Assembly (NCBI GenBank): GCA_965113315.1
Contig: OZ220363.1
From: Podarcis vaucheri
Taxonomy: Eukaryota
Direction: 5' to 3' (one strand)
DNA length: 64,000 nucleotides
Shown here: positions 1 through 64,000 of the stretch, in pieces
Position numbering within the stretch: position 1 is the stretch's first letter
How the letters are laid out: the number at the start of each line of letters is the position of its first letter
Translations under genes and position numbers: made by a program
Notes under the pieces: generated by a model
The model's database searches: none
The model's input: only the letters and a program-made list of their open reading frames with translations
What the model was told of the DNA's origin: nothing

Positions 1-713
1 GGCTCGAGCCTGCCAAAAATCCCAGAATACTGCCTGAACAACTGGGCCTGGTAACTCCACATCTAATACCCTTGAATGTGGTAGGGTATTCTTGTGGCTG
101 CATAAGGGTTGCCACCCCAGGCTTCAGCCTCCATAGGCCCTGGTCAGAGACCACGTAGGTGACCTCCACCCAGTAGGACCAGCCTTTGAACTTTACAGAG
201 TCTATTGCCATCCCTATAGCTCCCGAGGCCTAGCAGTGTATCAGTGTCAGGCGGCCACTTTTCCCTGTGTAGAGTGGGAACGTTTTGTGTGTAGATGCTG
301 TTCACGCCTCAGTAGGGCCAGGAGTTAGAGGCCCACATGACCTGGCCTTCATGGGCCACCATCCCTTTGGCCTGTGGTATTTCTGTGTTGGTGGTACAGT
401 TCTTTGTTCTGGGCCACCGAACATTCCTCGAATCAGGATGTGGATCATACCCTGCCTCCTGATGGTTCTCACCTCTCAGATGGCCACCGGGTGGAGGGAG
501 AACACCTTCCTGAACATGACCACGGCTGTGGCCAAGAGCCTGAACAGGTCTGAGTGTTGGGTATTTGAAGACTTGACAGGGTCATAGAGGGAGGCCCGTG
601 TATCCACAGAAGTGTACATTTCCTGGCTCTCTATGATATTGTACCTATAGGTCCATCAAGCGAAAATGGAGAACCGTACCGGTCACAGCATTTTCGTGAT
701 GGAAAGGGGGGAA
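1..713 (+). mobile_element. 3' internal portion of an endogenous retrovirus, ending in a polypurine tract (701-713)
   Basis: env-like N-terminal ORF at 438-587; PPT GGAAAGGGGGGAA immediately before the TG that starts the LTR. Confidence 0.7.
438..587 (+). pseudogene. env: Truncated retroviral env (signal peptide + start of SU), 49 aa
   Basis: MWIIPCLLMVLTSQMATG hydrophobic leader, then WRENTFLNMTTAVAKSLNRSECWV, resembling the W-x-EN-x-F...LN-x-S-x-CWVC start of ERV SU; stops just after CWV. Confidence 0.65.
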
Positions 714-1382
714 TGAAGGATTGGAAGCCAGGCTGTCCAGTTGAGAGCCAGGCCAGAACCATGTTTAACCTCTAAAAGCCATTTTTCTGTTGCAAAAGCC
801 ATTTCTCTGTTGCAGCTAAAACTATTCTTCTCTCTCTTGCTTTGCAAACAGCAAGCGTTACAAACAGCAAGTAGGTCACAGTTAAGATGTCTGCAGGTGC
901 AGGAAGCTTGTGGTTGGCCAGTTTTGCCATTTCTGAGAAACGACCCCTGACAAACAGGACGTAGCTAACCAGAGAAAGAAACTGTCAAAACCACAGGACG
1001 CAGTTCCAGTAAACACCTGCTCAAGCCCAGTTCCAGGAACTGGTAAATAGGTTATAAGCCAGTAGCGCCACCTAGTGGAATAGGCAACTTGGAACCGAAA
1101 GAACACACCAATTTATTAATTGGTTGAGCTTTAATGAATATGCATCAATGACCATAGGAAATTGTCAATCATTGGCTAAAGGGATGCCAAGGGGCTGAAC
1201 TGTGCTTTGCAAGAAGGTATATGAGTTAGCTACCCCCAAGGAGGGGGGGCATTCTTCATTTTCCTGAATGCACCCTATTTGCTTTTTGTCTGACAAAAAT
1301 CCAAATAAAAAAAACTTTTTCTTTAAGAAACTTTGCTGCCTGATTTTTTCATTCCTGGTCTGTATTTCTGAAGTCCCTTTCA
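714..1382 (+). mobile_element. ERV 3' LTR (~669 bp)
   Basis: Starts TGAAGGA right after the PPT, ends TCCCTTTCA (TGAA...TTCA); AATAAA at ~1304; short U3 tandem repeats (aaaagccattt x2). Confidence 0.75.
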
Positions 1383-1678
1383 AGATGGGCAGAGTATAAA
1401 TAATAAAATTATTATTACGTATGTCCCTATTTTCATTGGAGAAATGTTGGGAGGTATGCCATTTTGTTGCCTGAGGTGGAATGACTCCCTGTCTCCCGCA
1501 CCCAATGTTAAGGTGCATAATACTTGAGGCCAGCCAAGTACTTTGTCACCTGAGGCAGAAAATCCCATGATTTTACTGCCAATAAAAATAAGAGTAATAA
1601 TAAATTAACTGTCATTCAAAACCTGGAGTCTGAGATGGCCACCTCACTCTGTCTAATAGTAGGGCTGACCCTGTAAAG

Positions 1679-1928
1679 CATGGGTAGGCAAACTAAGGGC
1701 CGGGGGCTGGATCCAGCCCAATCGCCTTCTAAATCCGGCCCACAGACGGTCCAGGAATCAGCCTGTTTTTACATGAGTAGAAAGTGTCCTTTTATTTAAA
1801 ATGCATCTCTGGTTATTTGTGGGGCATAGGAATTTGTTCATCCCCCCCCTTCAAAATATAGTCCGGCCCCCCACAAGGTCTGAGGGACAGTGGAGCGGCC
1901 CCCTGCTAAAAAAGTTTGCTGACCCCTG
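1679..1928. mobile_element. Non-autonomous hAT-type MITE
   Basis: Ends CATGGGTAGGCAAAC...TTGCTGACCCCTG; 8-bp TSD ctgtaaag/ttgtaaag; related copy at 49970-50344. Confidence 0.75.
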
Positions 1929-2452
1929 TTGTAAAGCGTCCACGCTCACAGTACTCGCGACGCTGCACATACTTGTTTTGGTGACTCAGGGGCCAGCAGG
2001 CAACTGACCAAATGTCTGGATACTCCCTGAGAACAGGTGACAGTTGCCTTGTGCAGAGTGCACTCTTTCGGTACAGTTCCCAGGTGTATTTGCGTTCTCA
2101 CAGTTCTGCGGGCCATATAAATGTGTGGTTTGTTTCTTTGCTAGGACTTGTAGGTCCTGGTACTGTGCCATGACAGGCTTATGAATTACCGAGTCCTGCG
2201 TCGTGGTGAGAGGTGAGAGTGGGGCAGGAAGGGAATCCACAGAATCCCATAAGAGTGTTTTAACTCTTTTGCAGTGACAGGAGTGGGATCAACGCCTGAA
2301 CAAGCAGAGGATCCAGACTAAAGTGCACCTCTCCCAGTGCACCTCCAAGTTCCATTTCACCCCACTTTAAGGTTGGTGAAGTCTTCCCAGGATAAGGATT
2401 GGTATTGCAAGAGTGGTATTGATATCATCATCATCATCATCATCATTATCAT

Positions 2453-2805
2453 CAGTGCTTTTTTCTGGGGGGACGCAAGGGTACGCATACTCCTAAACAT
2501 TTTGTGACTATAACAGGAGAAGCAGCTAAAAACATTAAATTTTTTAGTTTCTTCTCTAGCACGGTGAATCATCAGTTCCGTTGCTACCCCTGATGACGGC
2601 CTCATTTCCTGTCACGGTGTTTCCCGAATCTCAGACGGAAGCGAGCGTTTAATGTGTGAAGTAGGAGTTGTAATCTAGCACGGTGATTGGTCAGTTTCAT
2701 TGTATTTACTGCGTTTACTTTTCCCAATTTGAACTATAAAATTGTGATTTTCCCTGAGTCAAAATGAGAGTACCCCTAAACATTTTTTTAAGAAAAAAAG
2801 CACTG
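2453..2805. mobile_element. Non-autonomous hAT-type element in an (ATC)n/(ATT)n tract
   Basis: TIRs CAGTGCTTTTTT...AAAAAAGCACTG; 8-bp TSD attatcat/attattat. Confidence 0.7.
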
Positions 2806-5800
2806 ATTATTATTATTATTATTAAAATGCACCAAGATTTAGTAGAGATTGTATCCCCTAGGCTGCAATCCTATTTATGTCTTTACTAACTCAAAAAGGG
2901 AGAGAAATAGCAAAGTTGGATAATATGGAGATGGGCAAAGTTTACTTTAATCATGCACGTCTAAAGGAAACCACTGGGACTAGCAGAGCGATGAGCCAAA
3001 GGAAATGAATGGGCTACTTGGTGGATAAAATTCAGATTGGAAATGCAAATGAATGCACGAGAGAGAGAGAGAGAGAGAGAGAGTGCAACTCCTACATTGG
3101 TTTAATTAGTTTTAAATTGGTTATATCCATGCAGGAGCAAATCTTGGGCACCTCATGGGCAGCCCCAGGAGCTCCTGCAGCTGTGACCCACATCCGGAGT
3201 TAAGTGATTTAAATGAGAAACTGGTAGAGAAAAGCAAAATAAATTGCCACTTTGGCATTATAATTCATTGGGGTTACACAGTTTCAAAGCACTAAACAAA
3301 GGAGCATATTGGAGTATCCTTAACCGATAAGTTTTACCCATCACAGCTGGGCGTGGGGAGACCAGATTGCTCCCTAAGGAAGCAAAAAATAGTCTTATCT
3401 GATATTTGGCAGCTTCCTAGGTTTTAAAATTCAGAACCCAATACCCAGTGCATGTTGTGGCGTTTGCACTGGACAGGCACCACTGTCAGAGGCTGATCAC
3501 TTCTTCTTATGCTGTGAAGGAAGGAGAAGCCAAGGCTAGACTTGGCCAAGTTGCCTCCTTCCTTTTCTCACTCCCAACAGGTGAGCAGAACCATCAGAGA
3601 AGACAGCCCTGATAAACTGGCATGTGAAGCGGGAAGGTGGGTGCTCTAGGAGTGTGTAGAAAGTGTCTAAGTTACTTAGAAGTCACACTGCTTGTCAGTG
3701 GTCTGGATCTGAGAGCATTTTCCCTGCTCAGAGCGAGTTGACTTTGGGTGCCCTGGACAAAGAATGGCGTGGTGATGACAGTGGAAACTAACATTTCTTG
3801 TGCACTTATCTGACTGATCACCTGTAAAAAGAGACAGCAGACACCAGGCTTATGAGATCTATTTTATTTTGTGTCAGAACCCCAAGATCCACGAATGTAG
3901 AGTCGGGTGCAACAGCCATATATGCTAAGAATTAAAGAATTCTGAGGGCAGGAATTTGCTTTGCTTTTTAAAAATTATTATTAAGTACCCAAGGCTTAAC
4001 AGAGCTCACAGTCCTTCCATACAAAATCCCACTGGGAGTCAGGAATCTTTCATGGTCTACTGTAAATCAGCAAGAGACCTACAGTAGGTCCCAATCTACT
4101 TTCTGCCTTCCTCAATGCTATTCGCTCATAGCTGTATATTTACAAATACACAGGTTACAAAGACACCAGTAAACCTCTGCCTAGCCCCTTTCACCTCCAA
4201 ATGAAATTGATTCTTCGAAGACTCGATCCGTTAAAGAGAGCACAAAGCATTTCCCCCTCATGGGTAAATTTTTTTAAGGTCAACTGGTACTTTGTTGGGG
4301 CCAACACTGAAAAACAAATAGCTGTCGGACCGTCAGGGATGAGCACTTAAAGGACTCAAAAAAATAATGAGTCTAACCATCTGGGCAGCTTCATTTAGAA
4401 AGAATTCAATGCCACAGATTAGTTTGTGTTGTAGAAGCAATAAAAAGTTCTTTTTAAAAAAGAGAGACCAATGTCTTGACATTCCAAAACAGACTGGGAG
4501 GCAAGGCAGTCCACTCTGCCAATAAGATGCTTATGCTAAAATAATTTCCACAAGGCTCTGGGTGGAACTGAGGCTGTGCAATAATGCAATAACATTGTTT
4601 CCCCTTGCTGCTTTTCAAGTCGCTTTTTCACATTGCTGTATTCATCGGAGAGTGGGTGGAAATGTCTTCACCCAATGCACATTACCCAATTTGCTTTCCC
4701 TCACCAAACTCCTGTTCAAGGAGGCTGTCGTCTGTGCATGCGTTGTCAACTGCACATGCACGACAGCTGTCTCAAATGTACACACCTAAGCTTCACGTTT
4801 TCAAATTGGATGGAAGCTGGTTTGAGGGAAAATGCATCAAACAGCAGTATTTCTTGAACTACAGGAGACAATATGGATTGTGGATAACTACATGCGTGCT
4901 CAGCTTCAAACACCAGTGGCAGGAGCACACTGAAGCCAGAATCAATGTCAATGAGTACACAGCCTAAATCCGAATGGAAGTTGTGCAGAGTAGAGCAGAG
5001 TTTAAGTACTTTAAATAAATAAATGTCTTGCTTAAAACTCTCCCTAGAAATTAAACATTATATGATTGAGATAGCATCATAAAACTAGATCCTACATTGT
5101 TTTAAACAGTTGCTGATTTATTTCTCAAGTGGTTGAGTGAAGACATATGGGTATGTTATATATTGTGATAAATAACACGGTTAAATTAATATCCAGCCAG
5201 CCAGCTAGCAAACAATAACATGGCCGAGCCACCTTGTGGAGCAAGGTTGAATTTGACATCACTCACACACTTCATCAGGAGAGGGGCAAAGAGCGGGGAG
5301 GTGGATGCGCCAATCTGAATTACATAACAAAAATGCTTCTCAACCCCAGAGCATTAGGAAGTCAAATTACCTCTCTGATGCCTTTCCTCATAGCTTCATC
5401 AAACACTGCAGGACTTGAATCTGCTAAAAGGCTTCTTCAAACACATTTATCTCTGCTAAAGTAAATGCGTGAAATAGCTCTCCTGTAGAAAAGGTCCTTT
5501 AAGTTCACCCATTGAAACCATCTGTTGTGTGAATCAAACGCAATAGCTTTATATGATTCCATTAAACACACAACATATATAGTTGGCAGAACGCCTTCTC
5601 ACCCCCTCATATTTTTTATTAAAGAGCCACAAGAGGTTATTTACTTTTATTGTTTTCTTAATTCCTATTTTCTTTCATCTTATTGGCAAGGAGCACCATG
5701 CACACTGATTTAAAAAATGCGTCCATAAAAATAACAAAACAATCGAGCCTAGACTGGTTCCCTCATTCATTTACATTTTTAATTTTTTTGATACGGTAGT

Positions 5801-6140
5801 GTCATATTTTTTTTAAAAACCATTCTAATTTCCTCTGGGGAATACCGGTATTTTGTGTGCAGGCACCACCCTGTGGTGACAATTGGTATTTATGTCAAGT
5901 GAAAAGCTTGAGAATTGAACAGGAATACTTGACTAGGTAGAGATACTAGCCATTTTCACACAGCCAGGATCAGGATGCGTTCCTAATTGTACGCGAGTGA
6001 AATCGAGCACAACCTCAAACAATCTCCTTGCGACTTTGCCACATCAGATGTGGTGGGCATCCTTTGCTTAACCAGTGCTATTTTTCTAGAAAAAAAGAGG
6101 TGCTGGAACTCACCATGAACACCTCCCTGGTTCTCTTATA

Positions 6141-6366
6141 CAGTGGTACCTCAGGTTAAGAACGTAATTCGTTTTGGAGGTCTGTTCTTAACCTAAAACT
6201 GTTCTTAACCTGAAGCACCACTTTAGCTAGTGGGGCCTCCTGCTGCTACTGCGCCGCCGGAGCAAAATTTCTGTTCTCATCGTGAAGCAAAATTCTTAAC
6301 CCAAGGTACTATTTCTGGGTTAGCGGAGTCTGTAACCTGAAGCGTATGTAACCCGAGGTACCACTG
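6141..6366. mobile_element. Tc1/mariner(Tigger)-type MITE nested in a small hAT-like repeat
   Basis: TIR CAGTGGTACCTC...GAGGTACCACTG, TA TSD; host repeat seen uninterrupted at ~7049-7190 and ~62402-62538. Confidence 0.8.
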
Positions 6367-7459
6367 TAATGGCAATGGTGCTCAGATGTGAAAAAGCCCT
6401 GCTTAAGCCTGCTCTAAGGCCAAATATGTTACAATGCTGCTGTTGTCCATGTAAACCTAATACCTTAAGGAAGGAAAGGACCACACATTATGAACGGTAC
6501 AGTGCTGCCGTTTAAATGGGCACCCCCACTGTGAGGTTTCCTCATCATCATCCCTACAATGAGGCAGAATGAGGCAGGTGCTTCAGGTGGCAGATTCTGA
6601 GGTCCGGGAGCAGCCAGAGCTGTGAGTGCCTACGCCAGCCTGTTGCCCTCAACTGCATTGGAAAACACTGTCCTTTCCCAGTATTGGAGTAAGATTCTAC
6701 TACCAGCCCCGCTGGCTCCTATATGTGCCTTGTGGAAGGCGCCATCTTGTCCTTCATCTCATAGCTGTCAACTTTTCCCTTTTCTTGTGAGGAATCCTAT
6801 TCGGAATAAGGGAATTTCCCTTAAAAAAAGGGAAACGTTGACAGCTATGCATCACCTCAGGTATTTATTAACAGCAGGCCTCTTTTACATTGCACCATGT
6901 AGTTCTTTTTCTCAGTATTTTCTAGACCAGCATAATGACCAATGCACAGAAGGTAACCTATTTGGAGGCACATGGTTCTTTTTAAGATCTTGTTGCTGTA
7001 TGTATTATTACTGTTTACAATTGCAATTTAGAAGTATAATAGGCTATACCAGTGCTATTTTTCTAGAAAAAGAGGTGCAGGAACTCACCATGAATGCCTC
7101 CATTCTTCTCTTATAATGGCAATGGCACCCACCTGAGAGGTACCGAAACTCAGTTCTGGTGAGTTCCTGCTGGAAAAAAAAAAAGCCCTGGGCTATGCTT
7201 AGAGATGGGCATGGTAACAGAAGCAGGTTTTAATTTCAAATAAAAATGCAAAGCTTTAATGGCTTCTGCCTGCAGCGATTATTCATGTATTTCTGGTTTT
7301 TATAGCAGCAGCAGCAGCAGTAGTTAATCAAGGGTGCAAATGACCAATGCCCAGTCTTGAGAGAAATGAGCTGTGCAAAAGATTCAGACAAACATGGCCC
7401 AACTGTTCATATAATGGTTACATAAGACGTGTATTTAGCATCACACACCTTTGCTCACA

Positions 7460-7610
7460 ATTTGCTGCAGATCAGCATGTCCTTCAGTTCTCTTCCTCCA
7501 TTAAAATGGCAAGCAAACAAAGGGGAGGGGGGCTCTTTCCAAAACCAGGAGAGCCATGTGTCTTTGCCAAGAGTCACATGCTCCAGGAACGGACAATATA
7601 AAAGCAAAAA
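7460..7610 (+). promoter_or_regulatory. G6PC2: Putative G6PC2 proximal promoter
   Basis: TATAAAA 7597-7603, E-box CACATG 7575-7580, FoxA-like AGCAAACA ~7512-7519, Maf-like TGCTGcagatCAGCA ~7463-7477; 150-290 bp upstream of the ATG. Confidence 0.5.
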
Positions 7611-7748
7611 ATCAACTACCGTTCACTGCTTTCATGTCCTCGTCTACTCTCCTTCCATGGTTTCAATTCTCCCATTGAAGCTAAAGAACAGAAGGGAACT
7701 TGCTTCATGCAAGGGACTCGGTCTTAGTGCAGTTTCTAACAAGTTAAG

Positions 7749-7966
7749 ATGGATCTTCTCCACAGCCATGGCGTGCTCATAATTCAGCATTTGCAGAAGG
7801 ATTACAGGTCATACCAGAGCTTTCTAAACTTCATGTCACATGTCGGAGATCCTCGGAACATTTTTTCAATTTATTTTCCTCTTTGGTTCCAGCTTAATCA
7901 AGTGGTTGGGACAAAAATGATCTGGGTGGCAGTGATCGGTGATTGGTTTAATCTTATATTTAAATG
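7749..7966 (+). CDS. G6PC2: G6PC2 exon 1 (218 bp coding)
   Basis: MDLLHSHGVLIIQHLQKDY...GDWFNLIFKW; donor TG|gtaagg. Confidence 0.95.
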
Positions 7967-9647
7967 GTAAGGTTTGTTGCTTCCTTGGAAACTTTGGGAA
8001 TGGCAGGATCCACAGTCTTCTGAGATGAGAAATCTTCCGGGGACTGTTGGTTACTGAAATTATTTAGGGTTTAATTCAATGCTAGCCGGAGTTGATCCAT
8101 TAACACTGATGTGTATAACTAACTTAGGCTCGTTAATTTCAATGGGTCTGTTCCCTTAGTTGGATGCAACCTGTAGTATATAAGCTTTGAAGAGTTATCT
8201 TTCCCCCTTTTAAACAAGACAAAGGAAAATAAGGCTTCTGCTTCAGTATATTATGGTAAAACTGATCTAGCAGTCAAGCAAGAATCATTAATATAAGAGA
8301 GACTGGTATGTTGCTAAATAACGTGTTGGATTTGTGTGCCCATTGAAGATAATGCTTTCTTTTCTGGCAGGATTTTGTTTGGTCATCGTCCATATTGGTG
8401 GGTCCAGGAGACAATGATCTATCCAAACCAAACTACCCCATGCCTTGAGCAGTTTCCTATAACATGTGAAACAGGACCAGGTAAGATATAGAGTATGGTC
8501 TGGATGCCACTGCAAAGCAGAACTGGGGTTCGTCTGTGCCTGCCTGGGAACATTGCCTTTGGTTCTATGATGGAAGGTGGGGAATAAATGTGAGAATAAT
8601 TTTGTGTATGTGTATGCGTCTTCACTACTATGGAGTTGCAAATGGCCAGCTGTCCGATTTTTTTTGGGGGGGGGAGATTTAAATTAGGGAAGAAATTCCC
8701 CAGAATGATTTAAAACAGCATGAAGAACTGAAAAGACCTGGTTCAACTGTTTGTGATAACATTCACATCCTTGCCCCCATCTAGAAAAGCAGTGTAGAAA
8801 ATGCTAGTCTTAGTAGGAGATTTCAACTTCAGAAGTAGGTTTCATAAGAACGATTAACTGCAGAAAAGAAAGAAGGAAGAGAAGGAAAATTTGCATATCT
8901 GCCATCATTGTAGCAGATGAATAGATCAGGTACTATTTGTTCCACCAGCTACAGGGTAGCTGAGTCAATCATTTATAAGGATGGGCTGGAAACCAATAAA
9001 ACTGTTTAGGACCAGCGACATAAGTGGCTTGGTACCCATTTCCCTGAGAAATTAATATCTAGTCTGGCTGCAAAGAACAGCTGCTTGAAGTGTTTCTTCA
9101 TACCATGCTTTTCCATACCATGTTACCAAGTATTACTACAGGCCAGCGAAATATGGATTTGACAAAAAGGAGCTGTGAGCAATTTACCAGGCACAGGAAC
9201 ATAGCAAGCTGCCTTATCCTGAGCCCGTCTTGTGGAGCCTTGTCTACATTGAGTGGCAGTGGCTCTTCAGGATTTCAGGCAGGGAGTCTCTCCTAGCCCA
9301 CCTGGATGCTGGGGATGGAACCTGGGACCCTCTGTGTGGAAAGCAGATGCTCTAACAGGTGAGCTATGGCCCTTCCCCAGATGCAACTGCCATGCACCAG
9401 CACCACATGGTATTGCGATTAGCCTGAAGACATGCGATGCAGTTCTACTACTGAAGCAAAGGAACACTGGCCCCATCAGCCAATCGCATGGGAAACCACC
9501 TGGGTTTCGCGTGTAAGTTGGAGGGCAAACGGGATGCAAGTGAAATAAATTGATGTAAGGATGGGGTGTTTGTATATAACTGTCCCGTCCCACCCTGGCA
9601 GCTCCGTACCCTCCAACATTTCTCTGATGAAAATAGAGGTGTCCTAT

Positions 9648-9701
<54 letters not shown>

Positions 9702-12022
9702 TGCTTTTATTATTTAAGTCTCACCCATCTGACTGGGTTGTCCCAGCCACTCTGGGCAGCTTCCAATATATATAAAAACATTATTAAATAGTAAACATTG
9801 AAAAACTTCCCTATACAGGGCTGCCTTCAAAAGTCTTATAAAGGTTGTATAGTTACTTAGTTATAGTTATTCCTTGGCTCAGGGGTAGCATAACTTCATA
9901 CCCTCCAACATTTCTCTGCTGAAAATAGGGGTGTCCTAAGGAAAAGCGGGACATTCCAGGATCAAATCAGAAACCAGGAAGGCTTCTGTAAATCCAGGAT
10001 TGTCCCTGGAAAATAGGGACACATGGAAGGTCTGCAGCTCCATCTCTAATAGATTAGAGATTAGAATGCTAATTTTGCTACCATGAGTATGGATCAGTTA
10101 CCTTTATGGTTAGGGATTTTCTTTGCTTTGCTTTTGAAGATTCATTGGCTGTTAGTTTCCATGGGTGATTTCTCCTTCTCTGGTCTGATGGGAGATGTCT
10201 CTTAAGACTGGGCATCTAATTGCTCTGCATGAACTGCATATGAATACTGCAGGCAATTTAGTCCTATGGGCACATCTGAAGTTTATAAGACACCTCTTAC
10301 CTGCTCCTGATCACTGTTTGCTGATCCCCCCCTGTAACTGCAGCATTGTTAATTAAGTCGTTTGGAATGCTAGATGCCCACAACCCTGCCTTGCGACAGA
10401 CACATGGGCTTTGGAGATGTACTGGTGCCTTTTGGAATTTTACCACTGCCTTTCTTATTTCCCCACAGGAAGCCCCTCTGGACATGCCATGGGATCATCA
10501 TGTGTCTGGTATGTGATGGTGTCAGCAGCCCTGAGCTACACGGTGAGGCAGAAAGGGAAATCAACCATTAATCTGCACAGGTCAGTCTTCTTCCCAAAGC
10601 CACCCATTTAGGAATGTTATACATTTGCCACGAGATGGGCAGTGTGAAAATGTGAAAATGCTTTCGGTCACCTTTTGTTACTGTTTTTTTGATCAAGCAG
10701 CAACAATACAAAGGAGATTTTGCAGCGGTTCCTTTGGTAACTTAAAGCTTTATGTGCCATTAATGCCGAACTCAAGAGAGAGGAGCGGAGGGTGAGATGA
10801 TAAAGACATGCCCTCACAGAAGGCTAGAGAGGCCCATGCCGCTTCCAATTATGGAGACCTTTCACCATGAAACAATTAAAAATGACAAAACATGAAAACA
10901 AAATAAAATAATTTTTTGGTCTGATGCACTTAAAAAACAGGTACAGTGGTACCTCGGGTTAAGTACTTAATTCGTTCTGGAGGTCCGTACTTAACCTGAA
11001 ACTGTTCTTAACCTGAAGCACCACTTTAGCTAATGGGGCCTCCCACTCCACTGCTGCTGTGCCGCCGGAGCACAATTTCTGTTCTCATCCTGAAGCAAAG
11101 TTCTTAACCTGAAGCACTATTTCTGGGTTAGCAGAGTTTGTAACCTGAAGCATATGTAACCCGAGGTACCTACCACTGTAGTGGCATGCTAAATGCCAAA
11201 ATAAAAAACAAGTTTCTAAATTTGAGGACTCTTTGACTTTGAGGTCCAGGCCAACTGACCCCTGTGGCATCCACTCTGATCAGCCCTGAACTGAGATGTG
11301 GATGCTGAGAAGAGAGAGGGGGAAAACAGTCTAATAATTTTCATTTGGTTTTTGTTATTATTTCCTCCAACTGTTTCTTTAACAGACTCACCTGGTCTTT
11401 CCTGTGGAGCATGTTCTGGATTATTCAGATCAGTGTGTGTGTCTCGAGAGTCTTCATAGCAACACATTTCCCTCACCAAGTCATCCTTGGAGTGATTGCT
11501 GGTAATAAGGACAGAGCTTTCTTTTTCTATGGCAGGATTTTCTATGTACAGGATTTTGTATATTACGGGAAAGTGGGTTCATAAGTATATTATGTGGGTA
11601 GTGGGAGTGCATACCGTACCTAACCAGTTGTCCATGTCAATGTTAAAGTTGTTTTCAAAATTCTGAGGCGATAAGGAATAAGAAGCGGTGGCAGCAAGGC
11701 TAAATTTCACACACTGATTTTAACTTCTTTAGCTGCTGGCTTCTAGTGAAGACTTTTAAGTGAACAGGAAGTGTACTTAGTTTAGGCTATGTACCTATTA
11801 GTGACTTAAACTCCTCTGTATTTTAAGTCACATTTCCACATTGCGGTACACACCAGAGTGACGGTGGGGCTGTCTCCACCTGATGTGCTGGACCTATTTG
11901 GTTTCCCAATGCCTGCAACCCATTCAAGAAGTTGTCATCTGTGCATGTGCAATGACTTTCTCAAGTGGTCACACCTCAGCTTAACTGCAGAGTGACTGTG
12001 GCTGACCTTTTCAATTCAGATG

Positions 12023-12060
<38 letters not shown>

Positions 12061-12921
12061 CCTCTAAGTGATTTTAAAAAAGGTAAAACATTAAAAGTAA
12101 CTAAAGGCAGTTAATAACAGGTATTTAAAAATTTTCAAAAGATGATTAAAATCAACAGTAAACAAAAGGATTAAACACATGCCAGCGTTCTTCATGTCTG
12201 GATACTCTTGCCTAAACAAAAACATTTTAAGCAGATGACAAAAAGAGAACAGCGAAGGTGCCTGTCTTACGAAGGGATACATTTTGCAATACCTTAAATA
12301 TCACACCAAACTCTCATTCTGGTGTGTGGTTTTTTTTTTGGCTAAGCACGGAAATATATCCGTTTCAAGTAAACACATCACTTCTAATGTCTCGTTTCTT
12401 CATTCACAGGCATGCTCGTTGCTGAAGCGTTTGAACATGCCCCAGCCATCCAAACAGCAAGTTTAAAAGCATATATCCAGACAAATGTGTTCCTCTTTGT
12501 TTCCGCTCTCGGCTTTTACTTGGTTCTGAAGCTTATCGATATTGATCTTTTGTGGTCTATTCCGAAGGCAAAGAAGTGGTGTGCCAACCCAGAGTGGATC
12601 AATATTGACACGACTCCATTCGCCGGACTGGTGAGGAACTTAGGTGCCCTGTTTGGGCTAGGCCTCAGCATTAACTCTGAGATGTTTATCTTGGGCTGTA
12701 AAGGTAAACATGGCTATAAACTGAGTTTCAGGATGTCATGCATAGCTACATCCTTAGCCACGCTGCAGCTCTATGATTTTATCAAGATACCCACCCACAC
12801 TGAGTATCTGTTTTACATCCTTTCTTTCTGTAAAAGTGCAGCCATACCGCTTACGGTAGTGGCCTTTGTTCCGTATTGCATATACTTGCTCATGAAGCCA
12901 ACAGAAAAGAAGTTTTGGTAG
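7749..12921 (+). CDS. G6PC2: Glucose-6-phosphatase catalytic subunit 2; join(7749..7966,8371..8480,10469..10580,11386..11501,12410..12921), 355 aa
   Basis: All introns GT-AG; 1068 nt open frame; motifs HRPYWW, PSGHAMG, ATHFPHQ; C-terminal KKFW dilysine ER signal; tail-to-tail with ABCB11 as in mammals. Confidence 0.96.
8371..8480 (+). CDS. G6PC2: G6PC2 exon 2 (110 bp)
   Basis: ILFGHRPYWWVQET...CETGPG; ggcag| and |gtaaga. Confidence 0.95.
9600..10035. repeat. Composite repeat: (AAT)n + L2 3' fragment between two ~40-bp direct repeats
   Basis: taccctccaacatttctctg.tgaaaatag.ggtgtccta at ~9607 and ~9899; (AAT)n 9650-9700; L2-end sequence as at 30150. Confidence 0.55.
10469..10580 (+). CDS. G6PC2: G6PC2 exon 3 (112 bp)
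   Basis: SPSGHAMGSSCVWYVMV...LHR; cacag| and |gtcagt. Confidence 0.95.
10944..11178. mobile_element. Tc1/mariner(Tigger)-type MITE
   Basis: Same family as 6141-6366; TA TSD. Confidence 0.8.
11386..11501 (+). CDS. G6PC2: G6PC2 exon 4 (116 bp)
   Basis: LTWSFLWSMFWIIQISVCVSRVFIATHFPHQVILGVIAG. Confidence 0.95.
12025..12058. repeat. (GT)n microsatellite
   Basis: Seen directly. Confidence 0.95.
12410..12921 (+). CDS. G6PC2: G6PC2 exon 5 (512 bp coding)
   Basis: MLVAEAFEH...KWCANPEWINIDTTPFAGLVRNLG...KKFW*. Confidence 0.95.
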
Positions 12922-13353
12922 ACATTAATGGTTGGTTTGCCTTGGAAGATCCTGGAACGTCTTAAGATGCCAAGGATGCTCTGTGGCCGAAGACTCAAAA
13001 CAGTTATTTCACTTTCTCTCACTCTCCATTCCGAACAATGGTGGGTATATTTCTGATATGTAAAATCGAAAAGATGCTTACACCCAGGACTGAGATTCTC
13101 GTACCAGAAATAATGATCGGTTAAGACCCAAATACTGACAATTAGAATGTTATAACATGGCTGCCTGAGCTTCCAACAGTTAGAAAAGTTTGTATATATG
13201 TGTGTACTAGTAGTCAAAGCATGCTGGATTTTTTTCTGCCCTGAAACTGAAAAGTGCTTCGCCTACCTGCTCCTCTGTCTCAGCCCAGGAGATGTATAGT
13301 TTTACTCAGCACTGCATTTTATGTATTTGCGTGGGCATGTGTACATTTGTATA

Positions 13354-13434
13354 AAAAGGTAAAGGGACCCCTGACCATTGGGTCCAGTCGTGGCCGACTC
13401 TGGGGTTGCGGCGCTCATCTCGCTTTATTGGCCA
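13354..13434 (-). mobile_element. 5'-truncated Sauria SINE in the presumed G6PC2 3' UTR
   Basis: Reverse complement of the Sauria SINE 3' end (...gggtccctttacc); perfect 13-bp TSD gtacatttgtata. Confidence 0.8.
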
Positions 13435-16400
13435 GTACATTTGTATAGTTACTAGTAAATTAAACTTGCATTCTGCAAGCACCTACCTATGTTTCTGGTG
13501 AGCTCACACTTCCCTCACATCCAAGCCTTAAGCAATTCTGTGACCCATGTGTGACTTACTTTGCTCTCTGCGGAAATGCTGACATCTATTCTGAGGTAAA
13601 TGTCATGACCCAAGCTATTACTGTTCAGACCCAATATATTCATTTTGTCAGACTTTTCTATTAATCAGTGTTTTGTGGACTGTATATGTGCCAATTTGCT
13701 AGGTGACCCAGAATTTCCACCACCTTTTGGGAGTATATATTTTTTATCTTGTATCTTCCCATCCCATTTAGTAAGACACAGAGGCTACAACCCTATACTC
13801 ACTTAGCTGGGACTTAAGAGTCAGTGAACTCAATGGGATTTCAAGTAGAAATGTATAGGATTTGCACTGTTACTCTCTGCCTTTCAGAGCCTTTCAGTTT
13901 TTTCAGGTAACTGTGGAGTGTTTTGGACAATGAATGTGCAAAATTTCAGCTTTCTGGGAAGCTTGGAAGATGCTCAACCATTTGAGGGTGCTCTTTGAAT
14001 CCTTTGTTTTGTGGGAGCTGTGTACAAATGTCCCATTTTCAACTTTGTGTAACAACTGGGGTGCTTTGGACTATACATGTACCAAATGTCAAGGCTCTAC
14101 AATATTGGGTCTCATTTATTCACTGAAAATAGAGAAAACAAGTAATTAATATTTACTAAAATTATGCTATTATATGATACACCTTATCTGGAGCATATAA
14201 TGCTGTCCTCAGATTTTTCCAAGAATGTGAAGCAAAAGTAACTACTTGGTTGGTTATTACATAACAGGAAGGCAAGTATTTTTGCACTGATATGTCACTT
14301 GTGTTTTTGTATCTTGCATGTTATTTCTGCACCCTCCCTTGCCTTGAACTGTGCAGTCTAGTGATGAAAATGGAAACATCTTTTATACATTAAACTTCTC
14401 ATTCAAATACTGGTAATATCTGCATCACTTACCGTAACAGGTCAGGAGTTTTTACCCCTTGAAAGCAGCTGAATCATTGTTAGATAAGTATACAGAGTTG
14501 TAGCTTAGAAAAGGACAAACTATTTATTGATATGCATGCTCTGTGCTACATACAACTTGTATGGAATCATAATGTTCAGCCTCACAGCCTTTCCACCTTG
14601 GTAGACCGAGGAACTGAAAGACGCAGATATGCGAGAGATAATGCTATGACCAAGGTCATGGCAGAGGTGTGACCTGAAGCCCACATTTCTTCATATTCAA
14701 CTGGCACCCCAAATTCAGCACATCCCAGCTCCTGCTAGGAAAGATCCACTGCAATACCATGGGTGCATGCCATAAGTAGATGTTTAGACGGAACCAAAGC
14801 TAAATAAATTTTCTTTATTAATGGCAGTCACAAAGATTAATCTATATATCATTCACACACATCCAGCATTTGGCAAAGTCATTTTGCATCTGGAACAATA
14901 AACACGCACTAAATCTAAACCAGGGATGGCCCTCCAGATGTTTGATTCCCAGCTCCCATAAGCCCCAGGCAACATGGCCAATGGTCAGGGACGATGGGAG
15001 TTGTAGTCCAACAAAAATATCCTCACAATAGGCAAATATGAGTGTACTGTATTGTAATTCTGCAACTACACATTGGCACACAATGCAGCTTATCTCAGTC
15101 ATTTCTGGATGTCTACTGTTGTGCTCACATCAGCATTCTTGCGCTCCACGGCTGTTTACGTAAAGCATCATAACATTATGCTACAAACTTTTCAAATGCA
15201 AAAAGTAGGGTGCCTTATCCAGGCAGCATACAATCACTTCTGAATACTGTATTCATAGTAGAGTGCTTTTGCTTTGTTTTAACAAAAGCCACATACCTAA
15301 TTGTATTGTTATATTGCTGTCTTGTGTTCTGTCTTTTTATTTTTATTTTAAATACAAAACTCCTCTAGAGGCACAAAGGCATGTTCCCTTTGAGAGACAG
15401 AGGGAGAGAAGTGCATCATAGCAGGGATGGTGTTTGAGTAAAGAAAGCTTAGCTGATGAATGATACACTTTAGTGAATTAAATTTTCCGTAAATATAAAA
15501 TATTAATTGCGAAGGAAAAATCTTTTGCTTTTGATGGTAGTAGGTACTGTATTTGAAGAGGCATTCATTTCTTTTCTGTGTGTGCAAGAAGAAGCAATCC
15601 TATACCCACTTCCTGGGAGGGGGGTAAACCCCACTGAACCCAGTGGTACTAAGTTTTAGTAGACATGTATAGGATTGTACTATAAATGTTGCTGCCTTCA
15701 TTTGCTCCAAGTACTGGTATATTATTGAGCTATTGCCAAAGGATTTTTTCCCCTTTTTCCTTGGTGTAAATGTCAGTAATTTTCACAAACATTTCTGACA
15801 TTCTCCTGTTAAGTGACAGTCATCAATGCTTAACAAGCCTGGAGGATACTAGAATGTCACCTTGTGAACTTAATTTGCAATGCATGAAGAGTTCCAACAC
15901 AGAGCAAGGGGATTTGGGAAAACCGTTTATATCAAGCCAGCTACAATCCCAGTTATTCTTTTCCTGTTAACGGTTTCCTCTCTGTAAATTGCTAACAGCT
16001 ACATGAGGGAAATCTAGTTTTAAATAGATTGATTTTTGGCAGCATATATATTTCCAAATTAACAGATTGCGTTTATGAAAAGGCCTTTTCCACAAATCTT
16101 ATTTAAGATTTGGGGTTACCACGTACCCTTAAAAAACCACACACACACACTCTGGAACATCACACCTCTATAACGATGGATAGCCCTTGTTTGGGACTCA
16201 TCAGTTTGAGCTGCCTTACTTCTAAGTCACTGTTTGATGCCTAATTTGAACTCCCTTTCCACATTATGATGATGAAAGCCCATAATAAATCCCATGAATT
16301 GCCCAGATGAAAAGGTAGAAAGTATGGTCATGTATAGGCCTGGCTCTTCCCATTCAATCAGCCAAAGACAGCTGTGACTTGGCAGCACGCAGCTGTCAGG

Positions 16401-18552
16401 GACATCAAGGAGGATGCAAACCACCTCTGGGTACCATCATGGCCCTGGAGACAGAATCCCCTTCTTCAGGGGATGAGGCTGAGGATTCTGAACCAGAACA
16501 GAGAAGGCAGTCGGGGCCAGCTTCCACCAGATGAGCCAGGAGGAAGTTCCCCTCCAGCTTGAGAATGATTGGACTTGGGAGACTCCATTGCAGAAACCCC
16601 AGTGAGACCACTGCCTTTGAATACCAGTTCCTGGGAATCAGAGGTGGGCAGGATGTCATTGTACCTAGGTCCTGCTTGCAGGCTTTCCACAGGTATCTGG
16701 ATGGCTGCTGTAAGAACAGGATCTTGGACTAGATGGGCCATGGACCTGATCCAGCAGACTCTTTTTATGTTCCCACCAGGGCCACTTTAACTGAAGAAAC
16801 TCCCTTAACCTTCCAGTGCAGGCAGAGCTAACCATTGGGATTCAGCTGCTTCTGATGCATAGGGCCCAATTTGTTTGTTGCTGAAGCAACACCAGATCTC
16901 TGTTTTGCTATAGCACAGCCTGAGCCTTGCATCCAGCCTGAATTTTGCCTTGTACTGCATCCAGCCTGCTCCCGGCTGGCCTCGTCCTGCACCCAACCTG
17001 AGCTACGCCTCACTGCAGAGGAGCACATCTGATTCCAGGTAATAACAACAACAGTAAATTAAACCACAATTTGCTGCCCTTTCACGACACCCGCCTCACT
17101 CAGCCTAATGGTTCTGGATGCAGTTACTTCTTTCCATCCTTTTTTAAAAGAATGATATTTAGTCAGCAGAAAACACAGGACAGCAAAGACCCAAAATTTC
17201 ATCCCTTGCTTTAATGAAAACATATCTGTACACAAGTAGCTGGGTAGCCAAGTGGTAAAGTGAGGAGGAAGGTAGTGATACAAATTCTCCTTTCTGTATC
17301 TCCACTTCCACACAGTGTAGATTCTTTACTTACCAGTCTTCCCCAACCTGGTTTTGGACTACAATTCCCATCAGCCCCAGCTAGCACAGTGGCTGGAGGC
17401 TGGGGAAAGCTAGTTCAGATATTCAGTTAGCATTGGTTGTTCACTTCTGCAAACACATGACAACAAACATTCCCTACCCCCAAAGGACCGAGTGCAGTGA
17501 GGCTGCATTTGCCTTTTCCTGTGTTTTCTTTTCCTGATTCAGCAGCACTGATGGTAATTTTTCTGTCACTTTCTGCAGCATCAGTATGAACAGTCTCCTG
17601 CACCCCCTAGCTGTTTTTTTCAGTGTTCTTTGTTTTGAGAAAGGCATTGTGGCAGCTCCAGATGCCTTTTTAACGAGCAAGGGAAAAACTGCAGCTGACT
17701 TTTTCTCCATTTGAGAAAGCTACCATAACAGGACCTATAGCTTGCTGGTGCAACACATGCCCTGCCTGATCCATTTATATCCATGTGAACTGAATGGTTT
17801 GCAATGGAACTGTACATCCCTATGTCAAGATGCATCCAGACAGTTCAGTGTGCTGGAATGATTGCAATATGGATCAGCGTGCAAATCCATACATAGATCC
17901 GCACTGGCTTTGTGCGAAATTTCTCCCTTGTTTGATCAGTGGTGAATATAATTTCATAACTTGCTGAACCTCCAGTGGCACATGCAGTACACTCATGTGC
18001 AGAACGGGCGCCATGGGTAAGACAGCCTTTCTTGATGGACACACACAGCCACCTTGCAATGCTTCCTTCGTGTTTACGGATATGTGGACACCTGCATTTA
18101 GATATTTCCATGATCACAACTGTGAAATGAGTAATAGTAGGTCATGCCAGTGGATGCAACTGTTTGCCCAGAGTGCCAAGTGGAAGCTTCCATGTGGACC
18201 GGGGGCTGCAGATCTGCAGTTGTTGACTTCACTGGTGTTGCAGGTATGTGGCCTAATAATCCAGACATATAAATACTTCGGCAGAACTTTAGTTGATTAA
18301 AAAAAACCAAACAGGTTTTGAGCACTCTCCCAACAGCATCACTGTTTGAGTAGATGTTGCCTTTCTTCGTACCCACAGCAAGTTTAATGACTGATGTCAC
18401 AAGCTGGAAAGCGGGGGGTGGTGCGCTTTCTCCTGCACATTTGCAATAGCAGTGTGAATGTGTAACATAAAGATTATTGACATGTTCATCCTTGGTCTTA
18501 TCACATCCCTAAGTAAATTACATTGATTGTGTCATGGAGTAAGTGTGAAAGC

Positions 18553-18753
18553 TCAGCTGATAGGTGCCCCAGTGGTAACCAGTTTGTAGTATGCCCCTTG
18601 CTGGGCCATCAGTTCTTCATGAGTGCCCTTTTCAACGATCGCTCCTTGCGACATGACAGCTATGATATCAGAATGCTGAATGGTAGAAAGGCGGTGAGCT
18701 ATGACGATGCACGTTCGGCCTTCTCTAGCTTTATCCAGTGCAGCCTGCACAGT
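18553..18753 (-). CDS. ABCB11: ABCB11 exon 28 (last coding, 201 bp)
   Basis: [24 protein letters not shown]...GAPIS*. Confidence 0.95.
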
Positions 18754-21700
18754 CTGAAGACAAAGGAGAAAGTGACAAAGTAAAAGTAGTAAAGGCAACT
18801 TTCCGCAGAGTATCTCAATGCTGCTCCTGGCAATTGCATTCTAATCTGGTCATTCACATACAGTGGTGCCCCGCAAGACGAATGCCTCGCAAGACGGAAA
18901 ACCCGCTAGACGAAAGGGTTTTCCGTTTTTGAGCTGCTTCGCAAGATGATTTTCCCTATGGGCTTGCTTTGCAAGACGAAAACGTCTTGCAAGTGTTCCG
19001 ATTTTTTTCCGCTCCCCCCCTTTTTCTAAGCCGCTAAGCCTTTAATAGCCTTTTAGTCGCTAATCCGCTAAGCCTTTAATAGCCGCTAAGCCTTTAATAG
19101 CCGCTAAACCGCTAATAGCGCTAATCCGCTAAGCCGCTAATAGGGTTGCTTCGCAAGACAAACCGCTAGACGAAGAGACTCGCGGAACGGATTAATTTCA
19201 TCTTGCGAGGCACCACTGTAATTAATATATATATATGTAACCAAATAAGTCCTTTCTCCCCTGAAGTGGCGCTGTGCTCTAATCCACTGAGCCTTTTGGG
19301 CTTGCTGATCATAAGGTTTGAATCTGCACGGTGGGGTGAGCTCCCATTGCTCTGTCCCAGCTCCTGCCAACCTAGCAGTTCAAAAGCATACCAGCACAAG
19401 TAGATAAATAGGTACCACTGTGGTGGGAAGGCAAACAGCATTTCCGTGTACTCTGGCACTCGTCATGGTGTCCTGTGCACCAGAAGCGGTTTAGTCATGC
19501 TGGCCACATGACCCGGAAAAGCTGTTTGCGGATAAACACCAGCTCCCTCGGCCTGAAAGCGGATATTAGCGCCACACCCCATAGTCACCTTTGACTGGAC
19601 TTAACAGTCCAGGGGTCCTTTTTTACCTTTACACGCAAGCATTCAGTCTAATTATTAAGAAAGTCATCGCATGATCATCACATGAATGTATGGGAGAGGA
19701 AAGAACCAAAGAAATATTTCTACACCCAGTGATTCACAATTGAGAGAGCAGCTCTTTTTCATCCTATTCATTTGTTATCTTTGAGGCATGATTGATGCTA
19801 CAGAACCATTCCTTCACAGCTGGCCTTAAGATACGGTATTGGATTCAGTCATGGTGAAATAGCTTTGCCCCAACAACCAAGGAGCAAAGCCTAAATTTAC
19901 AGTGAAGAAGGTTGGTAAGAAAGCTCTGCTAGCAAAGTTTCATCTGTGAGGATGACTTACTTGTCATCAAAAGGTTAATATGCAAGTATGAATTGCCCTA
20001 CTTGCTCTACGTTGTTGTTTTTTAGTCCACGTGGTTTACTCTCCCTCCTCTTTACCTGTTCACTTTCAGTATCCAGAGCAGATGTTGCTTCATCCAGTAG
20101 CAAGATCTTGGGATCTCGGATGATGGCTCGAGCGATAGCGATGCGCTGCTTTTGCCCACGAGAGAGCAGCGATCCCTGAGAGCCAACATTCGTTTTGTAT
20201 TGCTGGAAAACATACATTGGCTGAATTTTAAGCAACTCCTTTTACCATCAGAAATATGCACAGTGCTGCAGTACTGGAAGAAAATAATGGTGCTGCTTGT
20301 GGAGGCAATGTGGCATGAAACAACTCTTGTTCGTGTTTTATTGGTGATATGAACTACCCTTGGGATATGGAAACTTTCTCAGGGCAGGGAGTAATCCTGT
20401 GAAGTAACTGAGAGATGGCGACTGGACCAAGGTCAGCCAGTGAATTTTATGGATGAGAAGGGATTTGAACCTCGGTTTCCTTGCTTTTAGTCCAGCAACT
20501 CTAGCTGCTACACCACACTGGCTGTCCAAAAGTGAGCTGCTGTTCAGGAGCATATTATAGCATGTGCATAGCTGCATCTAGGAAAATGGCTGAGATTCTG
20601 TGACTCACACACCATGGATTCCTTATTTAGCCACCGTTCCCTTTCACAACACTGAACACTAGTGAAGAAAAAGATGCTTACGTCAGGAAGCGATATGACG
20701 AAGTCATGCAGCTGGGCCTTCTTAGCTGCTGCTATCACTTCTTCCATAGAAATCTCTCTGGTGTTATCACCGTATTTTATATTGTCAGCAATGCTACAGC
20801 CAAACAGCACAGGTTCCTGGGACACTATCCCAATTTTAGATCTCAGAAAGCGGACATTTACTTTCTTGCTGTCATGTCCATCTATCAACTGCACAGGAAA
20901 AAAACCAGAAAAGACAAAATATTTATTTATGGACTATTGGCGCCGTCGTAAGGGAACCTCAGTTGCTTTAAATTTTAACTTAAGCTTACACTGAACTTAC
21001 TAAACTTTAAATAATTTTCACATGAATCTATGCTGAATGCTTAAACCCCTTTAAGTAAAATTATATTTGAAATACCTCTTCATTCCAATGCTGTTTAGAA
21101 CTAGCCTTATAAAAGAGTGCCTGAATTCAGTTGGGCAACTTATTTTGAATGCATTTAGATGAACCACTTGTTTGGTAGATTTCATGCAAATAAGTCCACT
21201 TACTTTAAATGGTCAGGCGGCACTGCAGCCTGGAGACGGCCCCATGCCAGCCATCTGGAGGCCAGTTTGGGAGGACTGCAGGCCTGCCTGGGGATTGCCC
21301 AATGGTAGGCAGGCTGGATATGGGGATTCCCCAGGGGGCGGGACCAACCAGCTGGTGACCACTGAGGGGTTGCTTCTATCCGACACCCAGATGGGGGCTA
21401 GAGCCATAGAACTTCTCCAGTGGTGACCCTTTGGGGGGGGGATACCCTTATTTGATGTAGGCCATAGGACCTCCACCCCCACCCCGTGGTGTAGTTTACC
21501 CTTAGATACACTCCCAGCAGATGGACTGGAGTTAAATAAACAACTTCACCCAATGCCTATGCCAAAACCTCACATATGTAACCAATAAAGTTGTGGCCTT
21601 TTTGAACCCAAAGACTCTATATGCTGCTTGGTCACGGGGTCTTGGCACCCAAGCTTTCATCCTCATTATCAGCTGTCATTCTGGTACAAGGTAAGTTTAT

Positions 21701-22999
21701 TATATGGAATTTACCAAGCAAATTGTTCTCCAAATTCATGTGAAATATGTTACACAAATGAGTTCAGTGGAACTCGGGTTACCTAGTTAAAAAAATGTCT
21801 GTTTGTCATAGCTAATAGATGTACAGGTTTCACGTAAATTTACGTTTTACACATTCATAGCCTCTCTTTACTTTTTTTAAAAAAAGGGATGTCTGTGTAA
21901 TTTCATTTATCAGAAGCAGAGCCAGCCTATGCATTAAGTAGAGCGAGGCACCCACGTCAGGCAGAGGTTGCCAGCATTTTATTTTTATTTTTTTCATATA
22001 ATTTTTATTAAATTTTCAATATACATTCCACCAAAATTTAACACCCGCTTCTATCATCTACATCTTTTAGACTTCCCTCAGCATGTCTGACAATTTTCCG
22101 TATTATCACTTCTACTCACATTTCTCAATTTTATATTGCACTCTGACAATCTTAATCTTATCATATTTTTGAGGTTGCCGGCATTTTAGTGTGCATTTCT
22201 CTTAATATACACATTTCTGAATGCAATCATAACACATTTTATACACAAGTTTTATGCACATATTTTATAGACGTATATGCAATTTTGGTCTGGAACCCAT
22301 GGGGAAAGTGTCAAGCCTGTTCGAAAGCTACCAGACCACAGACAGCACTGAGTGAGCAGTTTGCACCAACAGATGTTGGAAGCAGACTGAGTGAAGCCTT
22401 TTATGCTTCTGTTTCCAGATTGCATCCTCCTGGCTCTAACCCCCAGAAAGGGCCAATGCTCTGGCTTGAAGACAGGCACTCCTCTTTTATTCCATGACCT
22501 CCCACCTGATGTATTCCTTGCACTGCAAGCTGGGTGATTTGCAGTGAGATGCACCTGCTCCCTTAGGGAGAAATGTCCACCAGAGTCCAGGCTCTGGCCC
22601 CATAAGCACTGATGGAGGTTCCCCTAGGAGTTCTCATCCAACCACTTCATGCACTGAAACCAGAACTGGCTGCTTCTGCATCCTCCAACTGCTGGGTTCA
22701 GGGGGTCGTGATGGGAGAACTGTGGGTTTGCTTTATAACAACTCTTCGGCGCTCTTTTACTATGTATGAAAGCAGAGAAGGCTACATACCACTCTTCCTT
22801 CCTCAGGGTCATAAAAACGTTCCAGAAGTTGGACACTGGTACTTTTGCCACATCCACTACTTCCAACAAAGGCAAGGGTCTGTCCAGATTTCACAGACAC
22901 CGAAAGACCATTTAGCACTTGGACGTTGGGACGAGAGGGATATGTGAACTTGCAGTTCAAGAATTCAATGCTTCCACGAAAGTTATCCTGATTATACAA

Positions 23000-23042
<43 letters not shown>

Positions 23043-26000
23043 GAGAGAATGTTCTACGTGTGGTTGAACTGAATTCACAAATGACTCTTATGGAAGTAAT
23101 GATTACTATTACCACTATTCCTATAACTGTCACGATCAATTACACTTTTAAAACCAATTAGCCATGTAGCTCTTAAATGATAAGCAGATGGAATCTAAAT
23201 CAATTTGCATGTTGCAAAACCTCACTGAGTAAGGAGACAGTTGCACCTTAGTGTGGGAACATATAAGACATTGGTTAAAAGGAGAAAAATCTACCACTTT
23301 GTGGTAGAAGGAAATAACCTCATGCATATTTCAATCAGATTTGCAACATTTGCAACATTGACACTGCAATAAACAAAAACCTAGGCCCCAGGCTGCAAAA
23401 ATATAACATGTTCAGTACAGTGTGGAAGGTTTAAAAGACATGTTGACAATGATTGCAGCTGACCTCTACCAACTTCTGTTGTTTCCTGTGGTTCTTACCT
23501 AAGAGACAATGTCACAGCACCAGCATCACTGAGAAAAGTAAACCATTTGCTCATTTTCCATGTAAACTAAGACCTTTAAGTCTCTTTCCCATCAAATTAG
23601 GCACAAGGAAGTGGGAGTCAGCATGTGTGCAACCTGCACAGGTTGCTGGAGCTGATGGAAGTTGTGGTCCAAATCATTTGGAGAGCGCTAGGTTGGCAAA
23701 GCCTGCTAACAATCCTGAGTCCTGGAGCTTTGGTTTGCTGTTACCCAAATTATTAATCTGGAGACACACTGAACCTGTGAGATTGAGTTGAATAACTGCA
23801 CTGATTGATCAACTGGCAACAGACTTACGTAAGTCATTTAATCCCTTTGATTTCAGCGCATCTGCTCTGACTAACACTGAATAGCACCCGCTTTGTTCAA
23901 ATGGGGCTTACTCATCTAAGTGTGCATAGGACTGCTGCCTGGGACTTGCCCCCACAAATACCACTACTTTTAAAAATATATTCCATGTCATTTCAGAGTC
24001 GGACACTCCTCAGAATGAACCTAGCGTAATGCCCCTAGCGCAATAGGAAGGGAAGTGGTTTTCACATTACTTTTATGTGTATGATGGCTGAAATAATTCT
24101 GAAGCAGCACCGTCCGGTTCCTGAAGATGCTGAACCAAAAAGAAGAACCAATGAAGCAACAGAGGCTGGTGTATCAAGGGAAGCTTCCTTGTACTGTATG
24201 GCCTAACATAAGACAAGTCCACTCTCTCCTATTGTTCATTCTGTGGGGTGAGCTATATCGCTGAGGTTTCCGTTCTGTACACATTGTGAAACCATTCTAA
24301 CAGCCGCCAGTTTACAAATTCATTAATCTAGATGAACTGCTTTGTGCATTTTTTTAGTGAGTCATTTGTGCCTCATTTGTTAAATAATAGCCAACTTTCA
24401 ATAGCCAAAGGAAGTGGCGCAGGATTCCTAATACACCTTTCTCTGCAAGTATTGCCTAAGTTCCTCATATTTGCACCATGACAAAGTGAGGTGCAGTAAA
24501 TTCACTGACGTGCAGGTGTCCATTACATACCCAGTGTTACAGTCTGTGGCTTGTACAGAGTTCTGAAGGGCAAAATAAAATGTTTGCTGTTACCAGGCAA
24601 TACCAGGCTCTTCAACTGATAAAACTGCCTTCATCAAGAAATATTGTATTCACACACATTCTCTCTCTCTCTCACTGGTGTGGTGTAGTGGTTAAGAGCA
24701 GAAGACTCGTAATCTGGGTAACCGGGTTCGTGTCTCCGCTCCTCCACATGCAGCTGCTGGGTGACCTTGGGCTAGTCACACTTCTTTGAAGTCTCTCAGC
24801 CCCACTCACCTCACAGAGTGTTTGTTGTGGGGGAGGAAGGAAAAGGAGAATGTTAGCTGCTTTGAGACTCCTTCGGGTAGTGATAAAGCANNNNNNNNNN
24901 NNNNNNNNNNNNNNNNNNNNNNNNNNNNNNNNNNNNNNNNNNNNNNNNNNNNNNNNNNNNNNNNNNNNNNNNNNNNNNNNNNNNNNNNNNNNNNNNNNNN
25001 NNNNNNNNNNNNNNNNNNNNNNNNNNNNNNNNNNNNNNNNNNNNNNNNNNNNNNNNNNNNNNNNNNNNTTTTCTTTTGTGGAATCAAAGTGACCAACTGT
25101 GGGCTGCTTTGCACATCATTGCTTACCATGTACGAGCAGACATCTCACACTTCATTCCTCCCTTAGCTCTTGTGGCAGCAACAAGCCAGAATCCTTGGCT
25201 TAGAGTTGATGTCTGGGTCCAGGCACTGTGGTTTGTTTTCTCTCAAACAAGACATGATCAGGAAGCCAAGAACGAGCCTTGGCTTCAGACCATGCTTTGG
25301 CATGTGTGACTTGACACATCCCCAAGCCTGGTTTGCGTATGCTAAGCTAAGGACCATGGCTTGTTGCTCCACTTGTGCCAAGGGAGGAAGGAAGTGGGAG
25401 CCAGGCCTTATGCTGTTAGAATGGCATCACACACAAAAACACACATAAGAGGGAGGTGTTAGTAGGTTCTGGGGAGCCCTAAGGTTTGCACAAGTGCAAA
25501 AACCTTTAGGGGGAAAACCCCAAAAGGGTGGGAGGGGGCTGCAAAAATAGCCCCAAGAAGGCTGAGCACATGCAGCAGCCACAAAATGCTGATTGACTGA
25601 TTTGGTTGGGCGGGAATGACAGAAAAGCAGGTGGAAGAGCAATGGAATAGAGTATTCTGAACTCCACATTTTGCAACATTTTGTCTCACATACGACTTTT
25701 AATTAATATTGAAGAAAGACACCACTTAATGCTGAATCAATACTTCACTCACACATGTTCAAGTCATTGTGCGATGGCTGCAGTGAGCAGGTGGCAAACA
25801 TGGTGAGCCCATAATCTACTCCCCTGAAGAGTTATTATGTGGTGTGAACTTTCACTAGGAAGCTAAGTAAAATTCTGTGGAGCTGCTTGGTTCATGGCTT
25901 TGTTTCAGGTGGAAACATTTCCCACAAGTTCTAAATGGCCTGAAGAGTTGTCCATGCATGCTGGCTGTGACTCTCCAGGGATCCAGACTGGGTACATACC

Positions 26001-29000
26001 CAGAAAATGGAAGGAATTGAACTGGGAACCGTCTGCATTCGAAGCAAATGCTCTGTGACGGCCACTGAGTCTCAGCCCTCCCCCCATGCCAGTGCTATAG
26101 CAGGTACATGGCTATGCTGGCACTGGGTTCACAAGGGTGCTCAAAGCACAGCTGCTTCCCCTTCTTCCTAGGAAAGATTTCCTAACAGACCACATTTTTT
26201 GCAGACTAAGAAAAAGGAAACCCACAATTGCTGCCTGTTAAACCAGGAGGTTTGATGATATTAACCATCTGGTTGTTGTTGTTTTTTTTTTAAATTCTGG
26301 TGTTTTTTATGTTGTTGGTTTAGTTCCTAATCGGTTTTAATCACACCACCTATTTTTCACAAGGTGGCTTGAGGACCTTAGAAATGTGTCTAAGTTTCAA
26401 AACATCAGTGCTCACAGAAGACTGCAAGAACAATAGTACAGTGGTACCTCGGGTTAAGTACTTAATTCGTTCCGGAGGTCCGTACTTAACCTGAAACTGT
26501 TCTTAACCTGAAGTACCACTTTAGCTAATAGGGCCTCCTGCTGCTGCTGCGCCGCCGGAGCACAATTTCTGTTCTCATCCTGAAGCAAAGTTCTTAACCT
26601 GAAGCACTATTTCTGGGTTAGCAGAGTCTGTAACCTGAAGCGTATGTAACCCAAGGTACCACTGTATGTTGGGAGGACTTAACAAGGGGCTAAGACTGGA
26701 GGGACAATCTGGAGACAAAGAGCATATAAATCTTGAGACGAGGAGAAATTTATCAGATGAGTTACCAGAAATCATCATTTAAAGAATTCCTTCTTCTAAA
26801 GCTGAGAGTACAATGAAAAGTCGGGCCACATTCATGGTGCCTGGGGTATGTGCACTAACTTTATTCAAACTACAACTGACCCCAAATTGCCTTACCCTGG
26901 GCACGTATTATTTGTTCAAGCCAATGCAGTTTTCTTTAATCAAACACACTCTGTGCCCTCAAGGTACAAGCAGACCTTGTGTTGCTTTAATTTTAGGTTC
27001 TTGACACACTATAATCTTCTTTGCTCCAGTACAGAAGAGCGAACTGGATGACCTTCGGATGCTACAATTATGTGATTCTAATAGCACGAATTTCTCCTCT
27101 TACCCATTTTTCTCCAGCATCACTGTAAACACTGATTCGGGGAACACGATCCACCAGCTGAAAAAAGCGAGCTGCAGCTATTTTTGCTTTGGCATAGTTT
27201 GGCGTATAGGAGGATGCTCTTCCTAATGCAGTTCCACTGGTCACAATAGCAGAAATCACCCTGAAATCAGGAAGGAAAGACGTCAGCTTACATGACGCTT
27301 AGGAAGAAGAGCTGCAGGTCTACTATCCTGTTTCCATCAGTGGCCTGCCAACTATGTCAAGCAAGGCTGGAAGGCAACAGCCTCCCCCCCCTCCCCATGG
27401 TTGGTCTCCAATAACTTATATATCCAGAGATATACTGCCTCTTAACACTGAGTTGTCATTCAGTTTTATCATGCCCACAAATGTGTCTGTTGAGAATGCA
27501 CGGTCAACTAACAGGTTCTATTTGGGAAAGATAATTTGTGTGGGTGTGTTTCTGTTCCTTTACCTAAAGACATAGCTGTAGTGAAGTCCTTCCTTGTCAA
27601 CCAAAAATCCTCCATACCGATAGGAGACCGAATTGGCTATAAACAGAATACTCTGTGCAAAACCAAAGCAGAATCCATAAACATTTGCTTTTTTGACTGC
27701 TGCTCTGTAAGGGACTTCCAGCTCTTTCTCATATGCTTCAATAAATTTTTTCTCCTTCCCAATTCCTGCGACAGTCCTGATGTTTGCAAGTGCTTCATTG
27801 GAAATCTGTTGAAAAGAAAAGGAAATGGAGGAGTAGCAAAGAGCTATTAGATGTCAGTGTGAGAGATATGGGCCATACATNNNNNNNNNNNNNNNNNNNN
27901 NNNNNNNNNNNNNNNNNNNNNNNNNNNNNNNNNNNNNNNNNNNNNNNNNNNNNNNNNNNNNNNNNNNNNNNNNNNNNNNNNNNNNNNNNNNNNNNNNNNN
28001 NNNNNNNNNNNNNNNNNNNNNNNNNNNNNNNNNNNNNNNNNNNNNNNNNNNNNNNNNNNNNNNNNNNNNNNNNNNNNNNNNNNNNNNNNNNNNNNNNNNN
28101 NNNNNNNNNNNNNNNNNNNNNNNNNNNNNNNNNNNNNNNNNNNNNNNNNNNNNNNNNNNNNNNNNNNNNNNNNNNNNNNNNNNNNNNNNNNNNNNNNNNN
28201 NNNNNNNNNNNNNNNNNNNNNNNNNNNNNNNNNNNNNNNNNNNNNNNNNNNNNNNNNNNNNNNNNNNNNNNNNNNNNNNNNNNNNNNNNNNNNNNNNNNN
28301 NNNNNNNNNNNNNNNNNNNNNNNNNNNNNNNNNNNNNNNNNNNNNNNNNNNNNNNNNNNNNNNNNNNNNNNNNNNNNNNNNNNNNNNNNNNNNNNNNNNN
28401 NNNNNTGTAAGTTTGGTTTCCACACCAGTTTACTAAGAATCTCTAGTTTTGAACTGATTCAGTTGAACTTACCAAGGTCAGGCCAATGGAGACACTCTAG
28501 GCCCTCATACCCAAATCATCTCCTCAGTCTGAGGAACTTACCTCATTGAATAGCCACACAGACTTACTTTGCTTTTCACTTTGTGTTCCACCTCTAACCC
28601 TTGCCTGTCTATCTCTACCAGCAGCCTGTCTTTGATCATATCCTTGAATTCTATCTCTCTGATCCTTGTCTGCTACCACTGGAACCTGACTACTAGCATA
28701 TCTTTGCCCATGTTCTTGCCTTCTGGCCCTCTTACTGCAGCTAGTTTCAGAATCTGACCAAGGCCTGACCCCAGGTTTCCTAATCTAATATTATTTTTTT
28801 ACTGTACTGGTGACTTTTCCAATATTGGGCAAGAAGAAATTCCTGGCATGGGTTCTCATATCTGGGCGAGGGTGATGCTGTCTACATAAGCATCTTAAGT
28901 ACACATTGACAATAGAGCTAAACAAACAAATGGCTTGTCTTAGCTTGTTCTGCTCCTATTCTTTATCACATTCTTAAGTTGCTGGTAATAGCTGTGGACA

Positions 29001-30097
29001 GACACCGTTCTCTCATTGTAGGCTTTTACGCCATTTCTTCTGCGTAGCTATACTGTCACTTTCAGTCCTATTATCAAACTTTTAGCAGCTTCGGCTGATT
29101 CTCTGGCTGCATCCCTAACTGGAGAAAGAAAGGAGATTCAGTCCTGGTTACATCCGGATTAGACTACTGTAACACACTCTACACAGGGCTGCCTTTTGCA
29201 GACAGTTCAGAAGCCTCAGCTGGTGCAAACTGAAGTTGCTTGTGGAGGCTAAGGACATATGTAAGATAGATTGTGTACCAGTTACACTGGCTGCCAGTAC
29301 ATGTCAAGGCCCACTTAAAGCACTCCCCCTTTGTGATTTGGATGCCCATATATGCAATGCCAAGTGCATCTTTCAACTCTATCCAACCAATTGCAACCAG
29401 AAGCTAAAGACTTTATTTACCCTCTGAAGTCACACTGCCCTTCTGAGAAGAAAAATCAGGCTTCCAAGGAACAGAGACTTTAAAATACTGCTTGACAAGT
29501 AGCGGGGGGCGGGGGGGCGGACATTTCAACCCTACATGGCTATGCCAAGCCCAAAATGCCTGTTATCATTGACAACACTGGATGATTGCATTGTTACTCA
29601 CCATCTCATTTAATCTTAAATGATGTGCTTTTTTGTAGTTGTTTTAAACATTACCTTCCCAGTTGCTTCCAATGCTTGTTTGTCCTGAGAGGCAAACCCT
29701 GTTAGCATCTGAGACTGCACCACACCAGATAAAGCCAAGAATGGCAAGAAGCAGATGATGACCAAGCTGAGCTTCCAACTGAAGTAGAAAGCAATAACAA
29801 TGGCCACCCCAATGTTGGTGACGGAGTTCACAATCATTCCTATCTGGCTGCCGGTTGCCTTAAAATAAGCAAAAGGAAAAAAAGGAAGAAGAAAAAGATC
29901 ACCAACACACTCTCCCACATTAAGCACTGGGACACTTTTTGCTACCTCAAAGCTGTGAAGGAAGGAGAGCTATTGTTTAACACCCAGCTACTATTGCCAA
30001 GCAAAGAGTTAGAAGGGATTTTGGAGATAATCAGTTGCACAGCCACCTTCTCAGTGCAGGATCTGCAGTGCAGCCTCTCTGATAGATAGCCATTCAG

Positions 30098-30147
<50 letters not shown>

Positions 30148-33100
30148 TTATTATTTATACCCCGCCCATCTGGCTGGGTTTCCCCAGCCACTCTGGGCAG
30201 CTTCCAACAGAATATTAAAATACAATAACCTATTAAACATTAAAAGCTTCCCTAAACAGGGCTGCCTTCAGATGTCTTCTAAAAGTCTGGTAGTTGTTTA
30301 TTTCCTTGACATCTGATGGGAGGGCATTCCACAGGGCGGGTGCCACTACCGAGAAGGCCCTCTGCCTGGTTTCCTGTAACCAGGATGTTGAAACACCTCC
30401 AGTGAAGGCAGTCTGAAGCAGTCTGTCCCACTGCCAAACAGCTCTTTCCATTACAAAGTTTCTCCAGAAAATTTTATCCGAAATCTATTTCCCTGAAGTG
30501 TTCTAGACCCACCTTCAGGAACAAGGAGACTGAGCAAGGATGTGTTGCCAAAGCACCTCTTTTTCCTGCCTATGTTACTGAAAAACCTCTGGCGCTCCTA
30601 ATTGTGAAAACAGGCCCATCAGCAACACACTCATGGAGAGGGTCTGCAATGGCTAAGCCGCCCTCATGGCTGCAATGGGCTTTGTTCATTTCCCCCAGTT
30701 TGTAGCAACCTTCCAAGAAGTGGCATATGGGAAGATAAGTTGGGTCCAAAGTGTGAATTATGGATTTGAAAGGAATTCCCATTTATGCTGTCTGCCCCTC
30801 TCGTTTAGGCCTGTATCTCAACCACTTCAGACTGCAGGTGGGGGCTCAAATGAGGGAACAGCTATACACCCCCATTGCCTCTGTACATGGGAAATTGAAC
30901 ATTAAGGGGAAGAGTCCGAGGCTGTTCCCTGATGTGCTTGGTTTTTTGAGTAGGAATCTTTGAATTTAATCTGTGAAGAATCATTCCTTCATGTAAGCCC
31001 ACACTTGGGAACGAAATGGTACAACTGAGACACAGCTTTATCATTTCAGTGAGAACTAGGTCATATACTTTTGGCTGAACGTTGAATGCTAAAAGATGCT
31101 CCAGTGTAAAATAAAATAAAATATCAAGATGCGAAATAGCCATTTTTTCTTCAAATCACCTTACCAGCAGCTTTCATTTCTATGGATTTTCAGAGGCATG
31201 TTTATCCAATAAACCCATGGCAATAATTATCTTGTCTCAATTTGATTGAGTGGATGCCCAGCTGATGTGGCAATATCTGAATTGTGTTAGCTACTTTTAT
31301 ATAAAATCTCTTACCCCTTGAACCTGAGAGGCATCAGTTGCTAGTCTTGTGGTCAAAGCCCCCGGGCTGTTCCTGTGGTCATCAAACCAACCAATTTCTT
31401 CACCAAGCATGGCCTCGAAGCCAACCTTCCTTAGCCGTCTTGTAAGAAGCTCACCAGATTTTGCAAATGTATATCCCTGAAATGCATTTAAAGAATGTGT
31501 AAGTCTAGACATGCCAGCCACAAGGCACCTAAAAACGAGTAAAGAAAAGAAACGGAACAGCCAATCTTAATGGTCATTTACCTGTAAAAACTGTGTAAAA
31601 AATGATATAACTCCAACCAATACAAAGAGCAGGCAGATGCCGTTGATCTGCAATCTTTGTTCTTCTTCATCCAGGATAGAAAAGGTCTTTTGGGAAAGAA
31701 AAGAAAGGGCCATAATATTAAGTGCCAACTAAAACAGTATAATTTTATTATCTATTTAGGCAATTTATACACGGCTTCATTATAATCATCTCTAAGCAGT
31801 GAATTGAGAGTCTCTACTTCAGAATTCATGTCACATGATTGCAATGATATTGGAAATCATAGGATCATGCAATCTAGCCCATGGGTAGTCTGCAGATGTT
31901 ATTGGACTCCAACTGACAGCCTGCATGGCCAGTGGCCATGGCTGTTGTAAATTGTAGGGGGTCACTGTATTGGGTACCTCTGATTTAGCACATTTTGGTT
32001 TTACAGTTGCCTTGAGTATTGTTTGTGTGAGAACTCAGTGGAGTGCTGCCAGCAAATTTTGCCTAGTACAGCACTGGAAGGATAGATCCTGAAGCTGAGG
32101 CTCCAATACTTTGACCACCTCATGAGAAGAGAAGACTCCCTTGAAAAGACCCTGATGTTGGGAAAGATGGAGGGCACAAGGAGAAGGGGACGACAGAGAA
32201 TGAGATGGTTGGATGGTGTTCTCGAAGCTACCAGCATGAGTTTGACCAAACTGCGGGAGGCAGTGGAAGACAGGAGGGCCTGGCGTGCTCTGGTCCATGG
32301 GGTCACGAAGAGTCGGACTCGACTAAACGACTAAACAACAACAACTATTGAATTTCCCCAAATGTAATCAATAGGCTATAGATTTTTTTATAAGGGACTT
32401 TTCCTCTACCTAAGTACAGCTTGGTACTAAAAAAATAAAGTGGTGCCAGGCCTCAAATCTGTCAGGAGGAGAAGCCATTCTCTCTAATCTGAAATATATT
32501 TGGTTCTACTATAGTGGATCAGACAAAGTGAATATTATTTTTCTATCTCTCTTAACCTCTTTTCTGTTTTTTCTTTCTTTTTCCTTCTCCATTTCTCTAC
32601 CCTCCCCCCAATTTCTGTGTTTTTATTGTATCTCTATAAAAGTCTTGGCTTGGTGAAAAAATGGGGAAATGTATCAAATTTTGTATTTTTCTCTATACGC
32701 TTTCATAAAATTTATTTTTAAAAAATGAAATGTATTTGTTTCATATAGAATAATTACCCTACTTTTCTTTATGTAGTTCGAGGCGATAAATAGCATAATT
32801 ATAATAAAACACTATTAAAACCATTAAGAAAAAGGAGGTGTTGAGAATATCAGGCCAGCAAATTAAACTGTGTTTCAGTAGTTGCTGCAGGGAAGTATCC
32901 CATTTAAATGGTGTGTGTGCTATTCATAACTGATGGCACTATGTTTAATACCTGGGTTTCAAAAACAAAGGATTAGTCTGCACCAAGAAACTAGAGAACT
33001 TGGACCCAACTGAAGTACAAACAAATCACTGACGTGGGGGGAAAAACCTCACAAAAATCTTCCATGCAGCTTTTAAGAGGCATAAGGGACTAATAACCAG

Positions 33101-36100
33101 AGGAGAACAATGGCAAGTAGCGAGTCTCTGAAAAAGTCAGGTTTTAAAAGCCCTTCAATCCGCTAATAAGTCTTCAGAGAAGGAGCAGAAGGCTCAGCAA
33201 GTCCCACTGCCTCTTTTTTGGTAAGCATTTATTTAAAACGTTCCCCTAATCCTCATAAAGTCAGCTGCAATCACATGCTCACTGGGAAATGTAAAACTAA
33301 ATGTGTGTGTGTGTCAAAACTCAAATGGAAAAACAGGAAGTTTTCTGCTTTCTTATAAACATGCCCAAAGCCCCACATCCGTGTCATTAAGAGACACTAT
33401 AATCAGTGTGCCTTCAAGGGAGGGCATAGATCCTGTTTGTTAACTCTTTGGGACATTTGTTTTAGAGGTCAACAAGCTACCTGTTATCTTTGGCAGAATG
33501 GGAAAAGTAGCCAATAGGAAAAAGTATGAGCGCTCAAAGAGGGGTCATTCTTTATGCTCGTTAAATCCATCCCTCCCCACCCCCCATGTCTTTCGGACAA
33601 GTTTTTTGAGCCACCAGTTCACAGGCATGTTGACAACAACAGACTTAAACACTAACTTTTAAAGCAATTGCTCTCAAGCTATAAATGCTGATCTCTGAAG
33701 TTTGATCTTCCAGACTTGCTAACTAACTTTTACACTATCGCCAGGTCATGAAACACGTGCTTGTGTTCCCGTTTGATGTTTGTCTATGCAGGACAAATCT
33801 TAGTAAGTCAACTAATCTGTAACTACGTACTCCAAACTGATTAGAAGAAGCAAACGGAGACTGTATGTAGCCTTGTCAACTATGAAAATCCTTTAATAAA
33901 AACTAAGTTGAGCAGAAGCATTTCCCACAACAGCTGGATTCTAGTCTTCAAGTTTGCCCCCTTAAAAAGAAGGGATCTGCCTTGGAGCTAAACATTATAG
34001 GTAGAGGAAACCTTGGACTCAGCTACTTTAGTCAAGAAACAGCATTCTAAATGCGTTATAAATATGCAACACCAGATTGAGCCAGAGAAGGGGTGTGGTG
34101 GGGGATTCTAAGCAATTTCCCATAGCTTTTTTTCTTTTGTTATAAAGATTTAATTTCTGACTTATTTATAGCATTTCTGCCCTGTGTGTAGATCCATCCC
34201 TTGTGTCTGTAGCAGTGGCGTAGCGTGGGGTGTGCAGGGGGGCCCGGCCGCACCGGGCACAACATCTGGGGGTTAGGGTTAGGGGGTGCAAATCCACGGG
34301 TTAGGGGGCGCAAATTACTTGCCTTGCCCCGGGTGCTGACAACCCACGCTACGCCACTGGTCTGTAGCAAGTAGATGGATCAGGACACAAGTTCTGGCCC
34401 CATTGTTAGAGGCAGTATGCTCTGGATGCCCGTGGTTGTGAACCACAAGTAGTTATCTATTGCACTCAAATCCTGTGGGTGTCCTTCCCTATAGGCATCT
34501 ATGAAAACAGAATGCTGGGCTAGTTGAGGTGTTTAGACTTGATACCCCGCCTTTCACTCCCCTTAAGGAGTCTCAAAGCAGCTAACAATCTCCTTTTCCT
34601 CCCCCCCCACAACAAACACTCTGTGAGGTGAGTGGGGCTGAGAGACTTCAAAGAAGTGTGACTGGCCCAAGATCACCCAGCAGCTGCATGTGGAGGAGCG
34701 AAGACACGAACCCAGTTCCCCAGATTACGAGTCCACCGCTCTTAACCACTACACCACACTGGCTCTCAGTTGGCAGAGGGAGCGTGTTCCATTTTGCTAC
34801 CTAAGGTGAAACAGGAAGGTGCCACCCACTACCTCTCCACCAAATCCTCGCTCGCCAGGGCTGCTCAGTGTGTGGTTTCCTGGTTCTGTCAAGATCTCAC
34901 AAGAGAGCTATAAGATCCCAGAAACCACAGCTGCTTATTGCTTCTGCAGTGGCAATGATGGCGGCGGGGCACCCCTGCCACAGGTGTTCTGCAGATGGCC
35001 AATGTGCTTCATTTTTTCTAGGAAATGGGATTAGCTGACTCCCAAAAGGAGATGCTTTGTTCACAATAAAACAGAGCAGTGGAATAAATTATGGCTGTCT
35101 TCGCATTAACTTTCACCCAATACTGCTGCCCAAAGTCGATCAACATTGAGTTTAAGTGACTATAAAATGCACAGTGCAAAAAGGGAGCAATATATGCATT
35201 TGCTTTCTAAAAGCATATAATGCCTTCATGGGAGTCTGTCAGCATGCCTGTTTTGTTGTTTTGATAAAACCATGCAAAGGGGTTCTTCAAAGCCTTTGTG
35301 GCTTTAGTGCCGGTGAATTTAATTCACTACCAGCACTGGCTATTGTGTCTGTGAGTTTACTGTCTAATAATAAAATGCCTCCATACTTCAGTCAGGTAGG
35401 AAAGGGATAAAGTATTTTTTGGAATATTGTAAATGTAGAAAAGCAGACCCTTATTATATTGCTCACTTCTTTATAGAATCATAGAATTGTAGAGTTGGAA
35501 GGGAGCATGAGGGCTATCTAGCCCAACCCCTGGCAATATAGGAATCTTTCACCTAATGTAAGACTCGAACCCAGGACCCTGAGATTAAGAGTTTCATGCT
35601 CTAATGACTGAGCTATTTATGATTACTAGGATGCCATGGAATTTATCAAGGGGAAGAGGGCATATAATTATTCTTCTCTTTTCAGATTTAAGGTTGCAGT
35701 CCAATGCACAGTTTTATGGGGAGATGTCTCCGTGAACTCAGGGGAATTTGCCAAACAAACAATACTCAGAGTCTTCTACTTGTTTCTCTTGAAAGTAGCC
35801 ATTGGTGTGAGGTGGAGGGATGCTCCAAGCTTAATCAAATTAACAGTACTGAGGTATGGGGGAAGAGAGGTACCTGAATTACGCCTGTCTCCTCCTCTCC
35901 ACTCCCAGCAGGGCCAATTGCAGGATGTGTGTATGTGTGTGTGTGATTTCAATCGAGAAATGTATGGAAGACAAGGCTGGACGCCCCCCCCCCCCCAGTG
36001 CTGCTGCTCAAATAACTGCTTTAAAGGAGAAAGAAAAATGAAACCCTTTGGAGATCTGAAATATCTCCTTTATCACCATAGTGCCTACATATATGAAAAT

Positions 36101-37334
36101 ATGTCCGCCTCCTAGAATGCATGAAACTGGCTCTTAATGCAAGACCCCAACCCCCCTGCTCATCTCCAGAATACTGGTGTTTATGGGTCTGTTGAGGAAA
36201 CAGTCATGTCTTTTTTTGCAACTGACTCAACCCACAAGTTTCAATCATACATTCTCCAACAGTTTACAAAACTGTTGGTGGGCCTGTCATTGTAACAGAA
36301 GACCCTCCTTCCCAAGATAGACCTCTCCCCACCACCACCAATGAATTCCAGAGCACCCCCAGAAGCCTATGAACCTCAAGATTCTGGAATGCCGCTGCCC
36401 GGTCCTTGGGGTCTGCTGGGAGAGCCAATTGTCAACAGTCCCCTTCCCCAACCTGATGTTCTGCATGGGAATTGGGCAAATGACCACGAATGTTCAAAAA
36501 CTACTAAAAGCACCAAGCCAAAATGTTGGAAATGAAGCAATAAGGACTGCTTGGCACACTGTTGGCACGCAGTTGTCCTGCATAATACAAGGGTAGTGAA
36601 AAACCATATTCAATACAAGAAGGAGGAAATTGGTCATGACCTACTCCAAGAATCTGACTGAAAAGCAAGGCATAGAGTGGGTTGACTGCCCCGTTGAAGC
36701 CTGCTCCAAGGGATCCAATCAGCATGTAGGGCCATTCAGGAGCATTGTATTTCAGAATTCTGGTAACATTAGCAGGCTTCACTTCTTCCACTTTCACAGC
36801 CGTTGGCTCCTAAAAGAGAAAACGGGCAAATATGTTGATATTCTTCTTTCCGTGCTGCCCAGTAGAAACTTCGAGGAAGGGTTATACAGCGAGCTTTTCA
36901 AGAGGACCAGAGAAAGGAAACAAAATGGATGTTTTTGTCAAATAACGACCTTCTTAAATGGACTGTCATCTTCTTCATACTGCCCGGTGCTATAGATATG
37001 CTCCGAATGGTTCTGGGCAACTGACATTGGGTGGTCCGGTACTATATTTGACAACTGAGATCTGGAACGCTGTCGAAGGGAAGCTCTATGAAAGAATAAA
37101 GAGAAAAGGTGAAGTCTTAGGAACAGCAGTTTAAGGAATTTGCATCTAGCGTTATTACTTATCACGATCATAGTTTACGGAAATACTTACTATACCTATA
37201 TCCTGAGATTTATGGCACAAAGCTTGACATGTTTGCTCAGAAGTAAGTCCCACTAAGTTCAAAGGGGAAACTTCCAAATAAGGGCTCCTCACAGTATTAA
37301 GCCTTCATCCCGATTTGTTTGCACAAAACTTAAA

Positions 37335-37369
<35 letters not shown>

Positions 37370-39582
37370 TATTATTAATTAACAAGCCTTCTGCTCCTGT
37401 CCCTTTGCCAGTTCATAGAATACCCATTCTCAATAGTGGGCTGATTCTCATTAAAAAAATAAAACTGCCAGGTCAAACTCCAAAAGAAACTGGTTGCTGC
37501 CTGTCATATTGGGAGGCGCCCAGAGTGGCTGGGGAAACTCAGCCAGATGGGCAGGGTATAAATAATAAATTACCATCATCATCATCATCATCATCATTAT
37601 CATCATCATCATCATCATCATCATATGTCTAGGGGTGCTACATCCTTTTTCCTCACCTGAAGCAAAACAGGAACGTGCTGTTACAAGGCTGCATTGTGTT
37701 GTGTTTTGTCCCCCACTGAAAGGCTTACCTCAAGCTGTCCCGATAACTTCCCCTGACGAAAGACTGCGTTTTCTCAAGATTTGGTTCGGCTGCTGTAAAA
37801 CAAAGCCAAAGAAGCCCATCAGAAAGTGAGATCATCCATTCCATTCTTATATTTTGGTATGTGTTTACAGTGTATAAAGCAAACCCGTTACAAGGCTGAA
37901 AGTTTTTGCTTCATGGTGGTTTGCTAAATAGTCTACCTGAAGCACAGCAATTCTCTTTAGTTCAAAAAAGCGTGAGCTTAACTTAAAGTACACTTATTTG
38001 GCAGAGCAGCTTTTTAAGGGTCCTGGATGTGCTCCTTTAGCAGCCCATCAGTTGTCCACACATGGTCCTATGGCCCCATGTTGAGCTGTATGGCAATCAC
38101 TGGATCTGCAAAAGGAAGCTATGAAGAACAATGCTCTTTGCATGTACAAAGCACAGACCACTAGCACATGAAAGGTCTTGAGCAGCTGCCACACTAAGGA
38201 TAGAAGCGAGCAGACATAGGAGCCAACTCCTAGGGGTCAATGTCCCTTTGCCCCCCCAAACTATTTGAAGCCCCCCCACCCCAAGTTGAGACAGGCATTG
38301 CCAGTCAAATGGTGTGCATACATTGTGTCTTGCGATCTATTATGTGGGGTGGGGCTTACCTGCCCTCCCCCCAATATTTTATTCGAGTTGGCACACCTGC
38401 GAGCAGAAAAGCTACATGTTTTTGTTGGGGTGTACCACTTCAAGCGGGATGGGGGTGGTGCTGTGGGTTAAACCACAGAGCCTAGGGCTTGCCGATCAGA
38501 AGGTCGGTGGTTCGGATCCCTGCGACGGGGTGAGCTCCCGTTGCTTGGTCCCTGCTCCTGCCAACCTAGCAGTTCGAAAGCACGTCAAAGTGCAAGTAGA
38601 TAAATAGGTACCGCTCTGGCGGGAAGGTAAACAGTGTTTCCGTGCACTGCTCTGGTTCGCCAGAAGCGGCTTAGTCATGCTGGCCACATGACCAGCTGTA
38701 TGCCGGCTCCCTCAGCCAATAAAGCGAGATGAGCGGAACAACCCCAGAGTCGGTCACGACTGGACCTAATGGTACCTTTACCATTACCACTTCAAGCTAC
38801 AAGGGGTAGCTTGCATGTTCGAATATTCCCTCACCTCAAATTATCACTGCAAATACACAGCTAGAATGTCAAGATATGAAAGCTAAATTATAACCATTTT
38901 ATCCTGATGTACTGATTTTACAGATACAGATATGTTTCATTCCGAGCAGAATTCAAGCATGCAGTCTCCCCTCCTACACTCTGAAATGGTGAATCGCAGC
39001 ACTCTGTCCTTAGTTTATTCTCACAAATGCAGGGGACAATGGCTCAAGGCTGCTATAATTTTCTTCTTCACTGGTGATTAGGGAACACAGTGGGAATGGA
39101 AGCAGCCCTGAGACTTAACAATTTTAACAAGATGTTAAACTGTTTTTATATGCAACAACTGCGGCAAGAGTATTGTTAGCCCAGAAATGGAAACAAGAAG
39201 AAATTCCGATGAAAGAAGAATGGCAGACGAAATTAATGGACTATGCAGAATTGGACAAAATGACAGGAAGGATTCGAAACCTGCGGGACCAGAAATTTAC
39301 AGTAGATTGGAAGACGTATATGAATTATTTGAAGAGCAACTGTAATCAACAAATTATGCTAGTAGGACTACAAGAAGTTTTGTAAGGAGAAATATACGAA
39401 GTGTTACAAAGTAGAAAAAGATAAAGATATTGGTTATGAGTTTGAAATGCAATAGGGAAGATAAGAAATGCATACTAAGAGATTAGATTGGAAAATTTTC
39501 AGACAGGATTGATGGAAGTAAAAAAAATGAATAGGATGTAAAAGTATGTTTAATTACTGTTGAAAATGGTATGTTAAAAAAC

Positions 39583-39618
<36 letters not shown>

Positions 39619-42600
39619 GGTTTTGGTGTCTTCGGGTGTCTTCCCGTGTAAGAGTCAGGGTGTCTGTGCGACGTTTCGACGAGGTCTCACTCGTCATCTT
39701 CAGGCTGGTGCTTTCGGCTTCTTGTTACTGGAACAGAGCAGAGTCTGGTGTTTGAGTTCCTATAAATACTGTTGAGGGGTGTGGTGTATAGCCTCCAACG
39801 TTCTGGGCAGAGAGGAAGTTCCTAGATTAGTGTGCCTTTTCTTCTTTTGTTCCTTAATTACTTGAGGGATATCTTGGGTGATTTCATGAGTGATATTCTG
39901 AATATCACTGGGTGGGTCATTAAGTGTAGATTAGTTGCTAAAGCTTTCGTGTCTTGACCTCTTGGGCTTGTGAAGAGTTTTTCTGAGAAGATGGCTGCGC
40001 TGCATTTAGTTGTGCTCTGGCTTGGCTTCGTGTATAGGGGCGAGCTATGGTTTTGTGCCTTGTGCCAGCCAGATCTGTGTAGGGATTGCAGGGGGGTGCA
40101 GCATCCGGAGGTGCCACTATAGTTTGGCTACTGGATGGAGTCTGTAATATGTCTGTGGAGAGGGTCTGGGTTTGGGTCTGGTGTGGTTGATTGGTGACGG
40201 CGTTCTGTGTGCCTCTGGTTCTGGTGTCGGTTTTTGTGGGGAGGGCTAATTTCCAGATGTCTGGCAGGCGGGACGTGTCGTCACGCTTGTTCATGTTGTG
40301 AGGGTGTTTCTCTATCTCGATGGCTTCCATGATTATTCTCTTGTGGTGATGTTCCATGTTAAAGAGCAATTTGGAATCTGCAAAATTAATTTCGTGTCCT
40401 GTTTCTTTCATGTGTTGGAAAAGAGAGGAAGTTTTTTCTTCTTTTTTGACGGCATTCTTGTGTTCTGCGATACGTGCATTTATTCGTCTGTTTGTTTGTC
40501 CAATGTACGTGGCTGGGCAGACTTTGCAGGGTATTTCATAGACCCCTTGGTTTTCCAGCTGGATTTTGTCTTTTGGGTTTCTGAGGATATTGGCTATTTT
40601 TTGGTTGGTGCAGAAGGCTGTTTTGATATTGTGTTTATGGAGGATTTTGCTGATTTTGTCTGTAGTGCCCTTGATATAAGGAAGGAGGGCCATGCCATTG
40701 TTTTCTTCTGTGTCTTGGTTTTTGGGGGGTGTTTCTTTTTGGATTAGCTTCGTAACCCTGTTTTTCTGGTATCCATTGGCGATTAACACATTTGAGAGAT
40801 TCTGTAACTCAGTTGTCAAGTGGTCTTTGTCAGCCAGGCGTTTGGTTCTGGAGATGAGAGTCTTGGCTACGGAGTTTATTTGTGCAGGGTGGTGGTGTGA
40901 TTGTGCATGTAAGTAGCGGTTGGTGTGTGTGTTTTTCCGGTAGATAGTGTGTCCTAGGGAGCCATCAGGTTTTTTGTAGATTAGGACGTCAAGAAAGGGG
41001 AGTTGGTTGTTGTCTTCTATTTCCATAGTGAATTGTATTTTGGGGTGTAGGCTGTTGAGATGTGTGAGGAAGCTATCTAGTTTTTCTTTCCCGTGTGGCC
41101 AAATTACAAAGGTGTCGTCAACATATCTGAGCCAAAGTTTGGGTTTGTGTTCTGACTTGTCTAAAGCATTGGTTTCAAAGTGTTCCATGTACAAATTTGC
41201 GATGACCGGTGAGAGGGGTGATCCCATAGGTGCTCCTTCTATCTGTTTGTATCTTTGTCCATTGTGGATGAAGTACGTGTTGGTTAGGCAGTGGTTGGTC
41301 AGGTCCAGGATGTATTTGGGGGGGTTGTATTTGTTTTGAATGGCTGTCAAGGCTTCATTAATGGGCACTTGAGTGAAGAGAGATACAACATCGAAGCTCA
41401 CAAGTAGGTCATCGGGATGTAGGTATTGTTTCTTTATTGTTTCTATGAACTGGAAGGAGTTAGTAACGTGTGAAGCGATGGATTCTGCATAGGGCTGAAG
41501 TTGCTTAGCGAGAAATTTAGCGAGATTTTGTAGAGGTGAGCCTATGGAGCTGACTATTGGTCTGAGTGGTGTTCCTTCTTTGTGTATCTTGGGGAGACCG
41601 TAGAGTTTGGGGCATCTGGATGATTTTTCTCTGGGGATGATTCTTAGCTGGATTTCTTCACTGATAGGAGAGGCTTTTATTTTGGATTTGGTGGTTTTTT
41701 CCAGATAGGTGGTGGGATCTGTTTTTATAGGTTGGTAGGTAGGGTCTTGGAGTAGATTTGATAGTTTTGCTTGGTAGTCCGATGTGTTCATCACAACAGT
41801 GGCGTTGCCTTTGTCTGCTGGGAGAATGATTATGTTGTTGTCTTTCCTCAGGTTGGTGAGTGCTTTCTGTTCTTCTTTGTGTAAATTGCTTCTGGGTGGT
41901 TTGCTGGAGCAGAGGATGTTGGTGACTTCAAGTCTGATTTTATTGGCTTCATCTGGGTCGATTTTGGTCAGGCTAGCTTCGACTCCGCATATGATGTTTT
42001 CCGTGGGGATGCGTCTCGGGGCGACTGCAAAGTTGAAACCTTTGGAGAGTACTTTGGTTTCAGTTGGGGTGAGGATCCTGTTTGATATGTTATGTACTGT
42101 TTGTTTCATGGGTTGTTGTGGAGGGTGGCTGGGCTTCTGGCGTTTCTCTAGTTTGTAGAGTTTGTTGGTGTGTCTGTCTGTCTTATGTGAGGTCTCAGTT
42201 TCAGCTCTCCAGACGGCTAGTTGTTTGCATTTGTCCCAGAGTGCAGGGTGGATTTTGTTACATAGTTTGAGGTGAAGAGTGAGCAGATCTTTGTTGGTTT
42301 GGTTTAGTAGGTATCTTTTCTTATGTATTTCGTTTCTGATTAGGGATAGTTCAGTTCGTTTCAGGATCCTTTCGGTAGCTGGGGTTTTAGAGTGGAATTT
42401 AAGTTGGAAGCATGTGGGAGTTAAGTTGTTGTCTCGGCAGTTGCGTAGGAACAGGAGATCACATAAGATGGTGGCTCTTCGGATTTCTAGTTTCTCGTAG
42501 GTTCTTGTCAGCTGGAAGGTTTCCTCCCCGTAGAGGTGAGATATTTGCTTTCGTAGATTTTCACGGGTACAGGAATGCAGGTTTTGGTGTCTTCGGGTGT

Positions 42601-44447
42601 CTTCCCGTGTAAGAGTCAGGGTGTCTGTGCGACGTTTCGACGAGGTCTCACTCGTCATCTTCAGGCTGGTGCTTTCGGCTTCTTGTTACTGGAACAGAGC
42701 AGAGTCTGGTGTTTGAGTTCCTATAAATACTGTTGAGGGGTGTGGTGTATAGCCTCCAACGTTCTGGGCAGAGAGGAAGTTCCTAGATTAGTGTGCCTTT
42801 TCTTCTTTTGTTCCTTAATTACTTGAGGGATATCTTGGGTGATTTCATGAGTGATATTCTGAATATCACTGGGTGGGTCATTAAGTGTAGATTAGTTGCT
42901 AAAGCTTTCGTTGCTAAAGCTTTCGTGTCTTGACCTCTTGGGCTTGTGAAGAGTTTTTCTGAGAAGATGGCTGCGCTGCATTTAGTTGTGCTCTGGCTTG
43001 GCTTCGTGTATAGGGGCGAGCTATGGTTTTGTGCCTTGTGCCAGCCAGATCTGTGTAGGGATTGCAGGGGGGTGCAGCATCCGGAGGTGCCACTATAGTT
43101 TGGCTACTGGATGGAGTCTGTAATATGTCTGTGGAGAGGGTCTGGGTTTGGGTCTGGTGTGGTTGATTGGTGACGGCGTTCTGTGTGCCTCTGGTTCTGG
43201 TGTCGACTTGACAACTTGACAACTGAGTTACAGAATCTCTCAAATGTGTTAATCGCCAATGGATACCAGAAAAACAGGGTTACGAAGCTAATCCAAAAAG
43301 AAACACCCCCCAAAAACCAAGACACAGAAGAAAACAATGGCATGGCCCTCCTTCCTTATATCAAGGGCACTACAGACAAAATCAGCAAAATCCTCCATAA
43401 ACACAATATCAAAACAGCCTTCTGCACCAACCAAAAAATAGCCAATATCCTCAGAAACCCAAAAGACAAAATCCAGCTGGAAAACCAAGGGGTCTATGAA
43501 ATACCCTGCAAAGTCTGCCCAGCCACGTACATTGGACAAACAAACAGACGAATAAATGCACGTATCGCAGAACACAAGAATGCCGTCAAAAAAGAAGAAA
43601 AAACTTCCTCTCTTTTCCAACACATGAAAGAAACAGGACACGAAATTAATTTTGCAGATTCCAAATTGCTCTTTAACATGGAACATCACCACAAGAGAAT
43701 AATCATGGAAGCCATCGAGATAGAGAAACACCCTCACAACATGAACAAGCGTGACGACACGTCCCGCCTGCCAGACATCTGGAAATTAGCCCTCCCCACA
43801 AAAACCGACACCAGAACCAGAGGCACACAGAACGCCGTCACCAATCAACCACACCAGACCCAAACCCAGACCCTCTCCACAGACATATTACAGACTCCAT
43901 CCAGTAGCCAAACTATAGTGGCACCTCCGGATGCTGCACCCCCCTGCAATCCCTACACAGATCTGGCTGGCACAAGGCACAAAACCATAGCTCGCCCCTA
44001 TACACGAAGCCAAGCCAGAGCACAACTAAATGCAGCGCAGCCATCTTCTCAGAAAAACTCTTCACAAGCCCAAGAGGTCAAGACACGAAAGCTTTAGCAA
44101 CTAATCTACACTTAATGACCCACCCAGTGATATTCAGAATATCACTCATGAAATCACCCAAGATATCCCTCAAGTAATTAAGGAACAAAAGAAGAAAAGG
44201 CACACTAATCTAGGAACTTCCTCTCTGCCCAGAACGTTGGAGGCTATACACCACACCCCTCAACAGTATTTATAGGAACTCAAACACCAGACTCTGCTCT
44301 GTTCCAGTAACAAGAAGCCGAAAGCACCAGCCTGAAGATGACGAGTGAGACCTCGTCGAAACGTCGCACAGACACCCTGACTCTTACACGGGAAGACACC
44401 CGAAGACACCAAAACCTGCATTCCTGTACCCGTGAAAATCTACGAAA

Positions 44448-44495
<48 letters not shown>

Positions 44496-47392
44496 AAGCA
44501 GCCCTGAGACTATGTAGGCCCTGTGCCTTATATTTCCAAACAATGTATCCCAGAGTAGTAAGAAGATGCTTTCAGTTAGAAGAACGCCAAGATGTCTGAG
44601 GTTATATCAGCTCTGCATGCTCCAACAACTCTTTCGGAAATCTGAAGCGTTCTTAAAAACGGACTGCAGCACAGCAAGAAGGCTTGTTCAGTTTGTGTCA
44701 GCAAAGAATGCTGGTTGAGGGGTCATCAAAATGTGACACTAGTAAAGTGGTCTTGCTCCCAGGGACCATAGCTCAGTAGCAGAGCACAGGCTGTGAATGC
44801 ATAAGAATCCAGATTTGAACTCCAGCATCTCCAGTTAACAGGATCACAGGTAGCCATAATGGGAAAGCGTGTTCTCCTTCATGGAGAGCACGTGTTGCGG
44901 TGGGGGCCGCCAGTACACTCCAAAGTTGTGGGGTGGGCTAATTGATCGTTGGCCACTGTTGTGATTGGGCTTCCCTTCTTGTTGGGAAGAAGTTAATGTT
45001 GCCATTTGTTGATTGACAGCCAGAAATGCTAAAACTCCTTGCACGAAGCTAGGGCTTCCTCTTTTCACCTGTGCATCGGATTGCCCGTCCCCCCTCTCTA
45101 TATTTAGGGTTGTTCGCTCCCTATATTTAGGGTTGTTCGCTTTGACCTTGCTATGCCTGTCATGGGGTCGTCTGCTCTTGGGGCAGGGGCCCAGTAGGAA
45201 TTTTGTCCATCTGGCTGATTGGCTGGGGCCATTTGGTTTTTGCCTACTGCGTAGCAAATTGTCACAACTTGTAAGGTTGCGGTTAGGCATTGGTTTATGG
45301 TTTGGTTGGTGGAGGGGCATGGATTGGCTGTGCCTGCCCCTCTAATGCTGCTGCTGCAAGGGATTCCATTAAAGGAATCGGGGGCTAACTATTGCTTGTC
45401 CACCCTGTCAAGGTGGCTTGGGCCATGCAAGAGCTCCTGGTTGCATTTGGGGAGGGCTGAGGGCAGGTTCCCTGCTCCGTCGCTACCCCCAAGTGTATTC
45501 CCCTTTTCTGACTTTCGCAGGCGTGCGGAATGTCAGTCTGTTCCCCATGGGGGGTGCAGATAGTCACAACCAATGCCTAAGCAACCACTCACATTTTTGT
45601 ATTTTAATAAAGTTGTGGCCAAAATTATGCCAAAAAAACCTTAAACAAAAAATTCTGTGAGATGTGTGAGTTATTGGGGTGGTCCTGGGGACCTCGACAC
45701 ATAAAGAGAGAGAGGTGCATCAGTGACCCAGAGATAAATGCACAAATAATCTAACCCTGGAATAAGGCACAGCTTGTTTTGTACCTATGTGTAGGACTGA
45801 TTTTTCATGGGACCATAGGGAAATAGTTGTGTTAGTACAGAAAAGGAAATTAATTCCTTGAGTTAGTAAACCTTGACCTCGTTTTCAGAAACGCAGAATA
45901 AGGTACTTGCTTTGCACCGGCGTGTCAGTGAGTGCCTTGTCCCCTTGGCTTTGCAAAGTTACCAGTGTGAAATAAACCCCTTTCCGTTCCATCAGCTCCT
46001 CGTGTTTCCCCCTTTCCACTGCTCTTCCATGCTCAAAGCCAATTATGACATCAGCAGTTCTGATTGAGGACAAGCGGTGAGCAATGGAGATGGCCGTGCG
46101 CCCAACGCGAGCCTAAAGCAATAGGGGGGGGGGAAATATCGGTGAAGCAAACAGATGAGTAAAACAGGTAGGCTTTGGTCTCTTTGCTTTTTTGTGTGTG
46201 GTCGGTCACGGAGCATGGAATGAAGCCTAACTGGTTTAAGGACATGCAAAGAGCTCTATTGGATCAGACTAATGGCCCATCAAGGCCACTCACCATTGCA
46301 AACCAGGTGCCTATGAGATGCTTGCAAGAGGGGCATGAATGCTGGTACACAGAAATCTGTACATTCTGTGTGTGCCCGTCAAGCTGTCTTACACCAGCAC
46401 TGATATTTATATTCATTTCCAAGCAAATGTTTGAAGAGCAGCATTCCTACCTCCCATCTCCAGCATTGCCTGCTATTTACTGAACAATTCCCCCCGCTTT
46501 TTAAACTTTGTGCTTGTGCGCTTCCTGGCTGTGCAGTTCTGGTATTGGAACACTCATCTACTCCCATATAAATGAGTACGAAAGGTTGGAAGCTTAAAAG
46601 CTGTGGGTTTCATTTAACTAAGACATACTCAGAGCAGACCCACTGAGATCAAAGGACTTCAGTCAGTCGTGCCCATGGATTTCAATGGGTCCATTCAGTA
46701 CAGGAAACACTACCTCTTCCATCTCATTCCCCAACATGACTCTTCCCAACAGCTCTTTGAGATCTGTGTTGTGAAAGTCTTTGGGGGTAAACTCTTCCCC
46801 ACCACAGGTTGAGCTTCTGATCTGCCACTGCTCCCTTCCCACGTTTCCACTGTTAACAAGCCTAACAATTCTGGAAACTGCATGCATGTTTGTTGGTTAA
46901 TGGGAGGGTGTGAGGTTCTACGCTGTAGAACCTCGCATCCACTCTACTGATTTTCTTATGGAAACATGCAGCAAGTTCCAGAGCGCACATAGCGGGGGCC
47001 CGGCCTTGCTCCTAAAGGCATTTCAAGAACACCAATTTTGCATTGGAGCAAATGCAAAGCTCTGAATAGCACTGTCGTTGTTGTTGTTGCTAACTGGATT
47101 TTAGCCTGCCCTTCCTCTTTCTCTTCCCCACTCTGATCTCATCCTCACAAGAGAGATTGTGACTGCCTGAATGTGGGGGTTGAATATCGGATTCCCACTC
47201 CTACTCTGGCACTATAATCATTATATCACATTAGGTCTCCTAACCACACCTCACCATAATTTTGTATCTTGTAAACTTATTATAAAAAGAAAGTTGTGGA
47301 GGGGAGAAGAGACTAATCTCTACCATTAAGGAGATTATACTTAAGAGGGTGTGTGTGTTTTTAAAAGTTTCCTACCCCCACCCCCATGATAT

Positions 47393-47442
<50 letters not shown>

Positions 47443-50029
47443 TATTATTATTATTATTATTATCCCCTGCCCATCTGCCCACTCATTAAATATGCCAAAC
47501 CTTATGAAGGGCCTCTTGCACTGTAGCTTCGCTTTTGTTGTCCAGTGCTGATGTAGCCATGTCCAGTAGCAGGATTTTGGGGTTTCGAACCAAAGCACGA
47601 GCAATAGCAATCCGCTGCTTCTGGCCTCCACTCATCTGACCACCACCTTCTCCAACTAGGGTGTCAAATTTCTAAAACAGTGGGATGGGAATATGAAACC
47701 AGTGACAAAGGTCTTTACCTCGATCCTATTCAATGGTGAGAGCTGCACCCATCCTCTGTCTGTGCTCCCAGTGCCGGTGTGAGCCCATGTGTCTCTCTAG
47801 TCTAGCAGGAAACCCCCATGTGATCCCGAAGCAGGTATCATCCACACAATTCTTTGTTAAGGAAATAAAACAAGCTTCTATTCCTCTCTGCATGAAATAG
47901 AACCATGAAAAGAAGTCTGATCCACCTAACCGGGTGCTATCTATCTTTCTTGAGTGTCCTGGGTCTCAGACAATAAATTTCAGCTGGCTTTCTAGCTAAG
48001 GTCTTTTTGGTGGAGCTTACACAATCAAAGCATATTCTCTGCCATGGAGATATGGCTAGATCCCCTCGAAATTGTCAAAATAAGTTTGAGAATGACAAGT
48101 GTTGTATACCCTAACCCACCCCAAAAATATCAAGGCACCTGAAGAAGCAAGTCTCTTATATGTATCTTTGAAGAGAAGAACACCTGGCCATAATGGCCAT
48201 CTAGGTACCTATGGAAGCCCACAACCAATACCTACATGCAACAGCACTCCTCCATCCCCCAACTTGTGTTCCCCAGCAACTTTGACAGTGGAGGTAGAAC
48301 ACAGCCATTGAAAGTCCTTATCCTTCTTCTACTAGCAGTCAACTTACTGAGAACAACCATGTACATTTAAACATCACTTTATGGTCTCTTCATTACCCGG
48401 GAAAAGGAAAAGGAAAAGGAAAAAAGGAAAAGGAAATACCAATAATGGTCTTAATCCAACAGGGGACTGTCTGCTGAGAAGCAATTTACCCAAGAAACTC
48501 CTAGTAGGTGCATGAGTGACTCAGGCACACACCTTGGAATTGCAGCCAATAAACACTGGCATCACCAAAAAAAATCTACTTTCTCTCTCTCTCCTTTGAA
48601 GGAAGGAACCACAAATAAACTTCAAAAGATAGTGGCCACTGTAGAAGACGGCAAGTGTCCATATTGTCTTGAACACTGCGGATAGACCTACACAGTAATG
48701 GTCCACCACCAGCCATGTATAAGAACCCACCAAGGTGTGATAAACGTTCTGTTCTCAATGCCTGCCTGAGGCTACAAAAACAGACAAACACTTCTGGAAG
48801 ACCACAATGCGTGGCTGGTGAGGTGTGCATGACTTTGTAGGTCACAAGCTAGATAGGCATGCAGTCACATCAGGATTTTGAATATTGTAAACTGAAGCTT
48901 GCCTTACCCCAGGCAGATCCATGATAAAGTCGTAGGCATTGGCTTGTTTGGTTGCTCTGATGATGTCTTCCATAGTGGCATCTTCCCGACCATAGCGAAT
49001 GTTCTCTGCAATGGTGGTAGCAAACAGGACGGGTTCCTGCTCAACTATGCCAATCAAAGAACGCAGCCACTGAATATTAAGCGAACGAATATCATGTCCA
49101 TCTAGAGTAATCTACATAACAACAACAAGTTGTTTGCAGGATAAATAGTCATAATACACTTGTTCAGTCACTCAGTATTTGATATTGGAATAGACTTTAC
49201 ACTAGGAATAGATGAATCTGTCAATTTTGGTTTCTCCCAGTTTTCATATTTCCACACTACTACGTGATTTTTTTTGACAAAAAAAGTTCCCATGAAAGTT
49301 CTTTAGCATGAATATTGCTTAATGCACACATTTCTGAAATGCAATTTCCCTAATACAATGCAGTTTTATATGCTATATTTACTAATCAATGTCTTTAAGC
49401 ACTTTGTACCCTACTCTATGAGGGTGGCAGGTGGCACTGTAGCCAAACCACTGAGCCTCTTGGGCTTGCCAATTGGAAGGTCGGCAGTTCGAATCCACAC
49501 GATAGAGTGAGCTCCCAGCTCCTGCCAACCTACCAGTTTGAAAGTATGCCAGTGCAAGTAGATAAATAGGTTCTGCTGTGGCGGGAAGGTAAGTGGTGTT
49601 TCCATGTGCTCTGGCTTCTATCACAGTGTTCCGTTGCACCAGAAGCGGCTTAGTCATGCTGGCTACATGACCCGGAAAGCTTTCTGTGGACAAACGCCAG
49701 CTCCCTCAGCCTGAAAGCGAGATGAGCACCACAACCCCATAGTTGCCTTTGACTGGACTTAACCATACAGGGGTCCTTTACCTTTTTACCTTACCCTATT
49801 CTATGTACATGCTACTTTGCTGGAGAACTGCACTGCAAAATTCAGAAAACTGTGAATTTTGAAGGCTGGCTGGATTTCACTTCATATATTGATTCAGAAA
49901 GCGCAAATTAAGTGTGTTCACCTTTAAATGCAAACTGAATCTAATTTCTCCCCTTACCCTGCTCTATACCAGGGGTCAGCAACCTTTTCAGCCGTGGGTG
50001 GGCCATGTGGTGGGCCAGACTATCCATCC

Positions 50030-50080
<51 letters not shown>

Positions 50081-53000
50081 ATCTATCATCTATCTATCTA
50101 TTGGGGGGGATGAACAAATTCCTATGCCCCACAAATAACCCAGAGATGCATTTTAAATAAAAGCACACATTCTACTCATGTAAAAACACCAGGCAGGCCC
50201 CATAAATAACCCAGAGATGCATTTTAAATAAAAGGACACATTCTACTCATGTAAAAACACACTAATTCCTGGACTGTCCATGGGCCAGGTTGAGAAGGCG
50301 ATTGGGCTGCATCCTGCCCACAGGACTTAGATTGCCTACCCCTGCTCTATACCCACAGTGGGAATGAATCATGTCCCAGGATTCTTTAAATGAAAATGGA
50401 AGTTGTGTAGTCGTTTTACAGGATTTTTAATTAAAAAGGGTGGGGGGAGGGATGAAAATGAAAGTGACCACTCTCTTACAAAGAAGTTAGGTAAAGCTCT
50501 CACCATGCCTTCACTAGGGTCATAAAATCGCTGGATGAGCTGTATTGTGGTGCTCTTTCCAGCTCCACTGGGTCCAACAAAAGCTGTTGTTTCCCCTGCC
50601 TTGATAACCATGTTGAGTTTTTCTAAAATCTGGAAATAAAAATGAAAAAGATCACATGTTTAAAAAGTGTTTTCCCTGGTGTTCAAAGCAGTACATGGAA
50701 GCAGCTATAATGGTTAACCAGAAAAGTGAAGTTCTTACCTTTACGTCAGGCCTGGATGGGTAGTAGAAAGTCACATTATGGAATTCAATTTCACCACGGA
50801 CTTTATCCAGCTTGTAGCCATCTTCTGACATACAGTCAATAACAGGTTTCTGGGGCAGAGTTAATCGGTTATACTACTTCCCTTGTAGAAAAGCTGCTTT
50901 CTCTCTCTTTTTTGCACTGGGTAGAATCCAAACATAAGGAAGACCCTTGTAAGAGGGTCTTAAGGAGTTGCTCCAGCTCCTGGCCGGAGCCTGGGGTTAG
51001 CTGGGGATGGAGCCACCCATTTCAGATTCCCAATGGGATGCCTGGCTCTTGGGTAGCCCCCACACTGCCTCCCTAGATGTTGGTCAACTCCCATGGCACT
51101 CCCCAACAGGCGAACTGGGATGGTGAATCAGACTTCAGATGAGAAATCTAAGGATGTTAACAGATCCTGGCCCTATGCCATGCCAACTCTGCTCATTTTG
51201 CTGCAATCTTTAAAGTTTTGGCCTGTTTTCATCCACCCCCAAGTTCCGTGCTGTCCACCTTTCACCTGGTCTTTGAGTCAAGGGGCACAATGTGCCTGCT
51301 ATGCAAAGAGACCACATGCCCAGACCATGCTTGGGGAATAACTTTGGCTTTCCTGGGAGTCAATCCCATTGAACTCAGGCTTGCATCTGAGTAGCCATGC
51401 ACAGGATTGCACTGCTAAAGATATTCTTTAAAAAGTGCAAGGCATTATACACATTTTCCTACGACCCACTCGTCTCGTTCTCTAATTACGCGCATCAAAG
51501 CTGTTAAGTAAGCATTATTTTCTGCTATGCGAGAGCTAAAAGCAGAAGAGCACAGCTGGCTGCTACGGACGTAGCTTATTTGCCCCCAATGGGATTACAA
51601 AGGGTTATATTTGCTAGCTATTCCATTCTCTCCATTCCCTGAAGCTTTGGTGACACTATATGTATTAATGCCCTTATCTGAGCCTTTGGCTTCGCTTCAT
51701 TCCTTATAAATCAAGGGAGACCATAGCGGCTTAATTCCTGAAACCACTTTGCGGAGCTGAGTGTCTTGGCGATCAGGCCGCTTATAGAGTTGACTCCTAA
51801 TAGATAAATATTGGAGCTTGCTGATACTTTGAATATTCATAAGCAATCATTTAGAACTGCCACTTGGACGAATGCGCTCTTTGTCAAATGCACAGGCATG
51901 GTGCTGGTTTGCTTTAATCTGCAATCAATTTTCCCCTTAATCACCATAATATTTCTCATCTGTGCTGTTGGCAGAAGCCCTGAAGCTGATGCCAGGCTCA
52001 TTTATTTCACCCTCCAACACAGGCTAGTGGTGCTGAACCAGTTGAGTTACTCACTTTATCTATCGTCTCAAAGATATTTGTTGCAGCTCCTCTGCCAGTG
52101 GCAAAGGCTTCCAGGCAAGGAGAAGCTTGGCCAAGACTTAAGGCAGCTACCAGAACTCCAAAAAAAACCTGAAAAGAAAGAAAAGGGGGTGGGGGGAAAA
52201 CAATTATGTTTTCTGGGTGGCTTTAAAAATTGCATTGGAGCAGAAATTAAATTATAATTAGAAGGAATCATTCTGGAAGGCAGAAAAATGTTTTTGCCCA
52301 GTGTGATATATTAAGGAGGGTACAAAAAAGATATTTATAGATCTGAAGGCAGGAACGCAATTTAAAATGGCATTATTGTTTTCTTTTCTCAACTAAGGGA
52401 AACATTTCAAATTTTCAGATGAGTAGAGGGAGGTTCCAAAGAAGGTTAAAGGATGCTCTGAAATATATCTTATATGCTAATAGTGAATTTGTTGTCTGAG
52501 CGGCAATCCTTGAGTAGTCAAAATGACACCATTTGTGCATAGGAGGAAGGTCTCATCCAGCTGGAGGGGGAGAGGAGGAAATGACCCCAAGGGACACCCC
52601 CCCTCACACACAAATATCAGCCCAGTGAATATGCTTGCTAAGTATAGAATGCTGACTGGCTGTAGGGAGGTGTGACAGAAAAATGTGTGGGATGGTGGCA
52701 AAAGAAGAGGAGAATTCTGCACAATGGCTAGCTGGAACCCTGAACAGAATACCGTATTTTTCGCACCATAGGACGCACCGGACAATAGGACGCACTTTGT
52801 TTTAGAGGGGGGAGAACAAGAAAAAAATATTCTCCCCCTCTCTGCCCAGCGCCCCTTCAGTGAAGCGGCAGGAGGCGATGCACAGAGAGGGGGAGAACTT
52901 TCCCCCTCTTGTTTTCCCGCTCTAAAACAAGGTGCGGTTTAAGGTGCGTTCAGGCGGCTACCTTGGAAGCCTGGAGAGCGAGAGGGGTGTGCACTGACCC

Positions 53001-54285
53001 CTCTCCCTCTCCAGGCTTCAGGTTCCTTTCGACCTGCTCTTTGGGGCTGGCGGGGGAAGCCCACCACCAGCCCCAAAGAGCAGGTCAGGGAGCAGAGGAA
53101 AGGGGCAGCCCCCGTGACCCTCTCCCGGCTGGGGAGGTGACGCGGAGCTATGGCAGGGTCATGGGGGGCTGCTTTAGCCTTGCGCGCTCTCCCAGCTGGG
53201 GAGGTGACGTGGGGCTGTAGAGGCTCCTGCCATCACCTCCCCAGCCGGGAGAGGGTCGCGGGGGGCTGCTTTAGCCTCACGCACGCTCTCCCAGCTGGGG
53301 AGGTGACACGGGGCTGTAGAGGCTCCTGCCATAGCCCCGCGTCACCTCCCCAGCTGGGAGAGCGCGCGCGGGGCTATGGCGTCTTCGCTCCATAGGACGC
53401 ACACACATTTCCCCTTCATTTTTGAAGGGGAAAAAGTGTGTCCTATAGAGTGAAAAATATGGTACCTCCTACTAGGTATGCTGCAGCTTTACACTACAGG
53501 TCCCACCTGTTAAGGTTACACTGAAAAGTTTACAAAGCACCCACCTCAAAGCAATGAGGTGGCTGGAAGTGCAAGTGCTTTGAGGGGGGAAAACGGGGGA
53601 AACCACTGAAAGCCTTACCTGTATAAGTGTGCCAGGTGAGTACTCCTCATCTTCAAGAACAAGTTTTGAGCCGTACCAAAATGCTAGCGCATAACTCAGG
53701 AAAATGATGCACCAGATGTAACCGGTGAAAAATCCCATTATTATTCCCTTTCTAATTCCCCAGTTTTGGGCAAACACTAAGTTTTTGTCATATCTGCGGA
53801 AAGAACAAAAGGAAAATTTAAGAAGTGCATTTGAGAAAAATAAAACACAGCAAAGGGGCTAAATAAGGGCCATGTTTGGTGTTGAAGGAGTTACAAAAGA
53901 GGCATGCTTGCATGGTGCAGGTGCAGGTGTAGCTCAGTGGCAGAGTGCACACTTTGCATGTGCAAGGTGCTCAGTTCGGTCCCCAACCTCTCTAGGTCAG
54001 ACTGGGAGAGACTCACACGTGAAACCCCAGACATCTGCTGCCATTCAGTGTAGGCAATGCTGAACAATTAGGACCAATGGTCTGATTCAGAATAAGGGGT
54101 GGGTAGTGCAAGGGGGAGGAGTCTATCTTCTACTTTTTTGGATGAGGGGTGCTGGACCCCTTCCCCTTCCTACACCTTATTTCCTCCCCATATCACATTG
54201 AAATACAGGCATTCTACCCACCTACGCATGATTGACTGGCGTGTCACTGCATATATGCGCAGTGCTGGGAAATAGATAGATAGAT

Positions 54286-54337
<52 letters not shown>

Positions 54338-54606
54338 TGATACGTTCATCCCTAGAAATAGTGGTAGCGAGCTGGAGAGTCCCTGTGGCTTGCAAGAAGA
54401 CCCTTTCCAGAGCCCGAAGAGAACGTCAGTGAGGGCGGAGGAAGCCCCAAAGAGACCCAAGGCACAGCGGGGCTTTGTTTAGGCTGCTCAGCTTCCCCAC
54501 CTAGCAGCTGATGTGCAGGGTAGCGCAGCAGCAGCAGCAGCCACTTTTTCGCACGTCCTCCAGCTGGTCCTAGAGCTTCAACTCTAGTTGGAGATAGAGT
54601 TGTGTG

Positions 54607-54637
<31 letters not shown>

Positions 54638-57600
54638 GTAGAGAGAGAGCTGGGGAGCAGGGGGGATACAGAGGTTTAGAGGCTTTTTAGAGGATGCTCC
54701 CCACTTACGCAATTTTCGCTTATGTGTGCAGGGGCCTGGAACATAACCCCCATGTAAGTGGGGTGTGTGTGCCTGTACTAGAAAGTTTGGGGGAAAGTGT
54801 ACTGTATGGGATGATAGACAGGGTGGATCTAAGCTACAGCAAAGGAGAGGATTCATCTTCCTGCACATATTATGCTTTAAAAAATCATAGGCTTTGTTGC
54901 TTTTAAATTTCTTCAGGTCTGTGAGTCAGTCATGATACATGAACCCACCTTGCAACTTCTTTTCTTTCCCCTCCAAAAGCAGCCACTGTTCTGATGGATG
55001 AAAGCACTTCATCGGCCACAGCGCCAGCTTTTGCATAAGCTTTTAATTCTCGACCTGTCAGCTTTGCCACAGCCTAAACCAATCAGTAAGAAGATTCATT
55101 TAGGCAGTGAAGGTTTTTCTCCTTTGGATTGTACAAGCTCCTTGCTGTCACACTGGGTTATCTACATTTACAAAGGACACATTTATGTAGCAAATTCATT
55201 TTTCTTTTTCGCTCACTTCACCTACCCATAGTCATGTGCTAAATAGCTTATGTGATAGATCAGGTGGGCTTATCTAGTGCATTATATAGGTGCATTTTAG
55301 GCAACATCACCATATTCCACTGTGCTCTAGAATCAGCTATATAAAATATTGATGTTGCATATGCCATCATACAACCGTTATGCAGCACACCTAATATTTC
55401 TATTACAAAGATTTTGTCAGCCTTCCAGCTTCACAGAGGATTTCTCTGTGAACGTTTAGACAAGGTTGACAGGGAGTTTGTTAAATGCCTGCCTTCCACA
55501 GAGTCAGCTTTCAGAGGGCTGGACGTGCTTGCTTGTGCAGCAAAGCCAAGGAAGAGTCTTATGGCACAACAAAAATTACCTAATGAAGCATTCCCCAACT
55601 GGATGCCCCCCAGATGTTGCTGGAATACGACTCCAAACAACCCTGGCAATGCTGGTTTGGGACTGATGGGAGATGTAGTAATATCTGTAGTCCAATAACT
55701 CCAGCTGTAATCCAGTAACATCTAAGGTATTGTGGCTTCCATTACTGCATGAACATCCCTCTGAAGTCAATGGCAAAAATCCAGTTGGGTTTACTGAAGC
55801 TCTCAGTTTGGTGATAGGAAAGACAGACAGCACTACTGAACAACAGTGAAAAATAGATATTGGACAGATTTTAAAAAACCCTTAGTAGGTGGTTTGACAG
55901 AGTTCTGTGGAGTAGTTGTTGTTTTTAAACAGCCAGTGACTTTAAAATCTTGCCATAGTTCTCCATGACTACAAAGCAGCCATAATTAGACACGAATGGC
56001 ATTGTTCCTTACCAGGCCAATCATGGCAGCTCCAACCCCAAGTAGTGGACTGACTGAGATAATAACCAAGGTCAGCTTCCAGCCTCTGACAAATCCTAAC
56101 ATGAATCCACAAATAAAGGTGGTGAACCGCTGGATAAAGACTGCTACTTGATCAGCAATAGCATCATTTATTTTATTTACGTCACTGTGGAGAACAAAAA
56201 AAGTTGAAGCAGCAGTTGCATATGACCCTCATGGCAATCCCAAATATTCATTCAATTTGTTTCTACATTGGAGAAATGTTGATGAGAGCCATTTATCTCA
56301 TTTGCTTCTGTCTCTTCGTTCCTTTGTTCAGACATTTGGGAACTGAGGTCTGAAGTAAACAAGCCTTTCCTTTTAGATTCCAGGCAGGCTGTAGGTTCTT
56401 GGGTTTCTGGGACAGGTATTTGGCTTACAAACCACCCCACTCTTGGACTCTACTTGCCAACAAACCTGTGATTGTGTTTCTGCTCCTCACCCCAGTTCTC
56501 CTTGTAAGCTTGGAGACTGGCTGTGCTATGTGTCAGCCATGGAAAAGGAGAGCGAATGAGCATTGGCAGGGTCACTTAGCAACAAAGGCAGAACACCAGC
56601 ATCACCAGCTTGTGAAAAAATGGCAGGCTAGTTGATGGTGCAAACAGGGCTGCCTTCCAGATGTTTTGGACTACGACTGCACTGGCTGAGGATGATGCAG
56701 TCCAAGGCATGCCGAAGGTACCAGGTTAGGGAAGGCCTTAGATGTTTTTGCTAGAAAAATGTCTACATGACACACCTGCCTTGTTATCTGTGTGTTTCCA
56801 CCCTCTCCCTGTGAGGCTCATGGCTGCTTCTTCCCACCTGCTTCTACATCTCTGCTTAAGTGCCTATGGTGGCCTTTTCGACATCTCAACACACATGCAA
56901 AGTAATGGTTTCCTAATTGTAGGAAGTTTCAAGCAGAGATAATAGTTTCATCTTCTACCCTTTTAATACCTGTTGTTTTCAGCAGCTGCTAAAGATGGAC
57001 AAATCCATCAGTTTTGGTTTTTTTAGTTTCTCATTTTTTCTGGTCTTTGCAGCACTTTCTCATCAGTTTGTGATGATTATTTTTAATGTCCTTACAGAAA
57101 TGCATCAATGTTTCCTTATTATTATTTCATTAAATTTATGTACCTCAAAGTGGTTTCAGTGTGAACATGCATTTTTGTATGTAATTTTGTCTAATGCACA
57201 CATTTTTTTGCAAGCAGTATTCCCTTATGTAATGCATTTTGTGTATGTGATTTTCACTAATATGTGCATTTTTAATGTACACTTTCCCCCAATATATGCA
57301 TTTTTCTACACATTTTTAATTGAAGAACTGCATCACAAGTGTGAATTTGGAAAGCCAGCTCTGTTTTCAACTAGTTTATTGTTCTAAGAAGTGCAGATTC
57401 AAGCCAATTTTCTCTCACATTACTAGCAAAATCCAGTGGAATATTAGCTCTGCTTTGGAGTCAGACCCCAGTCTGGTACAAGTAATACTGTAGATATTAT
57501 TCTTCACTCACATAACCTTGCACAGACTACTCATTAGAATGCAGCGTCTTAAAAACATGCTGACCTCATTCACCAATGGATGTCTGAGATTACTCACTCA

Positions 57601-60600
57601 GAAATACGTGTACTGAGTTCCCCCACCGATGTACAGTCAAACCAGCCTATATCCATCCTCATTATTTTCCTGAAATAGGCTTTTCTGATTTTCTGTGTCT
57701 GTTGAGCGGCTGAGATTACCCATAAGCTGATCTGTAGGGGGTAGGGAAGAATGAGAGATAAGGAAGAGTCACAGTTAAAAGGGGGAGAGGGTGATCATCT
57801 AGCAACTACGAAACCATGATGCAAATATTGACAGCACAGCCAGCTAAATGGAAAAAATATATTCTAATTTTGGGTTTATTTGGCATTGATTATTTCTGTT
57901 ATAAAAACCCTGCACATGCTTTATAAGTTGATTCAGGCATCTACAGATATATGCTACAATGGCTGGCAGGAGCCGTTAACACAGTTACATTAGTGGGAAT
58001 TGCCTGGCTTTAACCAGGAGCAGACTATATACTGTACTTTTCTGGGTATAAGTTTTATTCTTTAAAAATTATGCTAAAAAGTAGGGGTTGTCTTATACAT
58101 GGATAGTGCATAGGGTGGACATTTGATTGGTTGCTGCCACGGCTGTCAGCGGCTATTGGGCATGTTATTGGTTGCTGCATCAATGGCTGGCATTGAGTGG
58201 CTGAATCTGCGGTAATTTGGCGGGTGATTGGCAGCTTCTGCCAGCGAGGGGACATTTGAGAGGCAGATTTTTGGACGCATGCGAGTGAGCGATTTTCGGC
58301 AATCCCCCCCAACAACCCTGCGTAATCCCCCCCCCCAAGCTCAACAACTGCCTCCAGAGATCCTTGCCTACCATTATTGATCTTGACATTGAGGAGCTAA
58401 CTATAAAAAAACCAAACCACTTCTGTTAACTCTTATGATTAAACGGCAAATAAACACTTGGTCCCTTTGTGTGCATTCTACATGACATGGAGCATAGGAA
58501 GAAATCTCAGGCTTACAAACCTACTCCAGTATGTTGACAACAGAGGCCTACTAAACACATGGACATCTATATAACCGGATCTGGATCATCACCATGAGAC
58601 AGCAGCATAAAAATTGCCTCACAATGCCCATCGTTGAAGGATTCCAGTCAACAAATGTCCACAGGAAGTTGGGAGGGATAAATGGGAACACAGGGCAGGG
58701 CCTTCTGGGTGGTTGCACCCCAAATTGGAAATGCCCTGTGACTGTGTCCCAACTGTGGAGAAGGGAGTTTAGCTGCCTTTTTGTTGTTTTTCTGGTGAGT
58801 GCCACCAACATTAAACCATTTTCTATTGTGGAAAATAATATGGGGAAGTAAATAATAATACTGACCTGGAAGTATGCCAGCACAAGCACTGCACAGCCTA
58901 TTCCCCCATAGTAACTTGCAAAATAACTCATTTCCATTTCAATGTCCAGCAACCTGATAGATAAAGAAAGAATTAAAGAAGATATATGACCTTGGTAAAT
59001 CAGTCCATCTTGAATCGATGTGCCTGCAGGCAAATTTAATATCAGAAATAATGTAACTTCATTAGCAGCTAGATGAACTTATTTCCATTGTTCTTTTCCC
59101 TCAGTTAATATTTGGGTATGAATTCAGAGAGGGCAGAGTAAGGGATTGTAGTGAAAACAAAAAAACTGACTTTCCAAAATAATATATACTGTAAGTAGCA
59201 GACAATCTGACAAAAAAGTCCACCATATTCTCCATTAATATTAATAATAACAATAATATATCATTTATATGCCACCCATCTGAATGGATTCCCTCAGCCA
59301 CTCTGGGTGGCTTCCAACAAATTATAAAACCTCAGTAAAACCTCAAACATTAAAAGCATTTAATGCTAACTGGTTGATTTGTAATTCAACAAGGGCAAAA
59401 CAAAGAAGGAATATTAGTTATTGTTCAACATTTGCATAAACTGATCCAGTTTCAAACTATTTCCTTGTGAAAGGCTAATGATGCAATCTATGCACATGTA
59501 CCTGGAAGCAAGTCCCATTCCATATAGTGGGACTTACTTCTGTGTAAACATGCGTAAGAGTGCTGAATTTGAACCACTGCCAAAAAACGGTGCTTAGGTG
59601 GAACAAGTGAATCAACCTTAAGTTTACATCAATTATCTTTGGCCCTGAAATCCAAGTACTCAACCATTATTGACTTGTGGGTTGCAGCTGCAACTTTTGA
59701 AGCCAAAGGACATTTACCTTTGTGTGATTTCCTGTTGAAATTGTGCACAATAGTTCTAAATGCAAAAGTAACGATATATATTTCTTTTCTTTTTTTACTT
59801 CTACAGAACCAGGGCAGTACAAAGCAAATCTTAGAAAAATGACTGACGAATTTCTATTTTTACACGTTCTAGTAAGAGCCAGCAGTTGGCAAAGCTGGCT
59901 AGACTCAATGGTAGGGCAAGTATAAATTAAAATGAGCTATTATCAGCCAGGCAATGAACAAAGTAGCAACACCTCCAGCTCTGGAGAGGAGATGACATTA
60001 GTTCAACTGAGATAGGACATGGTATGGGAATATTATTTAAGACATGGAGTTTGCAAAACTACAGAGCCAATGCCCAGTGGTGTAATCACATGTACAGTGG
60101 TACCTTGGGTTAAGTACTTAATTCGTTCCGGAGGTCCGTACTTAACCTGAAACTGTTCTTAACCTGAAGACCACTTTAGCTAATGGGGCCTCCGCTGCTG
60201 CTGCGCCGCCGGAGCATGATTTCTGTTCTCATCCTGAAGCAAAGTTCTTAACCTGAAGTACTATTTCTGGGTTAGCGGAGTCTGTAACCTGAAGCGTATG
60301 TAACCCAAGGTACCACTGTATATGAAGGCAGGCTGGTAAACTGACCTGGAGTATCATTGGTTTATCTTCTGTGCAAGAATGTAGAAGATTTCAGACAATG
60401 TCATTTAATAACAGAGGAGATAAAATGCTTTGCTCATTTGTAAGGTCTATAAATATCGAAATATTGAGATATTACTATAAGGTTATGTCCAGCCTCTACC
60501 CATAGTCGACCTGATGAAACTAATGAACCCAAGTTAGTCATGTTCTTTAACTTCAGTGGGGCTACTCTGAGTAGTATTAGCACCGGACACAATGCAAAAT

Positions 60601-61647
60601 GTCTTGTTCACTTACCCACAACTCACTGGTGTATTATTGTCGTTTTGGTGATAGGAACTGTTGATCCACACTATAGTGTTATTCACACATCCTTTATTCG
60701 GGTCACTAAGCTCTTGCTTCTCAATATCATATTGAATAAATGTGTCTGTCATTACCCCAAAAACAATCAACATGGCTGGCTGGGCAGCTCCATGAAGAGC
60801 AGCGCAGATGCCACCGAAAACCATCATCAGTTTCTCAGATGAAGAAGCAAATCTAAACTTTAAGTGGGGGGAAACAGACAAAGAGCATTCACAAAAAATT
60901 ATGCATTGCTCCTTTGTATATTAATGTTCCAATTGTTTTTCTTACTAACACTGGCTGAAACCCAAGGCTGCTGCTTCACTGGCAGAATGGCTTTGATCCA
61001 ACAGAGGCGGCCACTAAAATAAATGGTAGTTGTTTTCTGATCCCACCTTCCTGCTACAGTCCCTTGAGAACTGAAAATCTGTTGCAGAACCCTTGTAGGA
61101 CCCTCTAGATAAGTGCGGAAGAAGGCACAAGGGTTGTGTATGGAAGAGAGATATCAGTGCAAATCACCTCCCTTCTTTTGCATTAATAGATGCTCTTCTG
61201 AGTCAAAAGCCACTCCATGAGTGGTACTATAGCACTGGATTTCACCCAGGTGGTCGCTGTGGGTTAAACCACAGAGCCTAGGACTTGCCGATCAGAAGGT
61301 CAGCAGTTTGAATCCCCGTGACGGGGTGAGCTGCCGTTGCTCGGTCCCTGCTCCTGCCCACCTAGCAGTTTGAAAGCACGTCAAGTGCAAGTAGATAAAT
61401 AGATACTGCTCCGATGGGAAGGTAAACGGCGTTTCTGTGTGCTGCTCTGGTTCACCAGAAGCGGCTTAGTCATGCTGGCCACAAGACCCAGAAGCTGTAT
61501 GGGTAGTTGCGATTATGACGACCCTATAAGCTGGGAATCTGACCACCCTGATCTATAGAACCACAGCAGATATATGAAGTGGTGAAAAGCAACAATTTTA
61601 TTACCAACTCAAAGAAGCCAACTCGAATTTCATTCTTCTCTGATGTC
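18553..61647 (-). CDS. ABCB11: Bile salt export pump ABCB11, exons homologous to human 4-28 (5'-incomplete)
   Basis: 25 exons total 3895 nt in one frame (1 nt + 1298 codons); two TMD-NBD halves; degenerate Walker [12 protein letters not shown]; NBD2 signature LSRGQ; C-terminus [12 protein letters not shown]. Confidence 0.97.
18861..19218. mobile_element. Tc1/mariner(Tigger)-type MITE with internal gccgctaagcc tandem repeats
   Basis: TIR CAGTGGTGCCCCGCAAGA...TCTTGCGAGGCACCACTG; TA TSD. Confidence 0.8.
19265..19631 (+). mobile_element. Sauria SINE
   Basis: gtggcgctgtg...cctgccaacctagcagttcaaaagc...tttaccttt; homologous to 38446-38784. Confidence 0.8.
20056..20202 (-). CDS. ABCB11: ABCB11 exon 27 (147 bp)
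   Basis: [49 protein letters not shown]. Confidence 0.95.
20682..20888 (-). CDS. ABCB11: ABCB11 exon 26 (207 bp)
   Basis: [29 protein letters not shown]...SLPD. Confidence 0.95.
21212..21650 (+). mobile_element. Possible solo LTR or DIRS-like terminal repeat
   Basis: GC-rich island with AATAAAGTTGTGGCC (also in 44893-45699); boundaries approximate. Confidence 0.35.
21982..22170 (-). mobile_element. 5'-truncated retroposed fragment, probably L1 3' UTR
   Basis: T-rich (poly-A) end at left; 18-bp TSD gaggttgcc(a/g)gcatttta at 21964 and 22171. Confidence 0.6.
22790..22987 (-). CDS. ABCB11: ABCB11 exon 25 (198 bp; NBD2 Walker A)
   Basis: DNFRGSIEF...[25 protein letters not shown]. Confidence 0.95.
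23003..23047. repeat. (GA)n microsatellite
   Basis: Seen directly. Confidence 0.95.
24674..24890 (+). mobile_element. tRNA-derived SINE running into a gap
   Basis: tRNA-like head gtgtggtgtagtggttaagagc...gggttcg; opposite-strand copy at ~34530-34766. Confidence 0.7.
24891..25068. other. Assembly gap
   Basis: Run of N. Confidence 1.
26439..26664. mobile_element. Tc1/mariner(Tigger)-type MITE
   Basis: Same family as 6141-6366; TA TSD. Confidence 0.8.
27104..27260 (-). CDS. ABCB11: ABCB11 exon 24 (157 bp)
   Basis: [26 protein letters not shown]...GEKW. Confidence 0.95.
27564..27805 (-). CDS. ABCB11: ABCB11 exon 23 (242 bp)
   Basis: [18 protein letters not shown]...GLHYSYVFR. Confidence 0.95.
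27881..28405. other. Assembly gap
   Basis: Run of N. Confidence 1.
29655..29858 (-). CDS. ABCB11: ABCB11 exon 22 (204 bp)
   Basis: [19 protein letters not shown]...ALEATGK. Confidence 0.95.
30098..30380 (-). mobile_element. L2-type LINE 3' fragment with (AAT)n tail
   Basis: [15 protein letters not shown]...[10 protein letters not shown] is an L2-type ORF2 C-terminus; (AAT)n 30098-30147. Confidence 0.8.
31315..31476 (-). CDS. ABCB11: ABCB11 exon 21 (162 bp)
   Basis: [17 protein letters not shown]...DASQVQG. Confidence 0.95.
31582..31686 (-). CDS. ABCB11: ABCB11 exon 20 (105 bp)
   Basis: [35 protein letters not shown]. Confidence 0.93.
32072..32345 (+). mobile_element. RTE-BovB LINE 3' fragment
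   Basis: [27 protein letters not shown]...[11 protein letters not shown]; (CAA)n tail. Confidence 0.92.
32507..32725 (+). mobile_element. Probable L1 3' UTR fragment
   Basis: A-rich end; degenerate 17-bp TSD tgaaatatatttggttc/tgaaatgtatttgtttc. Confidence 0.45.
34213..34359. mobile_element. 147-bp hAT-type MITE containing TTAGGG motifs
   Basis: Perfect 17-bp TIR CAGTGGCGTAGCGTGGG; perfect 8-bp TSD gtctgtag. Confidence 0.88.
34530..34766 (-). mobile_element. tRNA-derived SINE
   Basis: Reverse-complement homolog of 24674-24890. Confidence 0.7.
36645..36809 (-). CDS. ABCB11: ABCB11 exon 19 (165 bp)
   Basis: [29 protein letters not shown]...FSQILG. Confidence 0.95.
36950..37085 (-). CDS. ABCB11: ABCB11 exon 18 (136 bp; linker)
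   Basis: [17 protein letters not shown]...[10 protein letters not shown]; donor AAG|gtcgtt keeps frame. Confidence 0.85.
37729..37792 (-). CDS. ABCB11: ABCB11 exon 17 (64 bp; NAGNAG acceptor)
   Basis: [21 protein letters not shown]; donor AG|gtaagc. Confidence 0.88.
38446..38784 (+). mobile_element. Near full-length Sauria SINE
   Basis: Typical body; perfect 13-bp TSD taccacttcaagc (38433, 38785). Confidence 0.9.
39116..39613 (+). mobile_element. 5'-truncated L1-type LINE (ORF2 C-terminus, 3' UTR, (TA)n tail)
   Basis: [26 protein letters not shown]...W..Y..YL resembles L1 ORF2 end; 20-bp TSD atggaagcagccctgagact at 39096-39115 and 44492-44511. Confidence 0.8.
39668..39705 (-). ncRNA. Minimal hammerhead-ribozyme-like motif, copy 1
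   Basis: gc-CUGAAGA-u-GACGAG-ugagac-CUCGUC-GAAAC-GUC-gc. Confidence 0.7.
39938..42658 (-). CDS. Penelope-like RT / GIY-YIG endonuclease polyprotein, intact, 906 aa
   Basis: [51 protein letters not shown]; [16 protein letters not shown]...RIAEH; no Cys-rich linker before the endonuclease. Confidence 0.95.
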   Translation of the reverse strand: MTSETSSKRRTDTLTLTREDTRRHQNLHSCTRENLRKQISHLYGEETFQLTRTYEKLEIRRATILCDLLFLRNCRDNNLTPTCFQLKFHSKTPATERILKRTELSLIRNEIHKKRYLLNQTNKDLLTLHLKLCNKIHPALWDKCKQLAVWRAETETSHKTDRHTNKLYKLEKRQKPSHPPQQPMKQTVHNISNRILTPTETKVLSKGFNFAVAPRRIPTENIICGVEASLTKIDPDEANKIRLEVTNILCSSKPPRSNLHKEEQKALTNLRKDNNIIILPADKGNATVVMNTSDYQAKLSNLLQDPTYQPIKTDPTTYLEKTTKSKIKASPISEEIQLRIIPREKSSRCPKLYGLPKIHKEGTPLRPIVSSIGSPLQNLAKFLAKQLQPYAESIASHVTNSFQFIETIKKQYLHPDDLLVSFDVVSLFTQVPINEALTAIQNKYNPPKYILDLTNHCLTNTYFIHNGQRYKQIEGAPMGSPLSPVIANLYMEHFETNALDKSEHKPKLWLRYVDDTFVIWPHGKEKLDSFLTHLNSLHPKIQFTMEIEDNNQLPFLDVLIYKKPDGSLGHTIYRKNTHTNRYLHAQSHHHPAQINSVAKTLISRTKRLADKDHLTTELQNLSNVLIANGYQKNRVTKLIQKETPPKNQDTEENNGMALLPYIKGTTDKISKILHKHNIKTAFCTNQKIANILRNPKDKIQLENQGVYEIPCKVCPATYIGQTNRRINARIAEHKNAVKKEEKTSSLFQHMKETGHEINFADSKLLFNMEHHHKRIIMEAIEIEKHPHNMNKRDDTSRLPDIWKLALPTKTDTRTRGTQNAVTNQPHQTQTQTLSTDILQTPSSSQTIVAPPDAAPPCNPYTDLAGTRHKTIARPYTRSQARAQLNAAQPSSQKNSSQAQEVKTRKL
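42629..42666 (-). ncRNA. Minimal hammerhead-ribozyme-like motif, copy 2 (overlaps ORF start codon)
   Basis: Same motif; AUG at 42658 begins at the last A of the CUGAAGA core. Confidence 0.7.
43214..44097 (+). pseudogene. Inverted 5'-truncated copy of the PLE ORF (C-terminal RT region + GIY-YIG)
   Basis: Translation identical to the C-terminal ~294 aa of the 906-aa ORF. Confidence 0.9.
44330..44367 (+). ncRNA. Minimal hammerhead-ribozyme-like motif, copy 3
   Basis: gcCTGAAGAtGACGAGtgagacCTCGTCGAAACGTCgc; predicted cleavage after 44365. Confidence 0.7.
44451..44493. repeat. (TA)n, right half of the PLE target (left half 39587-39615)
   Basis: Seen directly. Confidence 0.95.
44893..45699 (+). 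mobile_element. Probable solo LTR
   Basis: TGTTG...CGACA ends; CCAAT-box motifs; AATAAA ~45606; internal tandem tatatttagggttgttcgct; degenerate 4-bp TSD cacg/cata. Confidence 0.55.
45911..46112 (-). CDS. ABCB11: ABCB11 exon 16 (202 bp; GC donor)
   Basis: [21 protein letters not shown]...DTPVQ; donor A|gcaagt. Confidence 0.9.
47395..47463. repeat. (AAT)n-(ATT)n inverted compound microsatellite
   Basis: Seen directly. Confidence 0.9.
47501..47671 (-). CDS. ABCB11: ABCB11 exon 15 (171 bp; NBD1 signature and Walker B)
   Basis: [57 protein letters not shown]. Confidence 0.95.
48908..49111 (-). CDS. ABCB11: ABCB11 exon 14 (204 bp)
   Basis: [30 protein letters not shown]...MDLPG. Confidence 0.95.
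49421..49791 (+). mobile_element. Sauria SINE
   Basis: Typical body; 14-bp TSD tacccta(c/t)tctatg. Confidence 0.85.
49970..50344. mobile_element. hAT-type MITE with internal (TATC)n and a ~60-bp duplication
   Basis: CAGGGGT...ACCCCTG ends; perfect 8-bp TSD ctctatac. Confidence 0.85.
50504..50629 (-). CDS. ABCB11: ABCB11 exon 13 (126 bp; NBD1 Walker A)
   Basis: [27 protein letters not shown]...EGM. Confidence 0.95.
50739..50849 (-). CDS. ABCB11: ABCB11 exon 12 (111 bp)
   Basis: [37 protein letters not shown]. Confidence 0.95.
52055..52168 (-). CDS. ABCB11: ABCB11 exon 11 (114 bp)
   Basis: [38 protein letters not shown]. Confidence 0.95.
52752..53462. mobile_element. Tc1/mariner-type non-autonomous element with GC-rich internal repeats
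   Basis: TIR CCGTATTTTTCGCACCATAGGAC / GTCCTATAGAGTGAAAAATATGG; TA TSD. Confidence 0.75.
53619..53793 (-). CDS. ABCB11: ABCB11 exon 10 (175 bp)
   Basis: [24 protein letters not shown]...PGTLIQ. Confidence 0.95.
54273..54337. repeat. (GATA)n microsatellite
   Basis: Seen directly. Confidence 0.95.
54949..55073 (-). CDS. ABCB11: ABCB11 exon 9 (125 bp)
   Basis: [42 protein letters not shown]. Confidence 0.95.
56013..56184 (-). CDS. ABCB11: ABCB11 exon 8 (172 bp)
   Basis: [20 protein letters not shown]...[16 protein letters not shown]...IGL. Confidence 0.95.
57598..57731 (-). CDS. ABCB11: ABCB11 exon 7 (134 bp)
   Basis: [44 protein letters not shown]. Confidence 0.95.
58866..58953 (-). CDS. 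ABCB11: ABCB11 exon 6 (88 bp)
   Basis: [29 protein letters not shown]. Confidence 0.95.
60095..60318. mobile_element. Tc1/mariner(Tigger)-type MITE
   Basis: Same family as 6141-6366; TA TSD. Confidence 0.8.
60616..60857 (-). CDS. ABCB11: ABCB11 exon 5 (242 bp)
   Basis: [27 protein letters not shown]...[12 protein letters not shown]...SCG. Confidence 0.95.
61248..61500 (+). mobile_element. Sauria SINE, 3'-truncated
   Basis: gctgtgggttaaaccacagagcctaggacttgccgatcagaagg... Confidence 0.85.
61605..61647 (-). CDS. ABCB11: ABCB11 exon 4 homolog (43 bp)
   Basis: [14 protein letters not shown] (human RVGFFQL); aacag| and |gtaata. Confidence 0.88.
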
Positions 61648-62900
61648 CTGTTTAAAAAAGAAAGAAAGCAAAATGTGTTGTATTATGAAAGTTGTATTCT
61701 TTCCCCCAGATATGCTAGGAATCAAATCCCTTTTGTTGGATTGCCTAGTGGAAGAACCTCTTCACAGTGCCAAAGAAGTCTATGTGTAAAGGCAGCTCCA
61801 TCCTACCAGTAGCAGCCTCTTCCCCCCACCACTGAATCAATCCAAGACAGTCAAGAATTCTCCAGTATTTTCACTCACACACTGCTCTTGAGACGTCCAG
61901 TTTCACGGCATGTTCCCTAAGTGGTGTTTTACAGATGCTGGACTACAGGAGCATATCTCAAAAGCCCCCCTCGTGTAATCGATATTGTCTGGTGTTATAA
62001 CAAAACATTTGCAAAAATAGCATATAATTTCCTTGACAAATTAAAGGGGACTCTTGTTATTCTAGATCCAGCCATAACTTAGGCCCCAAAAGAAGAAGAG
62101 TGAGCATAGTACAGAAGGCAAGGCGGTTCTTGGAACAATGAGGCAGAGATGGGAGAGGCTGGCAGATTAATCTGAGGGATAAATTTGTGCTGCCTGAAGA
62201 GTTACAAGCTGTGGTTTGTTATTGCTGTCATTGAACCACCCATATACTTGCACGGCATCAATACTTGCATTGAAAACACAAACAAACACCCACACCCAAT
62301 ATATTCTGACAGAATTTACCACACATTATGCACCAATCTGTATTGCCCTGCCCAATGATGAAGTGAATCTTCTGCACTTGAGCAGAAATATTACATAGAA
62401 GCAGGGCTCCGAGCCCGCTCCCCACCAGAATTCAGTTCCGGCCCCTCTCAGGTGGGCGCCATTGCCATTATAAGAGCACAAGGGAGGTGTTCATAGTGAG
62501 TTCCAGCACTTCTTTTTTTCTAGAAAAATAGCACTTGGTAGAAGGGAAGTGGAAAAGAATCTTATTGCCACCATCCATCTGGATGATACAGATGATTAAA
62601 GTATTAAGTTGTTGGTTACACACACACACACACACAGACACACACAGACACACACACACCATGGTAAATGATTACCTGTCTTACACAGTGGCATGAAGTG
62701 GGTCTTGTGAGGTAGAAAGTGAGGTATGTGAGTGCACGATGGGGTCTTTGTAAAGAAGGAGTTTCTAGAAATAGGTTCATGCTGGGTTATTACATTTCGG
62801 GACTGACGTGTTGCATTTCCTTATTACATAAGAGCCCCACAAGATCAGAGCAAAGGCCAGACCTAGTCCAGCACCCAGTTTCCAACAGATTTAAGGGGTG

Positions 62901-63237
62901 ATATGATAGCCATGTTCAAATATATAAAAGGATGTCACATAGAGGAGGGAGAAAGGTTGTTTTCTGCTGCTCCAGAGAAGCGGACACGGAGCAATGGATC
63001 CAAACTACGAGAAAGAAGATTCCACCTAAACATTAGGAAGAACTTCCTGACAGTAAGAGCTGTTTGACAGTGGAATTTGCTGCCAAGGAGCGTGGTGGAG
63101 TCTCCTACTTTGGAGGTCTTTAAGCAGAGGCTTGACAACCATATGTCAGGAGTGCTCTGATGGTGTTTCCTGCTTGGCAGGGGGTTGGACTCGATGGCCC
63201 TTGTGGTCTCTTCCAACTCTATGATTCTATGATTCTA
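62901..63237 (+). mobile_element. CR1 LINE 3' fragment
   Basis: ...aggaagaacttcctgacagtaagagctgtt...; (TATGATTC)n-type tail. Confidence 0.9.
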
Positions 63238-63543
63238 GATACATTTGGTGAGCCCACCAACAGGACACAAGGGGGCAATAACCCTTTCTCACACACAGTT
63301 CCTCCCCATCATGATCTTGGCCACAATTTACAACCATTATGGCTAGCAGCCAGTTAATAGCCCTAGCCTCCGTGAATTATTTGTCTAATTCCATTTGAAA
63401 ACTGTCTGAAGGATGGTTGTCAGCACACCTTGTCACAGAGATTTTGCCTCCTTTACCACCCTCTGTCACTCCTGCAAAGTTTAGCAGAATGAATGAATGG
63501 GCCCGGCAATTATCCTGATAGAAGAGTAACCAGCTTAACTTAC

Positions 63544-63597
63544 TTGTTCCCTTTTGTATTGTTCTTTGAAGAAGTTTCCTTTTTATTATGGAAATAC
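63544..63597 (-). CDS. ABCB11: Candidate additional ABCB11 N-terminal exon (54 bp, phase 2-2)
   Basis: ttgcctttcacag|G TAT TTC...AAC AA|gtaagt; open in the exon-4 frame (YFHNKKETSSKNNTKGNK). Confidence 0.6.
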
Positions 63598-64000
63598 CTG
63601 TGAAAGGCAAGGCAATATCCATGTGAGTACTCTTAAGGGGCCTATTCCCATGCACTTCCATTCAAATTTATTTTATCTATCAAAATGTATGTTATCATCT
63701 TGGGACATTGTTATGGCTTCAGTTACAACAGGACTGTCATTTTGAAAAGAGGCATTTGAAATACAAGGAACTGGACTTTATTTTTAACAGACTTGAAATC
63801 CGCCCCCTTAAAAAGTAGATTACAACAAAGGTTCTAAAAAGCTCTATTCCTTCAACAGGTCTGATTTTTGTGCCCTTCTGATACCATTAGTCCCCAGGAC
63901 AACCCATCCCCATTGCTGTTCTCTTCACATTTCTGCACCAATTTATGACTGTAAAAAATAATGCACCTGCATTTTAGTGCAAATTTCTCCCAATGAACAC

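Follow-up and report, generated by a model that had tools for sequence, protein, structure and literature searches.

Two oppositely oriented arms of a Poseidon-type Penelope-like element in Podarcis vaucheri suggest priming at both ends of a cut (TA)n target

Penelope-like elements (PLEs) typically have a truncated tandem copy (pseudo-LTR) before the full-length copy, an inverted 5'-truncated copy adjoining the 5' end, and a tail of 30-40 bp at one end only (PMC8557442, Fig. 2 legend; Drosophila virilis Penelope, PMC2377424, Fig. 1C; Adineta Pen2a, PMC3846280), and the origin of the tandem and inverted forms has been stated as open (PMC2377424, PMC8557442). In Poseidon of Anolis carolinensis (PAc), synthesis starts in vitro at +111-118; the protein, a predicted dimer, cuts and extends both target strands, and uncleaved RNA is the main substrate, with two start sites (PMC11167929). 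Circular and uncleaved tandem templates have both been proposed before, the former for PLEs and non-LTR retrozymes (PMC4209133, PMC7761336, 10.64898/2026.07.22.740005). A sequence-only reading of the locus described here rightly noted that PLEs often show partial-tandem and inverted pseudo-LTRs, and understated what is known of the layout with its one-sided tail (PMC8557442, PMC2377424), of the circular template (PMC4209133), and of the paired start sites, both-strand extension and uncleaved substrate (PMC11167929). Since structure and candidate templates are already in print, what this locus offers is a test case and no discovery.

The window, a 64,000-nt stretch of P. vaucheri DNA (GCA_965113315.1, contig OZ220363.1), contains at 39614-44450 an insertion of a Poseidon-type PLE with two oppositely oriented arms, which is a young, intact copy. 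Its features are as follows.

39587..39615, no strand: (TA)14.5, left target half
39614..43205, minus: long arm of 3592 nt, made up of a full unit and part of another upstream of it; 3' end at ORF nt +84
39670..39703, minus: hammerhead motif, left copy, identical to the internal copy at an offset of 2961
39938..42658, minus: intact 906-aa ORF with reverse transcriptase (RT) and C-terminal GIY-YIG-type endonuclease (ORF list, Pfam, homologue)
42575..43205, minus: upstream 5'-truncated copy (pseudo-LTR), equal to 39614-40229 apart from a 15-nt duplication
42631..42664, minus: internal copy of the hammerhead motif; overlaps the ATG, seamless over the predicted cut
42722..42729, minus: TATA-like box in the pseudo-LTR, TATA-like on both strands, a putative promoter element by sequence
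42895..42926, minus: 15-nt tandem duplication across the ORF stop codon, in the upstream copy only (1 of 3 copies)
43206..43213, plus: 8-nt repeat of the short arm's first bases, at the 5'-to-5' join
43214..44450, plus: short inverted arm minus the 8-nt repeat; runs from ORF nt 1838, where it is 5'-truncated, to a 3' end at +113 (up to +118)
44332..44365, plus: hammerhead motif, short arm (pattern and fold), predicted cut after 44365 = ORF nt +28
44422..44450, plus: 29-nt tail on the short arm, missing from the long arm's outer end
44450..44493, no strand: (TA)22, right target half

The 906-aa ORF (DKG at 282, RT YVDD at 512-515, GVY at 705, YIG at 718) matches Pfam RVT_1 (E 7e-15) and is 45% identical over 773 aa to the Anolis protein P0023; a single ORF with RT, C-terminal GIY-YIG and the DKG motif is as in EN+ PLEs, and pairwise similarity suggests a place for the element in the Penelope/Poseidon type. 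A PDB search gave four matches, none a solved PLE structure. Pattern search and folding predicted a minimal type I hammerhead ribozyme, CUGAAGA - 6-bp stem II - GAAACGUC, whose core motif and 6-bp stem II within a pseudo-LTR are as expected for PLEs; an Rfam scan did not match it (four matches, all on the TA run), and unconstrained folding of two hammerhead copies did not form the dimeric core.

Lengths of about 3590 nt (about 1.2 units) for the left arm and 1.24 kb for an inverted right arm, meeting 5'-to-5' near 43205/43206, had been read from the sequence before and are borne out: the long arm measures 1.213 units of 2961 nt, the short arm (43206-44450, plus strand) 1245 nt, and the join is exact. 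The 15-nt duplication, unmentioned earlier, is counted in the long arm, whose net length is hence 3577 nt. No microhomology between the arms is found at the join, across which lies a 6-nt palindrome. Pairwise comparison of the overlap gives an arm identity of 1208/1208 nt; on the element, 592 nt separate the 5' ends of the arms, and the join is therefore no tight hairpin. All three copies at the locus carry the same alleles at the 6/6 family-variable sites checked and are told apart by private features. The partial tandem (pseudo-LTR) with its adjoining inverted 5'-truncated copy is as in EN+ PLEs of the Penelope/Poseidon type.

Both termini are, as noted before, element 3' tails at (TA)n, the left 56 nt and the right 85 nt beyond the predicted hammerhead cut (about 55 and 85 nt in the sequence-only reading), so that both arms do read through the cleavage site. 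The AT microhomology claimed for each end is present at the left; at the right it comes down to one A or, taking 44455 as the end, to 5/6 bases and a mismatch. The one-sided tail (29 nt here, with family ends 34 nt apart) resembles the 30-40 bp of other PLEs, and the right end lies within +111-118, where synthesis starts in the Anolis element, the ORFs aligning with a one-codon offset. Only 11 of the 1113 A positions in the unit match the TA primer at 5/6 bases, the long-tail site among them; the short-tail site matches at 2 nt only. The long-tail site is unpaired in 3/3 fold windows, and since tail-region folds differ among the three we claim structure for that site alone. A target duplication is unreadable inside (TA)n, and none was found in the 5/5 related loci having both ends.

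The flanks hold four further features.

36645..36809, minus: exon of a bile salt export pump (ABCB11)-like host gene (protein similarity, E 5.5e-19)
39096..39115, plus: 20-bp direct repeat, left copy, likely the target-site duplication of an older insertion, into whose TA tail the element went
39116..39586, plus: fragment of older inserted DNA containing an 85-aa frame (ORF list)
44492..44511, plus: 20-bp direct repeat, right copy

The element thus probably lies in an intron of the ABCB11-like gene. The older fragment resembles an L1 ORF2 C-terminus with 3' UTR and may be one; its 85-aa frame gave no Pfam match and two uninformative homologues. The 20-bp repeat accounts for the sole 12-mers that the 3-kb flanks on either side have in common and brackets the whole insertion, and the flanks therefore look like original neighbours.

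Contigs from four of 20 listed sequencing runs were compared with 40826-43805 only, and contig counts at family ends are not copy counts. Among the 24 of 684 matches listed, a TA-abutting family end at 42541, approximately the short arm's end, appears in 4/4 runs (42, 16, 15 and 29 contigs) and one at 42575 (+84) in 3/4 runs (23, 6 and 8 contigs). With 1.2 kb of identical arm sequence and both ends recurring as TA-abutting family ends, the anatomy is beyond chance. The family is very high-copy and apparently active. Family 5' ends are few in the same 24 matches (42700, with 2 contigs in run X15 and 4 in X16, and 42663-42666), none being at the predicted hammerhead cut. Head-to-head joins of other copies make up 9 of the 15 joints listed (207 in all), each in a single contig and with breakpoint pairs all different, which suggests a fresh origin each time. 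ATTTA/TAAAT motifs, picked after seeing the data, lie at 5/9 of these breakpoints, a hint that some inversions in the family are nested insertions, and perfect palindromic fold-back joins among the matches listed for X16 (42666, 1 contig; 42700, 4 contigs) fit the published self-priming idea for some copies. The window carries a minority A at 42618 (0.36% of depth in X15, 0.77% in X16) and T at 42082, where the family has C at 64-100%. We rejected the A allele as proof of a single template molecule; its depth in X16 (5,438) is about half of that at the 5' ORF (~12,200), and it may mark a common young subfamily. Among 49 eligible related loci from other organisms, an inverted 3' copy abuts the 5' end in 11 and is absent in 38, and two related loci (L049 and L079) have a tail on one arm only.

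L1 twin priming, reportedly described by Ostertag and Kazazian in 2001, extends both ends of a break by reverse transcription. As in L1 (example in 10.1101/2024.12.14.628481), oppositely oriented cDNA pieces are joined here 5'-to-5' between target halves; in L1, however, the second primer is internal and the pieces are adjacent, non-overlapping and from one RNA, whereas here the arms share 1208 nt and each begins at one of the family's fixed 3' sites. Twin priming of the L1 type on a single monomer was thus rejected on geometry. The overlap and the one-sided 29-nt tail exclude that route as well as simple fold-back, and favour two independent priming events on opposite target strands, the best reading of the locus and one we hold to be probable. 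Our main reading, to which we give a probability of roughly 0.55, is that a single event made the insertion, the element's protein cutting both strands and copying uncleaved RNA from each free 3' end. The GIY-YIG domain would cleave the TA tract, which is self-complementary, on both strands; each 3'-terminal T would pair with the A of GCA at one of two putative start sites inside the element, a little downstream of the hammerhead; both ends would be extended on uncleaved RNA, each on its own molecule or on its own unit of a tandem RNA, so that one cDNA would reach 3.6 kb, passing a second hammerhead, and the other would halt at 1.2 kb; and the two cDNA 3' ends would be end-joined, leaving the 8-nt stutter, before fill-in. 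The most likely source of the more-than-unit arm is uncleaved linear RNA, whether by way of a tandem or read-through transcript or by a homology-guided jump, which could pass through the ~130-160-nt terminal redundancy of a pseudo-LTR-initiated transcript. Of the earlier proposal of two primings on a circular or tandem template, the two primings are probably right; it omitted the jump, and the data do not favour a circle. We favour uncleaved linear RNA over a circle as template, the DNA itself not constraining the template's form. The both-strand extension seen in vitro comes from a population assay and not from single molecules, a point against two-ended priming.

That a single priming was followed by fold-back or self-priming (PMC3846280), or that a pre-formed tandem-plus-inverted donor was copied in one pass, is unlikely. 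Palindromes at inverted PLE joins are published, palindromic joins occur in this same family, and the locus has its 6-nt palindrome and 100% identical arms; against this, the 29-nt tail and a short arm without the 15-nt duplication require two extra switches, the 592 nt between the arms' 5' ends does not suit it, and neither do single-contig joins with differing breakpoints elsewhere. A single pass along the long arm could not have yielded the short arm, since the long arm's end lacks the tail and the upstream copy lacks the 5' part.

We are doubtful, too, of two-ended priming whose template would be a covalently closed RNA circle of unit length, which hammerhead cleavage and ligation would produce and rolling-circle reverse transcription would copy (PMC4209133). 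A long arm of more than one unit, seamless across the predicted cut, is what rolling-circle copying would give, that arm reaches 505 nt upstream of a possible start site near 42700, and all three copies share alleles; yet all of these fit tandem RNA or a jump too. In the Anolis element, mutating the ribozyme leaves insertion normal and the cut is neither start nor end of any RNA-seq read (PMC11167929), cleavage by minimal PLE hammerheads is poor (PMC4209133), and the family 5' ends at 42700, among the matches listed, are as expected from linear RNA. A bolder form, in which the two ends of a double-strand cut are primed by an asymmetric dimer, with one subunit at the long-tail and the other at the short-tail site, on a hammerhead-made 3-kb circular RNA, is a long shot; if true, it would amount to protein-coding rolling-circle retrotransposition and explain tandem, inversion and one-sided tail together.

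Two separate insertions in one TA tract, the second exactly at the first's 5' end, are very improbable. The family targets TA tracts and other copies' breakpoints cluster at AT motifs inside the element, but here the join lacks TA bases and neither breakpoint is near an AT motif, what adjoins the short arm at its 3' end is the TA tract and 20-bp repeat and not the remainder of an older copy, and the arms are identical; nested insertion at the locus was rejected on geometry. Equally improbable is misassembly by collapsed tandem units or an invented inversion: the family is very high-copy, the window has two N runs elsewhere, and none of the 32 pieces listed (of 23,049) spans the locus's own join or the 15-nt duplication, but the window shows minority alleles and not the family consensus, private features separate the three copies, the ends match genuine ends of the family, and the locus lies between the two copies of the 20-bp repeat. 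The assembled locus may nevertheless be missing an extra unit.

The locus is a clean, young and intact PLE copy whose asymmetry rules out two simple routes, and it points to a very high-copy, apparently active family suited to a long-read census of start-site pairing and arm lengths. With circular-template systems it shares one hammerhead per unit and more-than-unit seamless copies; in the available parts of those sources, circles are reported for small retrozyme RNAs and only proposed for full PLEs. Like PAc, the element has an ORF with RT and C-terminal GIY-YIG, an AT-rich target, a hammerhead over the ATG (cut at +26 in PAc, +28 here) and two internal start sites with the tail between them, the outer at +111-118, and the RNA letters in Fig. 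S1B of PMC11167929 agree with the N-terminus of P0023. Unlike PAc, it forms a separate family at 45% identity with a longer C-terminus, its targets are pure (TA)n, and its long-tail site matches the target at 5/6 bases, against initiation at a non-homologous site in PAc; the text of that paper does not discuss inverted copies (PMC11167929). In layout, with its truncated tandem copy before the full-length copy, inverted 5'-truncated copy at the 5' end and one-sided tail (29 nt, or 34 between family ends as called), the locus shows no structural difference from the typical PLE.

The insertion at 39614-44450 is a real structure, of a known kind and ordinary for it. By sequence and repeat searches it consists of two arms that meet 5'-to-5', the outer end of each lying in (TA)n; a nearby host exon is listed with them:

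39614-43205, - strand: long arm, 3592 nt, 1.213 units of 2961 nt
43206-44450, + strand: short, inverted arm, 1245 nt
36645-36809, - strand: BSEP/ABCB11 (bile salt export pump)-like exon, about 2.8 kb from the element

These measurements bear out the sequence-only reading, which had both termini abutting (TA)n, a left arm of ~3590 nt (~1.2 times the unit) and an inverted right arm of ~1.24 kb joined 5'-to-5' at ~43205/43206. Compared with each other, the arms are identical at 1208 of 1208 nt. There are two private features: in the upstream partial copy of the long arm, but not in the short arm, 15 nt spanning the stop codon are duplicated in tandem (42895-42926), and at the join the first bases of the short arm are repeated (8 nt, 43206-43213). 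A 29-nt tail ends the short arm but is absent from the outer end of the long arm; the 5' part of the short arm is missing from the upstream partial copy, and on the element the 5' ends of the two arms lie 592 nt apart. The 15-nt duplication and the 8-nt repeat are short stutters in tandem close to cDNA 3' ends; with a 26-nt double repeat of another copy (sequencing run X15, joint 42952->43467), they suggest realign-and-extend, either by this telomerase-related RT or by end-joining repair.

The long arm holds an unbroken ORF of 906 aa with an RT match to Pfam RVT_1, DKG and C-terminal GVY/YIG motifs, and among its best matches are proteins of Podarcis muralis (96% over 72% of the query), Vipera (82% over 53%) and Anolis (45% over 773 aa). 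On these domains, motifs and matches we assign the element to the Poseidon type, by pairwise similarity rather than placement in a tree, and its host is probably a lacertid lizard. The viper protein (P0002), 82% identical over half of the ORF, is far nearer than the Anolis protein (45%), possibly through horizontal transfer or a second squamate lineage. Each of the three copies has a minimal hammerhead motif, overlapping the ATG, whose predicted cut falls at ORF nt +28; an Rfam search did not find the hammerhead. The element ends at +84 and +113, which are 56 and 85 nt beyond this cut, in line with the ~55 and ~85 nt first estimated.

The ORF of the long arm and the ABCB11-like gene are on the same strand. 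A perfect 20-bp direct repeat (39096-39115, 44492-44511), which provides the sole common 12-mers between the two 3-kb flanks, encloses the element, the TA tract and an older fragment at 39116-39586, putatively an L1-like 3' fragment. Read most simply, the repeat is the target duplication of this older retro-insertion, whose TA tail supplied the target and was divided by the element, and the flanks are original neighbours. Two N runs in the window (24891-25068, 178 bases; 27881-28405, 525 bases) are possibly assembly gaps.

Contigs from 4 of 20 sequencing runs were compared with the non-redundant stretch 40826-43805. Among the 24 of 684 loose ends listed, TA-abutting ends occur at 42541, the equivalent of the insertion's right end, in 4/4 runs and at 42575, that of the left end, in 3/4. 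The 15 of 207 joints listed comprise two due to the choice of stretch, four in the same orientation and nine head-to-head, the last all from X15, in one contig each and with differing breakpoint pairs, with only 22-29 letters on the short side and flagged as weak by the read tool. None of the 32 of 23,049 pieces listed crosses the locus's own join or the 15-nt duplication. At 42618 (A, <1% of depth in 4/4 runs) and 42082 (T) the window has minority alleles, unlike a collapsed consensus. Summed contig depth at 42526-43125 is several to tens of times that of the 5' ORF and falls after about 43125, which hints at many short copies the size of the pseudo-LTR (the upstream partial copy) or a non-autonomous derivative.

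Among the best 80 related loci on metagenome contigs (16 of 64 parts scanned), 49 have upstream sequence and an ORF truncated at its 5' end, and 11 of these 49 have an inverted 3' copy adjoining the 5' end. Both outer ends are available in five of the 11; two of them (L049, L079) have the shared tail on one arm only, a feature not judgeable in the other three. Such a layout is thus frequent within the clade. Long tandem arrays lie downstream of related Penelope-like ORFs on three larger contigs (L026:9980-15736, L029:10234-11605, L031:12132-14111).

Our main reading, with a probability of about 0.7, is that the TA tract was cut and its two 3' ends were extended independently; each extension would begin with T opposite the A of a GCA, and the two cDNA ends would then be joined to each other. 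The unit has 16 GCA[AT] sites, and the long-tail site is one of 11 A positions (of 1113) with a 5/6 match to the TA primer. The two priming events on opposite target strands proposed earlier are thus retained at that probability for this locus; the AT microhomology proposed for each end is found on the left, but on the right amounts to one A, or to 5/6 with a mismatch. Two observations speak against this reading, and other family copies may have arisen by other routes: loose ends of run X16 at 42666 and 42700, just upstream of the hammerhead, continue as their exact reverse complement, as in perfect palindromic fold-back joins, although these could be library artefacts, and of the nine head-to-head breakpoints listed for other copies, five sit at ATTTA/TAAAT motifs, which make up 3.5% of the pseudo-LTR part (3/6 breakpoints <=4 nt from a motif, P about 0.002, the motif having been picked post hoc). 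In the family contigs the five fall at two motifs (42720-42732 and 42979-42986), three inside the TATA-like box; the endonuclease may have hot spots at these motifs, which belong to the pseudo-LTR of the element itself. At this locus, one fold-back event of the long cDNA would need two further switches, because of the 29-nt tail, the short arm's 5' part, the missing 15-nt duplication and the 592-nt spacing. Twin priming of the L1 type, reportedly described by Ostertag and Kazazian in 2001, is incompatible on one monomer with the 1208-nt arm overlap.

The more-than-unit arm needs a template unbroken across the ribozyme site. The DNA of the locus fits alike a tandem or read-through RNA, a circular RNA and a jump via the terminal redundancy of a transcript started in the pseudo-LTR. 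We lean toward linear uncleaved RNA because of published data and of the few family 5' ends, among the contig rows listed, at 42700, a position 22-29 nt below the TATA-like box that may be the transcription start. The circular template, which the sequence-only reading offered beside an uncleaved tandem one, is neither better supported than the alternatives nor new, PMC4209133 having proposed it for more-than-unit copies; PMC7761336 and 10.64898/2026.07.22.740005 give circular-template context for PLEs and non-LTR retrozymes.

In the literature, the typical PLE arrangement is a partial tandem with an adjacent inverted 5'-truncated copy and a one-sided 30-40-bp tail (PMC8557442), in D. virilis the commonest form, its tandem regeneration unexplained (PMC2377424); self-priming has been proposed for inversions (PMC3846280), and an L1 twin-priming example offers context (10.1101/2024.12.14.628481). 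We found no paper stating explicitly that a second priming, at the other start site, gives rise to the inverted arm, a weak negative as most subscription literature lay outside the search. The two-ended reading is reasonable and stays close to published biochemistry: according to PMC11167929, the Anolis protein, a predicted dimer, cuts both strands and extends them, does not need ribozyme cleavage and has two internal start sites bounding the tail. The outer of these lies at +111-118 in the Anolis Poseidon, and the right end of the element here at +113.

What the first reader, a model, noticed from the sequence alone, without database searches (positions are those of the whole stretch)
39668..44367. 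Three hammerhead-like ribozyme motifs in an intact Penelope-like element, with the ORF start codon inside the catalytic core
Seen: each pseudo-LTR carries CUGAAGA-U, a perfect 6-bp stem II (GACGAG/CUCGUC), then GAAAC-GUC, where stem III is reduced to the palindrome ACGU. Copies are at 39668-39705 (-), 42629-42666 (-) and 44330-44367 (+). The AUG of the 906-aa ORF (42658) starts at the last A of the core, so cleavage after GUC (42631) would remove it; the next in-frame AUG is codon 184 (42109). Known: PLE pseudo-LTRs carry minimal type I hammerheads thought to act as dimers. Inference: the two same-strand copies could pair through ACGU and excise a 2961-nt monomer. That monomer regains its AUG and full ORF only if it circularises, which would couple RNA processing to translation of the RT-endonuclease. 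Caveat: stem I has only 2 contiguous bp (possibly extended by UCUGU/ACAGA), and the extra U is atypical.
Basis: partly seen in the sequence, partly recalled or inferred. Interest (0 to 1): 0.9.

Follow-up and report, generated by a model that had tools for sequence, protein, structure and literature searches.

The report
Penelope-like element with start-codon hammerheads
This is a very young, intact Poseidon-type Penelope-like retrotransposon in a lizard-like genome. Its small hammerhead ribozyme motifs contain the gene's start codon, an arrangement already published for the green anole element PAc, so the sequence is real but ordinary for its family, and the proposed RNA-circle mechanism remains untested.

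Summary
Three identical 34-nt minimal type I hammerhead motifs lie at 39670-39703(-), 42631-42664(-) and 44332-44365(+). They sit in the repeats of an intact 906-aa RT + GIY-YIG Penelope-like element. Its only usable AUG (42658) is A9-bulged U-G10.1 of the ribozyme core.

None of this is new in kind. Minimal hammerheads in PLE pseudo-LTRs, dimer action, the unpaired base after A9 and a circular-RNA template were all proposed in 2014 (PMC4209133). The ORF starting at stem II with the cut about 26 nt downstream was shown for Anolis PAc in 2024 (PMC11167929).

This element is 45% identical to PAc and 96% to a Podarcis protein. It shares PAc's (TA)n target and its internal reverse-transcription start sites (+84 and +113). 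I also found the same AUG-in-core layout in a termite-associated PLE family. Other PLE clades place the AUG just downstream of the cut.

RNA-seq reads showed no molecule ends at the cut site. The idea that translation needs circularisation is not supported and not excluded. A TATA-like box 64-71 nt upstream makes ordinary translation of the uncleaved transcript the simpler reading.

The scan also noted a PLE-derived hammerhead elsewhere in this genome (s1-851097).

The parts
39614..42574 (-). Full-length unit of the Penelope-like element (2961 nt). It runs from ORF position +85 to position +84 of the next unit.
   Evidence: Direct repeat D1 spacing 2961, 100% identity; boundary alignment
39938..42658 (-). 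Single ORF of 906 aa: N-terminal conserved domain (LYGEE..FLxxCRD, SKGFNF, DKG), RT, GIY-YIG endonuclease. The first 28 nt lie upstream of the ribozyme cut site, and the first 84 nt lie in the upstream partial copy.
   Evidence: 96% to Podarcis muralis protein, 45% to Anolis PAc
42631..42664 (-). Minimal type I hammerhead motif 1: CUGAAGA, bulged U, stem II GACGAG/CUCGUC with loop UGAGAC, then GAAAC-GUC. It contains the ORF's AUG (42658-42656). The predicted cut is after C 42631.
   Evidence: stem II is present in both the MFE and centroid folds of the identical copy
39670..39703 (-). Hammerhead motif 2, identical to motif 1, in the downstream pseudo-LTR, 235 nt after the stop codon. The predicted cut is after C 39670.
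44332..44365 (+). Hammerhead motif 3, identical to motif 1, inside the inverted 5'-truncated copy.
42575..43205 (-). Upstream partial tandem copy (pseudo-LTR): the last 616 nt of a unit plus a 15-nt tandem duplication at 42897-42926.
   Evidence: D1 and D2 spacings 2961 vs 2976; sequence
43210..44450 (+). Inverted 5'-truncated copy: the last 1212 nt of a unit plus a 29-30-nt 'tail' that reaches ORF position +113.
   Evidence: I1 and I2; end refined by alignment
42546..42574 (-). 'Tail' segment between the two 3'-end positions used in this insertion (+84 and +113). It corresponds to the PAc tail at about nt 85-119.
   Evidence: PMC11167929; reads from other copies break into (TA)n at 42575, 42546 and 42541
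42722..42729 (-). TATA-like box TATTTATA, 64-71 nt upstream of the AUG, with no ATG in between. Candidate internal pLTR promoter (inferred).
   Evidence: read directly
39582..39613 (.). (TA)n target microsatellite flanking the direct arm.
44451..44510 (.). (TA)n target microsatellite flanking the inverted arm.

Best explanation
This is one recent insertion of an intact Poseidon-type Penelope-like element. It went into a (TA)n repeat inside an intron of an ABCB-type transporter gene. It has the standard PLE insertion anatomy: an inverted 5'-truncated copy, a partial tandem copy (pseudo-LTR) and a full unit.

Each copy of the pLTR-ORF junction carries the family's minimal type I hammerhead. The AUG formed by A9, the bulged U and G10.1 is the element's genuine start codon. 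It comes almost for free: G10.1 is near-invariant and A6 supplies a purine at -3, so a U at the bulge creates it. The same layout is shared with Anolis PAc and with an insect-associated PLE family.

Likely working (inferred, following the PAc experiments):
- A promoter in the pLTR makes a capped transcript whose first AUG is the core AUG. The uncleaved RNA is the mRNA.
- The protein binds the first ~170 nt of its own ORF RNA. It starts reverse transcription internally, here at +84 and +113, on nicked AT-rich DNA on both strands. This gives the twin-armed insertion.
- Ribozyme cleavage is slow and protein-assisted (possibly dimeric through ACGU). It removes the cap and AUG, so cleavage and translation of one molecule exclude each other.
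- The RT start sites lie 3' of the cut. A productive template must therefore keep an intact, or religated, hammerhead.

Shown here: the anatomy, the homology, the only-AUG argument, conservation and covariation of stem II, and the end positions. Inferred: the promoter, the order of events and the role of cleavage. The confidence is about 0.9 for the identity and anatomy and about 0.5 for the inferred mechanism; 0.72 is the blend.
For: - Motif and ORF anatomy.
- The conserved N-terminal motifs (Y43, G44, F70, L71, C74, R75 invariant in 11 homologues) lie upstream of Met184. The start must therefore be before about aa 40, where only the core AUG exists.
- PAc has the same layout: ORF starts at stem II, cut 26 nt after the start codon, tail about 85-119, AT-rich targets, both strands extended, ribozyme needs protein, ribozyme mutants still insert, no reads end at the cut.
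- The ends here are at +84 and +113 in (TA)n. Reads from other genomic copies break at the same places.
- No pile-up of read ends at the cut site.
- The same AUG-in-core layout holds at DNA level in termite-metagenome PLEs. In L058 the core AUG opens a 415-codon ORF with LYGEE 40 aa downstream.
- An N-terminal signature, M-x(6-8)-ETS or -KRR placed 40-46 aa before LYGE, is seen in 8 homologues including a beetle.
- Stem II covaries: 19 of 25 distinct instances have at least 4 bp, against 4.3% of shuffled spacers. All four Watson-Crick pair types occur at positions 10.2-10.5, and G10.1-C11.1 is near-invariant.
- The motif is not a chance match: 0.055 descriptor hits expected per window.
Against: - No cleavage assay exists for this sequence.
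- Stem I has only 2 contiguous bp.
- Rfam hammerhead models give no hit.
- The motif region has no thermodynamic signal (z = 0.51).
- The promoter and transcription start are inferred from a TATA-like box only.
- The RNA-seq depth was low (5-35x), and the reads came mostly from other copies 95-99% alike.
- Reads across a religated circle junction would look the same as uncleaved tandem RNA, so the read data cannot exclude circles.
- A daughter copy like this one ends at +84. It lacks the +85 to +172 RNA that PAc needs 3' of a full unit. A purely linear life cycle therefore needs longer tandem masters.
Confidence: 0.72

Rival explanations
1. The two same-strand hammerheads pair through ACGU and excise a 2961-nt monomer. 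The monomer must be ligated into a circle to rejoin the AUG with the ORF, so the RT-endonuclease is translated from a circular RNA.
For: The geometry is exact. Two identical sense motifs lie 2961 nt apart, and the cut falls 28 nt into the ORF with no other AUG before codon 184. Hammerhead products (5'-OH and 2',3'-cyclic phosphate) are ligated into circles in retrozymes (PMC7229834). RNA-seq cannot tell a religated junction from tandem DNA-templated RNA.
Against: - The uncleaved transcript already carries the AUG in a good context, with a TATA-like box 64-71 nt upstream and no earlier ATG.
- A circle would need cap-independent initiation, for which there is no evidence.
- The PAc ribozyme needs the element's own protein to cleave, so protein must exist before cleavage.
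- No linear cleaved intermediates were seen in Anolis or here.
- Termite-family elements keep the AUG but have A or U at core position 3, where C3 mutation abolished PAc cleavage. They nevertheless proliferated.
Confidence: 0.06
2. A circular RNA serves as the reverse-transcription template only (Cervera and de la Pena 2014). Hammerhead cleavage plus host ligation makes a unit circle, and rolling reverse transcription from +84/+113 produces the more-than-unit insertions. Translation still comes from uncleaved linear RNA.
For: - The direct arm is 3592 nt of cDNA, which is more than one unit, and the second arm starts at the other RT site.
- A cleaved linear monomer would carry the RT start sites at its 5' end and could not template a unit (coordinates).
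- A daughter copy ending at +84 can regain a complete junction only as a circle or from a longer tandem.
- The model was proposed in PMC4209133.
Against: - Tandem genomic masters are common for PAc and explain the same products.
- Ribozyme mutants insert normally in vitro.
- The upstream partial copy carries a 15-nt duplication that is absent from the other two passes. A single circle does not predict this, although RT or replication slippage could produce it.
Confidence: 0.15
3. The conserved motif matters mainly as a structured RNA at the ORF start, for example as a protein-binding or translation-start element. Self-cleavage would be vestigial or dispensable.
For: - The termite-associated family conserves GAAGA-U-G, stem II, GAAACGUC and the AUG, but has A or U instead of C3.
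- PAc insertion is indifferent to ribozyme mutations, and no cleaved RNA is seen in vivo.
- Naiad PLEs thrive without canonical hammerheads (PMC8557442).
Against: - The full catalytic core is intact here and in PAc.
- PAc cleavage follows the C3/G8 rescue logic.
- The invariance of GAAACGUC and the cleavage triplet is most simply explained by catalysis.
Confidence: 0.2
4. Chance resemblance to a hammerhead core.
For: No Rfam hit and a weak stem I.
Against: 0.055 descriptor hits are expected per 128 kb searched, and the motif sits at the homologous position in PAc and other PLEs with a covarying stem II.
Confidence: 0.01

Closest known systems
PAc (Poseidon_Ac) of Anolis carolinensis, Frangieh et al. 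2024, Mob DNA (PMC11167929)
   Same: - Single RT + GIY-YIG ORF with a similar N-terminal domain.
- Minimal hammerhead at the pLTR-ORF junction, with the AUG at A9-U-G10.1.
- Cut 25-26 nt after the start codon, and GAAACGUC identical.
- 3' ends at about +84 and about +113-118 ('tail'), AT-rich or (TA)n targets, and two-armed insertions.
   Different: - Only 45% protein identity.
- Stem II is entirely different (GACGAG/CUCGUC against GCCUGC/GUGGGC).
- Loop II is 6 nt instead of 7, so GAAACGUC is read in another frame (SKRR against ETS).
- The unit is 2961 nt against 2667 nt.
- No biochemistry exists for this element.
PLE minimal hammerheads (min-HHR), Cervera and de la Pena 2014 (PMC4209133); dimer cleavage reported by Lunse et al. 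2017 (cited in PMC7761336; the paper itself is not held)
   Same: Core boxes, G10.1-C11.1, an unpaired base after A9, a long helix II, a palindromic 15.2-16.2 with no loop 3, and location in pLTRs.
   Different: Helix I here has 2 contiguous bp, against the usual 4-5. This resembles the D. virilis variant.
Retrozymes (non-autonomous hammerhead retroelements that form circRNAs), PMC7229834 and PMC4918200
   Same: Tandem type I hammerheads that could excise a unit with ligatable ends. Dimeric action in vertebrates.
   Different: Retrozymes are 170-800 nt and non-coding, and their circles have been demonstrated. Here the unit is 2961 nt and coding, and no circle has been shown.
HDV-like ribozymes at the 5' end of R2 and other non-LTR elements (Ruminski et al. 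2011, cited in PMC13725137), and hammerheads in 5' UTRs of RNA viruses (PMC13725137)
   Same: A self-cleaving ribozyme abuts the start of a retroelement or viral ORF and is linked to translation.
   Different: In those systems the cut lies upstream of the start codon, as it does in the non-Poseidon PLE loci L028 and L038. Here the start codon lies upstream of the cut.

Membership tests
PLE minimal type I hammerhead (min-HHR) | Core boxes CUGANGA ... GAAA ... UH in type I order | tested here: met
   CUGAAGA / GAAA / GUC in all three copies
PLE minimal type I hammerhead (min-HHR) | G10.1-C11.1 pair closing a long helix II (6-8 bp) | tested here: met
   GACGAG/CUCGUC, 6 Watson-Crick bp, present in both MFE and centroid folds
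PLE minimal type I hammerhead (min-HHR) | One unpaired nucleotide between A9 and G10.1 | tested here: met
   U at 42657. Among the related instances, 22 of 25 have a bulge of U, A or C.
PLE minimal type I hammerhead (min-HHR) | Helix III reduced to the palindromic 15.1-16.1 (ACGU), with no loop 3 | tested here: met
   GAAACGUC. The same octamer occurs in PAc and most fetched PLE loci.
PLE minimal type I hammerhead (min-HHR) | Helix I of about 4-5 bp | tested here: not met
   Only GC/GC is contiguous, with a possible distant UCUGU/ACAGA. A 2-bp helix I is described for the D. virilis variant.
PLE minimal type I hammerhead (min-HHR) | Compensatory variation of helix II across related elements | tested here: met
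   All four Watson-Crick pair types at 10.2-10.5. 19 of 25 instances have at least 4 bp, against 4.3% of shuffled spacers.
PLE minimal type I hammerhead (min-HHR) | Site-specific self-cleavage (as a dimer or with protein) | not testable with these tools
   RNA-seq gave no ends at the cut site, but depth was low and cleaved RNA may be rare or religated.
Rfam hammerhead families (canonical type I / II / III, HH9, HH10) | Score at or above the gathering threshold of a hammerhead covariance model | tested here: not met
   No hammerhead hit at gathering threshold or at E<=10. This is expected for motifs without helix III.
Penelope/Poseidon-clade PLE | Single ORF with N-terminal DKG-containing domain, RT and C-terminal GIY-YIG | tested here: met
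   Pfam RVT_1 6.7e-15. GIY-YIG E = 0.0011 at 19.7 bits, below Pfam's 22.6-bit cutoff. Alignment invariants include D282, K283, G284 and Y512, V513, D514, D515. Best hits are Podarcis, Vipera and Anolis PLE proteins.
Penelope/Poseidon-clade PLE | Partial tandem (pLTR), adjacent inverted 5'-truncated copy, 30-40-bp tail, microsatellite target | tested here: met
   described in PMC8557442
PAc-type layout (start codon inside the hammerhead) | AUG at A9-bulge-G10.1, in frame with the RT ORF, with the cut about 25-26 nt after the start codon | tested here: met
   PAc description and sequence
Hammerhead-derived circular RNA element (retrozyme-like) | Covalently closed unit-length RNA | not testable with these tools
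   The genomic tandem junction is identical to a circle junction, so reads cannot discriminate.

The most novel reading that the evidence does not exclude
The hammerhead-excised, religated 2961-nt circle is the element's self-sufficient master RNA. Only the circle rejoins the AUG to the ORF and also places the internal RT start sites (+84/+113) and their binding region 3' of a full unit. A daughter copy that ends at +84, like this one, cannot do that as a linear transcript. Rolling reverse transcription of the circle would then create the pseudo-LTRs.
Probability: 0.1. Interest if true: 0.75.

Novelty: new member of a known kind. Interest (0 to 1): 0.28.

Why it matters
The in vivo role of hammerheads in Penelope-like elements is still called a mystery in reviews (PMC7761336).

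This locus is a clean natural example. It has one intact unit bracketed by two identical sense ribozymes, with the start codon upstream of the cut and the RT start sites downstream of it. The geometry means that cleavage excludes both translation and templating of the same linear molecule.

Comparison shows that the AUG-in-core layout is shared by lizard, beetle and termite-associated elements. Other PLE clades put the AUG after the cut.

These points sharpen what an experiment must explain. The locus itself adds a family member, not a new principle.

Tried and rejected
- Rfam at gathering and at E<=10: only AT-repeat noise, no hammerhead.
- Thermodynamic folding of the motif region and of +29..+175: no signal above shuffles. 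Only stem II is stable.
I could not fetch the DNA of the closest homologues (Podarcis, Vipera, P0003, P0006, P0027). For these, conservation of the layout rests on N-terminal peptide signatures only.
- MAFFT alignment A2 of the motifs is not structure-aware: a gap shifts the helix II columns. I therefore did not run the count of structure pairs on it and counted pairs per sequence in a script instead.
- RNA reads: no joints, and no start or end pile-ups. This cannot decide between uncleaved and religated RNA. The strand signal was mixed.
- The 15-nt duplication in the upstream copy was considered as a discriminator between a circle and a tandem template. It was rejected as indecisive, because slippage explains it under either model.
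- Lunse et al. 2017 is not held in the library.
- A search for papers linking PLE, circular RNA and start codon found none that proposes circularisation-dependent translation.
Full report
**1. What is in the sequence**

Reading 39400-44700 on the minus strand and searching the exact 34-mer shows three identical copies of CTGAAGATGACGAGTGAGACCTCGTCGAAACGTC. They lie at 39670-39703(-), 42631-42664(-) and 44332-44365(+), and none is expected in shuffles.

The motif parses as a type I hammerhead without helix III:
- C3-U4-G5-A6-A7-G8-A9
- one unpaired U
- helix II GACGAG/CUCGUC (6 Watson-Crick bp, loop UGAGAC)
- G12-A13-A14
- A15.1-C-G-U16.1
- C17

A descriptor scan of the whole window on both strands finds only these three sites. 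Dinucleotide shuffles give 0.055 hits per window. Helix I has only GC/GC contiguous. Rfam hammerhead models do not report the motif even at E<=10. Folding shows only helix II as stable.

The ORF 39938..42658(-) encodes 906 aa with RVT_1 and GIY-YIG. Its ATG starts at 42658, which is A9. The next in-frame Met is codon 184, and an in-frame TAA lies ten codons upstream. The three copies are 100% identical parts of one insertion, so they count as one independent case.

**2. Anatomy of the insertion**

Repeat analysis and a boundary alignment give the following parts:
- a full 2961-nt unit at 39614-42574(-)
- an upstream partial tandem copy at 42575-43205(-), which carries a 15-nt tandem duplication at 42897-42926
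- an inverted 5'-truncated copy at 43210-44450(+)

The whole structure is flanked by (TA)n on both sides. The direct arm ends at ORF position +83/+84 (...CCTGCA). The inverted arm ends at +113 (...CGAAAGCA), which is 29-30 nt further.

This is the textbook PLE insertion structure: pLTR, adjacent inverted truncated copy, a 30-40-bp tail and a microsatellite target (PMC8557442).

The window also carries ABC-transporter nucleotide-binding exons on the minus strand on both sides of the element. The element is therefore intronic and in sense orientation.

**3. Relatives**

The ORF is 96% identical to a Podarcis muralis protein, 82% to a Vipera latastei protein and 45% to the Anolis carolinensis PAc protein.

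In an alignment of 11 full-length homologues, the N-terminal motifs LYGEE and FLxxCRD (aa 42-76) are invariant or nearly so. Translation must therefore start before about aa 40. The core AUG is the only AUG available there.

**4. What is already known**

Cervera and de la Pena 2014 (PMC4209133) described minimal hammerheads in the pLTRs of Poseidon, Neptune, Xena and other PLEs. Their description includes:
- a long helix II
- a short helix I
- a palindromic 15.2-16.2
- probable dimeric action with low activity in vitro

They also proposed that cleaved RNAs are ligated into circles that template more-than-unit insertions.

Frangieh et al. 2024 (PMC11167929) worked with PAc. [quoted passage not shown] They also found the following:
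- Cleavage occurs only when the element's protein is added, and it follows the C3G/G8C rescue pattern.
- Ribozyme mutants insert normally in vitro.
- Reverse transcription starts internally at two sites that bound the tail (about nt 85-119).
- Both DNA strands are cut and extended.
- No RNA-seq reads start or end at the cut site.

The element here reproduces this layout point for point: cut after +28, ends at +84 and +113, a (TA)n target and two arms.

I therefore fetched 80 PLE loci from metagenome contigs using a protein alignment.

A termite-metagenome family, 41-50% identical to the query, carries GCC-UAUGAAGA-U-GGAAC-(9 nt)-GUUCC-GAAAC-GUC-GGC. Its AUG sits at A9-U-G10.1. In L058 that AUG opens a 415-codon ORF (MDQIEGSETS...) that reaches LYGEE 40 aa later. 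In that family core position 3 is A, or U in two loci, rather than C.

Eight database homologues, including a beetle protein, show the peptide signature of a translated hammerhead. The signature is M-x(6-8)-ETS or -KRR placed 40-46 aa before LYGE. The two variants reflect the two reading frames of GAAACGUC. The element here reads S-K-R-R and PAc reads E-T-S, because loop II differs by one nucleotide.

In other PLE loci (L028, L038, L029, L004, L046, L052) the bulged base is A or C and there is no core AUG. Where the ORF start is visible (L028, L038), the first AUG lies about 25-45 nt downstream of the cut.

I ran a test that did not presuppose pairing. It took any NTGANGA, then 12-30 nt, then GAAACGTY. 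Of 25 distinct instances, 19 have at least 4 contiguous helix II pairs, against 4.3% of shuffled spacers. All four Watson-Crick pair types occur at 10.2-10.5, and G10.1-C11.1 is almost invariant.

**6. RNA evidence**

Two bulk RNA-seq runs with the same species label were laid on one unit, together with two contig sets.
- Depth was 5-35x in both orientations.
- Most reads were 95-99% alike and carried fixed differences, so they come from sister copies.
- No position showed a pile-up of molecule starts or ends, including 42630/42631.
- No joints were reported.
- Loose ends running into TA repeats cluster at 42575, 42546 and 42541. Many copies therefore share the +84 and +113-118 ends.

This agrees with the Anolis result. 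It does not exclude circles, because a religated junction is identical to the tandem DNA-templated sequence.

**7. How it most likely works**

Shown here: the AUG in the core is the real and only start. Cleavage would leave it on a short 5' fragment (28 ORF nt plus the leader). The RT start sites lie 56 and 85 nt 3' of the cut.

Read from the sequence: a TATA-like TATTTATA lies 64-71 nt upstream of the AUG with no ATG in between. A6 gives a purine at -3.

Inferred:
- A pLTR promoter produces a capped RNA whose first AUG is the core AUG, and the uncleaved RNA is the mRNA.
- The protein binds the 5' part of its ORF RNA and primes internally on nicked (TA)n DNA on both strands.
- Cleavage, when it happens, is protein-assisted. 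It removes the cap and AUG, so one molecule cannot be both cleaved and translated.
- A cleaved linear monomer would carry the RT start sites at its 5' end. It could not template a unit.
- In this insertion all three hammerheads lie upstream of the cDNA start points. The templates were therefore uncut there, or religated.

**8.

It is geometrically coherent, and it solves a real puzzle. A daughter copy that ends at +84 lacks the +85 to +172 RNA that PAc needs 3' of a full unit.

Several points weigh against it:
- The template part of the model repeats the 2014 proposal.
- The translation part needs cap-independent initiation on a circle.
- The ribozyme needs the protein before it can cleave.
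- Uncleaved RNA can already be translated.
- The termite family keeps the AUG with a non-canonical position 3.

I put translation-requires-circle at about 6%, and a functional circular template at about 15%.

**9. Verdict**

The feature is real and correctly described. It is a new family member, a lacertid-type Poseidon element, of an architecture that is already published. The mechanistic extension is an untested hypothesis.

Noticed in passing
window 42897-42926 (-): A 15-nt tandem duplication (ACGAAAGCTTTAGCA x2), spanning the stop-codon region, is present only in the upstream partial copy. The full unit and the inverted copy lack it, and otherwise all copies are 100% identical.
   Followed up: partly
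window ~50575, ~22864, ~20094 (-): ABC-transporter nucleotide-binding exons (Walker A twice, Walker B/signature) lie on the minus strand on both sides of the element. The PLE therefore sits in an intron in sense orientation, and the host pre-mRNA carries two sense hammerhead motifs. From memory the motifs look ABCB11-like; the gene identity was not tested.
   Followed up: partly
window 42722-42729 (-), also 39761-39768 (-): A TATA-like TATTTATA lies 64-71 nt upstream of the core AUG with no ATG in between. PAc has a TATATATTA-like stretch at a similar distance. It is a candidate internal pLTR promoter.
   Followed up: no
L001, L008, L009, L042, L050, L058 (e.g. L058:1509-1568:+); L043, L045: The termite-metagenome PLE family keeps GAAGA-U-G, helix II, GAAACGUC and the in-frame AUG. 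It has A (or U in L043 and L045) instead of C at core position 3, which creates a second in-frame AUG two codons upstream. This suggests that cleavage may be dispensable or altered in that family.
   Followed up: partly
L028:255-290 and 3076-3111 (+); L038:2089-2126 (+): In more distant PLE loci the bulged base is A or C, and the first AUG of the RT ORF lies about 25-45 nt downstream of the predicted cut. Cleavage would leave the ORF intact with a short leader, the opposite of the Poseidon layout.
   Followed up: partly
window 39614-40825 vs 43210-44421; 42907-43205 vs 43806-44104: Perfect inverted repeats of 1212 nt and 299 nt mean that any read-through transcript, including the host intron, can form a long double-stranded hairpin. 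That is a plausible small-RNA trigger.
   Followed up: no
window 40118-42174: RNA-seq reads and contigs differ from this copy at dozens of fixed positions. Loose ends at 42610 show a sister subfamily with ...CCGAAACGUCGCCCAGACACC. The transcribed or most abundant copies therefore belong to slightly different subfamilies.
   Followed up: no
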